Shown in pieces: positions 1 to 64,000 of a stretch of DNA of 64,000 nucleotides. The stretch lies in NCBI GenBank assembly GCA_010909165.1, contig MU008203.1, positions 124,001 to 188,000 on the forward strand, written 5' to 3'. A program made the position numbers and the translations under genes. The notes beneath the pieces are model-generated. The model made no database searches, had not been told where the DNA came from, and worked only from the letters and a program-made list of their open reading frames with translations. Each line of letters opens with the position of its first letter. Positions within the stretch are counted from its first letter, which is position 1. The stretch comes from Anthoceros angustus (Eukaryota > Plantae > Anthocerotophyta).

Positions 1-829
1 TTAAAGGCGCTTCAACACGGAAATAGGTACATAGCACGGGGATTAAAAAATGCAGCGGTGGGCGACCGGTCGCCGGTCCGCCACGCCCACCGCCCGGTCC
101 CTGATGAGGCCTCGTGACGAGGTGAAAAACGAACCTGCCTGCTACGTTTACGTTTGCTTTCCGACCAGCGCTGCCGCGCCCACGCCTGCTCCTGCCCGAT
201 TGCTCATCACTCTCACGCTGCGCTGCCCCCTTTCTTTTCGGCGGGAGCCTTGCTGCGCCCTTGCCTGCTCTGCCATCGGCGCTCTTGTCGCATGTCGCCT
301 GCCGCTGCCCGCCGGCCTTGAGCGCCTGCGCCGCGAGCTTGCTGCGGATCGCGCACTTGCCTTGCTTCTTCTCGAAGACGACAGTCTTGGATTTCTTGCT
401 GTAACGGCTGCTTGTGCGGAGGAGGAGGAGGCTGGATTGAGTGAGGTCTTTGAGTGTGCGGGAGGAAGGAATTCGGCCGGTTGGCTGGCTGGCTGTGACG
501 GGAGGTGAGGGACGTGCGGGAGGCCAATTCGTTCCGGGGCTGCGCGATTGATTGGCCTGCCTACTCAAATTTGGCGCCAGATCAGGTGGCGGGTGCATGT
601 CTTTGCGCGTTTTTATGCGAGAGGCGGGGCGGCGGTGTGGGAGTACGGAAGGAGCTGCTGGAGTACCAGGTGCCGGGAGGTGCCGATTTTTGTTTGCCGT
701 ACCTGAGACTGGCAATGTCCTTGCGAAGATGTGAGGATTGATACCTGGTTTTCAATTGGCTACTCTGCGGCACGGTCTCGTGCGAGGTTCCCAAGCAGGC
801 TCAGCTCTTGCTTTTGGTGGAAGGCCGCC

Positions 830-2322
830 ATGGTACTGAAAACCGCCAGATCGGTTTCCCTCCCGCGGGCCGATGCATTGTTTCGGAAAAGGTGTCATCC
901 CAGCAAGAAGCTGTGCACGGGCTTGAGGCGGGACAGCTACCCGGCCAGCCTTGCGGGAGTTTCCTCCACTCCGTGCCTGGCTGAGCGGCCGCTCTCGAAT
1001 TTCTCCGTGGACATTGGGAGCCTTGAGTCCCTTGATGTCGACATTTTGAAGACTGTGTCTTCCCGTCTGTCGGTTCCGGACCTCTGCGTGCTTGCGCAGG
1101 TGAGGCTTGATCCAGGCTCGTGGTTGGAAGGTTTCGGCCTGTGTTTTGTTTGTGCGTGAGAGTGTCGTCGAGCGTGCTCTCCGGCGTTGAGATTGCGCTC
1201 CTCATCTTTTCCAGCTCCCGCTGTCTGGGCAGGGCTGCTGTGGGATAGCCAGGCAGCTGCACAGTTGTGTTGCAGGTCCTCGCTTTCTGTGTGGCTGAGA
1301 GCGGTTTTGACTGCGCTGAGCTTTAAATGCTGAGGCCCTCCTTGTTTGTGCTGCCAGGTAAACAAGAACTACCACGAGGTCTTCTCCTCTGATGAGATTT
1401 GGCAGCACCACTCATCTATCAATGGAATCTGCAAGACTGAAGACGAGAAAAGCTGGAAGTGGAACTATATGGCCGCCACGACTGGTATCCTCAGTTGCAG
1501 ACCTCGCGTTGGCAATCTAAACTTCTATGGAGACATCGTGATCCTTGACCCGTAAGTGATCTGCAAAATTTTGTTCCTTGGTTTTGAAATTGAAGTCATT
1601 TCATCATGCATTCAAGAACCAACGCCCTGGCGTTCTGGCGTCTGATTGCAGCCTGCGGATCTTCTTTACGAATAACGCGAGCCGCCAAGCAGAGTTTCAG
1701 GAAACTCTCAACAGACATGGGCTGACAGATCTGGTTGTGACCTATCGTGGAGTCAGCTGTGCTATTTTCCCCACCACCTATGGCCTCGACGAAACGGCGT
1801 TTGAGGTATTCAGAGGGACTCGTGAAGGAAATGCGAGTGCCGACATCACGAATTCAGGCAGAGTTGCCGTGATGCCATCTGAGCTGTTTACTATGCTCAA
1901 GGAGGAAAACTCCGATCCGTTTCTGGATCATGGAGTTCGAGTGAGTGGGGTGAACGGCCAGATCTTCAGCAGCCATGATGGAGACTTCTATATCCGCCAC
2001 CCCGATCATTCAAGTGGGATTCCCGTGGAGATAGCAGAAGGAGTGGTTGACCATGCTGATGTTCTTTGCACAACAGGTAAACTCCGAACCATCCCGCTGC
2101 CTACCCGTTTTCCTCTCTTCCTTACTTCCGAAGTTCTTGTGCACTATATCTTACCGGGCCTTGTCCTTTGCAGGAGGAAGCTGGACTTTAGACATGGATG
2201 AAGACAGTGACGATGAAGATTGTACACTGCTAAGTGAAGGCAGACTAATGGAGGTCATCCGGGACATGTCAGACTCAGATTTCGAGGACTTCGATGAAAC
2301 GACAAGAGAAGGTGACATGTGA
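830..2322 (+). CDS. F-box protein with an unassigned C-terminal domain; exons ~830-1099, 1358-1551, 1652-2076, 2174-2322 (start may lie further upstream)
   Basis: GT-AG splicing keeps frame at all three introns and reconstitutes an F-box across intron 1: SLESLDVDILKTVSSRLSVPDLCVLAQ|VNKNYHEVFSSDEIWQ. Acidic C-terminal tail. Confidence 0.7.
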
Positions 2323-2796
2323 TGATCTGTTCCAGAACGGCAGGGCCGGTTAAACTGTTGGGTTAGTTCCTCGTGGGTTCAATTCTCAGAGGAAGGTGTA
2401 CACTACAGAATGGAATCCGCATGTCCTTAAATCTCGACATCATTCCGTTAGGTTGGGCAGGCAGTTCCAGGCGGATATATGCATATATATTGGGTGTCAG
2501 CTCTATAGGATGCAAGCCTTCTCTAACACGAAGCTTGCTCGGCGGGTGGGATGAGCTGCACTCGGGAGTCTCATTATACAACTAGGTTTTGTCCAAATTT
2601 TTGGCGCAGATTAGGGATGGTCTGAGGGGCCATTAGATACATTCAATAGTGTAAGGCCAATTGATTTCTTTTCCTGTATAGTACAAGCTCAGCTACAATT
2701 GTTGGCTGTCACAGCTTGTTCTTCATTGTAAGTAACACGGTTCTTTGAATCACTTCTACCTATTAGTAATTCCGTCTGGGCCTAGTGTCTGTACTC

Positions 2797-5484
2797 TCAG
2801 TCCACAAGTTCCACCAGCTGTGAGTTGAGTGACTTCACCATTTTATAAATATCTCCTGTTTGCCAATGCCTACAGTCTCCTACCAGAAACATATTAACCT
2901 GCTGATCGTGCTCGATCCAGCTTTGTCCAGGCACCTTCCGCACACCCGCCTTTCGTCTTAATTCATCTACCTCTGCCGCAGAGTCCCACATGCCAGCAAG
3001 GGCATAGATATTTGACATAAGCAAGTAAGATGCACAGTCAGTGGGTTCTAGATGGATGGATTGATTAAAAGCACGCCTTCCTAACTCTACATTGCCGTGT
3101 TTCTGGCAAGCACCAAGCAGCGCAGACCACACGGCCAAGTCAGGCAGCATTGGCATTTCTGCGATCAGCTCTTCTGCCTTGTCCAAGTGTCCAGCACGTC
3201 CTAGGTTGTCGACCACAGCAGCGTAGTGCAGAACATCTGGAGTGATTCCATGAAGTATAGACATGGACGCGAAGTACTGCAGCCCTTCTTCTACCATGCC
3301 AGCATGACTACACGCAGACAGGAGTGACAGGAATGTGACTCCATCTGGCTTCACGCCTGCCTCTGCCATTTGTTCAAAGCACTGAATGCTCATGTGAGGC
3401 TCACCTTGCTGGGCATAACCAGAAATCAGTGCCGTCCATGAGCACACATCATGCTGCAACAACGAGTCAAAAGCTTTCTGAGCTTCCACCATGCTCCCAC
3501 ACTTGCTGTAGGTACGAGTAAGGGAGGTCAAAACACTCAAACTTGAATCATAACCATGAGCCGAAACATCATGATGAATCTGACCACAAATATCCAGTGC
3601 CCCTGTATTACTGCAGGCTTGCAGAACACACAAAAATGTGGCTTCATTTGGTTTCACCCCTTCTTTTTGCATTTGGGCGTACAGCTCCAGAGCCTTCTCG
3701 GATTGTTCATGATGGACATATCCTGCAAGTATTGCATTCCACAACACCACATTTCGCTGGGAGGTTGTGTCAAAGACATGCCGCGCATCAGCAATGCTTC
3801 CGCACTTTGAATACATGTGGACAAGACTGCTATTAACATACACGTCTGAACCGTAACCCCCACAAACAGCTTCCGCATGTAACATCCTCCCCTTTTCCAG
3901 GAGCTCCACCTTAAGGAACTGTCCACCCACAAGTGTGCTGTCTTCCTTAAATCCTAGGCTACTACATGCTGTAAATAGACGGACGAAGGTCCGATTGTCT
4001 GGTCTAATGCCTTCCTGTTGCATCTGGGCAAAAAGCTGCAGAGCTTGCTCTCCTTGCTCCTGCTCAGCATAACCTGCAATCATCGCATTCCATGAGACCA
4101 CAGTACGTGCGGACAGCATGTCAAATACATGCCGTGCATCCAACAAGCTCCCACATTTTGCATACATGTAGATCAGAGAGCTTCCGACATACTTATCAGA
4201 GGTGTAACCCAATTCAGACGCTCCAGCATGTACTCCTTTCACCTTCACCAGCGAATTCAGTTTGACAAATTGGCCATCTAGAGGAACGCCTTCCTCCCCC
4301 TCTGCGATGCTGCCACATGCTTTCAGCAGACTAACAAAAGTCCGGTCATTTGGGCTGACACCTTCCTGTTGCATTAGGGAATAGGCAAGCAACGCCCTCT
4401 CTCCTTCTCTCAGCTGCGCATAGCCTGCAATCATTGCAGTCCATGCTACCACGTCCTGCAGGGTCAATGCTTCAAACACTTGTTCTGCATCCTTTCTGCT
4501 TCCACATTTTGCATAGGTGTGAACAAGAGTGTTCCCAACAAAGGCATCCGATTCAAATCCTCTTTGAACGACTTCCGCGTGCATCGCCTTAACCTTTCGC
4601 AATAATTCCTCTTTGAGGAATGTTTTCTTTGAAAGACTGTCTTCTCCATCTGCAAGACTTCCCAGTGCCTTAAGCACACTGACATATGTCCTCTCAGTGG
4701 GACTGATGCCTTCCTCTCGCATTCGGTCATACAGCTGCAGAGCCGTCTCTCCTTGCCCCTGCTCCCCATATCCCTCTATCATTGCACTCCAAGTCACTGC
4801 ATCACGCTCGGACATCGAATCAAATACCTGCCTTGCATCGATGACGCTTCCACACTTCGCATACATGTCGACAAGAGTAGTGCCAACAAACAAATCAGGC
4901 TTGCACATGTACTCAACAACATCAGCATGAATCCTTCGACCCTCCTCCAGGTCCAACAAGCTGCAACAAGATTTCAGTACGCTGAGCAGAGTTTGCTTTG
5001 TGGGGTGGACACCTTCCTCTCGCATTCTCTTGTACATTTTCAGAGCTTCCCTCCTTCGACCTCCCTTGACGTACCCCGAAATAACAGCATTCCAGGAACA
5101 TACAGTCCGCTGAGATAATCTGTGAAACACCTGCAAAGCATCTGCAAACATCCCGCACTTTATCAACATGCTGACCACAGATTCTCCCAACATTCTGTTT
5201 GTCTCCAGCCCATTTCTCGCTAGATGAGCATAAAGGCGCTTGCCCTCAGCCAGGGACTTCTTTCTGGTGCATGCCTGCACCAAGCAGCCATACATCTGCA
5301 CTGAAGGTTGGTCCACTCGAAGCAATTCATCCAAGGCCCTCGACACCTGTCCTGCCGCACAAAGGCCCTGTATTTGACAAGCACCATGGACATCGCGTCG
5401 TCCTATGCCATCATGTTCCCAATAGTCGTATCCAATTGGCTGTCCTACGAGAGGAGAGGGAGGAAAGGGAATGGGCGTAGCCAT
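2797..5484 (-). CDS. PLS-class PPR protein, E subgroup (E1-E2-PG box, no DYW); probable organellar RNA-editing specificity factor, 895 aa, intronless
   Basis: Repeated VDMYAKCGS..ARQVFD / VVAWTAMIAGY motifs, E1/E2 (LHYAAVVDNLGRAG, VWSALLGACQKHG) and PG box KVPGQSWIEHDQQVNMFLVGD. Ends before HSE/CxxC. Confidence 0.95.
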   Translation of the reverse strand: MATPIPFPPSPLVGQPIGYDYWEHDGIGRRDVHGACQIQGLCAAGQVSRALDELLRVDQPSVQMYGCLVQACTRKKSLAEGKRLYAHLARNGLETNRMLGESVVSMLIKCGMFADALQVFHRLSQRTVCSWNAVISGYVKGGRRREALKMYKRMREEGVHPTKQTLLSVLKSCCSLLDLEEGRRIHADVVEYMCKPDLFVGTTLVDMYAKCGSVIDARQVFDSMSERDAVTWSAMIEGYGEQGQGETALQLYDRMREEGISPTERTYVSVLKALGSLADGEDSLSKKTFLKEELLRKVKAMHAEVVQRGFESDAFVGNTLVHTYAKCGSRKDAEQVFEALTLQDVVAWTAMIAGYAQLREGERALLAYSLMQQEGVSPNDRTFVSLLKACGSIAEGEEGVPLDGQFVKLNSLVKVKGVHAGASELGYTSDKYVGSSLIYMYAKCGSLLDARHVFDMLSARTVVSWNAMIAGYAEQEQGEQALQLFAQMQQEGIRPDNRTFVRLFTACSSLGFKEDSTLVGGQFLKVELLEKGRMLHAEAVCGGYGSDVYVNSSLVHMYSKCGSIADARHVFDTTSQRNVVLWNAILAGYVHHEQSEKALELYAQMQKEGVKPNEATFLCVLQACSNTGALDICGQIHHDVSAHGYDSSLSVLTSLTRTYSKCGSMVEAQKAFDSLLQHDVCSWTALISGYAQQGEPHMSIQCFEQMAEAGVKPDGVTFLSLLSACSHAGMVEEGLQYFASMSILHGITPDVLHYAAVVDNLGRAGHLDKAEELIAEMPMLPDLAVWSALLGACQKHGNVELGRRAFNQSIHLEPTDCASYLLMSNIYALAGMWDSAAEVDELRRKAGVRKVPGQSWIEHDQQVNMFLVGDCRHWQTGDIYKMVKSLNSQLVELVD

Positions 5485-6083
5485 GCCAGCACTTGAATTG
5501 ACAAAGTATTAGTCATAGGAGGATGTATCACAAAAATTTGGCCCATTTCCGGTCATGTGCACCAACATTCTGCGTCCTTGTGCAACCTGTCCTTCCCCAC
5601 AGTTTGCCGCCTGCCACCTGCTTCAGCCACTCTGGCCAAGTAGTTTAACAAATGTTAAAACAATTTACTACGCAATTCCACGACTCCTTAGTGGACTACA
5701 ATAGATTCTTCTCTTCTACTTCCTGCTCTGACGAATTGGGCATGAAGGATATTGTTTTAGGTCTTGATAACTCATTAAGCCATAGACAACCGGCTCACGG
5801 GAAAAACTTTACTTGATTTCTCTCGCAAATAACTGATGAACGGCATCGAGGGGGGTTTGAGGATGGGATAACGAGCTGTCTAGGTCATATGAAACATGGT
5901 GAAGGAGTATCGGTCCCAAGCTACAGCCGTCTCTCGTGATCAGAAGCAAGTATTCACGCTTCACGAGCACAGAGAGTTCTACACGCCACAAAACAATAAG
6001 ACGTCTTGGGCACCTCACCCGTATCCATGATATGGGCTGACATCAAAATCCCCATCTCACGGCCGTGGGATGCCCTTCCCTAC

Positions 6084-8838
6084 CTAATATTTCACACGTC
6101 CATCACCTTCCAAAATGATGTCTTTGAACGACATTCCCCCGGGTATCATCGGCAGGACATGTTCCTGGCACCCCATCCCACGCCGCAAGGTCAGACATTG
6201 GGACAAATGACCAATTGTAGCCCTGCAGCAAAAAGCAAACAAATCTCACTTACCTGGTGAGGAACCACGACATCCAGGAGATAAGGACCGGGAGTACTCA
6301 ACATGGTTTCGAGAGCAGCTTTCAAATCCGCCTTTTTTGTTACACGAGCATATGGCACCTGAGAACAGCCAATCAAGGAAAAGATATAATAAGCTTGTGA
6401 ACCACTCATGCAGATGGAAGGGAGCCCCCTGCCAGCTGCTCTCACAAGGCAGACCAGAAGCGCAAAGAGAAAACACTGGAGTGCAGCTATGCCTAGTTAC
6501 CTTAAATCCCTTCGCAATTGTGCAGAAATCAGGATATATCTCTTCCTCATGATCAGGATCCCCTAAGTATGTATGTGCCCTATTCGCCTGAAATGACAGA
6601 AGGGAAAGCTGGTGATTACAAGAAGAACTTTCGACAACGAAACTTCGCACTTCACCCCACACAACCAAGCCCACAAACCTTGTAAAATCGGTCTTCCCAC
6701 TGTACCACCATCCCCAGATGTTGGTTATTCAAGATAACTATCTTCACGGGTAGCTTCTCCACATGAATAGTGGCCAGTTCCTGTGGGGGGTCAAAACATG
6801 TAAGATAAACCCTGGAAGTTCATCATTCTCTTCTCGAATGCATATACCAACAGGCACTGAAATGGAAAGAGCCACACTTCCTCATCATCCAAGACTAAGT
6901 GACCAAGCAAAGCTGCACGACTCTTAGCACCAATTGACAGTCATCTGTCAACGTCATCGACATGTATGGAAATTTACAACACAACTCTACAGGACGAGCA
7001 ATACCTGAATGTTCATCAAAAAGCTTCCGTCTCCATCGATATCAATCACGGGAATCGTAGGACAGGTTGCAGCCGCACCAATCGCAGCAGGTAGTCCGAA
7101 GCCCATTGCCCCCAAACCTGATTAGTCCCACGTTAGACACCCTTCATGGTCTCAAGGAAGTTGACAGCAGCCTACTCCCACAACAACGGTGACAGAATAC
7201 CAGTCCAGCATTAAGCATGTGAACAGCAAGGGGTCGAAAAACGCTAGTGTCCAGACTCCTACCTCCTGACGTAAGCCATCGTCGAGGCTCCTCATATTGG
7301 TACCATTGTGCAGCCCACATTTGGTGTTGGCCAACCCCAGTCGCTATAATAGCCTCACCACCAGTGAGCTCATGAAGAGCCTGTACAACAGACTGAGGTG
7401 CGATCGCATCTTCAAACTCCCGAAAATCCATGGGGTGCTTCTCCTTCTGCTCAACAATGTCCTTGATCCAACTCGAGTAGCTAAGCTTCACCCCACTCTG
7501 CCTGATGAGGTTGTTCAAGATCTGCAGCGCTGGCTTCACATCCGCAAACAGCGACACGTGAGGCTGCTTATTTTTCCCAATCTCAGCCGGATCTACGTCA
7601 ATATGCACAATACTAGCCCTGCTCGCAAACGCCTCCAACTTCCCCGTCACCCGGTCGTCAAAGCGCACTCCAAAAGCCAGCAGCAAATCCGACTGATCTA
7701 TAGCATAGTTAGCGCTATAGGTCCCATGCATGCCAAGCATCCCAATAGACCGCTCATCAGACTGCGGAAACGCCCCAAGCCCCATGAGCGTGGACGTTAC
7801 AGGAATGCCGGTGAGCTCCACAAATTCCCTAAGCTCCCGGCTAGCATTCAGGCAGCCGCCCCCGCTGTAAACCACGGGCTTCTTCGAACTCTGCAGCAAA
7901 CGCAGCACCTGCTCCAGCTGCGCCCGCTGCGGCGGCGGCGGCAGCCGCTGCAGATACCCCCGCAAATTCATCGGCTGGTTCCAGTCCGGAATCGCAAGCT
8001 GCTGCTGCACGTCCTTCGGGATGTCGACAAGTACTGGCCCCGGCCGCCCGGACGCGGCCAGGAAGAAGGCCTCCCGGATCACCCTCGGGATATCATCAAT
8101 GTTCATCACCAAATAGTTGTGCTTGGTAATAGACCTGGTCACCTCCACAATAGGCGTCTCCTGGAACGCGTCGGTGCCGATCATGCGCCGCGGCACCTGC
8201 CCCGTGATGGCCACCAGCGGAACGCTGTCCATCATGGCGTCCGCCAAGCCCGTCACCAAATTCGTCGCTCCAGGCCCGGATGTAGCAATGCACACTCCCA
8301 CCCGGCCCGAGGCCTTGGCGTAGCCCTCGGCTGCGAAGATCTCCCCCTGCTCGTGCCGGCACAGGATGTTGCGGATGGAATTGGAGCGGGTAAGGGCCTG
8401 GTGAATTTCCATGGACGCGCCCCCGGGGTAGGCGAAGAGATTCCGCACCCCCTCCCGCTCCAGAGCCTCCACCAGGATGTCGCAGCCCTTGCGCGGCTCG
8501 TCATCCGCAAAGCGCGACTTGAAGCCGGGCGGAGTCGGGGCCACCAGCGTCTTCCCGCTGCTCACCCGCGGCTCCTGCTCCTGCTCCTGCTGCCTCGCCG
8601 CCTGTTCCACATCCGTTGCCAGCAGCTGCCTCGCCACGCTCGCAGCCGGAGCCAGAGCCCCACTCCTCAGCCTGCTGCTCACCGCCCTCTGCTCTCCCGC
8701 GCGCAATGCAGCCGCACCAGCTCCTCCCAAGAAGAGGCTCCTTCCTCGAACCTTCCCTACAACTTTCGCGCCTGCTGCAACCTCCATAGCCGCGCCGCCG
8801 TGCACCACCGCGGCGGTCGCGCAAGCGGCCTGCGCCAT
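6084..8838 (-). CDS. ALS: Acetolactate synthase (AHAS) catalytic subunit with plastid transit peptide; 6 exons (7263-8838, 7005-7117, 6679-6780, 6501-6587, 6254-6358, 6084-6163)
   Basis: [107 protein letters not shown]. All introns GT-AG and in phase. Confidence 0.97.
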
Positions 8839-9894
8839 CGCTCTCGTTTGGCTGGCTGCTGGCTAACGTCAGCTGCTGAGCGGATCGGATCGGATGAAAA
8901 AGAAACGAAGGCAAGCTTGTCGGTCGCGAGAGGTGGGTCGCCGCCTCTGGGATTTTATGCTGCCCTTTCTCTTTCCTCGAAAGCTTGTCACTCAAGTTTT
9001 CGTCAGTGCTGCCTAAGCTTCCATTACCAGTTAACCGAGGTCCTTCTTGTCATGCAACCTCAAGCCGACTCCTTCCCGATCTGTAGCCACACTGATGAAA
9101 GAACAGCAGGAGGATTTTCATCACTTTGCGACCACGTCTTGCGCAGATGCTATGTCATACCATCTGCATACCCTTTTACACGCTCCGGAGGTTCCTATGA
9201 GGCTCACCTGCTTCTGCCTTCTCCATACGTAGGTATAAGAGAGTGCAGTCAGCCAACAAATGCCCGCCTTCTTATCCCACTAGGAAGGGAGTGCAGCCAG
9301 CAAAAACTGCCCACCTTCTTCGCTACAAAGAAAACAAAAACTGCCTGCGAAAGCCTTTATTATCTCCCATCCTCACTAACCTTTGGTTTGTAAGATAAAA
9401 GAGTAGTTGAGATATGATGTTGCAAACACCGAACTCCAACTCACTATGCATTCTATTTTAGGGTGAAGCATTAAGGATAGGAGGACTACTATTGGACAGA
9501 GATAGCAGTCCAGTTTCTATGGAGACAAGTTTTCATATTTCAAAGTCTTTTAGTGAACGATCATATATGCTTCAAAGTTGATGTATTATGTCAGCAATCA
9601 AACTATTGCCTGATTATACGTTCTCAAAGTTGATGTAATAAAAATTTATGTATTATATTAGATATATAACTCTTGTTTGGATTTTATAAGGCAAATAGTA
9701 TTGTATGCTGGTTATGAGACAAAATACAGGCACACATATCGTGCGGTCTCTTGCAGTGATATGGACCATGACTACGCATTTGAGCAGACCACTATAGCCA
9801 ATAGCAAGCAAATATGCAAGTGTTAGGAGAAAGCAGAGAGAGAGAGATAGCTAATACGTTTTAATAGATATACATGTAGCATAGTATACATTAT

Positions 9895-9935
9895 ATGTAC
9901 TATATACATATATATACATATATATATACATATTT
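9895..9935. repeat. (TA)n/(TATATACA)n microsatellite
   Basis: tatatacatatatatacatatatatatacata. Confidence 0.85.
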
Positions 9936-10225
9936 TTTTCTATATATGAAAAGACCAAGATGATTTTACCAAAGTTATTTCGGTGTACGTAAAAAGCAAC
10001 ATAGATAAAAGGTTTGTTGAATCCAATTAAAAAAAGAAGAGGAGAAACAAACTTTTCAATCATGAAAAGTGACTCATTTTATGCCCTTGTTCGTGCCTCC
10101 AAGATTGTTACTCAAGTTTTGGTCAAGTGCGTAAACATCCATTAAAACATAACCTTCCACTAGCAATCGTCAACACATTCTCCCCTATTTATAGCTAAAT
10201 ACCAATACCCATCATACCTACAGCT

Positions 10226-10330
10226 GAACACATCTCTCCTATTTATAACCCCTACATATGAACACATCTCCCCTATTTATAACTCCTACAGATGAACACA
10301 TCTCCCCTATTTATAACTCCAACATCGATG
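10226..10330. repeat. ~34-bp tandem repeat x3 (gaacacatctcccctatttataactcctacagat), plus partial flanking copies
   Basis: Copies visible at ~10226, 10260, 10294. Confidence 0.85.
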
Positions 10331-10499
10331 GAAGAACACATTCTCCTATATCTTCCCCCCTTTTTAGTGAGAACATTGATGGGAGAACAATCTTCACATC
10401 ATTCTTCCTCGAGTTTTAGCCACAACATCGACAAAAAAGAACAGGAGTATTTTCACTTTATAATACAATGACATACTCTTGTACAGGAAAAAAGGGAAA

Positions 10500-10870
10500 C
10501 AAATGACGATCCGCAGGTTGAAAAAAAAATTACAAAAAAGGAAAAAAATAATGACGTCCACGGAGGTTGAGAAAAAATTTAATGTCCACAGAGGTTGAGA
10601 AAAATGAGAAAAAATTTAACATCCAAGGAGGTTGCGAAAAAATTTAACATCTAAGGTTGCGAAAAAAATTAACGACGTCCACAGAAGGTTGAGAAGAAAT
10701 TTAACGACGTCCACGAAGGTTGAGAAAAAATTTAATGTCCAGAGAGGTTGAGAAAAATGAGAAAAAATTTAACATCCAAGGAGGTTGCGAAAAAATTTAA
10801 CATCTAAGGTTGAGAAGAAATTTAACGACGTCCACGAAGGTTGAGAAAAAAATTTAACGACGTCCACGGA
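10500..10870. repeat. Degenerate ~25-35-bp minisatellite (gacgtccac..aggttgagaaaaaatttaa) with a higher-order ~95-bp block duplicated
   Basis: About 12 variant units; block ~10564-10657 recurs at ~10717-10811. Confidence 0.85.
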
Positions 10871-11615
10871 AGTTCTTTCTATTTCGCTGACCTGATTCTG
10901 CATACACACGAGGAGGGTGTGGTCAACAATAACTGTCGAGTTTAGGTTCTCACATAAGCCTTGTTATTTCCTGCTGTTTTTAACGTTCAGCTTGTACATC
11001 GGAGAACACCTGCGTTAGTTCGGAATACACGTGAACAATGAAGTTGATACTATCCTCGCCTTATCAGCAAACTTAGACACCAAGTAAAGCTGAAGAGTGC
11101 CCGGTTGACAAAAGTTTACTCATCCCTTTGACAATATGTACAAGCCGCCAATGTGTACAACTACAAAAAAGAATTCTCATCTCCTGCAATTTGTTAGGGC
11201 ATGCATAAGTTTCATTGCCTGCCCTAGCGATAGTCCTGCCTTCGAACAAAGAAACTGACACCTAATCCACCAACTGCCTAAGTTCCCGCCTAATCTACTC
11301 TTCCCTCGTCTACCTAGGAAACTAAGTGAATACGCTACAATATTGCTTGCAGAAAATTGACTTCCACCCTGGGGCCCTGGAGGAGCACAGGACATGGTTA
11401 CACTACGCTATCTAATAACACAACGTAATGGTCATTGCAATGGCAACGCCCACCAAATCAGGACAAGACAGGGATCCAAGGCTCTATTCTATGCGATGGG
11501 TGGGACCCTGAGAGAAAATTAACCGCATGTACAAAGCTGATCTGAAAACGAGCCTGTTGCTACAAGTCTCGCATGACGCATACTAGAAAAGGAAGACCCC
11601 CTATCCCACACCCTC

Positions 11616-14600
11616 TCAGGTCTTGTCAGGAGGAGCAACAGGACCTTCAACTCGGCGACGTGGAATGTATTTAAATGGGGCTTGCATGCGATACACCTTC
11701 CTTCCCTGCACACCACCACTGACACCACCGCTGCTCCCCCCTCTTGATTGCTCACCTCTTCTATCAAGACCACTGTTGCCACCCCTTCGACTATCACCTT
11801 CATTACCGGTTGAGCCACGGTTCGTATCAACATCGTCTTGTGAAACCTGTTGGCTATGCGATGTTGGCCTGACATCATCGCAACTTCCCATGCGGTCCAT
11901 GTCTCCAGATGATCGTCCCACTCCATGCAAAGCTTGTTCATTGGCATCATCTGACCCACTTCCATGCGTGCTTGGTTGTCCTCCAGCCCCGGTAAGCCAG
12001 CGTTGTCTTGCATTCCAAACCTGTTGGCAAAAGTCCTTTGTCGGAGGTGATGGAACCTCAGAATTTGCTGCTTCAACATCTCGAAAACAACCATCCTCCC
12101 TAGTAGCTTCCTCCCACCCTGGCCACAGCAGAAAATCCAGAAGATACATTAGCAGGCAGAAACAAGCCTTCTCTTGGCTGAGCAAACAAACAAACCACAG
12201 CAGCTCACAAGCACTCACTCAAGCGATTGAAATCTTGCAACATTTTGACATATTGCAACATTTCTTTTTCTCTGTCAGTCCCCTTCAGGACAGGGCCACA
12301 ATCCGCCCGCTGACTTTCGGGTGCTGTTGGTTGAGGCTCCTTGGTAGAGGGCACCACGGAGGTCGCCACTCCAGTTGCATTAGACCCTGGAACAAGATCA
12401 CAAATCAGTTAGGGTCATACATTTCAAACAGAATAGACACTTGACCCCATTTATACACTCCACTTCAGACAAGGTACGCAGATGTTCCTGATCTGCTCAG
12501 CATCAGTACGACCTTGGTAGTCATGTACAGTGCTTAGGAGTCAAACATGACAGCCAGCATACATCAACTCAATACAAGAAAAGGTTTCAACACTAGCACC
12601 CTCTTGATCGTCATGAACATCTCTATTTGTGGCAAAGGTGTCACGGCCAAGCACAGATCCACAATCGGATAGTTCTTGGCGGTCACCAACCACGCCAACA
12701 GCACGCCAGACTTTAGCAGTTCCAGATCTGTTGGCTCCAGTAGGCCAGCCTTGCTTTGCCAACCTTTCATACCCAGGTAGAGGCATACCAGTGGGTCTAG
12801 CGTCTCCTCGCTCGCCAAGTGTACTGGCATGTGGCCTAGAGGGCACACTGGCATTGCCACCCACGTGACCTTTCCAGTGTCCTGATGGCACCTGGGTCTC
12901 CCCCGTTGTTGGGTTCTCAGTGGATCTGGTTCCGGTGTTTCTCAGACTGGCGCTTGAGCTGCTAATCCTCGTTGCATCTTGGTAGCCTGGATGCGGGATC
13001 CTGGAGATCTCCCTCGCTGCCACCTCTCTAGGACCAGAATTGTTCACTTTCAACTTGATGGGAACAGAACCCACTAGAAGCTGGCCGCTTGAGACCTCTG
13101 GATGTCGTGCATCCACAGCAGGGTGTGTAGAGCCTTCAGTTTGGACAGCCTTCCTCACATGCAGGGAAGCCAATTTGTACTGATCACTCCTGATAGCCCC
13201 ACTGCCAGCAGAAGGGGCCCCGCTGCCAGCTTCAGTGCCTGTCAACACAGGGTTTTGGGCAGTCGATGGAGGGATTGGTGGAAATTCCAAATCAAAATCA
13301 AAGGAGGTTGACAAGGATGATGCAATAGGCACTGCAGGTATGGCCTCAACAGGACCAGCCGAGAAAACCTCCTTGTTAATTGAAGCCACAAGCTCCCTCC
13401 CCAGTACAGGAGGTGTGGATGTTGACCCACTTGCAACAACTGGCTTCGTACCAGCAAACTGTTCCTTCAATTCATCAGACTGCAGACTGCTGAATCCTTT
13501 CAATTCTGCACCATCCTTGATACCAGCTTCGCTCACTTGTGTCTCCTTAGCATCAGAACCCACACTGTGGACTGACTTAGGCGCCCACACTCCATGCTGC
13601 CCGCTCCCTCCTGGAGAAGGAGATCTAACCTTCGGAGACACAGTGTGGAGGCGCTGTGGCCTTAGCAAACCTAATTCAGGGGACGGAACATGAGCGACTG
13701 CCTCCACCTTAGCAGGGTGAGGTACACCAGGATTAGGCTTCCTCAACGGCCTGGATGGACTCTGCGGAGCAACCTCTGAAGATTTACCCTCCACCCCGGA
13801 GCCAGGCCTGTTACCCAAGCCTGCAGAGGCCATTCCCTCATGCATATCAGTTCGTGGCCTGGTCATCCTTAGAGGCTTCCTATCTGCAACATTCCGATCC
13901 GCTTCAGGTCTTCTGACATCTGAAACGGGCTTATCCTGCTCCAACTTTACAATCTTAGAGCCTCCTTCAGCTCGATTACCCTGCTTACTTGGAGTTGCAG
14001 GAGAACTCGTCCCCAGCTCAACACCGCCTAGGGATCCAGATTCCTGAGCACGAGACAGCGACTGCATACCTGTTGTCACACACTTATCCTCCACTGCGTC
14101 ACTTGAGAGCCGCGTTGGACTCGGACGGCTCACAGGTGTCTCGTGGCTGAGTCCCAATGCCAACCCTGTTGGCTCCAAAGATGAGGCCTGGGAAGCTCCT
14201 TGAACATCAGCAGTTATCAAGTCCGGAACAGCAGGAGGCAGTACACTGGAGACCACCTCCCTACTGTCAAACTGGCCTCCAAATTCTCCATCTTTAGCAA
14301 CTGAGCCAACAGATACAGAGAGAGATCGTGTCATATCCTCTTGTGCACCTCCTCCTTCAACATTGCTTTGAATATCCAGCGAGTCTGATTCAGTCACAAC
14401 CACAGCAGACTCGAGAGGAGCACCTCCTCCTTCAACCATGCTTCCAAAACCCAGAGACCGAGGTTCTACTTCACTCGACATCTGACCTGACGAGACAGAT
14501 CTTGGAGAATCCTCCTGTGCATCTCCATCAACCACGCTTTGAGTATCCTGCAAGTGAGACTCTGTTTCAACAGACATGAGAGCCGATGAGCTTTCCTTGC

Positions 14601-17241
14601 GCTCTCTCTCTTGCAGCTTCCTTTCCCTTTTCAACCTCCTCCTCTCAAGATTCTCAGCTTGCCTGCAGGCAGGTTTGGAACATCATCAGCACACCCAAAG
14701 GTCATCTCCCACAAGTAGCCACACCTGAATATGACAGGACAACACTCGAAGAAAAAAAAAGATGAAAAGCACTGCTGCTTACTTTCGTCGAGAAGCTTCC
14801 TCTTGTGCTTCCTCTTCTGCCATGAGGGCGTTGGAGCACTTCAGGGATTCTGTTTGTTTGTCCTTGATCCACTCCTTCAACTGCAGCCACAGTAGCCAAA
14901 ACAGATTGATTGAGCTCTGTTCAACCTAAACCCTAAATCGCTACGAGTTTAGATGAGAACAGCAAACAATATCTTCGTGCAAGGAAACGTCAAGCCAATC
15001 TTTACCTTTGTGGTGGCTATGCAGAAATTCATAATGGAAAAGCCAATTGAACCCTAATCTTATACTGCAAGGTTCATGCAAAGGTAGAGACTACTAAGGA
15101 CGATAATGCTTTATAGTCCATCATAGTTTCTGTCGGCACATGATGACGAGTGAATAACCATGAACTTACCAAAGCTCCTTCAAGAATGAAGGCTAGAAAG
15201 GACACAAGATTCTTGTCCTCCATCCCTACTTTCTCATCACCCGAGAAAACCTTGTTGTTGGCTGGATCTGTGCTCCCAACCAGAAAGGTTTTTTCACTGG
15301 CAGAATCAAAAGTCCTGAACAGCTTCTCTGCATTCCAAGTAACCTCTTTCTGCTCGTTCCGTACCATGCCCTGTAATTCAATCGGGTAGGACTTAGCACA
15401 AACGCACCCTTTGCAGCAGACCACAGTGGAAGGCTGATACAAGCCTCATCCAAGTCAAGCATAAACACAAAGTCTGCATCACTCACTAACCAGGAGATCC
15501 GTTCCAGACTTTTGGTAAGGCAAAGGTAGAGAAATTTGCTGTTTACTCAAGGCCTCCACAACCTTAGTAACTGAATAGTCTTCAGATGACGATCCCTGCA
15601 CGTTTGATCATGCTGCCAATCAGTATTGTGAAGGATTGTCTAAAACTGGGAGGAGACCCAGCACTGAAACATAGTCTATTTACAAGCAACCTACGCTGAC
15701 AAGCAACAACCAAGCCACATATGGGTGTCACTGTGTCCAACCTTCACAAGTAGACTCTTGAACAAGTCAAACCGCTCGCGAGGTGATTTCTGGTTACATG
15801 ACACAAAATGAAGGTCAATTACTGACTATCATGTGCCGCCCACCATAGACTTGTAACTATGACAACGTTCACATACCCTTTCCCAAAACGCAGCAATAGC
15901 TGGCCGTGATTTGTTCCAATCCTCCTGCAACAGAGGAGCATCAATTCTATAACACTTCCCTTAACACATAAGAAAACAATCCACACTCAGACATAATTCA
16001 GCGAAGTACCTTGTCAGAATCAAAAATCTTCTTATGCGAACGGTTGTGTCTGCGGATGTTGATGTCAGAGATGAACTCCCGAGAACACTGAATCTTAGCA
16101 CACTTCTGAAGCTGTGGCTTTGTGTTGTTCGAACCAAGTGACCAGCCAGGTAATTGATCTGCAAAATTACAGGATGTGAGTAACAATAGTTACTCCTTTC
16201 TCAGAGCCGCTTCTACCCTTTTTAAGAAGCCAGAAAAAGGACTCTGCCTTAGAAATATTTCCCAAGGACTGTCTCACCAGCCTTCCCTGCAGCTTGAGCA
16301 AAAGCCACAAGTGCTTGGAGCACTTTGAAAGGGTTCATCCGATCACCTGATAAAGGCAGCGACCTTGCCACACCTGCCCTGACAGAGTCACCCGAAGCAT
16401 CTCTGAGCAATTCGGAGTCAACAGCACCGCCTAAGTTGTCATCAGCTCCAGTATCTCGTGTCTCACTTGCTGTCTTGAAAGGAAGGATAGAGCGCCTAGG
16501 CAAAGGTCTGTCTGAAGGTCTGCTTGCAAAAGACATGTAGGGTTCACGACCCATTGTTTGCCTGATGAAATTATCCAACGACTCTTGGACCTTCCTGTCA
16601 TTGTCTGCTTGCTCTTTTGCCCTCAATTCTTCCGCTGTTAAGGCATCCCCACTGATTCGTCTGACACCACCCCCTGCCTTGACTGAAGCCATACTGGCCA
16701 CCTCTTTCTCCACAGAAGCCAGCCGAGCTTTAAGTTGTTTGGCACACTTTTTCTCTGCCTTTTTCACCTCGTGCCCATTTTCAATCACGCTATCCTGCTG
16801 TGATAGTCTGATCCCTTCAGGTACAATAGCAGATGTGCGCGTGTGTCCCTCAACACGACTACCTCTCCGCCTCCTCAAAGTAGAAAGCTCACCATCTTCT
16901 CTCTCCACAGCATGTCCATTAGTAGATCTCCCGTCTGCCCGGTAAGAGATGTCTTTGCTCAAACTCAGTTCGTGCTCTGGAATATGAGACAACAATATTT
17001 TCGGAAACTGGTGGCCGTTGGAATGACTGATCAAAGATCCAGCAGTTAGGAAGTCTGCAAGCACATCTTTACCTAAGATGGTCTTATCTTGTGATTCTCT
17101 CTGTTCTCTACTAAGCAAAAGGCTGCCAGGTTCAAAACCAGCTTCTAGGTCCCGGAAGCCCACATCTGCATCTCCTCTCCTGCGAGGTCTGACTGTGTGG
17201 TCATTGGGTTGCCGAAAGCTTGCATAGGAACTGCACAACAT
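11616..17241 (-). CDS. Multi-exon C2H2 zinc-finger/coiled-coil protein (Arabidopsis AT4G25610-like, from recall) with a long low-complexity C-terminal half; both ends uncertain
   Basis: SLDNFIRQTMGREPYMSF; exon 16010-16158 encodes C-x4-C-x12-H-x3-H (CAKIQCSREFISDINIRRHNRSH); FDSASEKTFLVG..KNLVSFLAFILEGAL; LKEWIKDKQTESLKCSNALMAEEEAQEEASRRK|QAENLERRRLKRERK joined by GT-AG introns to ORF 12541-14662. Confidence 0.75.
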
Positions 17242-17439
17242 AGTAGTAAGTTGGGCCCATTAAACACAGCATACCATATGGAAACATTTAAGACAAAGGT
17301 AAGCGACCAAGATACGTAGATGCAGACACTAGTATGCTACAAGAATGCCAACAACAAATCTACAACACAAGCTAGGATGATCCAGGTGCTGATGCGCTAC
17401 ACCAGGCCCGGGTGAATGAACAAATATGCGGATCAGATT

Positions 17440-18465
17440 CTAATAGTACATCACAAAAATAATTGCAAAGGCCAACCACAACACTGGTGGTCTGTTAATT
17501 TCAAATCCTAAAGTCATGTGGAGTGCAATAAACGAGAAAGATAAATGGACAAATGTGACCAGCATATTAGAGACTTCACATAGCAAGTGTAGAACCCAGG
17601 GCGTGTGGGCACTTGACACCAACCTGCTTGTACCATTCGTATCGGCAGCACTGACAACTTCCCCCGAGCCTAAATGTGTGATAAGAGGAGATTCGCCCGT
17701 CTCACATGCATACTCGCTGGTTCCCCTCAACGGAGGACCTGGACACTGTGCCGAAGAAACCAAGTCCTCAGAGCAATAAAGGTCCATCTCCTGAGAGATG
17801 AAGCGAGAAGGATCCTTGCGTACAGCCAGCGAGAGGAGCTGCTTGTCAACACTAGCACATCCCTGAGGGACGTGAAGAGCCTTGTGCGGCGAAGTGGAGG
17901 GAGAGCATTGGTTTCCCAAAGGCCCGGCCCAGGCAGGGCTATCCTCAGAGTCAAAAAATTCACCACCACCATCCTGTTGCAAATCTAAAACATAACTCAA
18001 CTTGTCCGCTGCGACGAGTCCATCCGCGCATGGTGCAACTTTAGCCCCTGCTAACGGACCTGCGTCCTCGGCCACATCGCAACTCTCGAAACTTCCGGTA
18101 TCAAAACCAGTGACACTGCCACCTACATCAACAACATGCCCCCTACAGTGATCGGATTCCTCAGAAAAACCCCATTCACCTGCATCAGTATCTGTACTAC
18201 CCGAGGACGCGATAGACGGGTAGCTGCCCTCATCCGACACACCATCACAATCAGGTTCCCATGTGGCAAGCTTGTGGGCTAGAGAAACATGATCTCCAAG
18301 ACTTATCAAGGGGCCATCACCCCGTTGACCATTTACAGAATCAGCAACCAACTCGGGAGATGGGGTGCCTTTCTTGCACGCAGACTGCTGAAGGCATCCA
18401 GCAGCCAGCACGCTAGCGGAATTGCAAAAGTTCACCTCCACTCCATGCACCCAAGTGTTTGTCAT
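17440..18465 (-). CDS. Acidic Ser/Asp/Gly-rich ORF: possible upstream exon of the C2H2 gene, or a separate hypothetical gene
   Basis: 341-codon open frame with disordered-protein composition; no recognisable domain. Confidence 0.4.
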   Translation of the reverse strand: MTNTWVHGVEVNFCNSASVLAAGCLQQSACKKGTPSPELVADSVNGQRGDGPLISLGDHVSLAHKLATWEPDCDGVSDEGSYPSIASSGSTDTDAGEWGFSEESDHCRGHVVDVGGSVTGFDTGSFESCDVAEDAGPLAGAKVAPCADGLVAADKLSYVLDLQQDGGGEFFDSEDSPAWAGPLGNQCSPSTSPHKALHVPQGCASVDKQLLSLAVRKDPSRFISQEMDLYCSEDLVSSAQCPGPPLRGTSEYACETGESPLITHLGSGEVVSAADTNGTSRLVSSAHTPWVLHLLCEVSNMLVTFVHLSFSFIALHMTLGFEINRPPVLWLAFAIIFVMYY

Positions 18466-20665
18466 ACCAGGCCAGGCGTTGGGACGCCTGTGGGGAAAGG
18501 CAAAAACGGTGAATCAAGCAGATGCAGCTAGAGACGGGAAAAAACCAGGCCGGCAAGCTGCTCCGACAGCAGCAAATGCGCAGCACAAGACAGGAAGAGC
18601 AGGCTAAATCAAGCAGCAACAGTCATCGCACCGACCGGCCAACCACAGCAGCGCGGGCGGCAACACTGGCGACGGTCAGATCCAGCGGCACGCATTCACG
18701 TACAAGCGTCACGCCCCAAACCTAACACGGGCACCGCCTGCACATGATCTTGGATAGGCGCAAGCAAAAATGCAGCCACCCTCCTCTCCCAGGCTCAGGC
18801 CTATACTCAGATGCTCAGGCCGGCCGCACCGCCACCATCAGCACGCCGATGCGCTACTCCCGATACAATCACCCAGGCCCGATAACCACTCACACTTGCA
18901 TCATACTATCCACCGCCCGCACACATGAGCAGCAACCTACTCGCACAAGCCCGTAATCAGGACCCCGGGACGCCGCCGCACCACGCCACAGCACCAATTG
19001 CGTTGCAGCTAGATCCGCACCAGAATTGGCCAGATACCGACAGCCGACAGCAGACAGCCGACAGAAGGCAGGCAGAGGGGAAATGCGAGCAACAGCAATC
19101 GGACTCTGGGAGAGGGAGGGGCGGGGGAGGAAATGCAGGCGGCAGGCACGCACACTGGAATGCCAACCCTGGGATGGAGGCGGCAATCTTGAAATCTGGG
19201 GGCAGAGCAGCTACGGGAGCAATCAAACAGGGGGAGGCGGCCCGGATCAGGGCGGCGGGTGCAAGAATCCCGCAGCAAGCCAGGCAGGCGGCAGAGGCAG
19301 AGGCAGAGGCGGAGGCGGCGGCAGAGGACGTTGCAGCGGGAGGGTCACCTTCCTTCCCGGGAGGCGGCGGGGAGGCCCGGGCCGGGCGCAGGCCGCAAGA
19401 AGCAGTGCGCGGGCTGTGGATCGCAAGGAGGCGGCAGGCTCTCCCGCACCGCCCGAGCGACACGAGGCAGGAGGGGCGGACGCAGAGGCGGGACGGGCGA
19501 CGAGAACGGGAACAGGAACTCCTGGAACAGGAACAGCAGCAGCAGGGAAGAGCTCGAAGGCGATTTCAATGGCGCAAGGCGGCGGCGAGCGGGGAAGGGC
19601 GGGAAGAGGAGGGGCCGGGCCGGGCGGGCGGCGCGGGCGGGACGACGGGGGCGGCGGGGCCTGGGCGAGCCTTGGGCTCGGGGCCTGGGCTCGGTGGCGG
19701 GCGGGGCGAGGCGAGGCGAAGGCGAAGGCGAAGGCGGGGAGGAAGGGAGAAGGAAAGGGAGGGAAGGGAGGCCAGATGAGAGAGAGAGGCAGGCGCAGGC
19801 CTACTAGGCCTACGCCTAGGCCTAGTACAGCCTACAGGGAGACAGAACGGAGAGAGAGTGTGTGGAGGGAGAGGGACTCGGGAGGCGAGCTTCGGTGGCT
19901 GTTGCGAGGGGAGTTGAAGGGCGCGTGGCCCGGACCGGGCCGCCAGCTCCGGTAACAGCTTCGGGGCTTGGGATATAATGTCGGTCCGCCTGTCTCCCGC
20001 CTGCATCTGGCTGCGTGCCAGTGTGCCTCGCCGTTGCGCACATTGGCATTCATGATCCGCCCCGACAGCACTGCACCTTTGGTTCGCTGGCATATTTGGC
20101 CGAGTGGAGTCCCGATCCCGACCCCGACCCCGGCCCCCGCTGCCTATTCAATCGCTTCATTTCCTTTGCCCTCTCACCATGCTTTCACATTACAACATAC
20201 AGCCTGGTGGGCTCCGTCTCGTCCTGGTGTGCATCGGGACTTTCAGCACAAGCATCCGTGTAGCAACTACCAACTTTGGTCTTGTGTGCACTTCCAAGCA
20301 TTGCGTATTCCTGTACAAGCTTAGCCTGCGTTTGAAGCAAATTGAGGAGGAGTCCTCATCTAACGGACAGCTTTGAGAAAGCAATGGGGTGCAAAATTGG
20401 AGACCAAGGTGGGTGTAAATCGAGTCGGGAAGGGGGAGGGTCTCCATTAGGAATGCTTGCGACCGAACGCCATACTAGACTTTTATGTCTCCATGGGCAA
20501 TTCGGCATGCATGTGTGTCATCCCATGTATCTTCGGAGCCAAGCGCAATGTCCCCACGCTCCCGCGCCATGGGGCATCGCGTTGGCTTGTAGAGGTATAG
20601 AGGCAACTTTTCTCTCGGGTCATAGGGATTCCTATGCGCAAAGAACTCGGCATCCATGAAGCTCC

Positions 20666-21847
20666 ATGAAGTCATCAAGCTCTGTGCAGCTGCAGCTTGG
20701 GACCACACCGGTGACGTGGAGGCTGCCCACCTGGACGTTGCTCGAGCCTTGGAAACCCAGCGACGTCAAATTCCTAGAAACAGCGAAACAAGTTTTTGCC
20801 GAAGGCCAAGGAGACCGCGGGTTGGTCCTTGACTTGGTCCTTGGTCCTTGGACCGCGGAAGTTTGCCAACCCAAGTCTCACGCTAAATATGCCAGGTGCT
20901 GTCCTCAGGGATGGCAATTGGAAATCTTGAAGCAACTCTCGGACACGCTTTCTGGCTCCGTCTTGATTGTCGTTGTGGCTTCTCTCCGGAATCTGATGAA
21001 TTCCAGCTTGAGAAATTTTGTGGGTCGGCTGCGAGCAAGCAGGTTCCGTCAACCTGCAGCTTACAAGGAGCAGGTGCCTCAGACACAGCGGGAGCAACGC
21101 GTTCCCAGCAGATGGGTGTTTTTGGGATGTCCCGGGTCGGGGAAAGGCACTTTTGGCAGCAAATTGGCTGATCTGCTGGAAATTCCGCACATATCTATGG
21201 GAGATTTGGTGCGGCAGGGTGTGGCTGATGAGAATGGACCAGCTGCAGCTTATGGTCACGCAATGAAGCAAGGGAAGTTGCTGCCGGATGACGTGATCCT
21301 GCAGCTGCTGTTTGAAAGATTGAAGGACGGATTGCTCCAAGGAAAGGGTGGGTTCGTGCTCGACGGCTTTCCCAGGACTGTCAGCCAGGCGGAGATTTTG
21401 GAGCAGGTTCTGCCGATTGAGAAGGTTGTAAACCTGAGGATGCGGGAAGATGTGCTGATCAGTAAGTGCTTGGGAAGAAGGACGTGCAGTCAGTGCGGTA
21501 GCAGCTTCAACCTGGCGGATGTAGATGTGGAGGGAGTAGATGGAGGTCCTCGGATTAGCATGCCTCCCTTGCTGCCACCCCCAGCTTGCTTGGATAAGAT
21601 GGTGGCCAGAGCAGATGATACAGAGGAAGTGGTGAAGAAGAGGCTTCAGGTCTACTATCAGCAGAGCCAACCAGTGGAGGAATTCTATCGAAGCCAAGGG
21701 AAGCTTGTCGAATTTCAAAACGGAGGCAGCATCAGTGAAACGTGGTCTCGCCTGTTAGCCAAGCTGAACTTGCCAGTCATCAAACATTTTCACGACACCC
21801 AGGATCAAACATCTAGTAACCGTTGTGTCGTCTCTGGTGCTCTGTGA
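20666..21847 (+). CDS. Adenylate kinase, organellar plant type, intronless; likely functional start at ATG 20996 (MNSSLRNFVGRLRASRFR...)
   Basis: P-loop GCPGSGKGT, HISMGDLVR, GFVLDGFPRTVSQAE, LID region GRRTCSQCG..PPLLPPPAC..RADDTEEVVKKRL. Confidence 0.93.
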   Translation: MKSSSSVQLQLGTTPVTWRLPTWTLLEPWKPSDVKFLETAKQVFAEGQGDRGLVLDLVLGPWTAEVCQPKSHAKYARCCPQGWQLEILKQLSDTLSGSVLIVVVASLRNLMNSSLRNFVGRLRASRFRQPAAYKEQVPQTQREQRVPSRWVFLGCPGSGKGTFGSKLADLLEIPHISMGDLVRQGVADENGPAAAYGHAMKQGKLLPDDVILQLLFERLKDGLLQGKGGFVLDGFPRTVSQAEILEQVLPIEKVVNLRMREDVLISKCLGRRTCSQCGSSFNLADVDVEGVDGGPRISMPPLLPPPACLDKMVARADDTEEVVKKRLQVYYQQSQPVEEFYRSQGKLVEFQNGGSISETWSRLLAKLNLPVIKHFHDTQDQTSSNRCVVSGAL

Positions 21848-24005
21848 GGAGACTCCAAGACGATTTCTAACATAACAACCATATTATTTGCGCAACCTAC
21901 TGACTACCATTTTTCGCACTAGTAAAGGCTCTGCAACCCTGTAGCTTGTGTAACAGATGTAACAACGGTTGATGAAATTGAAACCTCGACATTCCGGGGT
22001 TCTAATCATGTTCCAACCTTTCAACTCAAACTGTGGACGGCTTGAGCACACCACGGTGTACCATCCCTTAAATGTCTGAACAAAGCCGGCTAAAGAAAAG
22101 GACTGTGGCAAAGGTGCCCAGCCTGCCCTACGTATCACTCAAAAGGACCAGCGTTATTCACATGAAATTCTGCCAGCACAAGACGGTTGGCCACTTCATG
22201 TGTTAGCGTTCAACCGCAGTTATTCCCGAAGTAGCACAAAGGTGCGAAATGGTTCAAATCCTTTTTCTGAGTCGAGAGCGCCAGATATTTTACTCCAGGA
22301 ACACAAATCAATCGTGGTCTGCGCGCGCAGTTGGCCGTGACGTGAAAGCCCTTAGACATCTGCACATACACATACTGTATGTACACGTATCAGACCTGTT
22401 TTTTTGTGTAGACACGGAGTTGAAATAAAGACAAGGACTAGTGCCATGTCTACCGACTACACTTGGTGCTTGAAGCATGTGGGAAGCCATGCATCGTGAA
22501 AGCGCATCAAGAACCACCGGACAAGTAGATAACGATACCTCGTAGGCAAGTAAGCAACAATGTTTACCATGGCAAGCATTCTCTTCCAAATCAACACTCC
22601 TTGAGCCTCCACAAACATGCATACGACCTAACGACAAACCACCAACGTTGGATAAGGTGGTCCGGTTGCTCCTACAAGAAGAGTTGGAGAATTTCTTCAA
22701 GAAAGAAGAGAATGAAGACTCGCTGCTCTTCTCAAAGAAGGGAACAACACGTGGGAAGACTTCACAAGCCAACTCTGGAGAAGGATCAAAAGAGAAAGGT
22801 ACGAAGAAAAAGCCAACTCTGGAAAGGTGCAAAAAAAAAAATGTGGGGTACTTGCCATTGTAGCAAAAAGCCTAACCATTATGCCAATTATCTCAAAACA
22901 ACAGCGGCTGTAAAAGCCAACAAACACTGGCTTCTCCTGGCTGAGAACAAATGATGGATTAACCTCTAGCAATCTTTCCAAAAATTGACCACAAAGAATA
23001 AAAAAAATTTAAAATCCAAGAAACAGCATAAGTCGATTTCCTCATCTTTTCCTTGCCCTTGTTTGCATCTTCCAAAAGTTGTGCTCTAGTCTTGCTCTCA
23101 AACTAAAGGTCACCCAGTCCAGTTTCTAATGGAAGAACAAACTCGGAAAAGTCACTTCTTTTGACGGAAGAAGATATTTGTTTATTCCATCTTGTGGAGA
23201 TGAAGTGCTATTATTGCTGGGTGGATACTACGGGACTTTGTTGTCCAATTTTTCTGAAGTCTTCCAGAAGACGTCAAAAAAGATTGTCTTACCAAAATCT
23301 GAATGCTTGTTGGTTAAAGAATTTCTTACTGAAAGCGCTTTGCACACTTGGCCGGAGGTTATTTGGGATAATCCTCACAGACGCTTTATTGTCCAAGCCA
23401 TCCTGTATCTTGGCATTCTCTACCAGTATTATATATGTAGTGTACGGCAACTTGGAATCTACTCAAAGATTGTTTGATGGGTCTAAGTGCAAAAGCTCTG
23501 GTAACGTGGAGTGCTTGGATAGCAGGTTATTCCCAGAAGAGGATGAGACATTAAGCTCTTTATGTCTAATACTTCAATGTAACATGGTTGTACATAATTC
23601 AATGAATAAAAATGGACAGGATATAATCTCAACCCTAAAGATTCAGTTTAATCTCAACCTTGGTGGGAGAAGATAAGCAATAGGCAGGTAAAAAAAGAAA
23701 ATTAAAAAAAAATCATCATAAGGTAAGAAGCCATGAATATTTGAGAAGAGCATTAAAGGACAAGGCACAAGTCGGGTTGATGCAAAAACATGTAACAATC
23801 CTAAAGAGGAAGTAACACATAATAACAACTTCTAATCCACAATCCATTCACAGTGTATACCACAAACTATAACACTTGAATTCCCAAGCCACCAACCAAT
23901 CCAAAAGCTTATAACACTTTGGGGTGGTGTTACAAAAAAGTGTTATATGAGGGTGTAACATAGCCACCCATTTGTAGTAGTGGTGGCAGCACCCATGCAC
24001 ATCTC

Positions 24006-24850
24006 TTAAGATTGTCCTAGGATCAAGTTGTAAGCAAGCTCACGTACTTCTACATCTACGAACCCCATCCTTACCTTGATCCCATGGACTACCATCTTTA
24101 CATTTTCAATGACTCTGATACTAAGTAGTGGAGTGTTGGAAGTGTCTTTAAAGACCTGTGGGGAAGCTATCTTCCTAGCTGATCCGAGACCAAAAGCACT
24201 TAACCAACGAATGTTGATCAAGTTGGTAGAGACACCACTGTCAACCATGATGTCCAAGGCTTCGAAATTGTTTACATCTATAGTAACAAACCGATTTGCC
24301 AACCACCTTCAATGCACCGACACCTTGTACTTTTGCTTTGGCCTTGCCCTTCTTAGGCTTTGCTTCCGTGGTACTTACGGCAGAAGTTATTTCTCTTCGA
24401 GCAGCAGGCTGAATTCCAAACAAGGGGCAAAAGATCGTCTTTACCTCTCGGTCTGCGATGTCTTTGACAAGTGAATATACCTAGGTGCATCATGAGACAC
24501 GGTGGCAAGGTAGCACCTTTCTTCCTTCTCTTCTTTGGTTTGTCAACAATAGATGCATCATGCATCTCGACCTCAGGTCCAGCGAACGTGGTGTCCTTCT
24601 TCACTGCTTTCCAAGGGGTTTATCATTATCATCGGAATCCGGCTTCTAATGTACTGGATCAACGATGGCAACAAGGGCATGGAAAGTATGTGCTGTTGTG
24701 AAAACACGCACCATGTATAGTTGGAGGAGGTACGCTTGGCTCTTCTTCGAGAACAACACTGAGAGTTGGACTGCCCCAAGCATTAAACCTGGAGCCCGGG
24801 CCTCAAGCTCAGCCAACATTGCGTCCACGAGGATTTCCTCTAGAAATTAA
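24006..24850 (-). mobile_element. Degenerate Ty3/gypsy-like LTR retrotransposon fragment (gag-like region plus aspartic protease)
   Basis: Retropepsin signature IMVDSGVSTNLI...YNLILG in ORF 24006-24302; broken upstream frames. Confidence 0.7.
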
Positions 24851-25862
24851 AGAGAGAGAGTCCGCCCCCAAGTCCCCCTTCTGTCTACGGACTGCATAAG
24901 ATACCGCGATAGCCCATATTGCAGAGTGGGGGTACCAGTGTGCATTTAAGTTTGTTCAAAGTGGACTAGCGGAGAGAAGGACCGTACCGAACTCGGGACC
25001 CTTTAGTGTGATGCCGTGTGGCGCTGCGTAGAATGCGGTTTTGTAGAGCGCGCACGCACATGGCGCAAGTCCATGCATGGATGTACATGGTTAGACAATT
25101 TAGTCAATCCTACTTCGAACTCTTGTTGGAGTGTCTTACTTCTTTGCGATGGAGGATGCTATTCATATAGTAATTGCAAGGGCTTGCGAGGGATAGATTG
25201 CTCGGCTATTACACACCAACATTTGCAAGGTATGTGAAATCGGTGAGCCAAATCAGACAGGCCACGGCCATCCCACCGAGAGATAACCATGTGCACTTGT
25301 GGGTGAAAGGAGGAGGGTCCAGCGGCGTGAATGAATCATTAAAGAAACCTACCCCTAACAATATCTATTCATGTGTGGATTCTTGACGAAGTTGTATTAG
25401 TCCATATAGAATATGGGTCAATTTCTTTGTTTGCTGCGAAGCTCCACCGCCACTGGCACACTAGGCACTTCCATGTTGAGGGGATCGTAATCACCTAGCC
25501 ATCATGCACCCTTGAAGTTCACACATGCATAACTAAGACCTAGTGTCCCACATGACTTGTCACTCCATTTGACAAACTCAAATTACACTAGGGCACACAG
25601 TGGTTGTCACTTAGCGAATTTGTCCGGCTTGCTCCGGCGACAGCCACGCCATGTCGAACCCGATGGTGGATGTGGTGGATTCGGAGCCCGAGGATGAGGA
25701 TATGATGGAGGAAGATGAACCTATGAAAGACGCATACTCGGCGCCTAAGCTAATGTCTACCATCAGCTGAGGTGGAGAAGATTTTGAAAGTAGAGCCTCG
25801 GAGCGATCCCGCAGAAGGACTAAGGGTTGTGGTTTCTGTGAACAAATTGACCTCTCTCTCTG

Positions 25863-26671
25863 CACTACAAGAGGAGTAGGGCTAGGAGCATTTGAACGGT
25901 TGTAAAAACATACAACAATTCTATAACTTTTATAAAAGTTTACAATTGGGGGAGAGTAGTTGACACGATGCTTATGTGGATTTACTTAGTGGGGGAAATA
26001 GCTGATGTAGCTTTACTTGACGTGATAAATTAGCAGCAGTGTTGCAACTACAATTGTAAAATATTGGAGAGATATTTTCACTTAAAATAAGATATATTTT
26101 TTAAAACTATATTGACTTGGATAATTCTAATAATTATGATATGGCCCTTATAATAATGGGCTTGTGTATTTAATTGAACATTATGTTGTAAATTAGATGA
26201 TGTGGCAACACGTTGCAAATGCCATTGTAAAATTTTGGGAAGATATTATTTACTTAAATTAGGAAATTTATTTTCAAATTATTTATTGAGGTAAATAATT
26301 CTACTACTCATGATATGGTCCCTTATTATAATGGGCTTGTAGATTACCTTTTACATTCTGTTGTAAATAGGATGACGTGGCACAACTTTGCAAATGACGT
26401 TGTAAAATTTTGGAAAGATATTATTAACTTAAATTAGGAAATTTATTTTATTATTTTATTATTTTCATGGATAATCATAATATTTATGATATGGTCCCTT
26501 ATAATAATGGGCTTATAGGCACGTTATTCATTCTGCTGTAAATAGGGTGATGTTGCAAAATTTCAGGAAAATATTATTCACTTAAATTTGGAATTATTTT
26601 AATTTTTTTTATTGAGGTGCATAATTCCAATATATATGATATGGTCCTTATAATAATGGGCTTGTAGATTG
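25863..26671. mobile_element. ~810-bp AT-rich insertion in Y14 exon 1, built largely of ~170-bp diverged tandem repeats (x4); possible non-autonomous CACTA derivative
   Basis: Interrupts Y14-homologous coding sequence; starts CACTACAAG and ends CTTGTAGATTG; motif gatatgg(c/t)ccttataataatgggctt at ~26138, 26312, 26487, 26639. Confidence 0.55.
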
Positions 26672-27038
26672 CAGGCGATATGGCTCGAGGGAATTTGATT
26701 ATGTGGAGCCCGGCGAGGGTCCGGGGCCAATTAGTGTATGTCTGCCTATTGCTTTGTATAACCCAGGAGCTTTCGCATGGACTCTGGGACCCTCGTGTGT
26801 GTGTTATTTGGTTCCGTTATAGATACGTGGGAGGTTGTGGTAGGGTTTCTTGGTAGGGGACATTCGGATGGGGTTCTAGATTGAATATTTCCTTGAATTG
26901 TGCCTGCAGTTGTTTAAGGGTAGATAATTTTGGTGAGGAGGCCCAAGAGGATGAGCTCTGTGAGTTGTTCGCTGAGTACAGGGAGGTCAAGAACTTGGAT
27001 CAAAGGGCTGGATTTGTGAAGGTGAGTGCATCGTTTTG

Positions 27039-27486
27039 AAAGTTGATACATGTGTCTTATATGGTTTGCTTGCTAGATCTGCTTCAACTTGTCTGATGTG
27101 CTGTGTGTTTCTGGGTATGCTGTCATAGAGTATGAATTGAGAAAAGAAGCATACGCTGCAATCGACAATTTAAGCGGACAAGCTCTGAAAGTTGATACAT
27201 GTGTCTTATATGGTTTGCTTGCTAGATCTGCTTCAACTTGTCTGATGTGCTGTGTGTTTCTGGGTATGCTGTCATAGAGTATGAATCGAGAAAAGAAGCA
27301 TACGCTGCAATCGACAATTTAAGCGGACAAGCTCTGAAAGTTGATACATGTGTCTTATATGGTTTGCTTGCTAGATCTGCTTCAACTTGTCTGATGTGCT
27401 GTGTGTTTCTGGGTATGCTGTCATAGAGTATGAATCGAGAAAAGAAGCATACGCTGCAATCGACAATTTAAGCGGACAAGCTCTTG
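27039..27486. repeat. Near-perfect 149-bp tandem triplication covering an intron end plus a Y14 RRM exon
   Basis: Units start aaagttgatacatg at ~27039, 27188, 27337; ORF track shows three near-identical peptides. Confidence 0.95.
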
Positions 27487-27555
27487 GCCAAAACATCTCT
27501 GTTAATTGGGCATCCAGTCAGGGACCTTTGAATCAACGTAGTGCTAGGAGGAGGC

Positions 27556-27913
27556 TGTTAGGAAAAGAGTTGAGGCTTTATTGAGAGGGAACACAACACA
27601 CTCATTCAATATGGGTTATATGGACTAGGCACACTAGGTACTAGTACACAAGCACACTTGCACACTTCACACCCCACACCTATGTGGACTTGGCCTTATA
27701 TAGTCCTTAGCCTTGAATCCTGTTGGTCACTTGACTTGCTCTGGTCACTTGACTTGCCCTTTACTCTTGGGCTTTCTAGAAGATATTCGTTAGAAAATAC
27801 TTGATTTTTCTAGAAAGTATACAAGTTTGTTATTTTTAGGGCACCCTTCATACCCTATATTTTTAGGGCACTATTCATAATATATTTTGCGGTTTGTGAG
27901 ATTTTGCGGTACA
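27556..27913. mobile_element. Probable solo LTR (358 bp)
   Basis: TGT...ACA termini; flanks GAGGC (27551-27555) and GAGGG (27914-27918) form a 5-bp TSD with one mismatch; TATA-like ctatataagg on the minus strand; truncates the Y14 3' end. Confidence 0.45.
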
Positions 27914-28556
27914 GAGGGCAATGGGAGTTCTCTCATCAGGAGGATGGAGTGATTGGCAGTGGAATCGGCCTGATTACATTGCAGGACAGAAGCTGCAGCA
28001 TTTCGAGGCATAAGATGGACATGTTTCAAGAGGCATGGCAGATTGGATGGCTATCGTCCCCGGAGGAATGTGAGCTCGTTCATTATCCGTGACAGTTGTT
28101 GCAGGAGACATGGCAGATTGGGTGGCTATCCCTTCCGGATGGAGGAATGTGGGCTTGTTCGTTATCCGTGACAGATGTTGCCTAGGGTTGTTGAGAAGTG
28201 CTATTCTGCCCCTCCACTAATCATCGTGCTTGGGTGTTACTTGACTGGTGTTGAGAGTCGCTTTGAGGCTTGTGTAGTGTGCGCGTGTTGCGGGGGATAC
28301 TTGTGTTGCTCGAGGTTGCATTTCGAGTCTGGGGGCTGAGGTCCTGAGGAGCATCCCATACCGGCGATACACACACACGTACGTACATGCCCACCGCACA
28401 TGTTGGCATCTCAAAATGCCTGAATGCGATGGCGATAGCCCTAAGAACTTTCGTAGATTGTTTGTCTGCGCACGTTGAAAGACTTAAAGGGTACGAGTAC
28501 CCAGGCAACCCGAATAACACCTTACACCATAAAGCGTACGGGAGATGCAATGTCCC

Positions 28557-29681
28557 TCATCCACCTGCTTCTGCAGTCTGCTGTCTGATTTCCATATCAG
28601 CTTGCCTGAGGAAATCATCCCAAGCACTACCAGGGCCCGTCTCCACAAAATCGAAGGGCACCCCACTGCATGATCTCACGCCTGGTCGCACCAGGCCCTC
28701 GCTCATTACAATCCTAAAGTCTACCCTACTCCCTGCCTTTGCCATTTTCTCCTTGATGTCCAAGTTTTGCATGAGTTCTAAAGCATCCCCAGGATCAAGC
28801 CTGTCCACTCCCACGTCTAAAGCCCGTCCACCATCACACGCAGGTTCACAGTTTTGCACATAGTGCTGGTAATTCTCCTCCAGTTCCTCCCAGGAGAAGA
28901 GCAGGGGCAAGGTGGACCCGCCCCAGGGGTTGAAGTCTATCAGCTTCACTCTCAAATCCTTGAGCACATAGCAGTCGAAGGTGTAATCCTCTGCTCCAAA
29001 TCGGGACCTCACAGTATCCTCAAAGAACTGTACTACCGCAATCTCCAGTTCCCGCTTGCTCTCCACCAGGGAAGGGTAGAATCCGGTGACCTCCCTCTGG
29101 GACACACCGACCAGCAGGCCCCGCCTGACGAAGCACCGGAACTCCATCTCCGGCCGCAGGTCGTACCACTTCCTGAGGGCCAGGTAGAAGGTGGCGGGCC
29201 TGTCCCTGCTCCGATCCTCGCACGAATCGAAGGCGTGCTTTAGGTCGTACGCTATGCTGTCGGAAGCCTTGAGCAGCAGGCTGATCTCCCCGAAGTTGCT
29301 GCACCTCAGGCTCCCCGAGGAGCTGATCCAGGCAGCATCGCTGGGAGCGCTCCAGTTGAGCTTAGGGAAGACCTGCCCTCCCAGAGCCTTGATGCACGCC
29401 GCTACCTCCTGCTCCAGCGCCGGGAACGACGGCGCATCCGCCTCTTCCTGCTCCCCGTCCTCCTCCTCCCAGTGCTGGTAGTCCTCCGCCTGCAGCTCGG
29501 GGCACGAGACCTTCGTCCGTGCCGGCATAGCTTCACTGGAGCTCGGCAGGAACAGGCCGTCCCGCTGCAGGTAGGCCACGAATTCCTCCGGCAGCTCCAC
29601 TAGCCTCGTCCTGGTGGATGCCTGCCGGAACCGCGGGTACCAGTCGTGAATCTGGCATCGGAGCACATCTTCCTCCTTCAT
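28557..29681 (-). CDS. CDC123: Cell division cycle protein 123 homolog (D123, eIF2 assembly factor), intronless
   Basis: MKEEDVLRCQIHDWYPRF, FPKLNWSAPSDAAWI, LLLKASD, LALRKWYDLRPEMEFRCFVR, YTFDCYV..LIDFNPWGGSTLPLLFSWEEL. Confidence 0.96.
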   Translation of the reverse strand: MKEEDVLRCQIHDWYPRFRQASTRTRLVELPEEFVAYLQRDGLFLPSSSEAMPARTKVSCPELQAEDYQHWEEEDGEQEEADAPSFPALEQEVAACIKALGGQVFPKLNWSAPSDAAWISSSGSLRCSNFGEISLLLKASDSIAYDLKHAFDSCEDRSRDRPATFYLALRKWYDLRPEMEFRCFVRRGLLVGVSQREVTGFYPSLVESKRELEIAVVQFFEDTVRSRFGAEDYTFDCYVLKDLRVKLIDFNPWGGSTLPLLFSWEELEENYQHYVQNCEPACDGGRALDVGVDRLDPGDALELMQNLDIKEKMAKAGSRVDFRIVMSEGLVRPGVRSCSGVPFDFVETGPGSAWDDFLRQADMEIRQQTAEAGG

Positions 29682-30629
29682 CGCTGCCGCGGCCCGCCGA
29701 GGTCAATCAGTCGTCCTTGCCTTCGCGTCCTTCCTTTGTTCCAAACCTACTCCTTGCCGATCTGCTCTTCCGTAGCTCAGCACCGTCAAGAGCTGAGGAA
29801 AAACCAGGGTTAAGAAGAGCCATGAAATCCACCATCGGTGCCAGCAGGATGTTACGGCTGTCCAGAAGGACCTGCTCACAACGAGGATGGTTTCTGAAGG
29901 CAATCCATAACAAGATTTCCTGCTCGAATGAGGTAGGACCAAGGAGCAACGTATGATGTGTTTAGGGTTCTCGAGAATCCTTGGCATGGTGCGTTCCATG
30001 ACTGCTTCTGATTTTCAACACTGTGGAAGACACTCGAGGCTTGCATTCTTGCGTCTTGTGACGAGATAGGCTGGGTGGACGGGGAAGGTTTGGGGACTGA
30101 CTGAGCAGATTGGGACACAACATCGTGAATGAGGAAGACATTGCTCTCAACTTACAACTTTGGTTGTCAAGTGCTCAAGTTTTGGACGAAGACGTTCGAA
30201 GAGGACAGCCATCCATGACCTCCTAGTCAAGAATGGCTGACTGTCCAGAGACATCTCATCACCACGTACATACTACATAATGCCAGGTCGTCCATTTCTT
30301 GATTATCCAGGACCGAAAGCTTTTGAGTGAATGGCATAAACGTGGTGGCAAATTTTCAATTCTGTGAGGTGTCACGATCGAAAAAAACGGATATTCCCTG
30401 CAGCAGCAAATGTGATGCTCCCACGCAGGCAAAACTGCGGGCATGTCGCAAGGACCTTCGGCGAGCATGACGAAAATGCTATGGCGCGCCGCGTGGCCAG
30501 ATAGCATTGCTCTCCAGACTCTTCCCCTGCTGGCATCGGATTTGAGGAGCCTCGCAAACTCTATCCTCTCGTGAGCGATTTAAGCCACGGGTTCCCACTG
30601 TCCCGCAGATTGTCGATCTTCCCTCAGCT

Positions 30630-31095
30630 ATGGCGTCACTCACCGCTGCCTCCGCTTCTGTTGCCGCCTCCGCCAGCTCTTTGGCCGGGGTATGCATCGG
30701 CAAGGCTACATCCGCCAATGTCGTCTCCGTGAAGGTAAGTACAATGCGCCGCGCAATTGCTTGTATCTGATCCCGCTTTTCTTTCGATGCTCTAAGCTGA
30801 CGTCCACACCAACTGCTACGTAGGTGAATCAATTTGCTAATAACCGATCTGCTGGTGACCTGTGTGAACGCAGATGGCACCTGTGAGGTGCTCGGCTGCG
30901 GAGCAGAAGGCCGAAAGTGAGGGCATGCAGAGGAGGAAGATGGTTACCCTCGCTGCCGCTGGCGTGTTGGCAGCTCTGGCGTCCACCACGGGAGCTGCTA
31001 ATGCCGAAGAGCCTAAGCCCGGAACTAAGGAAGCCTTGAAGAAGTACGCCAACATCTGCGTTGCCCAGCCTACTGCCTCGATCTGCCACGGCTAG
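30630..31095 (+). CDS. PSBT: Photosystem II 5 kDa protein (nuclear PsbTn); exons 30630-30734 and 30874-31095
   Basis: Ser/Ala-rich transit peptide, RRKM twin-arginine-like thylakoid signal ending AGAANA, mature EEPKPGTKEALKKYANICVAQPTASICHG. Confidence 0.93.
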
Positions 31096-31652
31096 AGCTT
31101 CATGCTTGCTAGTTCAAGAGATGCTGTTGACAGTTCCCTTCTGTATACGTAGTTCCCTTCTGTATTCTAGCTCTGGATTGCCAATGGTGACCGTTCAGGC
31201 ACGATTGTGAATCTACTTCCCTCCTGCGGAAATCAATCCTCTGTAATCACATATCATGGAATTTCTTGAATGCTGGTTGATCCTCGAACTGTGACATTGG
31301 TGACAAAGTTTCCGAGAAAGTAAATCATGCAGCAAGCTTGTCACTCCCCTCGCGTCAACATCTTCTCATGTTGGACAACAACCTACTCTGCCAAACGCAT
31401 GATCCGGTCTTTTGGGGGAAGGCCTTGTTCTTGTGGTCCGGCACTCAGAATACCGATAATTGCCTCCAGTCGAAGGTGGAAAAAAATGACAAGTCCGTAT
31501 GTTATTTACTCACCTTGCACACATAGCCCAATGAATGTACGCTGTCAACACTCTAAGTATCATCGACGGTGTCCAGTACTCAGAGATCCCACATGGTCAC
31601 AAAGTCTGAACAGCGAAAGAGGATGAATAACATTACATGTGTTCATGTACAT

Positions 31653-34183
31653 TCAGGTGGGGAGAGGAATCGGCAATTCGCTCTGGAAGCTCTCAAGCCA
31701 TACGTATAGGGCAAGGACGAAAAGAAAAGCCTGGATGGTCAGACGCCATCCGAAATTCCACGCCCTATTCTGGCAAGTGATTATCTCTCCCATCTCCTGG
31801 GAGATTTCCCGGGATGATTCCAGTTGCTCGACTTGCTTTCTCAGCGCAAGAACCTTTGATTCTAAAGCACATCTTAATTTCTCACCTTCCCTTAACTGGT
31901 CCCCGAGCAACTGCTTCTGTTCTTCTAAAAGCTTATTTCTATCCGCTCCACTGTGCCTCCACTCGGATATGAGACCTTCTTGGTTGCAGCCTTGGGAGGA
32001 GGTAAGACTGGCTTCAATTTCAAGACCTACCTGGTGCTGGACCTCAAGTTTAGAATCCATGAGTGCTTGCAAATCCTTCCACTTCTTCTCAAAGGAGTCA
32101 CTCTGATAACTCAGCTCCTTCAACTTCATGGCCTGCTCGGCACATAAATCACTCAGTCGCTCCGACTGCTGCTCCGCAGCCAGTCTGTTTTTCTCTTCCT
32201 GTTGCAAATTTTCCTGAAACCAATCCAAAGTTTGCCGCATCTCATTTACTTGATCGGCGTACAAAGCCAGCTGGCTACCAGGCTCTTGGGTTCTGTCCAC
32301 AGTACTCTCTCGAGGATGCTCCTTCCTCCTGTTTGCAGCTGAAAACTGCAGGCGGCCAAAGTCAGACATCATCGCAGTCATTTTGTCATCCTCGCGAGTG
32401 TGACGGCTACTGCAACCTTTCTCCTCCTCTTCATCATGAGTAGTTAGGGAACATGTAGCATCCTCTTCTTCTGCCAGACACATCAGGCATCTCAGAAATG
32501 AACAAGCGAAAAATTCACAAGGAGCTATACGCAATCTCCTCCACGCAATGAAAGCATACCTTCTTGATCTTCAGTCTCAGAGAGACAAGCATTCAGCAAT
32601 GGACTGTTGTAACCTCCGGTGTTTCTGCCTGGACTTCCCGCTTCAGATTCCATGGCGAGGTCTTCTGCCTCACTGCTGTCATCCTCATCGTCAGTTGTCA
32701 GAGCAAACGATTCTGAAAGGCTTGCAGACTCCACCTCGTCATCATCGCTGTCAGTGTCCTCAACATCAACAACACTGATGTCGACAGGCTCACACACAAA
32801 CTCGTCATCAATAAACACAGCGTCTTCCTCTTCCTCATCCTCTACCAATTTCACATTTTCCACAGAGACCTCCTCACAGGGTACAGTATCCGTGTTTTCT
32901 GTAATAGAGCTTTTAGAGCAGGAGCTGACGAGCATGTCACTGGACTCAACATGCTCGAAGTCAATCTTCTTGACAACTGAGCCGACATCCTCCCTGCCCA
33001 CAGAATAATTCATAATTACGCCACCTGCTGCAGCACCGCTATCCTGCTCCCAGTCAAATGACAGTTCTCCCTGACCGGGGGTTGGCTCGCAGCTTTCCTC
33101 TGTTCCTTCGGAAAGATCCCTTACATTCAAAACGGACAACGGACTGGACTCCAGCGCTGAGGAAGTACGGACAGAACTAGTATCGGTCCCCAGCATCGAA
33201 TCACCCAACGAAATCTGAGAAGGACTGCACAAGCTACCCTCAACAGCATCAACCTGAAGGGACGCTAAATCCTCTTTAGACAGCTGAGGCAAAGACGTGG
33301 CCACCTCAACCCGCACATCCCTCCTGCGAGGGCCCCTTTCCAGCTTCTTGGTTTCCCCGTGAAATCGCTCCGTTTCAGCGAGCACCACCATACTTCTCTG
33401 CCGCTTGCGAGATTTAGGGTTTGTTTGAGGACTCCCTGCTGGGGTCACTTGGACTGCCTCTCGAATCTTCCTAGCCACCCTAGGAAAACGGACACATCCA
33501 GCGGCCAAGTCCTTGTTCAAAACCTCTGTATCACTGTTACAGGCAACCTTAGACTGGCCTCCCCCTTCGCTAAAATACGGAATCCCTTTCCCGGTTATGG
33601 AAATCCTATTCCTGGTTATGGAAGTTCTATTTCTTTCCAAACTAGCATGCCGGGACAGCAGAGCCGCATTGGAGGCCCGTGCCATGCCATCAAAGTTTTT
33701 GATAAGTTTTCCCAGTCTCTCCATATCTTTTCCCAGCGATTCCAGCTCCTGCTGCACTGCCTCCCGTTGTCTAACAGATTCCAACACTTCCTCATTCCCA
33801 ACAACCACATCACTCCCCACCACTCCATCCCCTCTGCCGTCCAATATCTGCTTATAAAGCGCCCGCTCTTTCTCCAGATGTTCCTCCAGCCTCTGGTCTT
33901 TCTCCACCTGATCCGACATCTCAGTCTTGATAAGCTCCTGCACCTGAATCAGCTCCGTCTCGAATTTCTGCAGCTCAGAATAGCCGTCGTGTCGCAGCCC
34001 CGATACCACGCACAGCAATTCTGCTTCCCGCCGGTTGAGTAGTACGAGACGCGTAGTCACATTCTTCCACTCCGACTTCAATCTCTCACGCTCTTTACGG
34101 TGTTTTTTAACTGCATCCAGTGCACTTTGAGTGCGGTGAAACAAGAACGCGGAGTCGCCTTCGCCAGGTCTCCATTCTGACAT
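31653..34183 (-). CDS. Coiled-coil, acidic, tail-anchored membrane protein ending ...SELPIPLPT (candidate KASH protein); intron 32471-32559
   Basis: ORFs 32525-34210 and 31653-32534 join in frame through an 89-bp GT-AG intron; heptad-rich N- and C-terminal segments; hydrophobic stretch LTIQAFLFVLALYVWL followed by a 13-aa tail. Confidence 0.8.
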
Positions 34184-35104
34184 CACCCGAGCTCCTGCTG
34201 CAGCCCGCACTGAGGGTGAGCATAATGACCAGACACGGGATCATGCACCACAACCATGCCCCATGCACGTCCAGGCGAGAGAGTGATCTAGCCAGCTCCC
34301 AAACCCCGGATCCCCACCACAACAGAGCAAGCAGCCACCCCCTAACAATGCACCTCGGAGACCAAGACCCGAACCGAACGCCAAGAATGCCTGCCGCAGC
34401 TCAAGAACCTCTCCAATACCATCACACTAACCAGCAACGTTACACACGACCACAAACTCTCCATGGCTGGGAACGGACAGACCCCATACCTCCTGTTCCT
34501 GTCCGTTCCCCTCTCTACTCCGCACTCGTCAGCCCGTTAACGTTCTTCCTACCGCTCAACGCGCATTCTCTGCAATCCGGCCTGCGGAAGATGTTTCAGG
34601 AGAGTACAATGCGCCTGTGGCCGTGTCGCCAAAACCCGCCACTGCCGCCGTGGAATGGCCTGCAGCAGCCCATCTGGACTGCGCACAATGGTCCCGGCGC
34701 TGTGCGCATTGCCTCCTCCGCACCAAAATTATCGAGAATATCACCCAAAAATAAAAGCGACCAAAAGTGATGTGATTTTGTGAAGGCAACGTAAGTGTCA
34801 ACAAATCTACTCCATACCTACATAAAAGCCATGTTAGATAGACATGGCAGGTATGTATGTACGTATCTTCGGGTATGTAATGTTTGTCTGGTGAAAGCAT
34901 GGATGATCGATATCGATGAGCAACACCGATGCATGCCATCTCACTAAAAAACACCGATGCATGGGAGCTGAAGGCGATTGCGTCAACAAGGCTCACTAAA
35001 ATCAGCCAGGCTGATTTTGTGGGAATTACGAAGCCTTACTGAGATCCGGGCTTTCATTTACGAGAAAGGGGAGACCATCTGTGGGGAGACTGGTCAGGCT
35101 TCCA

Positions 35105-36816
35105 ATGGAGGACAGGTACTTCAGGCTCCTCTCCTGAATGATGGCTAGCTTTGGGCGGCCGTTCTTTCTGCTCGGCTTGAAGCTGATCCGTGTTGAGACA
35201 TGTTCTGTGTAGATTCAACACTCCCCACACGGCTGCAATCGAGGTGGATGTTTTAGGGCACAGTCTTCACATTGTTCAGGTTGGGAACACAAGTTTGTCG
35301 GAGTTGTGGCTGCTATGTATGGCAGAATTGGTTGTAATTTTGTGGAGGGAACGCAGGATCCTAATTCTAAGCACCTGGGTACGACAGTGTGGGATTCTTC
35401 AGTGGTGTTCGTCAAGTTTCTGGTGTGTGGGCCACCCTAGTCATGGTTGCAGACATCCGTGGTAGCTGGGATTGATGAGGCTCTTGATGCTGTGCAGGAG
35501 AAGAACAGCAGGAAGGGGGAGTTCAGTCGTGCCAACATGACAGGGAAGAGAGTAATCGAACTTGGTGCTGGGTGTGGCCTAGCGGGACTTGGTGAGAAGG
35601 CTCTATCATAAGAGGAATACTATGCCACATGTGCAAAAGCTTCGGCCTGTGCAACTGAGAGACAAGAACCTCGATTGCTGTCAGGCATGGCTCTGCTAGG
35701 ATGCGACGTGGTGGTCACAGACCAGGTGGATGTACTACCTCTTCTTCTCAGAAACAGCGAGCGGAATTTGGCTCGAGCCAAGTACACGGCTTCTGAAAGT
35801 TCCTTCTCAGGTCTATCAACTGCAAACCGTCAAGCTCATGGCACTAGTTCCATAAGTGCACATTTGCATCTTCAGGACTCATCAGGAATTTTAGTTATCT
35901 GTGCAGGGCCTGTTGGATCGGTGGAAGTAGCAGAGCTGGATTGGGGAAACGAGCTTCAGATCGCTGCTGTCAACCCCCCATTCGACTTCATCATTGGCAC
36001 CGACGTTGTGAGAACACCTGTCTAATAAGCCTCTTCTACTAGCAGCAGCCGCAACCATGTATGTCACTAGTCTGCAGGAAGTTGTTCCTTAAAGATGTTT
36101 CAGGGCAGGCGGTACCGAAGGCAATGCTAACTGATCTCTGAATGCACACAGGTATACAAAGAACACTTGCTAGAACCTCTTTTCAAGACAGTCGATTTGC
36201 TATCGGGACCGAAAACCAAAGTCATTGTAAGCTTGATTCTTTTCGAAGAAAGTGATCTGATTGCTATATGTTCGTAGCTCATCTCTCACTCTTTCCTGGT
36301 TCCTCGCAGCTGGCTTACGAATTTCGTGCAAGTGACGTGAAAGAGAAGCTGGACAGACTTCTGAAGGAGAGGTTTTCTGTGAAGAAAGTCCAACGATCTA
36401 AGGTGAAACCTACTAAAATGCTCGTGATTGTTGTAGCCTGTAAAACCAATGCAATGCATACTTTCTGTGCAGATGGACAGCAAATATCAACATGCCAATA
36501 TCGAGCTGTACATCCTCGTCCCGCTGCCTGAGCAGGTAATCTATAAACTACTTTCGAAGGATGAGTATTCCGTAAAGTCACTGCATACTTTGCAGCATTA
36601 CGAACTTACCCACCTTTGTAGCAGGAAGTTGTAGCCGGGAGGTCAGCAGCTGCTTCTCTTCAAGCTGATTCTTGCTGTCCTATTGAATCGGACTCTGACG
36701 AACCTGTTACAGCACGTGGAATTGGGAGCCAGTGGGAGTCTCGCAGGATGGGAGCTTCTGCTGCACGGCTGCTGGCCTGTATTGAGGTCCCAGCCACGGA
36801 CACAGCTCATGATTGA
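35105..36816 (+). CDS. SAM-dependent protein-lysine methyltransferase, METTL21/family 16 type, ~9 exons
   Basis: MEDR|FNTPHTAAIEVDVLGHSLHIVQ|DPNSKHLGTTVWDSSVVFVKFL|..GKRVIELGAGCGLAGL|GMALLGCDVVVTDQ..|LDWG..FDFIIGTDV|VYKEHLLEPL..|LAYEFRA. Confidence 0.9.
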
Positions 36817-37373
36817 GCACAATTAATAAGCAAAAACTTAGTAATGAATCGTATTTCTCGTATATTAGTGTCAGTGTTTAAGACGTAGACAACTTGTTCT
36901 GTTATCAGGTGTCAAAACTTAGTCGAGTCATTCTACGCGACGTGCGCGTCTCTGTTTCAAAGGTGCATCACACCCTTCACCAGTCTCTAGTCACAGCGGA
37001 CAGGAGAATTCCAGGTTCGAGATGCCTGAGATATGACCTTCGTCTGTGTCCATGGCTCCCTGCTCTCCCGTTTCATGTCATCTGGATTTCAACATGTAGG
37101 GCATCCTTGGGTCTGGGAGACCACCCAAACCCAAGTCTACAGGCAGTTTGAACACTCGCTTTACCTCAAGGCTCAGGTATAGTCAGGTCCGTGAACATCT
37201 ACCTGGGTTCCAGCGTAGTCAAGCTTAGTCTCTATCCACAAGGAGGCTGGCGGGAGAGGGGACTTCAGTCACAGAGAACAAGGCCACTCGGCAGTTTGGA
37301 TGGTTTCTTACCTTCGAAGCCCTTCATTTACGTGAAGTTGGACGCCGGAGAACAGTGCCTGAACGGGAGGTTA

Positions 37374-37479
37374 GGCCAGGGTGTGGCGATGGAGCAGCCA
37401 GGCCAGGGTGTGGTGATGGAGCAGCCAGGCCAGGGTGTGGCGATGGAGCAGCCAGGCCAGGGTGTGGCGATGAAGCAGG
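37374..37479. repeat. 27-bp tandem repeat x4 (ggccagggtgtggcgatggagcagcca)
   Basis: Direct inspection. Confidence 0.92.
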
Positions 37480-37917
37480 GTCTTTTTACAGGAGCCAACA
37501 GTTCAGAATGCCGGTTAGTTCATCGCATAGCTTCTAATCAAACCCTACTGACGCCCAACAAAGAGACCGAAATACGCACAAGAGACCGGCAGAGAGAGTT
37601 AAAAGGTCAAGATCATTCCTAAAACGACACGTCATCTGCCATGACTGAATGTACAGCATATACACCATACCAAAACTCCTACGTTAGAGTGCATCCCTAC
37701 GTTAGTACGCTGAAGTACAAGGGACTATAATAAGAACCATAGCTGCAAGGGCGCTGTGTGTCAGCTTGTCTACAGCAACGCACCCTGAGGTGCCTTCATC
37801 AAACAGGATGGTCAAAAAAGAGTACGACCAATGCATACAGAGCTCTACTCTTGCTACCTAACAGTTGAACCAGCCTAGCTTGGAAGTATGCCGGTATCCC
37901 ACCCGATTTTCCCAGAC

Positions 37918-38763
37918 TCAGTTCGGAACCGTCTGTACAATCTGCTGGAACAATCTCTGCTTTTTTAATCTGGTAGAGGTCATCAGCATCTTTCTCTTAC
38001 CCTGTACTGGAGGCACAGCTGCTGAAGGTGGTACCCAAGATGAAGAGGAGGAGAGGCCCGAGCCGGATGGCTGCGTCTCGAGGGGAGCCATGTCTAAAAC
38101 CTTGCCCAATTCCACGCTGTCGGCCGACAAGTTGCCGGTTCTCATTAGATAAGAAGCTGCATCCTCATCATCTTCAAGACCCGCCGAAGCCAACTCCTGG
38201 GAAATAGATGACGAGGACTCCCACGATCCTGCCCTAACGAAAAAGGACATGGCATCCTCCTCATCCCCGACAGCAAGAGGTTGGTTATTCTCATCCCGTG
38301 CCGCTCCATTACCAGTTCCATCAGCCTGACCCAGCCCACCCTCACTCAAAGATGACCTCAGCTGCTGAACCATTTCTTCATCGTAGATTCCCTGCGTCCG
38401 CGCAATGTACGCCACGAAGTCCTCATCCTTATTGGGCGGCGTCACCCCCGTAATGCCGGAGCTCGCATACCCTCCAGCCAGCAACGCCTCAAAATCCTCA
38501 ACATCGAACTGGCTGCTCCCCTCCATATCCCCGCTGCACGCCCGTTTAGTCTCCTTCCCACTCCCAGAAGAGGACGCCGAAGGCTGGCTCACCGCCGCAG
38601 ACGAATCCGACGACGCCGGCCCCGCACCCCGACTAGCACTGGCCGAAGACGAGGGATCCCCAACCACATACAGCCCCCCATTCCCATTCCCATTCCCAAC
38701 CCCAGCCCCGGGCCGGATAGAAAATGAAGTCAGGGCTCCTAGCACCTCGTCGGATGCCTCCAT
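37918..38763 (-). CDS. Hypothetical Ser/Gly/acidic-rich protein (start MEASDEVLG...); may splice to further exons towards ~37.0 kb
   Basis: Long open frame with non-random composition; donor-like CAG|GGTAAG near the 3' end; no domain recognised. Confidence 0.5.
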   Translation of the reverse strand: MEASDEVLGALTSFSIRPGAGVGNGNGNGGLYVVGDPSSSASASRGAGPASSDSSAAVSQPSASSSGSGKETKRACSGDMEGSSQFDVEDFEALLAGGYASSGITGVTPPNKDEDFVAYIARTQGIYDEEMVQQLRSSLSEGGLGQADGTGNGAARDENNQPLAVGDEEDAMSFFVRAGSWESSSSISQELASAGLEDDEDAASYLMRTGNLSADSVELGKVLDMAPLETQPSGSGLSSSSSWVPPSAAVPPVQGKRKMLMTSTRLKKQRLFQQIVQTVPN

Positions 38764-39962
38764 CCCTAATCTCCCTCCACCACCAACGCCCTCCCAGCGC
38801 CTCCTCCCAGCCAAGCTCCCTCCGGCACAGCACCTCCTCACCGCACCGACGTCCCCAGCCTCGGCGCCATCAACAAACTGGCAACCCTCTGTCACCTTCA
38901 CCGCCAGCCTCCATGGCCCCCTACAACACACGACGCAAAACCGTACTATACATTACGCCGTAAACCTCAATCACACCGCACCATCTCACACATTCAACCT
39001 CCACAATCCAATCCCCTCCAAACCTCCAAACCTAAACAACTCGCATTAGCCATCATCCTGGCCACCGCACCCCAAGAAACCAAGAAACAACCCCCTACTC
39101 CACACAACAAGCACAAGCAGCCACAGCCGAGCCCTACCCTGCGCTTCCCGCGCAGGCGGGCGTGAAAGACTAAACGAATCGTGTCGGCCTCGCCAGACTC
39201 ACCTCCTCCTCAGCCGACCGGCATCTCCACGACCTTCCGCCGCCGGCGGCGGGCAGCACACAGCCGCACGCTCTCACGAATCCTCCCTTCCAGGAAAGCG
39301 CGCAGGGATCAGGGCCGGCTCGCTCCGGGCGAGAGTCACCCGGCGACGGCAGACAACCAGGCTGCGTCTGAGGCTGAGGCTGCGGCAGCTCGCGCGAGGC
39401 CCAGCTATAGGTTCGGCCCCGGAACCCGGGCCGCAATTTATAGGCGGCGGCCCGCCACCCTCCAGACCAACCCAGCCTGGTCTGGGCCTTCCAGGCCACG
39501 GCGAAACCCCCCGAGCCTACCCGGCGCAACTCGGCCGAGCGGCGATACCCGCTCCGCCTTTACGGCGACATTGATTCGTTCGTCCAGACTGGGGCTGCAG
39601 TCGGCGACCGGGGGGCCCGGCCGCAGTCACGTGACTGGGCGTGCAAGCGTGGCAGCGGGCTTTACCTGGCGCCGCGCGGCGGGCCGTGAACTTCCCACGC
39701 CAGCGCTCTCGCTGGAGCTCCAGCGCCAGGCAGGCGCCGGTTGACGCGACTAGCCCGGTTGTTGCATCCTGTCCTGACCGGTCGTTTGTGGCAGTATATT
39801 CCAAACTCGCGTCGCCCACAAACCCCGACCGTACGGCCAGGCTCGGGCTTCCGAGCCACACACAGGTTTAGGCCGGCTCTTCCCGGCGATACTTTCGATA
39901 CTTCAAACCTTGAACGTTGGAAAACAGTTTGGCAGGAAACCAAACAAAGGGATGCGGGATGC

Positions 39963-40014
39963 GAAGGGAAGGGAAGGGAAGGGAAAGGGAGGGAAGGGAA
40001 GGGAAAGGAAGGGA
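39963..40014. repeat. (GAAGG)n microsatellite
   Basis: gaagggaagggaagggaagggaaagggagggaagggaagggaaaggaaggga. Confidence 0.85.
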
Positions 40015-40107
40015 GTAGTGAAAATAACGAGAAACCGTTATGGATAGCATATGCTAGCTCTTTCATCGTGTGGCTGTGGCGCGCCGCTAATGAGCGTGGA
40101 AGCGGAC

Positions 40108-42971
40108 ATCACGCTAAGGATAACAAATCCATGGAGCTGCTCAGCTCTTTGTTAGCGAGCTCCTCTTTGAGCGACCGGGCCAGTTCCTTTCTCAGAGCCT
40201 CCCTTTTCCTGTTGGCCTGCAAAAGCGAAGTCGGCGGTGTCGGGAGGCCGGAATGTGGAGGCTAGGTGGAAAGGGGTGATGGGCTGTGAAAGCACTTGTT
40301 ACCTCTATGTCTTCAGGGCAAGGTTTGGCAAATAGTTTTGTGCGGTGCATAGATGGCGTGAGCCGCAAGTTGTCCTTGTCGCCTTCCAGGCCAGCCACCT
40401 TCTTCTCTCTCATGGCTGCCTCATCAAATTCTTACTATCACTTTACATGGACTCTCTCAAGACAAGCAATCCATTCCACTATGGGAAGCTATGCTTCAGA
40501 TTAGAATTTACCTTTTTTCTGGGCAATAATTCTATCCCTCTGTTTCTTCAGATATTGCCGACGAGTTATAACTCTGAGACTGTTCTCCTGCATGCATTAC
40601 AGATTAACTTATTAGGTTGTTATCTTTTTACTGTAGATTAAGATAATTCAAAGGGTGTATATTATTACCTGTGACTCTATATCTTGTGTAAGCCAGGGAT
40701 ATTCTATTGTTGTACTTGCAGCACTGTGCATACCCACAAAATTGATTGTGAACACAGACTTTAAGTATTGAACCATGACTAAATCATGAAGTAAGTGTCA
40801 AAATGAGTACAAGAATGTACACTTGATAAGCAATTTTACTTTGCTTCAATTGTTGTGATATCATGGGCTTCTTCAATAAGCTCTATATTTTCTCTTCGAC
40901 AACAAAATTCTCCATTGCCACACAATCCGGGCTCCTCTCGGCCACAATCCCTATTGTACACAAAATGCAGCATGAGTGGATTTGATAGGTATCAGTTGAA
41001 AGAAACCTCATATAATCGAGATCATTTTACTTTATCTTTCTCCTTGTAAGTTGTTCTGGAGCTTCAATGATGTTGTCTGGTTCTTTTTCTAGTTCTTCGG
41101 CTTTTTCATCAATTTCTTCAAGTTCTGTTTGTTCAGCACAATAATCTGTGCTGAATTTGTTAACTGTAGCCTTACACCCCATCCTAGGTGGGGTGGAGTT
41201 TTCTTCTACATCAGGATCAATGACAATTGTTAGTAGTTTTTTGTTTGATTTCAATTGAGGTTCGTTTGGACTCAACTCCCTTGAGATGTCACCTAAACTC
41301 TTAGGCCTCACTTCTATGTTCCTATAAGTAGTTATAGGAATGATTGGTTCAGATCTATTTGATTCGAGTAGGCATTGTCCTTCGTTTAGATCACATGAAC
41401 AATATTCTAATGCACATCCTTCGGCCATACAATTCGTTGAAAATTTTCTACATCGAATACCATTCATGCAACATTTATTGTTCCCATGTGGAGCGATTAT
41501 GGTATTTTGTCCCTGTTGCGAACTAGAAGTGGATCCACTCACTTCTTGGCCTAACTTTTTACGTTCCTCGTCACTTGCAATTGACCTATATTTTGAAATT
41601 GTAATTATGTCACAGAAAATGGTAATATGCTATGGTTTAAATAAAATACTTGGACTCTTATGCAACTTACAAATTGATTGCTGTCTCTAATTGAGCTTGT
41701 TCTGCATCTTTTACCTAGAGATCACCCATTACAAGAAGTTAAAATAATTTATAAATAATTCATTGAGTTTTTGATAGATTTCTAGTCTATGAAGATATCT
41801 CACAAACCTTATTTTGCTCTTCAAATGTGCGAAGAGACAAATAGATAGCTTTATCAAATTCACTTTTTTGGGCTTCACTCAATTCTACATAGTTTTACAA
41901 TAAAACCCTGTGTTCAAAGTTAGTTCAAGAAATAAGGTTGTACATGTAGAAAAATGCTATGATCCGCTTGCAAGAAAATTTCTTATCCTACCCCGATGCA
42001 AATCCTTTTCAAATAAATATTCCTCCTTCGATAGACGTAAAACCTCTTCCAACTCCCTAGCATGTAATCGTGGATTTTGCAAAGCATGGATGGTTGCGAT
42101 TGCATTATCAATTGCGTACTTTGATCTATCTCCATGTAATCGCTCAAGTTGTTCAAGAGCTAATACTTGATTTAAAAGTTGAGCATTTCTTTTTATCATC
42201 ATTTCCTATTGTGAGCCATATGTCATTATGCAATTGAGATTATGTGTGAAATGTACATTCAGTGTCAGAATTAAATATTGTAGTACCTTAAATAAAACAA
42301 AATCTTCCACTGTTAGAATGGATGTTACAACTATACTATAAAAATCCAGCTGTAATTGTCTGCATGTACAAATTTGGTTATTCTTGCACATTGCATTTTC
42401 TTCATTTTAAAACAAAACTCACGAAGTTATTTTTAGACAAGAGGAGACATTACCTTGCAAGCATTTCAACAAATTGATGTATTGGAACTCCTAAATGAGT
42501 AACAAAGTCACATATGAGGCCATCAACTAACTGCTTGAAGTTTTCATGAGCCTAACCAAAAACAAAAGCATATGCACATTGTGTGAAGATATTTCTGACC
42601 AGTCCATTTATCCAAATACTTGCGATACATTTGAGAACGACATAATATGAAATGGACGGATGAAAAATAAGAAAGCTGATACTTACAATATTATACTCAG
42701 GCTTGTTTTCTTCAGAACTATCAAACATGCTGCAATTTTCGTCTATGAAATTTAAGAGTGGTAATGAATATGTAGGACTATGCAAGAATTTATGCACTGC
42801 AATTTCCATGGATTGTGTATTTTCATCATTTTGTAAGGCTCTCTCTATATCTTTATCCATATTATTGGGATTCTTACCGGAAGCAACTAGCTCACGCTTT
42901 AAGGCTAGAGATGGATCTAAAAGCATTATGCTTTTCAGATAATAAGCAACCCTAGAGAGAGAACATTGCAT
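40108..42971 (-). CDS. CFAP36: Cilia- and flagella-associated protein 36-like (BART/ARL2BP domain plus coiled coil), multi-exon
   Basis: Spliced exons give KFLHSPTYSLPLLNFIDENCSMFDSSEENKPEYNI|AHENFKQLVDGLICDFVTHLGV..|SILTVEDFVLFK|EMMIKRNAQL..ELEEVLRLSKEEY, and C-terminal ALRKELARSLKEELANK. Both match the recalled CFAP36 layout. Confidence 0.8.
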
Positions 42972-43759
42972 TCCCTACATTTTCGGATAAATATAAATGC
43001 TACTGATTAACCTCATTAGGTGTCAAGGAGCCCATTTGTCCCCCCAAGAGTGGTGAGTGGTGCGCTCAAGGCAGCACATGGGTGCTTTTGCCTGGACATG
43101 GGCGCGGTTTGCTCAGATGGCCAGTCGACATCAGCCCTTGCCACGACAACAGGGTGTTTTTCTCCGGTGCCACCAACCGGTTGCCTTCCCCGACCACCAC
43201 CTATCTGTGAGACTCGGGAAGGACATCATCTGAAACACGAAAGACCTTCCGAGCAGAATCTCCTACTCTCGACACACCCAGTTCCTCTCCAGCAGTAACT
43301 CTCCGGTACCATTGAGTTGTTGTCGGTTTCATCAAATCCGATCGTGACAAGCTCGTCCAGTCTGCAAGCCGTGAACGGAACTGCTACATCTTCAGCAGCT
43401 GTCTGACCCCAGAATTGTGATAGCGATGGCCTGGCTGAGCCCAGTGATTGGCAGTTCACACTACTCGGCAATTCTCCATAGAGCGACTGCCGTGATGCTG
43501 CAGCTCGTTTCTCCTTGGGACGCCTGGGTGGATAACGTAGCAACCACCCGAGCTGGGCCTCGCGGCTCTGGCCTGAACACGGAGGAAGGTGCGACCTCTA
43601 GTGCTCGCGCTCCCCACCCGCTCAAATAGAGACAACCTAGGGTTTACGCCATCTCCCCAGCCGTGAACTTGACAAGGAGAAAAAAAACTTTAAGAAGTGC
43701 ATTCCCTATCATACAAGATTGATTTACAGCCTACAAAGCCTTTATTAGAAATATGGTTT

Positions 43760-44830
43760 TTAATCCTCCAAACCTTTATTAGGCCACATATTAGGACAGA
43801 TGTCTTGAGGACCATTACCCAGAGGGAAAAACTCAAAGGTTAGGGCACATTGAGTTGCAGCCAATTTCCCCATCATCTTCATAGGACAGTACTTGTTCAA
43901 AAGTTTGATTCTCACATAAGTTAGACATCCATAGCAATCATCCTTTACGGTAGGGTAATATATATCACTGAGACCAAAACAATGAGCAGTAATTTGCATG
44001 AAAGACGTTTGAGATACATAGCGCACTGGCCATGCTTGAGATGCTAACTCAATTGCTTCTTGAGTATTAGATTTTATTTCCTGCCATGTGTACAATAAAA
44101 CAGACTTCTCACTGCATTCATGTTGATAGAGACTACGTCCTAGCCTTGGATTTTCTATTGGTGCTACAACTTTGGAAGAATGAAATTGGAAAACACATAT
44201 CAGAATTAAACAACAATAAAAATACGAAACTTTTGGGTAACAATGATCCATCAAATCCGTCACTTGGTGTCTTATCCACACTATTGTGGATCCACACTTA
44301 TCCACACTATATGGATAAATTGAAAAAAATAAAAATACACGGATTAAATAAAATGAACAGAAACGTTATTTTTTTTATATCAATAGACAAACATAATGAT
44401 CGCAAAATGATGTGGAGTTATGTTGATATATATTAATGAGTTTTTTTATTCCTCTAATAAAGCATAAAGATACAAAGTTAGTTGTCTGAAATATTCTTAA
44501 AAAAGTAAAATATTATCTTACAACAACTATGACCAGGTATATTCTTTAAGTACTTTTCAATAAATGACTACAATATTGAATGAAGTAAGTTTTAAATAAG
44601 TTTGCATATAATGCAACATTATTTGGATAAGATAACAAATTGCTGTACACCAGAGTTAATGAGGATGGCATTGCTGCTTGGGATCTTGCCATATGTTCTA
44701 TGAAAAACCTAAAGATCTCCCTTTATAATATTTTATATCTCACCAGACTGAGTTCTCTTATGCCAAATTGGATGTTGGAAGGCCTTTGATACCAGATGCG
44801 AGAGAAGGAGTTTCATGACATCTAGATATA
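43760..44830 (-). other. Unidentified AT-rich probable coding fragments
   Basis: 181-codon ORF 43760-44305 and short exon-like pieces with GT donors near 44600-44850; no family recognised. Confidence 0.25.
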
Positions 44831-45809
44831 TTATATCCCGGTTGCTACCTTTAACTCACCTAGAAAGCGCCTGGGTGTGTGGAACTTGTGATACCGGGAA
44901 ATTTGGTGGCTGGAACCAGGCATGCTGCTTGAAACATCTTCCATCCACGCTTGATCCAATTTTGTAGCACCATGATGGCCACGAAACGTGAGCAGAATGG
45001 CGCGAGAGTGACAACAAAACCCATCGCCCCGCCAATGAGCACTGCCGGAAGTGCCAGGCCAAGAGACTCTCCTGTTGCGCCCGGGGAGACAGCCTGCTGG
45101 AGGACAGCAAGTGTTGTTTCACAGGGGCATGCCGAGGAGGGGGTTATCGGCGAGCAGCCGGCAGATAGGGGTAGTCCACATAGCCATGGTTGCCTCCATA
45201 TCTGGAAACAGGGAAGGTTTTCAGGTCGATCCTTACTGCACACATTGTCGGGCATGGTATAAGATTGCGTGCGACATCTACATAAACGACTTTGTTGCGA
45301 GACGGAAAGAACTTGTCTGGTACGGGGAGACTAGGTGGCTTCCTCACAAGTCTACGGCAAAAACAGGAGAAGTAAGATTTGCGAAGTAAAAAGTCGAGCG
45401 TTCCCAACACGACAAGAGATAGTTGGATGAGCAGACTTTGCCGTGACATAAAATACGAAACACAACCATAGATACGGTTGTTGGTGAGCTGCATGCCCTG
45501 CAAGTGGTGATGTTGGCAATCGCATTGGGAGCCACACCAGCCAGTACAATGTTCCGCAAATTCAAGCTTCGCCGAAATGGTATTGCACCCAAGGAATTCG
45601 GGATGCGGCCCGTCAGCTGATCGTTCCCCAGAGCAAGTTGTTCCAGAGCGGCATATTTCCTAACCTGTCCGGTATGGCCCTTGTGAGTTTGTTGTCGGAT
45701 GAAAATCGCACCTTGGGGACTGAGCCCAGCGAGTCTGGATCAGACTCGCTGTCCGGTATCACTCGTTGGCAGATTGATTCCTTTGCTAAGTTGCATCTTC
45801 GAAGCCCTT

Positions 45810-47134
45810 TCATACCGGGTGTGGGGCACAGATTTTCAGAACCAGAAATGCCTCATGCAGCTGGAGAAACATCGTTGCTTCCACCTGCCGGGCAGGTGCA
45901 CTATCCGTGTACTTGATATGGAGCCAGTCTTCAAGACGTACTCGGTAAGAATCCCTTTGATCAGGACGGCAAGTGTCCCCGGGGTGGGGCCGGTGCACTA
46001 CTGTACATCTGCCAGTACGAGGGTCCACAACTTTCCTCTTCGACCCATCCAGATTCTCAATCCGACATCCCAGTCCAGTCAGGAATTGTACCAGCTTGCT
46101 CCATTTGAGAGTGCCCTTGACTTTCCTGCATGGAATGTCTCGAATTGATATATCAGCCTTCTTAACTGGTCGAAAAACAGGAGGCACTTCATCACATTTT
46201 GATTCCTCGCCACCACCGATGGAAGCAGGCGTAAATTTTGATTCCTCACCCCTGATGGACGCAGGTGTAGACACCTGTGAACAACTATCTCCACCACCAC
46301 TGGCAGGTGTAGATACCTTTGCACAACTATCTGCACCGATGAAAGTAGTTGTAGATACCTCCGAACTTTCATCTGTTACCCCAAAGTCTGATATTTCGGA
46401 GTGTTCCCGTGTCTTGATCTTGAACAGGAAGCGGTACATATTTTTCTACCCTTCCATCCCCGACCTCCCAAAACAAACCTGGGTCCACAGCTGTTACTTT
46501 GGCAACAGTCCGATCTTCCACTGTATCAGCCTGTACCCTGTGTTGGACAGCCAGGGCCTTTTTTTCCTTCTTAGCAACGTCCTTTCTATGTTGGTACCGT
46601 CGAACCGCTTGCAAAGGCAGTAGAGAGTATTCATGCTTCTTGAACTCTGGGCGGATGATTCCGTGATACAGAAGGGTATATTTGGTCTTGAAAGCCTCAA
46701 ACATCTCAGCAGTCAATTCCTTGGATTCGGAAGCCAGCAGCGGAAGCCGCATGAAGGAGGGCAGATTTGCCCGACGAATCTGTCTCTCTTACCAGCGAGG
46801 TCTCCAGCAAGAGACCTTTCGTGGGAAGCGAAACCGGCTTGCCTTTGCCCAACAAGACTTCAAGATCATCCGAGGTGGATACCACCACTCCAGAAGTTGG
46901 ATCAAATTTGTATCTCCGAATAGCAGCCTTGATCTCCTTCTCGTTAGCCACAAAAAGTCCCGCATGAAGTAGCACTTCCATAACCCTGAACCTGGTGCTC
47001 AGCTCGTCAATTACTGCTATGACTTCCACCTGCACATCCTCCATCTGCACCGTGAACTCACTGGCTCGGCGGAAGTCTGAAAACAACCCTTCCTCGATCG
47101 GTAAGGGTAAAATGGAAAGGAGTGCTTGTTCTGA
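45810..47134 (-). pseudogene. Frameshifted gene with an ankyrin-like segment and a C-terminal HicA-toxin-like domain (45915-46109)
   Basis: Three overlapping minus-strand ORFs (46706-47191, 46369-46752, 45810-46439). Last has LKWSKLVQFLTGLGCRIENLDGSKRKVVDPRTGRCTVVHRPHPGDTCRPDQRDSYRVRLEDWLHI; first has TDSSGKSALLHAAS. Confidence 0.65.
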
Positions 47135-47519
47135 GCCGAAGTTCTTGGTCAGCTGGAAAGATGACCAACTACGGCAGAGCCTGCAGCTCATCCAGCTTCC
47201 CTATGGTTGCAGTTGTTAGATGAAAGGTTTAGAGAATTGAGGTCAAGCCAGATCACCTAAAGCAGATGGTATCGCACCACTAAAACCATTGCTGGACAGG
47301 TCGAAATACTTGGTGCTTGGTTGAACTACCTCCTCCAGGTTGCCTTTCCAAATGAGCTCAGACTAAGAGGGACATACCCAGACGGGGAAACATTTAAGTC
47401 ACATTCAATGAAACCTCGGAGCGATGACAGGTTCTGATGAATGTGTGCTGAAAAGCTGTTAGCTAGGTTTAGGAAAGAGATTAAAACAGGAGGTTATGGT
47501 GTCAAGATGGTACCAGACA

Positions 47520-47635
47520 GAAATCATGAGACCCGAATCTAAGGGATTGGCAGCTAAAATGTTCAAGGCTTTGTAGAAAAAGTATACCTCTCTTTATCAT
47601 GGAATCATCCGCCCAGAGTTCAAGAAGCTCATGTA
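47520..47635 (+). repeat. Inverted, diverged copy of 46625-46730
   Basis: Encodes PESKGLAAKMFKAL*KKYTSLYHGIIRPEFKK versus SESKELTAEMFEAFKTKYTLLYHGIIRPEFKK on the opposite strand. Confidence 0.85.
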
Positions 47636-48494
47636 TGTGCAACTGAACGACAATGCGTGGACAGGCTCCATTCCAGACTACCCCTTCACTTCCCCTGGCT
47701 GGCTGATCATCCCCAAGCTTGTTGTGCTGTGATTGGCTGATCGCGATCCTTGTTGTCGAATCGTGAGACCCGATTGAGCCCGAACACGGGCTTGAATGCA
47801 AGGCCTGCACATCGATACCCGAAGACGACCCGCATACCCATGTCGTCACGAAGAACGACCGTCCTCCGCTTTTGGACGGGGAGTCCACAGCGTGGAGAGA
47901 CCGACCACCGACCTCTAATGATCGTGGTCCGCTTTATCCATGCATAAACATGCCCCATGCCCAACCGCGCGCTTGCGCCTCGTCCTCACCGTGCGATCCC
48001 GTTCTAGCAAAAAGTCTCTCCACTGCTGAGGAAGTGGCGCGAGCAGGCGGCAGGACGGCTGAGTCGGCCTAAATGGCGAAGAGCTCATGAGTTGGACCTA
48101 TCCACCATGGGTTTAAATCCCATACCTCACCTTAAGGTTCTAAGGGATGGGTTTAATATATAATGAATATTGGATTAACTTATTTATAAAACTTTAGAGA
48201 ATTTCGAAGTTAAGCCACCCTGCATGGATTCAAATTGTGTGATTCATATTTTCCTTGAGAAATATTTACCTTCTCAATAAATGAAGAACCATTCAAAATA
48301 TAATTGAGATTTATTTTCCTCCTATCTTCTTGACAAATGAAGAACCATATATTTTAAGTTTGAGAAAGAAAACTGGCTTCTGATGTAGGATCTTTTTTGT
48401 CTCGCCCACAAAAAGGACCCTTGTTAAAAGGTCCTTTGGGACTGCACGAAATATAATCTTTACTCGTAATAAAGCAATGAAGCACTGGTGAAAG

Positions 48495-48895
48495 GCTCTC
48501 ACAAAATATGATTTCTGCTCGCAATGAAGTACGTTGTAAGGTTTTCTAAGGGCTCTACTAGGTTGGTGCAAAGCTCTCACGAAATATGATTTCTACTCGC
48601 AATGAAGTACGTTGTGAGGCTTTCTAAGGGCTCTACTAAGTTATCCTTCCGCAAAGCTCTCACGAAATATGATTTTTACTCGCAATGAAGTACGTTGTGA
48701 GGCTTTCTAAGGGCTCTACTAGGTTGGTGCAAAGCTCTCACGAAATATGATTTCTACTAGCGGTAATCGTTGTGAGGCTTTCTAAGGGCTCTACTAAGTT
48801 ATCCTTCCGCAAAGCTCTCACGAAATATGATTTTTACTCGCAATGAAGTACGTTGTGAGGCTTTCTAAGGGCTCTACTAGGTTATCCCTCCGCTC
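48495..48895. repeat. ~80-bp tandem repeat x5 with ~161-bp dimeric higher order (gctctcacgaaatatgatttctactcgcaatgaagtacgttgtgaggctttctaagggctctacta...)
   Basis: Unit starts at ~48495, 48573, 48656, 48734, 48814. Confidence 0.92.
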
Positions 48896-49135
48896 TTATG
48901 AGATCCATTAGGGTCCTTTCGATTAAGTGACATGCAAATGTTCAATCTATTCACAATTTAGAAAACATTTGAGTGCTACCTAGGTACTAAAAATATCTAA
49001 ACTTGCATTGCATAATGATGTTATTCGAGAAAGGGATATTTTATTGAAGTGAAAAAATGATGGGAAGAGCCCATCCAAGAGGGGACAACCAAAGGGGACC
49101 CCGAGGGTCGAGGTGGAGAGGAGCAACTGAGCTCC

Positions 49136-50135
49136 CTACCTAAAGTCACCTGCTGCACCCACAATGTCATATGCAGGAAGAAGAAATGGCCTGCAAACCA
49201 CGGAGGTAGAGGAAGATGCATCACCTACTGTCGCCGCATTGTGGAGGATGGCCGTTGAGAGCGCCCGTTGAAAGGCAATTAAAACCCATTGTCGGAAGTA
49301 TGCTGTGAAGTAGGAGAGGGTCAACCCCGTACCGTGCCTGCGCACATGGTAAGATTTGGCACAGGACTTGACAAATTTGTCAAAGTCCTCATCCATTACC
49401 ATACGTTTCTAGTGCAAGCGGAATAAAGAGGTGGCCCGCTTGCATCCTGCTATATTTGCGGACCTTGAGATGGCCCGCTTGCATCCTGCTATATTTGTGG
49501 ACCTTGAGATGGCCCGCTTGCATCTTGCTACATTTGCGGAGCTTGAGAGCCGTTGTTCCGGCAGCAGCCCAACCTGGCCAGTTAGTGATGACCTGAGCGA
49601 AGATGTGTCACGTGAAGGATCAATAACCACTACATCCATCTGCCACCGAAACCTGGTTGCTACGGACAAGGTACAGGTCAGCCCTGAGTGAACGACATGT
49701 ACGGAGAGTATACCTCGCTCCCTCTAGGCCTTGTAGCCGCTTTCGCGAGTGATGGCGAACATGATATCGCGGATGGCATCGTGGGTGGCAATACGATGAC
49801 CATGGGGACAACGAGCAAGGTGTATTCCAGAATCATCGAGGGTAGAGCTACACTCGCAAGTAAGGAGCGAAGAAGCCATAGGCTGGAGCAAGCCAAGACG
49901 GAATCGCATCGCAGTGAAGGTGGTTGGTGCGATATGAAACCCCGTATGCATGGATGTGAAACCCCGTATGCATGGGCGAGCCAATAGCCAAGCACCTGCA
50001 CCCTTCCCAAAACAAGAGCGAGCCGGGCTCTTGTGGTCTTGGGATGGAGGGGTCCAGTAGGACAAACAGGAAAGCTTGGCCGGGTTGCTTCTCGAATGGG
50101 ATGGAGGTCCAGATGGGACAACAGAAAGCTTGGCG
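49136..50135 (-). mobile_element. 3' fragment of a CRE/R2-type non-LTR retrotransposon (CCHC knuckle plus restriction-like endonuclease region), degenerate
   Basis: RARSCFGKGAGAWLLARP..FTAMRFRLGLLQP..CECSSTLDDSGIHLARCPHGHRIATHDAIRD; RADL..DVVVIDPSR; YFRQWVLIAFQRALSTAI. Confidence 0.75.
49428..49540. repeat. 36-bp tandem repeat x3 inside the LINE fragment (gagatggcccgcttgcatcctgctatatttgcggacctt)
   Basis: Direct inspection. Confidence 0.88.
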
Positions 50136-50139
50136 AATT

Positions 50140-50295
50140 GTACTGAGCAGGATGCTGCAACCCCGAAACCAAGGATGCCTGCAACCCCCAAAAACCAGGA
50201 TGCCTGCAACCCGCTGAAACCAGGGATGCCTGCAACCCCCTAAAACCAGGGATGCCTGCAACCCCCTAAAACCAGGGATGCCCTGCAACCCCCTA
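50140..50295. repeat. ~24-bp tandem repeat x6 (gatgcctgcaacccccaaaaaccagg)
   Basis: Direct inspection. Confidence 0.88.
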
Positions 50296-50313
50296 TAACC
50301 AGCGATGATAAAT

Positions 50314-50456
50314 GTCATGATGTTATTCTTATGGGTACACAGTTGCCTATTCACTCATTGTCATGATGATATTATTCTTATGGGTACACAGTTGCCTATT
50401 CACTCATTGTCATGATGATGTTATTCTTATGGGTACACAGTTGCCGATTCACTCAG
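50314..50456. repeat. ~47-bp tandem repeat x3 (tcatgatgttattcttatgggtacacagttgcctattcactcattg)
   Basis: Direct inspection. Confidence 0.9.
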
Positions 50457-50849
50457 TTATCTGCCTTTCAAGCTCTTGAGGTTCGGGTCGGGCTCATGGG
50501 AGCCAGCCGTATGGTGTGGTCGTACGAAGTACATAACTGCCTTTCGAGCTCGTGAGGTTTGGGTCGGGCTCATGGGCCTGCGTCTCAATCTCCGAGGCAA
50601 TCACTGCTTCGCGCGTGTGAAGGCTGGCGTGGCATGCCATGCCTCGCCCATCACGATGCTCTCTCATCGTGGTATACTTTAAACGCGCGCACCATGTACA
50701 GGTCCATACAGGATGTCACTGCCGTATTTTGCCCAGCACGGCACAACCCCTAGTATACGCACCCACCACAACGAGGTTGTGATGTAAACCAACCATGCTT
50801 GATTTTAGAACCGTGCGCGAGTATGAACTGAGCGCGGGTGTCTTAAACA

Positions 50850-50955
50850 AACCATCCCAAAGACAAAGCAGTTAACCTAAACCAAGCACCCAAAGACAAA
50901 CAGATTAACCTAAACCAAGCACCCAAAGACAAACACATTAACCTAAACCAAGCAT
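50850..50955. repeat. ~35-bp subterminal tandem repeat x3 in the MULE (caaagacaaa..ttaacctaaaccaagcacc)
   Basis: Direct inspection. Confidence 0.85.
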
Positions 50956-50978
50956 TCGGCGCCAAGCGTGCTCCGTCC

Positions 50979-53128
50979 ATGGAGTGTCCGCTGAAGGTGC
51001 AATTTTGTGGCTTGGTCAATTTCGCACGAGAATCTAACTTGGCGGTTTTGAAGGATTTGAAGATTGCCTACATTCCATGGAATAGAGTAGAAGATTTCAT
51101 TTCGGTGAAGGCTTCAAATGTGCTGCAAGTTTCTATCGGAAGGATTCAAAGACTCAAAATTCACTACCACCACCAATTGTGCCGTCCTTAGACACCGCAA
51201 TCACATATATCGTACTTTCGCAACTTCCAAGTTCTCTACACTAATTTCCACGACCATTTGGGTTTCTGGCTTGGTGGCCTCTGTCCATGTGCTTTCTTTG
51301 CCTTAAGTTGAAGCCAAATCTTGGTATTTGTGTGTGTTTCTATGTAGGTATTGGTGTTCATATGGACGGAGGATTTCATGCTACCACACCCAAGAATGTG
51401 CGCATGAAGACCGGATGTATGGCCAATTTTGTTGTGAAGCGATTGCGCTTATTCCTGAAGTTGCTCAAATCCTTCTTCATGAAGAGGCGACGAGATCGAG
51501 CAGTGATATCCGTCATGGTCCGAGTATGTGGGACACCCTAAATTGTCTAGAGCTCCTTGGATCTCGAAGAGAAAAAGGATTGGGTTAAACATTGTCTTTA
51601 TTGCAAGGTATCGTGTCGGAGATTATGCGTCGGCATGTTGCGATTGTGTCGAGAAGATGAGTCACTACATAGGACATGAGCGTGGTGGTGACGTCGAGAT
51701 GACTACATGCGGAGGATGTGTTGAACATGAAGCGACAAGTGGAAGCGGGTGAGTGGAAACTAGACCACGATGATGTAAAGTCCACGAGATGTGGCTCAAA
51801 GTGAATCTTGACCTTATCTTCCATAGATCGAACTGGTGAACCTTTTGTTTTAGGGTTGCAAACTCCTTTCATGCGGCATATGTTCATCAAGCATGGTAAC
51901 AATAGTGTGTTAGCCATGGACGCCACATTTGGTATGAACAAGTATAGGTACCACTTATTTACGGTGATGGTTTTGATCAACACCTTAATGGTATTCCAGC
52001 TTGGGCACTAACACGGAGGCTACTATACTTTCTTTGGTATCATGGTTGACGCCACTCAGGCATGTCGCTCTTACAACATGTGCAACATGGGTCCCTAGTT
52101 GCTTCTAGTTGATGATTGTTTTAGCGAGATAGGTGCCTTTAAAGCGGTATGGGGCCAACATACATGTTGTGTTGTGTCTATGGCATGTAAGGAAGGCTGG
52201 CGTGAACCTTTTAAAGAAGGTAAAGTGCATTATTGCAAGGAAGAAGATTTGGGCAGCTCTTGCGGAGATCATGTATGTCAGAGGCCATAATACGCAAGAT
52301 GGTACAGTCGCATGGGGTAAGGTATTGTTAGAGTTCTTCTACAAGGAGTGGCATGGAAGTCAACCAGCCTTTGTTGAGTATTTCAAGAAGCAGTGGGGTG
52401 ACTCTATAGGTATTATTCTTTGCCCAAAGTGCACTAGTTTCTTTGTGCGGTAAGGGTTGCTTGAATGGATGTTTACATGGTGTCGGCTGTGTGTAATAAT
52501 GTTTCGCATTTCGTTATGCCGGACATGTGGTTGAAGAAGCTGAGGATGTTTCCCCACCGGACAAGATACCACGCTCACGGAGGCCTTTCATCGATTCTTG
52601 AAGGAAAGAGTATCTTTTACCAAGGCTGCGTTGCGGAAGGCGTATGGATTGGCTTCTTCATCAACTTGTGAGCAGGTAGCACTTCACGGTACCTTGATTT
52701 CACCAAGAGGGGTTACAAGGAATTTAAAACTCGAGAAGGTATATGAGCATGTTTTGTCCATGAGCACCATCGAACAGTCATATTCCGTCTGTAGTTGGGT
52801 CTCTTGCATATTGCATGTCCTCGAGGATAGTGACAAGGTTTACGTCATTGAGGCACATTCTCCATGGGCATTTTGTACTTGTGGGATGGGGCGAGAAAGG
52901 ATTCATTTGCAACATGTTGTGAAGGTGCAACGGTATGTGGTATATTTGAACATACTTCGATTATTGCGCCTTGCTTGGTGTACCAATGGATCTTATGTTC
53001 GGGCACAAGAAGAAGGAAGAACATTACGACCTAAATCTTGTTCGAGAATGAGATATCACATGATAATCATGTTCGTGATACAACGGCAATCTGTCAATCT
53101 TGTCGCACATCTTCCCATCAACCTGTAG
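50979..53128 (+). pseudogene. MULE transposase (DDE plus SWIM), multiply frameshifted
   Basis: KTGCMANFVVKRL; FVLGLQTPF..NSVLAMDATFGMNKYRYHLFTVMV; LVDDCFSEIGAFKAV..VLCLWHVRKA; SWIM-like AFCTCGMGRERIHLQHVVKV. Confidence 0.88.
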
Positions 53129-53409
53129 CTTGGAGGAGTTGAAGTCAAACGACGCCGAGACTTGGATGCAATCATGGGGTATTCCAAGCATTGTGGAAGC
53201 CAAGCTCGCTATTTTGTTTGAGGTCTGCAATAATGGAACAAGCACAACATCGTATTAGGGAAGTTGCATTTCGGTGGGCGAGGCCTCAAGCGATAAACCG
53301 GTATTAGAGGAGTTTGTTCAATGACGGGACCAACCGTTAGTGCGTTCAAGGGCATTGAAGAACGCTCAAGACCAAGAAGAAAAAGTGATTACTTTGTGAC
53401 ACCTTTAGG

Positions 53410-53600
53410 CTAAGGGCTGAAGAATTTTGCAATCGAGGGCTGAAAAATTTTGCAATCGAGGGCTGAAAAATTTTGCAATCGAGGGCTGAAAAATTTTGCA
53501 ATCGAGGGCTAAGAATTTTGCAATCGAGGCTAAGAATTTTGCAATCGAGGCTGAGGAATTGCAATCGAGGGCTGAGGAATTGCAATCGAGTGAGGCTGCA
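53410..53600. repeat. ~20-22-bp tandem repeat x~9 (gggctgaaaaattttgcaatcga), inside the MULE
   Basis: Direct inspection. Confidence 0.9.
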
Positions 53601-53687
53601 AAATTTGGAGGAATTTGTTCAGACTGTTTCTGACCTTGTATAGCCTGGACTCCTTTACTAGGATGTTTTACAAATTAGTACAATAAT

Positions 53688-53762
53688 GAAGGCTACTGTA
53701 TGGCTAGAAGGCTACTGTATGGCTAGAAGGCTACTGTATGGCTAGAAGGCTACTGTATGGCA
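53688..53762. repeat. 19-bp tandem repeat x~4 (gaaggctactgtatggcta), inside the MULE
   Basis: Direct inspection. Confidence 0.9.
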
Positions 53763-54179
53763 ATTTCCTACCTGAACAATTCTGATTCAAAAATACGTCC
53801 CATCCACGATGTCCCCTGCCTTTGCTAGTTGTCCTCCCTCACTTTGGTGAACAGACATCAAGACTCCAACCGGCAGGTTTACCGAGGTCACGAGTACCTG
53901 AGATAGCTGTGGGGCTGGCCAAGTGCATCTCCAGTTGTGACTTATACGAGCCTGCCCTCCAAGCAGCTTTACCTGCATCATTTCTAGGGGCCCCTGCAAA
54001 GATGAACCTACAAAAACACTTCCTCCCGCACAACAGTCCGTCTGCTTCCAACAGTACATACTAGCGATGCTGTTTATCGCTGCCATACTCGGCTCATCAC
54101 CCAGCTCTGCATTTGACCCCCAGAACTTGCCATCCACCGGGAATGGAGCCGATCACACATCACTCATCAGAATTTGAGT

Positions 54180-54600
54180 GGCAGAAGAGCCATCGACGAC
54201 CGCGGCGTCCCAACCCGCCACATCCCCACCTCCCCGCCTGCGGCCTCCCAAGGCCGCCCAGCCTGTGGCCTCCCAGCCTCCCCCGCCCGCGCCCCCGCCT
54301 CCCAGCCTCCCCGCCTGCGGCCTCCCCGCCCCGCGGCCTCCCAGCCTGGCCTCCCAGCCTCCCAGCCCGCCCAGCCTCCCCCGCCCGCGGCGTCCCAGCC
54401 TCCCCGCCTGCGGCCTCCCAGCCCCGCCTGCGGCCTCCCAGCCTGCCCCCCCCGCCTGCGGCCTCCCCGCCTGCGGCCTCAGCCCGCCCCGCGGCCTCCC
54501 AGCACCCCTCCACCCGCCCTCCCTCCCTCCCCGCGCCCCGCCCTCCCTCCCGTCCTCGCGCCCCGCGCCTCCCGTCCTCGCGTCCTCCCAGATCGCTCCT
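54180..54600. repeat. Very GC-rich, C-skewed degenerate microrepeat (ccccgcctgcggcctcccag) adjoining the right MULE TIR
   Basis: Direct inspection; open on several frames. Confidence 0.75.
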
Positions 54601-54984
54601 GCCTTCCGTTTTGAGACACCCGCGCTCAGTTCATACTCTCGCGCACGGTTCTAAAGTCAAGCATGGTTGGTTTACATCACAACCTCGTTGTGGTGGGTGC
54701 GTATACTGGGGTTGTGCCGTGCTGGGCAAAATACGGCAGTGACGTCCTGTATGGACCTGTACATGGTGTTGCGTTTAAAGTATACCACGATGAGAGAGCA
54801 TCGTGATGGGCGAGGCATGGCATGCCACGCCAGCCTTCACACGCGCGAAGCATTCATTGCTTCGGAGATTGAGACGCAGGCGGGCTCATGGGAGCCAGCC
54901 CGGATTGTGTGGTCGTACAAAGTACCTGGGCATCCTGCCACAAGTCTGTTGTTAGACTCATCTTCCGGCAGCGGTTCCTGAACG

Positions 54985-57900
54985 ATGGTCACAGTATGGC
55001 AACCGGACCCGTTGTGGACCCAACAAAGTGGTGTATGTACAGGGATTCTACTAGGAGCTCCCGCTCACCTCACTTTAGGGAGTCAACCCCTGGCAAACAA
55101 AGCCTCCAGGTGCTGCAGTGTGAGGAGCCCAGCAATTCCACTTCCGATGAAATGTGTGCGTGGGGACGGGTTTTCCAACGATGGTCGTCGCCAGGAGCAG
55201 GAGCACTTGTGGCAACAATTTTTTCTGGACCCTTCCATGTGGTGGGACAACAGACGAGACAAGAAGAGCTCGCGTTCGCCTGACTTCCGGCGTAAGTGCT
55301 CCGGCGAGGTGCTGTGGTTAAACAGCATGTTTAAGCCAGCTTGGGTTGATGAGCAGCTCGTTTCCTTGGATATGCAGATGGGTGATGGTGCCTCTCCTTC
55401 CGAGTCCAGCTCTCCGGGTAAGCCTGAACCTGGTAGGCGTGCAGGGTCGGAAATAGGCGTCATTACGGCTGTAACCATGAGCACGTTATGTCAGCAGGGG
55501 AAGCTTTCTGAGGCCGTTAGAGCCCTGGAATCTCTGGCGCAGACGGACTCTGCTGTTTCTCAGTCTATGCTTTGCACTGTGCTGAAACTGTGTACAGCCA
55601 AGAAGGATTTCGTTGTCGGGCGACGGGTTCATGACCTCAGTGTCAAACTTGGGTTCGAGTCGAATGCGTACTTGGGGAACCATATCTTGCGCATGTATGC
55701 ATGTGGAGGTAGGCTAGAGGAGGCCATGGATGTGTTCACCAAGGTGGTCAGACCGGATGCCTTCATGTGGTCTTCCATAATCTCGGCTTACGCTAAGCAT
55801 GGGGAACCTACTGAGGCCGTACAACTGTACCATGAGATGCGCAGGTCAGGAGTGAAGGCGGATGCTCACGTCTTTGTAGCTGCCCTTCAAGCTTGTGCAT
55901 TAGCAGCCGATTTGGAATCTGGCAGAAAAGTGCACTCTGATGTGGTGCAGAGTGGCATTGCTCCTGACTTGTTTGTCGGCAACGGCCTGGTGGACATGTA
56001 TGCAAAATGTGGCGAACTGGAAAGTGCACGCCAGGTTTTTGACAGCATGGCCACAAAGGATGTGGTGACATGGACAGTGCTGATTGCTGGGTATTCCCAG
56101 CAAGGGCTCGGACATGAGGCACTTGTTGTGTATGGACAAATGGAGCAGGAGGGGCTCATTTTGGCTAACCATGTTACTTTTGCTTGCCTTCTGAAGGCCT
56201 GTGCAAGCACTGGTGCCTTACAGAAGGGCAGGCAGCTGCACTCACAGATTGTTGAAAGAGGACTGCTGGATAACGTTATGGTGGGCAACTGCCTGGTGGA
56301 TATGTATGTAAAATGTGGTGAACTGCAAAACGCTCGCCAGGTTTTTGACAGCATGAACACGAAGGATGTGGTGACATGGACCACCCTCATAGCCGGGTAT
56401 GCTGCGGAAGCTCTCGGCCAAGAGGTACTTGTTCTGTATGGACAAATGGAGCAGGAGGGCCTGATTTTGGCTAACCATGTTACTTTTGTTTGCCTTCTGA
56501 AGGCTTGTGCAGGCACTGGTGCCTTACAGAAGGGCAGGCAGCTGCACTCACAGATTGTCGAAAGAGGACTGCTGGATAACGTGTGGGCAACTGCCTGGTG
56601 GACATGTATGCAAAATGTGGTGAACTGGAAGATGCACGCCAGGTATTTGACAGCATGGTCACAAAGGATGTGGTGACATGGACCTCCCTGATTGCTGGTA
56701 TGCACAGCAAGGGCTCGCCAAGAGGCGCTTGTGTGTATGGACAAATGGAGCAGGAGGCCATTTTGGCTAACCATGTTACTTTTGCTTGCCTTCTGAAGGC
56801 AAGCACTGGTGCCTTACAGAAGGGCAGGCAGCTGCACTACAGATTGTTGAAAGAGGACTGCTGGATAACATAGTGGTGGGCAACTGCCTGGTGGACATGT
56901 ATGCAAAATGTGGTGAACTGAAGATGCACGCCAGGTTTTTGACAGCATGAACAAAGGATGTGGTGACATGGACCACCTGATAGCTGGGTATGCAGCAAGG
57001 ACTCGCCAAGAGGTACTTGTTCTGTATGGACAAATGGAGCAGGAGGGCCTGATTTTGGCTAACCATGTTACTTTTGTTTGCCTTCTGAAGGCTTGTGCAG
57101 GCACTGGTGCCTTACAGAAGGGCAGGCAGCTGCACTCACAGATTGTCGAAAGAGGACTGCTGGTGGATAACGTAGTGTTGGGCAACTGCCTTGTGGACAT
57201 GTATGGAAAATGTGGCGAACTGAAGGATGCACGCCAGGTATTTGACAGCATGGTCACAAAGGATGTGGTGACATGGACCTCCCTGATAGCCGCGTTTGCT
57301 GAGCAAGGGCTCTGCCAAGAGGCACTTATTGTGTATGGACAAATGGAGCAGGAGGGCCGGGTTTTTGCTAACCATGTTACTTTTGCTTGCCTTCTGAAGG
57401 CGTGTGCAAGCAGTGGTGCCTTACAGAAGGGCAGGCAGCTGCACTTACAGATTGTTGAAAGAGGACTGTTGGATAACATAGTGGTGGGCAACTCCCTGGT
57501 GGACATGTATGCGAAATGTGGTGAACTGGAAGATGCACGCCAAGTCTTTGACAGCATGAACACAAAGGATGTGGTGACGTGGACCACCCTGATAGCCGGG
57601 TATGCTGAGCAAGCTCTCGGCCAAGAGGTGCTTGTTTTGTATGGACAAATGGAGCAGGAAGGCTTGGTTCTGGCGAACCATGTTACTTTTGCTTGCCTTC
57701 TGAAGGCCTGTGCAAGCACTGGTGCCTTACAGAAAGGCAGGCAGCTGCACTCACAGATTGTTGAAAGAGGACTGCTGGGTAATGTAGTGGTGGGCAACTC
57801 CCTGGTGGACATGTATGCAAAATGTGGTGAACTGGAGGATGCACGCCAGGTTTTTGACAGCTTGGCTACAAAGGATGTGGTGACATGGAATGCCCTGATA

Positions 57901-59403
57901 GCTGGGTTTGCACAGCAAGGACTCGGCCAAGAGGCTCTTGCTTTGTATGGACAAATGGAGGAGGAGGGCCTAATTTTGCCCGATCATGTTACTTTTGCTT
58001 GCCTTCTGAAGGCCTGTGCAAGCACTGGTGGCTTACAGACGGGCAGGCAGCTGCACTCACAGATTGTGGAAAGAGGACTGCTGGATAACGTAGTGTTGGG
58101 CAACTCCCTGGTGGACATGTATGCAAAATGTGGTGAGCTGGAAGATGCACGCCAGGTTTTTGACAGCTTGACATCAAAGGATGTGGTGACGTGGAATGCC
58201 CTGATAGCTGGGTATGCACAGCAAGGACTCGGCCAAGATGCGCTTGTTGTGTACGGACAAATGGAGCAGGAGGGTCTGATTTTGGCTAACCACGTTACTT
58301 TTGCTTGCCTTCTGAAGGCCTGTGGGATCACTGGTGCCTTACAGAAGGGCAGGCAGCTGCACTCACAGATTGTGGAAAGAGGACTGCTGGATACTGTACT
58401 GGTGGGCAACGGCCTGGTGGATATGTATGCTAAGTGTGGTGAACTGAAAGCTGCACGCCAGGTTTTTGACAGCTTGGCCACAAAGGATGTGGTGACTTGG
58501 AATGCCCTGATATCCGGGTATGGTGCTAATGATGATGGTCACAGAGCACTAACTTGTTTTGAGGAGATGTTAGTTGCTGGTGTTCAGCCTGATGGTGCTA
58601 CTTTCACTTGCCTTCTAGTAGCATGCAGTCATGAGGGACTGGTCCAAGAGGGTCGCCAGCACTTTGATTCCATGACTGAACAGCACGGCATCAAACCTAC
58701 TGTTGAGCATTACAATAGCATGATTGATCTTCTTGGGCGTGCAGGCCATTTGGACGAGGCAGAGAAGGTGCTATTATTATATGAGGGCCAAAATAATGTT
58801 GTGGGCTTGACGTCTTTGTTAAATGCGTGCAAAAGTCACGGGGATGTGGAGAGGGCGATGTGGTGTTTTAAAAACATTGTTAAGCTGGAACCTCAAAACG
58901 CATCTGCGCATGTGCTCATGGCCAATGCCTACGCAGATGCAGGTAGGTGGACCGATGTAGACAGGATTGAAACTCAGAGAAAGGCAGCTGGAGCTAACAA
59001 GAAACCGGCCATGGCGAGTATTGAGGTGGAAAAGGAGGTACATACGTTTCTGGTTGGAGAAAAAAGAGAGGATATTGCGGTTACGGTAGAGAGCACGAAT
59101 GCACGTCTGAAGCAGCAAGGAGGCCACGTACCCCACACAAATTTGGTGTTGAAGCCATTGTGTGAGAAGGAAAAGGAAGATGCGCTTTGTGGGCATGCTG
59201 AGAAGCTAGCTCTGGCGTTTGGTCTCTTGAACACTCCGAGCGGGACTCCTCTGGTGGTAACGAAGAATCTACGCATGTGCAGTGACTGCCACAGTTCCAC
59301 GGAGGTCATGTCAAGGCTTGAACAGAGAAACATTGTTGTAAGGGATGGGTACCGTGTGCATCGATTCACTGCTGGTTCTTGCAGTTGCAAGGGTCGACCC
59401 TGA
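54985..59403 (+). CDS. PLS-class PPR with an N-terminal OSB-type PDF motif and a C-terminal DYW:KP ('GRP') domain; frameshifts confined to 56580-57010; true start may be ATG 54888
   Basis: PDF motif LWQQFFLDPSMWWDNRRDKKSSRSPDFRRKCSGEVLWL; 306-bp P-L-S triplets; E1/E2; KKPAMASIEV..HVPHTNLV..LCGHAEKLALAFGLLNTPSGTPLVVTKNLRMCSDCHS..RVHRFTAGSCSCKGRP*. Confidence 0.9.
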
Positions 59404-60250
59404 GAATGAAGAAGTAGCCAGTGCTCAAGTGTCTACTATGCCAGGGAATGTTGCTTTCGGGGGGAATGTGCTTGCCTAAATCCATCCCTGTCCAAAGTGA
59501 GACATGGACATGGATGGGTAATAATACTGATCCACCTCTCAAATACGAAGATATCAGACTTGGGTGGCGCCTGCCTCGTCTGGGGGCTTGCAATTTGGTA
59601 GGGTCACGGAGTTGGGCGAGCTCACTTGCGAGGGATGGGCAGCTGTAGGAGATCGGTGATGGGGGGTGCAGCCCTCAAGTTTGGCTCAGATCCCATGGAA
59701 TCAGGGCTGAACTTGCCGGATTGAGCTTGCAGCCAGGGCAGGGAGCGCCCGACGAGGGCGTCCGCGGTTTGGTGGAGCTGGGGAGGCACTAACCCAGCAG
59801 ATCAGACGCGAGGCTCTCCACAATCGAGTTCTCCATTTCTCGCACAATCTTAGGGTGGGAGATTAGCTGTCCATTGTTGCCCCAAACGCTATGACCTCGG
59901 ATCGGCAGTCATGTCTGCTTCCAAGATGGTTTTTGTGGAGGCTTCCGAGAAGTGCGTCCTGCATCAGTTCCTCACTGCATGTTGGTGGTGCTCTTGACCC
60001 ACACAATCACAATGCTACGCTCCTGTTACATGCCTCCTCCCCAGGTATCTTTGCATCACATGTTGGTCCCTCCTACATATCGGTCAGTGAAGCTTTGAAT
60101 CAACGAACAAGTGTTTTTATGCACTTCGCTGATGACGCATGAAACATGCCCCGCTCTATGTAGCTTCAGTATGTGAGCATCACTGGTGATGTAGATTAAC
60201 TGACAGACGTCAACGTGAGGAAGTCAAACCTTTGGTTACAATCCCGTTTG

Positions 60251-62827
60251 CTAGCCAGGTATGCTGCCCTCCCAGTCATATTCATGGACGTTGTCCTTGC
60301 TCATCTTTCTGTCCAAGGCTTCAACCATATCATCTGGAGAGCCCGGGTTCAAAAGTCTTTGCTTAGACATTTTCCTAACCTCGAGAAACATTTCATGATG
60401 ATTAAGAAATGTAAGCATAACTTCCTTGTAGCACTCCTCGGGAGTGCTTATGCTAGGTAGCATCTCCTGCCACAGTGGCTTCAGGTCAGCGTTCTGTTCA
60501 GCGGCTTGACTCTGCCTCTTCGCTCCCTTCTTTCTCATGTACACTTTGACAGGTTGTCGAGGCGGTCTGTAGATCATGAATGGTTTGAAGGTCATGAAGT
60601 GCTGGGATATATTCCAAACGGGGGCTTTAGGAAACTGCGTCACTGTAGTCTCGATGTAGGCATCGTGCGGAAGAAATAGCTCACATACCCTGTCCCTGGC
60701 CGAATCACTAAACAAGGCGAGCCTGGCCAGCCTGCTTGCAAACTCGTTGGATGAATTTGCCTTGAACTTTGATATGAAGTCATCGAACTGCGACCTGGCA
60801 TGCTTCATGTCTTTTTTCGCAAAAGCACCGGATCTGTCCACTATTGCCACTGCACCCTGGTCAACTAGTAGCGCGTACAAGAGGTCGAGCGCGGAGGACC
60901 ACCTGAGTTGGGGTTGGGAGCCCTGGGCTCCAGAGCTGATGAAATCTCTCCGCGCAATGTGAATAGACCTTGGGCCGGGCCCCTTTTCCACCAAGTCCTT
61001 GCAAAGCTCAACCCCGCTTCTGTGATCGGAAAATTGTAACGCTATCTTGCATTTCCTGATCTTCACAACAGCAGATGCAACGCGGTCTCGAATGTGGAAG
61101 TACAAATTTCCGTAGAGGTCGTTGCGTGGAACATGAAACCGCTTGTCGCTCGTAACCTACAAGGTGGCAGCATTTCCATTTGTTAGGACTGTTTATAAGC
61201 TGAAGTAGTCTGTTGCACTTCGTGGAAGATACATGTGTCCAAATGAGAGGACATGGGAGCATACCATTACCTGGTGGATAGGCCAACCATATAAAGGTTC
61301 ACGCCGTGTGGCCACGGCTGACCAGCCAGCACGTGGGTTGTCAATGGCTGACACCAGAGTTGGGTTGGGGAGGCAATGGTGGTAGGAGGATTGAGCTGCA
61401 AACGGCAGGAGGAGCCCCGACTCAGCAAACTTTTCCAGGGCAGAATAATGTGGTTCCAGCAGAAACCCATCGATTCCTTTGGCATCGTCACGTAGTCCGA
61501 GAACCGCTCCCCGACTTGCAGCCTTAGGTTCCATGCTTGAAAGTCCCATCAGAGTAAGGTGCTTATACAACTCAAGCCCATGGATTCTGACAGACAAGCT
61601 GGAACCCGAGCATGTAATCTGCTTTACAAATCCAAATAGAACATCACCGTTGTAAGCTGCACTGAGTTTCACCATGTCCTCTTGAATATCCAGTATGTGA
61701 CGGTGAGGTTGGAATTGGGATGGTGGCGGTGGAACGCTGCTGCAAGGTAGGACGTTGGGAGTCGTGTTTAGAAGCTGTACGATGGTGTCCATGAGCAGCA
61801 AATATTGGCTCGGAGTCAATTCAGCAGAGTACCAGATGGCAATAACTGCATCCACGGCACTGAAGTCTGCAAGCTCACCAGATGCCATTTGCAGAAGTAG
61901 GGAGCATAAGATCAAGTTCCGTGCAAGGGCCTGACAATCAGGCGTCTGGACACGGATCTGTAATTCCCCTGCATATCCTGCATCAAGCTGGAAGAGAGTG
62001 TCAATCAGGTTGTTCAGATCAATCGTGTCCATGAGGAGTATCCGGAAAGGGCTCGGCATATCTCGATTATTTTTCATACCTGCCAGTACTCCAAAAGCAG
62101 GGACGCGATCCCAGAGAGTCACCGGACTAGGATGTGCCGTTCTCTTGTTCTCCTCAGCATGATCAAGCAGTGCCTTCATCGTCATCCGGTCACGTTCCAA
62201 CGAATCCTGCAAAGCTCTCGCGCATTCATCCTCATGCACCAGTTTCCCGTGCGCTATCCGGCACTTCCTACTGCAATAAGCAACCAGCTCACAACGAGGG
62301 CACGAACTTGTGGCTGGCTTACGGCAACACTTGCTGTACTGTGGACTCAGGTTTGCACAGGGTAATCTCATAGGCGTCTCCAGAAACACGCCCGATCCGT
62401 AATGGACGACCCTGCCCGCATCACGGAGGTGCTTGAGGAACTCCGAGAAGAAGATGGCGGGGTATATCCCTTGCGACAAGCAGAGCTTCGCTATGGAGAG
62501 CAGAATCCTCCCAGTGCGTTGGCACCGAGCCTGCATTGCATGAAAGGGGTGCGAGGAATTCGAACCAGCCTGCACCTCTGCCCCTGGATCATCACCGGCA
62601 ATGTCAGCCGCATCCGCAAAATCCCCGCCTAATTCCGCAACCAGCTGAGGAAAGCGCTCCAGAGACGCTGTCACCAGGGATTTGATCTTGAACGACGCTG
62701 GAAGGGGCTCAATAAGATCTGACAAGGCTGTCAAGTCCATCAATGGAACTGCCGTTTCCTTGAGCAAGGTCACCTTCCTGGAATATGAGTAGAGAATCTC
62801 CCCCCACGAAGTCTTGCTGCAATCCAT
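60251..62827 (-). CDS. MYND zinc-finger plus DUF4470-like protein; exons 61271-62827 and 60251-61156
   Basis: CCRKPATSSCPRCELVAYCSRKCRIAHGKLVHEDEC (MYND); LWDRVPAF..ILLMDTIDLNN..ALARNLIL..AVIAIWYSAELT; SGLLLPFAA..PNPTL..PLYGW; phase-0 GT-AG intron to NDLYGNLYFHIRD. Confidence 0.8.
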
Positions 62828-64000
62828 TGGCGCTCACAAGAAAATGCCTCAGTCCCCTGAAGGAACGCTGAGCCCCGCTGTGCAACCTGCACCACGGCGC
62901 ATCAATAGCCCAAGGCCAGGGCATCACGAAGAACGTCCCCCGGTTTTGGACAGGACATTCACTATTTACAACATACATGCCATGATCATGCGCTATGGTC
63001 CATGCCCCATGCCCCACGCCCCATGCTCAACCGCGCGGCTGGCTTCCACACCGTGCGGTCCCGTTTCTTAAGAATAACCATAAGTCATGCCCACTGGCCC
63101 ACCGCTCACGCCGGGCTCGGGCACGGGGGATCGCCCGTCGCAAGTTTAAATAGTGCTGAAGGGTCTTCCAGAGTAGGTTTGTCAGTGGGGCTTATAAGCA
63201 GCGACCACATAGGGATCTACTGGAAGGAGGGCGACCTAGACCATGTGCACATCCAAGGAAACGAGCTGCTCGTCAGCCCAACCCACAGCACCTCGGCGAA
63301 ACGGGGGTCGTAAATATCCCGTTTCGTTTTCACGGGAGTTCTCACTTGGCCGGTGCCGGTGTGGTACAAATGGTTTAGGCCACATGGACACACACATTTA
63401 TAAGAACATCGTTATTAAGTATTCTGAGCTTGGATCGATATTTAGATGGGGTGCTTAAAGGGAATGGATGCCCTTGGTGCAAGTAGCTTAGGCATACCAT
63501 GGTACAAGTTGTTAAGTATTAAGTCCGTTGACGGAAATCCGTCCTTAATGGACTTAAATAAAATTCTTCTTCTTCTTCTACACCATACAACAGGAGCTGA
63601 GCTGCTGACATGGCACTCTCAAAACCAGTCGCCCAGATGGATCACCTATAACTCCTAGAATGTCATAATCAGAGAGATGAGATAGCCTACACATTATTTA
63701 TCTAGGATGCGTCCCGATCCGTCGTCGTCGTCCATAAGATAGCCCTTGCAAATGCCCATTGGAGGGCAATGGACTCTCTCTTTTAGAGGGGAATATTATG
63801 GACACCCACTTTTGAAGGGCAATATAGACACCCGCTTAGAACGATATGAAATAGAGAGAGTAGCTATTTCTTATCTTCTTGCAGTGGAACATGACTTGTT
63901 AAATATGTCAAAAGTCTTTAAGTTTTTAAGACAAGTGGGATGAAGAGGTGGCCCGCCTGCGACCCTCGCACTTATTAAAGTATAATAAGTGGCTGCGAAG

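Follow-up and report, generated by a model that had tools for sequence, protein, structure and literature searches.

Plant KASH proteins have been described almost exclusively in flowering plants (PMC4050730, PMC13200780). A working definition of the plant KASH domain comprises a terminal transmembrane (TM) helix and a tail of 9-40 amino acids whose last four residues fit [DTVAMPLIFY][VAPIL]PT, with the added condition that the putative domain is kept by most members of a family (PMC4050730); the tails have also been given as 9-13 amino acids (PMC13200780), a range into which the tail of the protein discussed here, with 13, falls. A screen of the Arabidopsis proteome for a TM helix, a 9-40-aa tail and a terminal xxPT returned only five new proteins, and four of the five were SUN-dependent KASH proteins (PMC4050730), so that the pattern means more than chance. 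Chance can produce it too: the fifth protein, At3g47410, turned out to be a false positive (PMC4050730). Some maize KASH proteins, although validated, localise to the nuclear envelope without their last four residues or without the entire tail (bioRxiv 10.1101/343939), and the terminal motif is therefore not always the localisation determinant.

Several plant proteins come close to the protein described below. SINE3, which is described as limited to Arabidopsis relatives and some dicots, loses both SUN1/2 binding and nuclear-envelope localisation when its terminal PLPT is deleted (PMC4050730). The Arabidopsis WIP and maize MLKP proteins carry a multimerising coiled coil and act as outer-nuclear-membrane adaptors to the cytoskeleton via WIT and myosin XI-i (PMC13200780, bioRxiv 10.1101/343939). 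SINE1/2, known from P. patens and Selaginella, are to date the one plant KASH family with reports from beyond the seed plants (PMC4050730, PMC13200780).

The gene analysed here lies on the minus strand of the window (the whole stretch of 64,000 nucleotides of Anthoceros angustus DNA under study). Its 5'UTR exon is followed by two exons that code for protein (34183..32560 and 32470..31653), between which lies an 89-nt GT-AG intron; spliced transcript contigs back this model:

34490..34694 (upstream limit approximate), minus strand: 5' untranslated exon; transcript contigs cover 34490-34664/34694
34198..34489, minus strand: 5'UTR intron, 292 nt, GT-AG; joints skip 292 or 295 nt in runs X2 and X6
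32560..34183, minus strand: coding exon 1 from the ATG; from the ORF, its translation and the X1 contig
32471..32559, minus strand: intron, 89 nt, GT-AG, phase 1; joint 32470->32560 in X1 and X2, corresponding joint in X6 and X14
31653..32470, minus strand: coding exon 2, 271 codons and stop; from the translation and contigs colinear across the stop

Two minus-strand ORFs, 34210..32525 and 32534..31653, underlie the gene, and removal of the GT-AG intron 32559..32471 joins them and restores the frame. The coordinates of the original prediction were right, with the addition that the frame is not continuous, being split by this intron. The transcript contig of run X1 (2449 nt) is identical to the window and lacks exactly those 89 nt, its piece 32560-34196 showing zero differences, and the corresponding intron is also spliced out in transcript contigs from related organisms. 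In the 5'UTR, the minus-strand sequence skipped at the joints 34197->34490 begins with GT and ends with AG, and an alternative acceptor of NAGNAG type lies 3 nt beyond. The start was assigned to the ATG at 34183 because the 5' exon carries an in-frame stop, which rules out an upstream start codon. A short internal GT..AG (32040..31991 region) was also considered as an intron and was discarded, all transcript contigs being colinear there. At the 3' end, contigs are colinear past the stop to 31619 (X2) and 31568 (X14), placing the end of the 3'UTR at least at 31568. Since these contigs, which come from two relatives, cross the stop codon without a splice, the CDS is not spliced beyond the stop first proposed. 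Coding exon 1 comprises 541 codons and the first base of a split Glu codon; the encoded protein is 541 + 1 + 271 = 813 aa long.

This protein begins with a helical region of ~190 aa, continues with a disordered stretch of ~350 aa that changes from basic to strongly acidic, and with a C-terminal coiled coil of ~200 aa, and closes with its sole hydrophobic helix, a 13-aa tail and PLPT at the stop. The acidic coiled-coil protein with a single C-terminal TM helix and a 13-aa tail ending in PLPT that had been described from the ORFs is present in all these elements and at the same positions:

33617..34162, minus strand: N-terminal helical (coiled-coil type) region, residues 8-189, predicted by AlphaFold2
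33704..33781, minus strand: conserved N-terminal motif ES..Q..(A)V..E..SL..D..RL..L, residues 135-160, from the alignment
33401..33409, minus strand: basic, NLS-like RKR patch, residues 259-261, with R259, K260 and R261 invariant
32561..33283, minus strand: disordered middle, Ser/Thr-rich then strongly acidic, residues ~301-541, from pLDDT and charge
31755..32288, minus strand: C-terminal coiled coil, exon-2 residues 61-238, from AlphaFold2 and invariant columns
31695..31754, minus strand: single predicted TM helix FGWRLTIQAFLFVLALYVWL, exon-2 residues 239-258 (781-800 of the protein), from Kyte-Doolittle hydropathy
31656..31694, minus strand: predicted lumenal KASH-type tail ESFQSELPIPLPT, 13 aa, from the sequence

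In exon 1, AlphaFold2 places long helices at residues 8-63, 71-118 and 127-189, with a mean pLDDT per 10-residue block that is mostly 75-97 over residues 11-110, 86-88 over 141-160 and 46-68 in the rest of this helical region. The motif within the last of these helices is invariant between hornwort and liverworts at E135, S136, Q139, V143, E146, S149, L150, D153, R156, L157 and L160, and BLASTP aligned it locally with the protein of M. polymorpha (E 0.008). A short conserved helix (262-282) adjoins the RKR patch on its C-terminal side. In the middle region, the mean pLDDT per block is below 50 and the net charge runs from -5 to -22 per 50 residues, reaching -32 across residues 451-541. The exon-2 helices, 61-158 and 174-264, are predicted at pLDDT >90. 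They hold the best-conserved motif of the family, L(L/V)E.QK.LL..Q(L/M)(K/R)E.E(K/R)L...E..V..L, with invariant columns at Q184, K185, L188, Q191, E194, E196, L198, E203, V206, L209 and L216.

Set against the sequence criteria of the plant KASH definition, the C-terminus agrees at each point. The tail directly follows exon-2 helix 239-258, delimited by Kyte-Doolittle and AlphaFold2; it occupies the extreme C-terminus with 13 aa before the stop, within the 9-40 aa allowed; and its last four residues, PLPT (31656-31667, with the stop at 31653-31655 directly behind the tail), fit the consensus. This ending is the same as that of AtSINE3, where it is needed for SUN binding, which supports a KASH reading. 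In the AlphaFold2 model the last helix of exon 2 spans the membrane segment and the final 7 residues are non-helical, as would be expected of a peptide that binds in extended form.

The 19-residue Kyte-Doolittle mean peaks at 1.75 (exon-2 residues ~239-261), and no other segment exceeds 1.0, a pattern shared by all ten relatives. With Arg as well as Gln (Q246, invariant in the family) among its residues, the TM helix is of moderate hydrophobicity only, and in tail anchors such features can favour targets other than the ER; the protein could accordingly be anchored in the outer membrane of mitochondria or plastids, or in the peroxisome. We consider such a location very improbable. Plant mitochondrial and plastid outer-membrane tail anchors usually have basic C-terminal segments, while the hornwort tail is net acidic, with two Glu and no Lys or Arg, and an organellar anchor offers no reason for the terminal PT that is invariant among the relatives described below.

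Searches for known domains and folds returned no family assignment. With both exons and E values up to 1, Pfam gave no match to ARM, TIR or any other family, and the sub-threshold matches that both exons and five relatives gave (KIF9, SPATA1_C, Filament and similar) were dismissed as coiled-coil composition. The PDB sequence profile search found generic coiled coils only (keratin, tropomyosin, geminin, beta-PIX). Similarly, Foldseek with the exon-1 model against the PDB yielded nothing at E 0.001 or better, only helical hairpins, and gave no support to a spectrin-repeat-like three-helix unit, as in nesprins, that had been considered for exon 1. The word search with exon 1 had zero matches although liverwort orthologues fell within its length range, the N-terminal half being too divergent. 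For exon 2, the ESM Atlas listed the tail-anchored coiled-coil proteins CCDC136, SLMAP, golgin A5 and WIT2 as look-alikes, all at or below 0.90 (0.89 for golgin and for the WIT2 cluster, the latter below the reliable range) and to be read as leads only. In the same resource the Marchantia C-terminus gave scattered animal coiled-coil families, only 2 of the 10 best sharing a family, and the two results were both regarded as uninformative.

The specific plant and Golgi families that resemble this architecture were set apart by the same means. Pfam found in the window protein neither the TIR domain of TIK (TIR-KASH) nor the domain that adjoins the TM helix in golgin-84 and CASP, and a scan of the window protein and four relatives gave no match to WIT1_2_N (PF26581); Golgin_A5 and CASP_C went unmatched as well. 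WIT1 and WIT2, which in plants are coiled-coil proteins tail-anchored in the outer nuclear membrane, are set apart from the window protein by the missing WIT1_2_N match; they depend on WIPs to get to the envelope and are not known to have a lumenal tail with a terminal PT. No search or Pfam scan connected the protein to WIP, SINE, WIT or TIK, in line with the original prediction, which had not recognised it as WIP, SINE or TIK.

The exon-2 look-alikes belong to several compartments, and architecture cannot separate the outer nuclear membrane from the ER, as these membranes are continuous. The protein could thus be an ordinary coiled-coil protein with a tail anchor in the ER or Golgi, for instance an ER scaffold or a tether resembling golgin-84/CASP, its terminal PT serving another purpose or being kept for reasons other than SUN binding. 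We regard this as unlikely, though as a serious alternative: besides the missing Pfam matches to Golgin_A5, CASP_C or any other family, PT retains its exact C-terminal position across three bryophyte lineages in which the remaining tail varies, which is unexpected for a mere anchor, and the hornwort ending is identical to a validated SUN-binding ending.

The relatives on which this comparison draws were gathered by exhaustive phmmer with exon 2 (hornwort, liverwort and moss-like sequences). M. polymorpha and R. sorocarpa were added by a word search from the M. paleacea C-terminal region, P0012 (a liverwort-type fragment) by the alignment-profile search, and L002 later, giving a family set of 10 sequences from two hornworts, liverworts (six sequences) and two moss-like contigs. 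In the second hornwort and in liverworts including Marchantia polymorpha (MPTK1_7g09410), Riccia and Calypogeia, the relatives are co-linear over the full length; the two moss-like contigs have similar C-termini. All relatives carry the annotation hypothetical. The N-terminal motifs align co-linearly between hornwort and liverwort sequences, and the second hornwort gene has the same two-exon structure, which together argue for orthology over the full length.

In every member of the set (10/10) a single TM helix at the end of the protein is followed by a tail of 10-18 aa, which closes with PT immediately before the stop. The TM helix of the second hornwort is weakly hydrophobic (1.41). The tails begin with Glu, Lys or Ser and their endings differ by lineage (PLPT, LIPT, HIPT, VVPT, LLPT and LRPT), the terminal P and T alone being invariant. 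The KASH consensus for the last four residues fits eight of the ten; the misfits are HIPT of M. paleacea (H at -4) and LRPT of the JGI moss-like contig (R at -3). The expectation that orthologues keep an xxPT end was borne out by all ten, so that the family criterion of the plant KASH definition joins the sequence criteria in favour of the candidate as first put forward. Its description as lineage-specific, in contrast, is refuted by the full-length co-linear orthologues of the second hornwort and several liverworts, and relatives occur on the moss-like contigs as well. Judged from these orthologues and from the similar C-termini of the moss-like contigs, this is an old bryophyte family, so far unnamed, that is probably present in mosses. 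The listed exon-2 substitutions between close relatives (19 non-synonymous, 11 synonymous) indicate that the window protein evolves fast; none of the listed differences lies in PIPLPT.

The window protein is built like WIP1-3 of Arabidopsis and MLKP1-4 of maize in that its coiled coil immediately precedes the TM helix and its short tail closes with PT behind a hydrophobic residue. The RKR patch can be likened to the NLS of WIP1, and VVPT, the ending of P0012, is presumably also that of AtWIP1. On this shared plan the family could be a divergent bryophyte orthologue of the angiosperm WIPs, acting with WIT-like proteins, RanGAP and myosin XI-i. Several results make this improbable. Zero angiosperm proteins were found by the exhaustive phmmer with exon 2, by the word search that started from the C-terminal region of M. 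paleacea, or by the alignment A1 profile search (proteins of 149-474 aa, the 8000 candidates sharing the most words). Moreover, the WIP tail has 9 aa, often Pro-first, and ends in (V/I)PT (PMC13200780), whereas the tails compared here have 13-14 aa and the hornwort ending is LPT. WIPs are given as reported from angiosperms only in the account of Poulet et al. 2017 cited in PMC13200780. On these searches and on the published descriptions of WIP, a family separate from WIP is the more probable reading.

The other described KASH proteins share single features with the family. SINE3 (At3g06600), a validated Arabidopsis KASH protein, likewise has a TM helix and a short tail ending in PLPT; the window protein differs from it in its 813 aa, its long coiled coils and its membership of a bryophyte family, and no sequence similarity between the two appeared in any search. 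SINE1/SINE2 and the maize MLKS have tails of ~13 aa with acidic residues, as here (PMC13200780), but SINE1/2 carry an N-terminal, actin-associated armadillo-repeat domain where the window protein has long helices followed by disorder and no ARM match. Among animal proteins, KASH5 (CCDC155) and LRMP/KASH6, which were also picked out by the same architectural search, DORY (PMC4050730), show the same order of a cytoplasmic coiled-coil rod, a single terminal TM helix and a short lumenal tail. Animal KASH tails end in a PPPX-type motif and have no sequence relationship to the window protein, so the likeness is one of design, not of descent.

Our preferred explanation, which we hold with moderate confidence and on sequence evidence, is that these proteins are KASH proteins of the outer nuclear membrane that bind SUN and make up a new family spanning the bryophytes. 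From it we infer SUN binding, the membrane topology, residence at the nuclear envelope and a cytoskeletal role. Points that speak against it are the two endings outside the consensus, the Arg and Gln in a TM helix that is weakly hydrophobic in the second hornwort, and the fast evolution of the protein. The single C-terminal helix would be inserted post-translationally into the ER/outer nuclear membrane, and the lumenal tail of 13 residues, whose C-terminal ...PLPT is free, would dock in the KASH-binding groove that trimeric C-terminal SUN proteins offer at the inner membrane. Such docking would keep the protein at the nucleus, where it would supply the KASH half of a LINC bridge. The ~780 cytoplasmic residues may then serve as a multimerising rod and spacer, in which the coiled coil next to the membrane is followed by the long linker, acidic and disordered, and by the helical domain of the N-terminus, and the conserved N-terminal motifs of this rod might recruit a cytoskeletal partner. 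A part in the shaping of sperm nuclei, as raised with the original prediction, would be pure conjecture.

In a study of moss SUN2, attachment of MTOCs to the nucleus was credited to 'unidentified KASH/WIP/WIT proteins'. No such coiled-coil docking protein has so far been described in liverworts or mosses: literature searches for KASH together with hornwort, liverwort or bryophyte gave no relevant match, only author names, and the texts searched for 'Mp7g09410' held zero mentions. The family could be the missing coiled-coil KASH partner of bryophyte C-terminal SUN proteins, coupling the nucleus to microtubule organising centres or motors, and may even represent the ancestral land-plant coiled-coil KASH behind the angiosperm WIPs; this extended proposal is a speculative one that we think unlikely. 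If it were true, the N-terminal helical motifs and a Trp-in-acidic-context motif would be docking sites for a motor or adaptor.

A transcribed, conserved and unnamed family with the full KASH signature provides the bryophyte field with a concrete candidate. One member, Mp7g09410, belongs to Marchantia polymorpha, a species amenable to genetics, and through it the positioning of nuclei, the polarisation of spores and the shaping of spermatid nuclei become directly testable in plants with motile sperm. If the preferred explanation is true, the family would tell whether coiled-coil KASH adaptors go back to the first land plants.

The two minus-strand ORFs of the gene (34210..32525 and 32534..31653) lie in different frames, with an overlap of ten bases; excision of an 89-nt intron brings them into one frame via a split GAA codon. 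The gene model is as follows:

34694 (approximately)..34490, minus strand, 5′ exon seen in transcript contigs
34489..34198, minus strand, 292-nt GT-AG intron in the 5′UTR, linking the 5′ exon to 34197
34183..32560, minus strand, coding exon 1
32559..32471, minus strand, 89-nt intron, GAAG/GTATGC...TCTGGCAG/AAGAAG
32470..31653, minus strand, coding exon 2

Contigs from four public runs (X1, X2, X6 and X14) were aligned to window positions 30700-36400. The run type given in the index, "RNA", is a guess; the runs were taken as transcriptomes because at least six GT-AG introns of the adjacent plus-strand gene are spliced out in their contigs. A 2449-nt contig of X1 matches the window without a difference, except that precisely the 89 intron nucleotides are missing. 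X2, X6 and X14 are from other organisms, and their aligned pieces, about 3-7% divergent from the window, carry the same splice. The 5′ exon contains stops in the CDS frame and no ATG past the last of them, so the ATG at 34183 chosen in the original prediction is the correct start. Splicing of the CDS past its stop does not occur, as contigs of X2 (to 31619) and X14 (to 31568) cross the stop codon colinearly. The product is 541 + 1 + 271 = 813 aa long; searches and folds were run on exon 1 and exon 2 separately, never on the joined protein. X2 and X6 also show an in-frame 9-nt insertion after 33818, within the Gly/Val-rich linker of the N-terminal helices, and alternative NAGNAG acceptors of the 5′UTR intron, 3 nt apart (34194-34197).

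Two plus-strand genes flank the locus:

30872-31333, plus strand, small gene (ORF 30874-31095) with very deep transcript contig coverage
34996 (approximately)-36400 and beyond, plus strand, divergently oriented neighbour with short introns, one exon of which matches Pfam Methyltransf_16, a lysine methyltransferase

The 73-aa product of the small gene has a lumen-type leader and ends in ...KKYANICVAQPTASICHG. Pfam gave only a weak match, to the PsbQ leader, and the product may be similar to PsbTn, a nuclear-encoded subunit of photosystem II.

The protein had been described as large, coiled-coil and acidic, with a single TM helix at the C-terminus and a 13-aa tail that closes with PLPT, and all of this was confirmed. 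In a Kyte-Doolittle scan the sole hydrophobic segment of the whole protein lies at about residues 239-261 of exon 2 (1.75; exon-2 numbering), the rest never exceeding 1.0. At the C-terminus (...NRAWN-FGWRLTIQAFLFVLALYVWL-ESFQSELPIPLPT-stop), a 20-residue helix is followed by the 13-residue tail. AlphaFold2 (exon 2, with the C-terminal family alignment A1) predicts long helices at 61-158 and 174-264 with pLDDT >90, the second passing directly into and through the membrane segment, and a non-helical stretch for the final seven residues. For exon 1, long helices are predicted at 8-63, 71-118 and 127-189 and a short one at 262-282; the remainder is disordered, basic at about 151-300 and strongly acidic past residue 350, with a net charge of -32 over 451-541. 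The disordered middle contains a Trp in acidic surroundings (SFDWEQD, approximately 33038-33058). Comparable contexts occur at a similar place in exon 1 of L001, a contig carrying a relative (GYDWV), and in liverwort proteins (EEVGSWE/GSWG); speculatively, we take this to resemble the kinesin-light-chain-binding W-acidic motifs of animals.

No Pfam match was found for the product, and a word search with exon 1 gave no hits. Since the claim hinges on the absence of known relatives, an exhaustive HMMER search was run with exon 2, giving seven matches (P0001-P0007); every named relative is annotated as hypothetical.

Relatives found by protein search (E values and identity are to exon 2)
P0001, Logan assembly, 260 aa, 57% identity, ending VPLPT
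P0002, Marchantia paleacea KAG6550473, 803 aa, E 4e-17, ending HIPT
P0003, Calypogeia fissa CAM6106274, 1051 aa, E 4.5e-11, ending LIPT
P0004, Riccia fluitans KAL2613570, 856 aa, E 5.5e-11, ending LIPT
P0005, Logan fragment, 142 aa, E 1.5e-5
P0006, Logan fragment, 160 aa, E 1.4e-4
P0007, Selaginella XP_024536286, 856 aa, E 2.8e-4, without TM helix
P0008, JGI contig, 781 aa, in P0006 cluster, ending LRPT
P0010, M. polymorpha MPTK1_7g09410, 927 aa, ending LIPT, search from M. paleacea C-terminal region
P0011, R. sorocarpa, 1008 aa, ending LIPT, same search
P0012, liverwort-type fragment, ending VVPT, profile search
L002, contig of P0005, last exon ending ...DPMRNSLLPT

P0008 and the L002 product are alike, and both have the mid-protein motif of the family; "moss-like" is our working label for them. 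Just upstream of P0001, its contig L001 has a 605-aa ORF that can be aligned with exon 1 along its entire length (37% identity, E 1e-60); the two-exon gene is thus shared by the second hornwort. The JGI moss-like member lies on L003 (JGI 3300019258), an intron-free 5-kb contig that is probably a transcript (ORFs 383-1522 and 2248-4593, the upstream one a 379-aa acidic ORF in another frame). Some 10 tandem repeats of about 22 aa (..LREELG.QV.TLTLQLEEQ..) precede its conserved C-terminal block, and repeat expansion seems to have made the rod longer in this lineage. The Selaginella moellendorffii protein (XP_024536286.1), from a lycophyte, has only the first C-terminal coiled-coil module in common with the family (residues 63-158; hhalign probability 97.6%, E 3e-12, 96 columns); unless the gene model is wrong, shuffling has placed the module on a different protein in vascular plants.

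Alignment A1 (8 sequences) has 23 invariant columns. They include a block of the coiled coil nearest the membrane, a Gln within the membrane helix, one Ser near the tail start and the terminal P and T. The remaining tail varies by lineage:

Hornwort tails: ESFQSELPIPLPT; KNFHSEVAVPLPT
Liverwort tails: SRVAEAIKGSLIPT; SRISEATKHSLIPT; SRVAEPLRDSLIPT; ...RVSVVPT
Moss-like tails: SKFQDPMRNSLRPT; SSFTDPMRNSLLPT

All ten members examined keep the PT end, and in each the only hydrophobic segment is a single helix (Kyte-Doolittle 1.4-2.1) with 10-18 residues behind it. The membrane Gln (246 of exon 2; 31731-31733), mid-helix and invariant in 8/8, could serve helix-helix packing of three KASH chains beneath a SUN trimer. 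The N-terminal halves are also co-linear. Three elements recur in them: ES..Q..V..E..SL..D..RL..L, an invariant RKR patch with a short helix behind it, and S..K(K/R)(I/L).F. Orthology therefore extends over the full length, and the family is older than the hornwort/liverwort split. Among the exon-2 substitutions listed in close relatives, at least 19 are non-synonymous and at least 11 synonymous, the tail accounting for two of them (E259D, Q262P) and PIPLPT for none, a pattern suggesting that the protein evolves fast while its end is constrained.

As defined by Zhou et al. 2014 (PMC4050730), a putative plant KASH domain lies directly behind the TM domain, is C-terminal and 9-40 aa long, ends in [DTVAMPLIFY][VAPIL]PT and is retained by most family members; the gene product shows all of these features. 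AtSINE3 has the same PLPT ending, and its removal abolished SUN binding and rim localisation (PMC4050730). In an Arabidopsis screen this architecture was rare, and four of five new hits were SUN-dependent nuclear-envelope proteins (PMC4050730). A tail-anchored outer-nuclear-membrane KASH protein is our best-supported reading, and a fairly probable one. The SUN trimer would take up the free ...PT terminus, multimerisation would fall to the coiled coils, and the conserved N-terminal helical domain may recruit a cytoskeletal partner. Against this, one hit of the Arabidopsis screen was a false positive, two members end outside the published four-residue pattern (HIPT and LRPT), and some maize KASH proteins localise without the tail (bioRxiv 10.1101/343939). 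A general ER/Golgi tail-anchored coiled-coil protein is unlikely, and an anchor in an organelle outer membrane highly improbable.

A 2026 paper (PMC13200780) puts the length of plant KASH tails at 9-13 aa, with a (V/I)PT end, and gives 9 aa for WIP-type and about 13 aa for SINE-type tails; it describes WIPs as angiosperm-confined and SINEs as the oldest family. The bryophyte family differs from SINE1/2 in lacking ARM repeats, from WIT in lacking WIT1_2_N and from TIK in lacking TIR. The original prediction did not recognise the protein as WIP, SINE or TIK, in agreement with the absent domains and the lack of a known-family match. Homology to WIPs was not detected in the exon-2 HMMER search, the M. 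paleacea C-terminal search or a profile search of proteins of 149-474 aa, though a remote link may exist. A divergent WIP orthologue is quite improbable.

The architecture and its conservation are established, and what lies beyond them we infer. The product is a strong KASH candidate by sequence, with no known-family match in these searches. It was thought to be lineage-specific, which does not stand, as relatives occur in a second hornwort, in liverworts and on moss-like contigs. The part in shaping sperm nuclei that the original prediction raised would be speculative. Our literature search found no mention of Mp7g09410 in paper texts and no text linking KASH with hornworts or liverworts; a moss SUN2 preprint assigns the missing connection to MTOCs to "unidentified KASH/WIP/WIT proteins". 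Rather than a lineage-specific invention, the gene is a member of an unnamed family that is old and bryophyte-wide, and is predicted to represent a new family within the KASH functional class.

Follow-up and report, generated by a model that had tools for sequence, protein, structure and literature searches.

On the minus strand of the DNA studied here, a 64-kb stretch of the Anthoceros angustus genome that we call the window, positions 45888-47134 hold what we judge, at a probability of about 80%, to be a pseudogene, the decayed copy of a gene from an intronless family whose proteins combine a helical body with a HicA-like domain. HicA is a small toxin of bacteria and archaea that is restrained by its partner, HicB. 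The domain at the end of the broken copy is homologous to the bacterial HicA toxins; this homology is well supported, since both the fold matches and the match to the profile of a bacterial subfamily point to it. An uninterrupted full-length reading frame is absent at the locus: about 260 codons at the front are gone, and the rest is interrupted by three frame changes.

The HicA-like domain and its fold

An open reading frame at 45810-46439 (minus strand, 209 aa, starting with ATG) encloses, at 45915-46109, a 65-aa segment with the pattern W..L..FL..LG..IE...GS.R...V.HRPHPG...R..L..W. A sequence-only reading of the window had likened this segment to HicA, and it is present as described there. 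Residues 113-159 of the frame match the Pfam family HicA_toxin (PF07927) with an E-value of 9.1e-6 and 26.1 bits, where the curated cut-off is 27; homologues score 17-23 bits against the same profile and cut-off. An NCBIfam profile search of the frame gave no match. An exhaustive phmmer search with the same frame over 1.84 billion representative proteins returned 13 hits, the best with E-values from 1.7e-41 to 1e-29. From the Pfam score and the phmmer hits it follows that the HicA-like motif is real and lies far beyond chance.

The complete domain occupies 45888-46166 (minus strand, frame -3). Its 93 residues are arranged as an N-terminal helix, a helix, three strands and a helix. In the AF2 model (pLDDT 82.5, pTM 0.72) helices lie at residues 22-31 and 68-81 and strands at 35-38, 43-48 and 53-58, with the extra N-terminal helix in front. 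The model thus contains the dsRBD-like alpha-beta-beta-beta-alpha fold that the earlier reading had anticipated, and its top matches in the PDB are HicA.

When the model was compared with the PDB using Foldseek, the first four ranks were all HicA chains (6G26_E, 1WHZ, 6HPB_A and 6G26_F) with probabilities of 0.85-0.96; their E-values are near 0.2, as expected for such a small domain. An independent structural search over 48,161 PDB representatives also placed five HicA structures at the top: T. thermophilus 1WHZ (Z 6.5), B. pseudomallei 6G26 (6.0), S. pneumoniae 5YRZ (5.5), Y. pestis 4P78 (5.0) and E. coli 6HPB (4.5), with rmsd values of 2.4-2.7 over 52-68 residues. The fold of the window domain is thus common to the canonical HicA toxins, and unrelated folds rank below them, with Z at most 4.1. 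In the ESM Atlas the best match is a bacterial cluster annotated as "HicA family toxin" (TM 0.82/0.84 over 89 residues). Searching the PDB by sequence, with the eukaryotic domain profile and one member of the bacterial subfamily as queries, matched no chain.

The window domain differs from canonical HicA at the active-site position. The HicA toxins that have been studied depend on a histidine here for their toxicity or RNase activity (PMC11594946): His24 in B. pseudomallei, His28 in HicA3 of Y. pestis, His36 in S. pneumoniae. This canonical catalytic histidine (G-x-H) is absent from the window domain, where the position two after the conserved glycine is a lysine (G41-S42-K43); in other members of the family it is lysine or arginine. 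By structural alignment to 6G26_E with an ungapped offset, K43 falls on His24 of the B. pseudomallei toxin. Of the residues further along the domain, P60 and H61 are invariant and H58 nearly so.

A eukaryotic family and its bacterial relatives

The proteins most similar to the window copy belong to a family of about 690-820 residues, consisting of a helical body, a disordered lysine-rich linker and the HicA-like domain at the C-terminus. Members were found in a fern, in mosses, in liverworts and in a chytrid. They include a transcript product of the fern Pteridium aquilinum (P0001, 688 aa), two proteins from Ceratodon purpureus (KAG0628316, 690 aa; M758_10G019400, 739 aa), two from Marchantia paleacea (KAG6547971, 800 aa; Mapa_006348, 715 aa), two from Riccia sorocarpa (629 and 754 aa, one of them KAL3688555) and one from the chytrid Nowakowskiella sp. 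(KAJ3128943, 473 aa). Further members occur in several assemblies, and one follow-up protein search added four. Word-indexed searches with the family alignment and with P0008 yielded next to nothing new and carry no information on how widely the family is distributed. The reading frames of the listed members are complete (473-800 aa), and the proteins align along their full length and have the HicA-like domain at their very end. Automatic Pfam labels already sit on a few members.

The genes are intronless: a single uninterrupted reading frame is seen both in a Logan contig (L001), where a PPR gene adjoins it, and on a Ceratodon chromosome (L002). In a model of full-length P0001 (pLDDT 68.9), residues ~60-490 form the helical body, 494-576 are disordered and lysine-rich, and 580-672 fold as the HicA-like domain. 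For the helical body Foldseek returned generic long-helix matches only, and Pfam assigned no family to it.

A tree built by maximum likelihood separates the 11 plant rows from the chytrid and metagenome rows with a support of 100/100. The window copy, which was entered as the broken gene read through with an X at each break, groups with the fern protein P0001, again with 100/100. The two are collinear in architecture and 47-59% identical over P0001 residues ~294-674.

Large protein clusters also exist in ascomycetes (700-800 aa). One of them is named "Ipa protein", and in another 26% of the members carry PF07927. A comparison of language-model features, not an alignment, scores the similarity of these clusters with the moss protein P0003 at 0.91-0.94. 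The phmmer search from the window frame did not reach them, and we regard their relationship to the HicA-like family as a lead only.

The sequence-only reading had also assigned the segment to a bacterial HicA subfamily with GSR in place of GSH and an F-H-R-P-H-P motif. This subfamily was recovered from prokaryote genomes, where a scan for two short peptide patterns derived from the two bacterial phmmer hits gave 13 loci. Among six HicA-like proteins scanned from the bacterial loci, five exceed the Pfam cut-off (30-40 bits) and the sixth, at L013, has 19.8 bits. The gene following HicA is HicB at L003, L004 and L007 (65-77 bits), and at L003 the HicB gene overlaps. Members of the subfamily (MBR7069719.1 from Oxalobacter sp.; L003-L011) have the same fold as the window domain, and both groups share an extra N-terminal helix carrying a conserved tryptophan, G-S-[RK] instead of G-S-H and an H-[RE]-P-H-P motif. 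At the G-S-[RK] position the eukaryotic members have lysine more often than arginine, while the bacterial subfamily has GSR.

The relationship is also seen at the profile level. The 93 window residues were aligned with relatives, 13 of them eukaryotic and 3 bacterial (A2), and when the 14 eukaryotic domains are compared with the bacterial GSR-type profile, hhalign gives a probability of 98.3% and an E-value of 2e-14 over 75 columns. The matched columns take in the extra N-terminal helix.

The context of the domain is, however, different in the two groups. The bacterial GSR-type proteins are 84-95 aa long, stand alone and have a HicB gene next to them, and small stand-alone HicA proteins in general span about 55-100 aa. 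The eukaryotic domain, in contrast, is the C-terminal part of proteins of 629-820 aa, at the end of an architecture of some 700 residues, and comes without HicB. As the earlier reading had noted, no HicB partner is visible here: Pfam found none in the frames neighbouring the window copy, and hhalign of the whole eukaryotic family against HicB gave 0.2%, that is, no fused antitoxin. A tblastn search of the window with HicB produced a weak match inside a PPR reading frame at 58726-58995, which was taken as spurious.

Breaks in the window copy

Searching the window with P0001 using tblastn reveals collinear similarity to residues ~260-674, distributed over three frames, with a summed E-value of 2e-99. 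Following the protein from its N-terminal side, the first piece lies at 47088-47134 (minus, frame -2) and corresponds to P0001 residues ~260-275. It carries an FPFYP motif, and it is the last homologous stretch before the truncation; in a sensitive tblastn search (match 47130-47095) its SFPFYP is identical at six of six positions to P0023. The helical-body segment follows at 46787-47086 (minus, frame -1; P0001 ~303-402; the tblastn match, 47113-46787, covers 294-402), and then the middle segment at 46418-46782 (minus, frame -2; match down to 46414), which is 57% identical to P0001 residues 406-539. The variable linker at 46167-46415 (minus, frame -3) is seen by tblastn against P0001, in whose model this region is the disordered part (494-576), and the C-terminal match (46307-45888, minus, frame -3) covers P0001 residues 551-674. 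No stop codon interrupts any of the three frame segments. Within the linker, TRF reports a tandem unit of 36 nt that is present twice, at 46196-46269, in keeping with the repeat-rich linker described earlier; a contig from a related organism, C, has one unit more.

Three breaks separate these parts. At break 1 (46780-46786, minus) the frame changes from -1 to -2, and there are two letters fewer than in a second relative, organism B. The tblastn matches abut here, at 46787 and 46782, so no intron fits. Break 2 (46412-46420, minus) changes the frame from -2 to -3 inside the conserved VP.PV-REKIKTR and has five letters fewer than organism B. Break 3, at 47087 (minus), is an internal deletion of ~27 codons between the FPFYP and LF.DF motifs that also shifts the frame. 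Sensitive tblastn finds nothing in the window that corresponds to P0001 residues ~276-302, and residues 1 to ~260 were not found by tblastn anywhere within its 64 kb. Because of the lost front, the internal deletion and the frameshifts, the window copy cannot make the family protein. It is not an intact gene: it is truncated at its 5' end and carries three further frame-breaking lesions.

The frame changes also account for the ankyrin-like upstream part that had been proposed. The peptide in question, TDSSGKSALLHAAS, is obtained when frame -1 is read on past break 1, out of frame. In frame -2 the same DNA encodes a conserved region of the family, ..RRKN.ASFM or ..RR.N.PSFM, and Pfam returns nothing, ankyrin repeats included, for the frame at 46706-47191. 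The supposed ankyrin fusion is therefore a frameshift artefact.

Could the three reading frames instead be exons of an intact spliced plant gene, whose protein would run from an ankyrin-like part through a linker to a HicA domain? GT...AG pairs can be located by eye near the frame changes, and the three segments lack internal stop codons. However, the homologues are intronless, the protein alignment crosses both frame changes without leaving space for an intron, a relative has 2 and 5 letters more at the same two points, and Pfam sees no ankyrin. One candidate intron would moreover delete the conserved LFWEVGDG..EKYVP block; the GT-AG introns drawn by eye were rejected for this reason and because of the intronless homologues. 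A spliced gene is accordingly very improbable.

Public contigs were compared with the window over 45400-47700, from the source organism (X1), organism B (X2) and organism C (X10). In the source organism one contig spans 45400-47683, and it differs from the window by one substitution and 11 single-letter gaps, the letters being missing from the contig. As read from dips in depth, the bin of break 2 holds two of the gaps, the bin that contains the H-R-P-H-P-G codons holds another two, and the bins around break 1 hold none. We infer that the gaps at H-R-P-H-P-G are under-calls on the side of the contig, since the window reads the family consensus perfectly there. With two gaps in its bin, break 2 rests on the assembly and on the comparison with organism B.

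The contig of organism B, 90-95% alike, is longer than the window by 2 letters behind 46780 and by 5 behind 46417 and has 83 letters between 47086 and 47088, and at each break the extra letters make the family reading frame continuous. Organism C, less than 90% alike, has 67 letters between 47086 and 47088. We do not claim that the copies in the relatives are intact, because the contig of organism B has a one-letter gap of its own at 46188 and because short overlapping contigs suggest several copies in this organism. Among the differences from the relatives that were listed, 21 are non-synonymous and 12 synonymous, and the window departs from the family consensus at places where the relatives keep it (e.g. 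RDIPC versus RDILW).

These comparisons bear on the idea that the small frameshifts are assembly errors, so that the locus would be a 5'-truncated but open gene, or that the 209-aa frame would be expressed alone as a free HicA-like protein. Eleven single-letter gaps against one substitution are what an artefact of the sequencing technology on one of the two sides typically produces, and the frame at 45810-46439 is open, starts with ATG and contains the whole domain. On the other hand, the source contig lacks gaps in the bins around break 1; the missing stretches, of 2, 5 and ~82 letters, do not resemble homopolymer slips; the 5' truncation and the inverted scraps beyond it are structural; and conserved residues have drifted. 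Further, the one possible RNA run of the source sample has no match over 45400-47700. We therefore consider both versions improbable, and a pseudogene remains our reading of the locus.

Contamination, i.e. bacterial or fungal DNA joined into the plant assembly, has next to no probability. The nearest non-eukaryotic relatives of the domain are indeed bacterial. However, a single contig of the source organism spans 45400-47683, homologous copies with about 85-95% identity exist in related organisms, the closest proteins come from plants, and the locus is set among PPR genes and LRR remnants. That the domain lies in plant nuclear DNA, as the sequence-only reading held, is supported.

Rearrangement and history of the locus

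The contigs of organisms B and C leave the window at 47134 and continue for ~800-930 nt. This continuation includes the PEYP motif known from the N-terminal region of the family, the loose ends beyond the breakpoint reading P-E-Y-P-A-G-L-A-K-I. The contig of organism C spans 45400-47134 and thus includes the 3' flank at 45400-45800. With its 2889 nt it may be RNA and would then fit the mRNA of a full gene, the type of run being a guess.

At the truncation breakpoint the window retains a 21-nt remnant of the N-terminal part in inverted orientation (47157-47177, plus strand), with exact inverted matches of 20-21 nt in the contigs of both relatives. A second inverted piece, at 47533-47628 (plus), is a diverged duplicate of 46635-46730; it is 82% complementary to it, corresponds to P0001 residues 432-462 and has an in-frame stop. 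A diverged paralogous fragment nearby had earlier been taken as a sign of a gene family. Both the fragment and the family are borne out, the fragment being this inverted duplicate of a segment of the copy itself.

On the 3' side, 45440-45800 (minus) consists of degenerate LRR-like repeats in several frames, and this flank is common to organism C. An LRR-like remnant, DLSSNGFSGAIPSALGDL, lies 5' of the breakpoint at 47230-47330 (minus); by three-frame translation and motif scan it contains stops and frame changes. A motif of LRR type on the plus strand is found at 47628, directly after the inverted duplicate. The LRR motif scan over 42000-50000 gave 6 hits against 0.4 in shuffled sequence. Pfam recognised no LRR in the frames of the flanks, so the LRR reading is one of motif scan and eye. 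PPR genes flank the locus; in the synteny comparison, the PPR neighbour of the gene in the Logan contig L001 has 38-42% identity, which is the generic level for PPR proteins and says nothing about synteny.

Such surroundings might be expected if a transposon of Pack-MULE or Helitron type had captured the fragment, or if the domain had been integrated into an LRR receptor gene. LRR-like remnants in the same orientation lie on both sides, inverted scraps are present and DNA rich in tandem repeats adjoins. However, the contig of organism C has the same 3' flank and continues into the full N-terminal part, a repeat search found no terminal inverted repeats bracketing the fragment, and the LRR pieces are themselves frameshifted and pass unrecognised by Pfam. 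Capture or integration thus seems improbable. Since the 3' flank is common to organism C, decay in place is favoured over the recent insertion of a mobile unit.

As the contig of organism C shares the 3' flank and runs into the N-terminal part, we conclude that a full-length gene stood at this locus in a common ancestor, the front being lost in the window lineage and drift following. In the proposed course of events, a rearrangement would have removed the ~260 N-terminal codons, with the small inverted scraps as its leftovers; the internal deletion and the two small frameshifting deletions would have been added, and the copy would have drifted since.

The earlier suggestions of a horizontal acquisition and of carriage by a mobile element are not supported: nothing indicates a recent acquisition or such carriage, and the whole architecture is found in fern, mosses, liverworts and chytrid. 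Because these groups have the 700-residue architecture in common, any transfer from bacteria must be ancient.

The window copy itself most likely does nothing. A truncated product from the frame at 45810-46439 may nevertheless be made, as this frame has an ATG start, a complete domain and open segments. For the intact members we lean towards a HicA-like domain that binds RNA and perhaps cuts it, tied to the helical body by the lysine-rich disordered linker, which may also serve as a nuclear signal. Any nuclease chemistry would need other residues than usual, since the canonical histidine of G-S-H is replaced by lysine or arginine; one candidate would be the H-x-P-H that closes strand 3 and hardly varies. 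The closest bacterial relatives, which also lack the histidine, keep their HicB partner, and this suggests that they remain toxic by some route.

A wider scenario is possible but doubtful. A GSR-type HicA domain would have been taken up long ago and kept, without its antitoxin, on a large helical protein in fungi and non-seed land plants, where intact members would take part in conflict, defence or cell death, either as RNases under regulation or as RNA-binding proteins, the helical body serving as a built-in control. If so, the intact members would be a eukaryotic, single-chain descendant of a toxin-antitoxin system, and the domain frame in the window, which looks intact, could have kept its activity.

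The locus is of less interest in itself; as an ordinary pseudogene it mainly records gene loss and local rearrangement. The family is undescribed: in the searchable library no paper on eukaryotic HicA-domain proteins was found. What the family adds is a domain of HicA fold that ends a protein of ~700 residues in a fern, mosses, liverworts, the Anthoceros angustus genome and a chytrid, without an antitoxin and with a changed active-site residue. Intact genes are now listed in which the fate of a toxin domain inside a eukaryotic protein can be tested.

The breakpoint and its surroundings

The truncated family member ends at 47134 on the minus strand, and only 22 nt beyond this point there is an inverted remnant of the N-terminal coding region of the gene. 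This remnant (47157-47177, plus strand) is 21 nt long and matches the full-length gene of the relatives exactly. Such an exact, inverted scrap directly past the truncation suggests that the breakpoint originated by inversion or by a template-switch rearrangement rather than by simple deletion.

A second junction between family debris and LRR debris, in the opposite orientation, is located at 47535-47700 (+). There, an inverted family fragment ('..YHGIIRPEFKK') is read on the plus strand into the LRR-type motif 'LMYVQLNDNAWTGSIPDY', continuously and with no interruption.

Directly upstream of the locus there is a series of unrelated tandem arrays: four copies of a unit of about 137 nt (48449-48904), three of 39 nt (49428-49548), five of 26 nt (50160-50309), three of 49 nt (50317-50463) and at least four of 23 nt (53413-53527).

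Agreement with the public contig

Over 45400-47683 the public contig of the source organism (X1) differs from the window by a single substitution and by 11 single-letter gaps. Such an excess of gaps over substitutions is indicative of a sequencing-technology artefact in one of the two sequences, and reading-frame calls at other places in the Anthoceros angustus genome may be touched by the same artefact.

Bacterial and plant relatives

The bacterial loci L003-L011, from Sulfuricella, Nitrospirales, Burkholderia, Aurantimonas and Oxalobacter, represent a compact HicA subfamily that has G-S-R in place of the catalytic G-S-H. At L003, L004 and L007 the next gene is a Pfam-confirmed HicB, which at L003 overlaps the HicA gene.

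When the window was searched with a bacterial HicB query (tblastn), a weak match was obtained at 58726-58995 (+), with an E-value of 6e-4 and 30% identity over 93 aa. It sits within a PPR ORF and is taken to be a composition effect of the Ala-rich stretch there.

In the tree, the window copy does not pair with the moss or liverwort proteins; its partner is P0001, a family protein from a transcript of the fern Pteridium aquilinum (54% identity, 100/100 support). Old paralogy may lie behind this pairing, or else the provenance of the P0001 transcript may be questionable.
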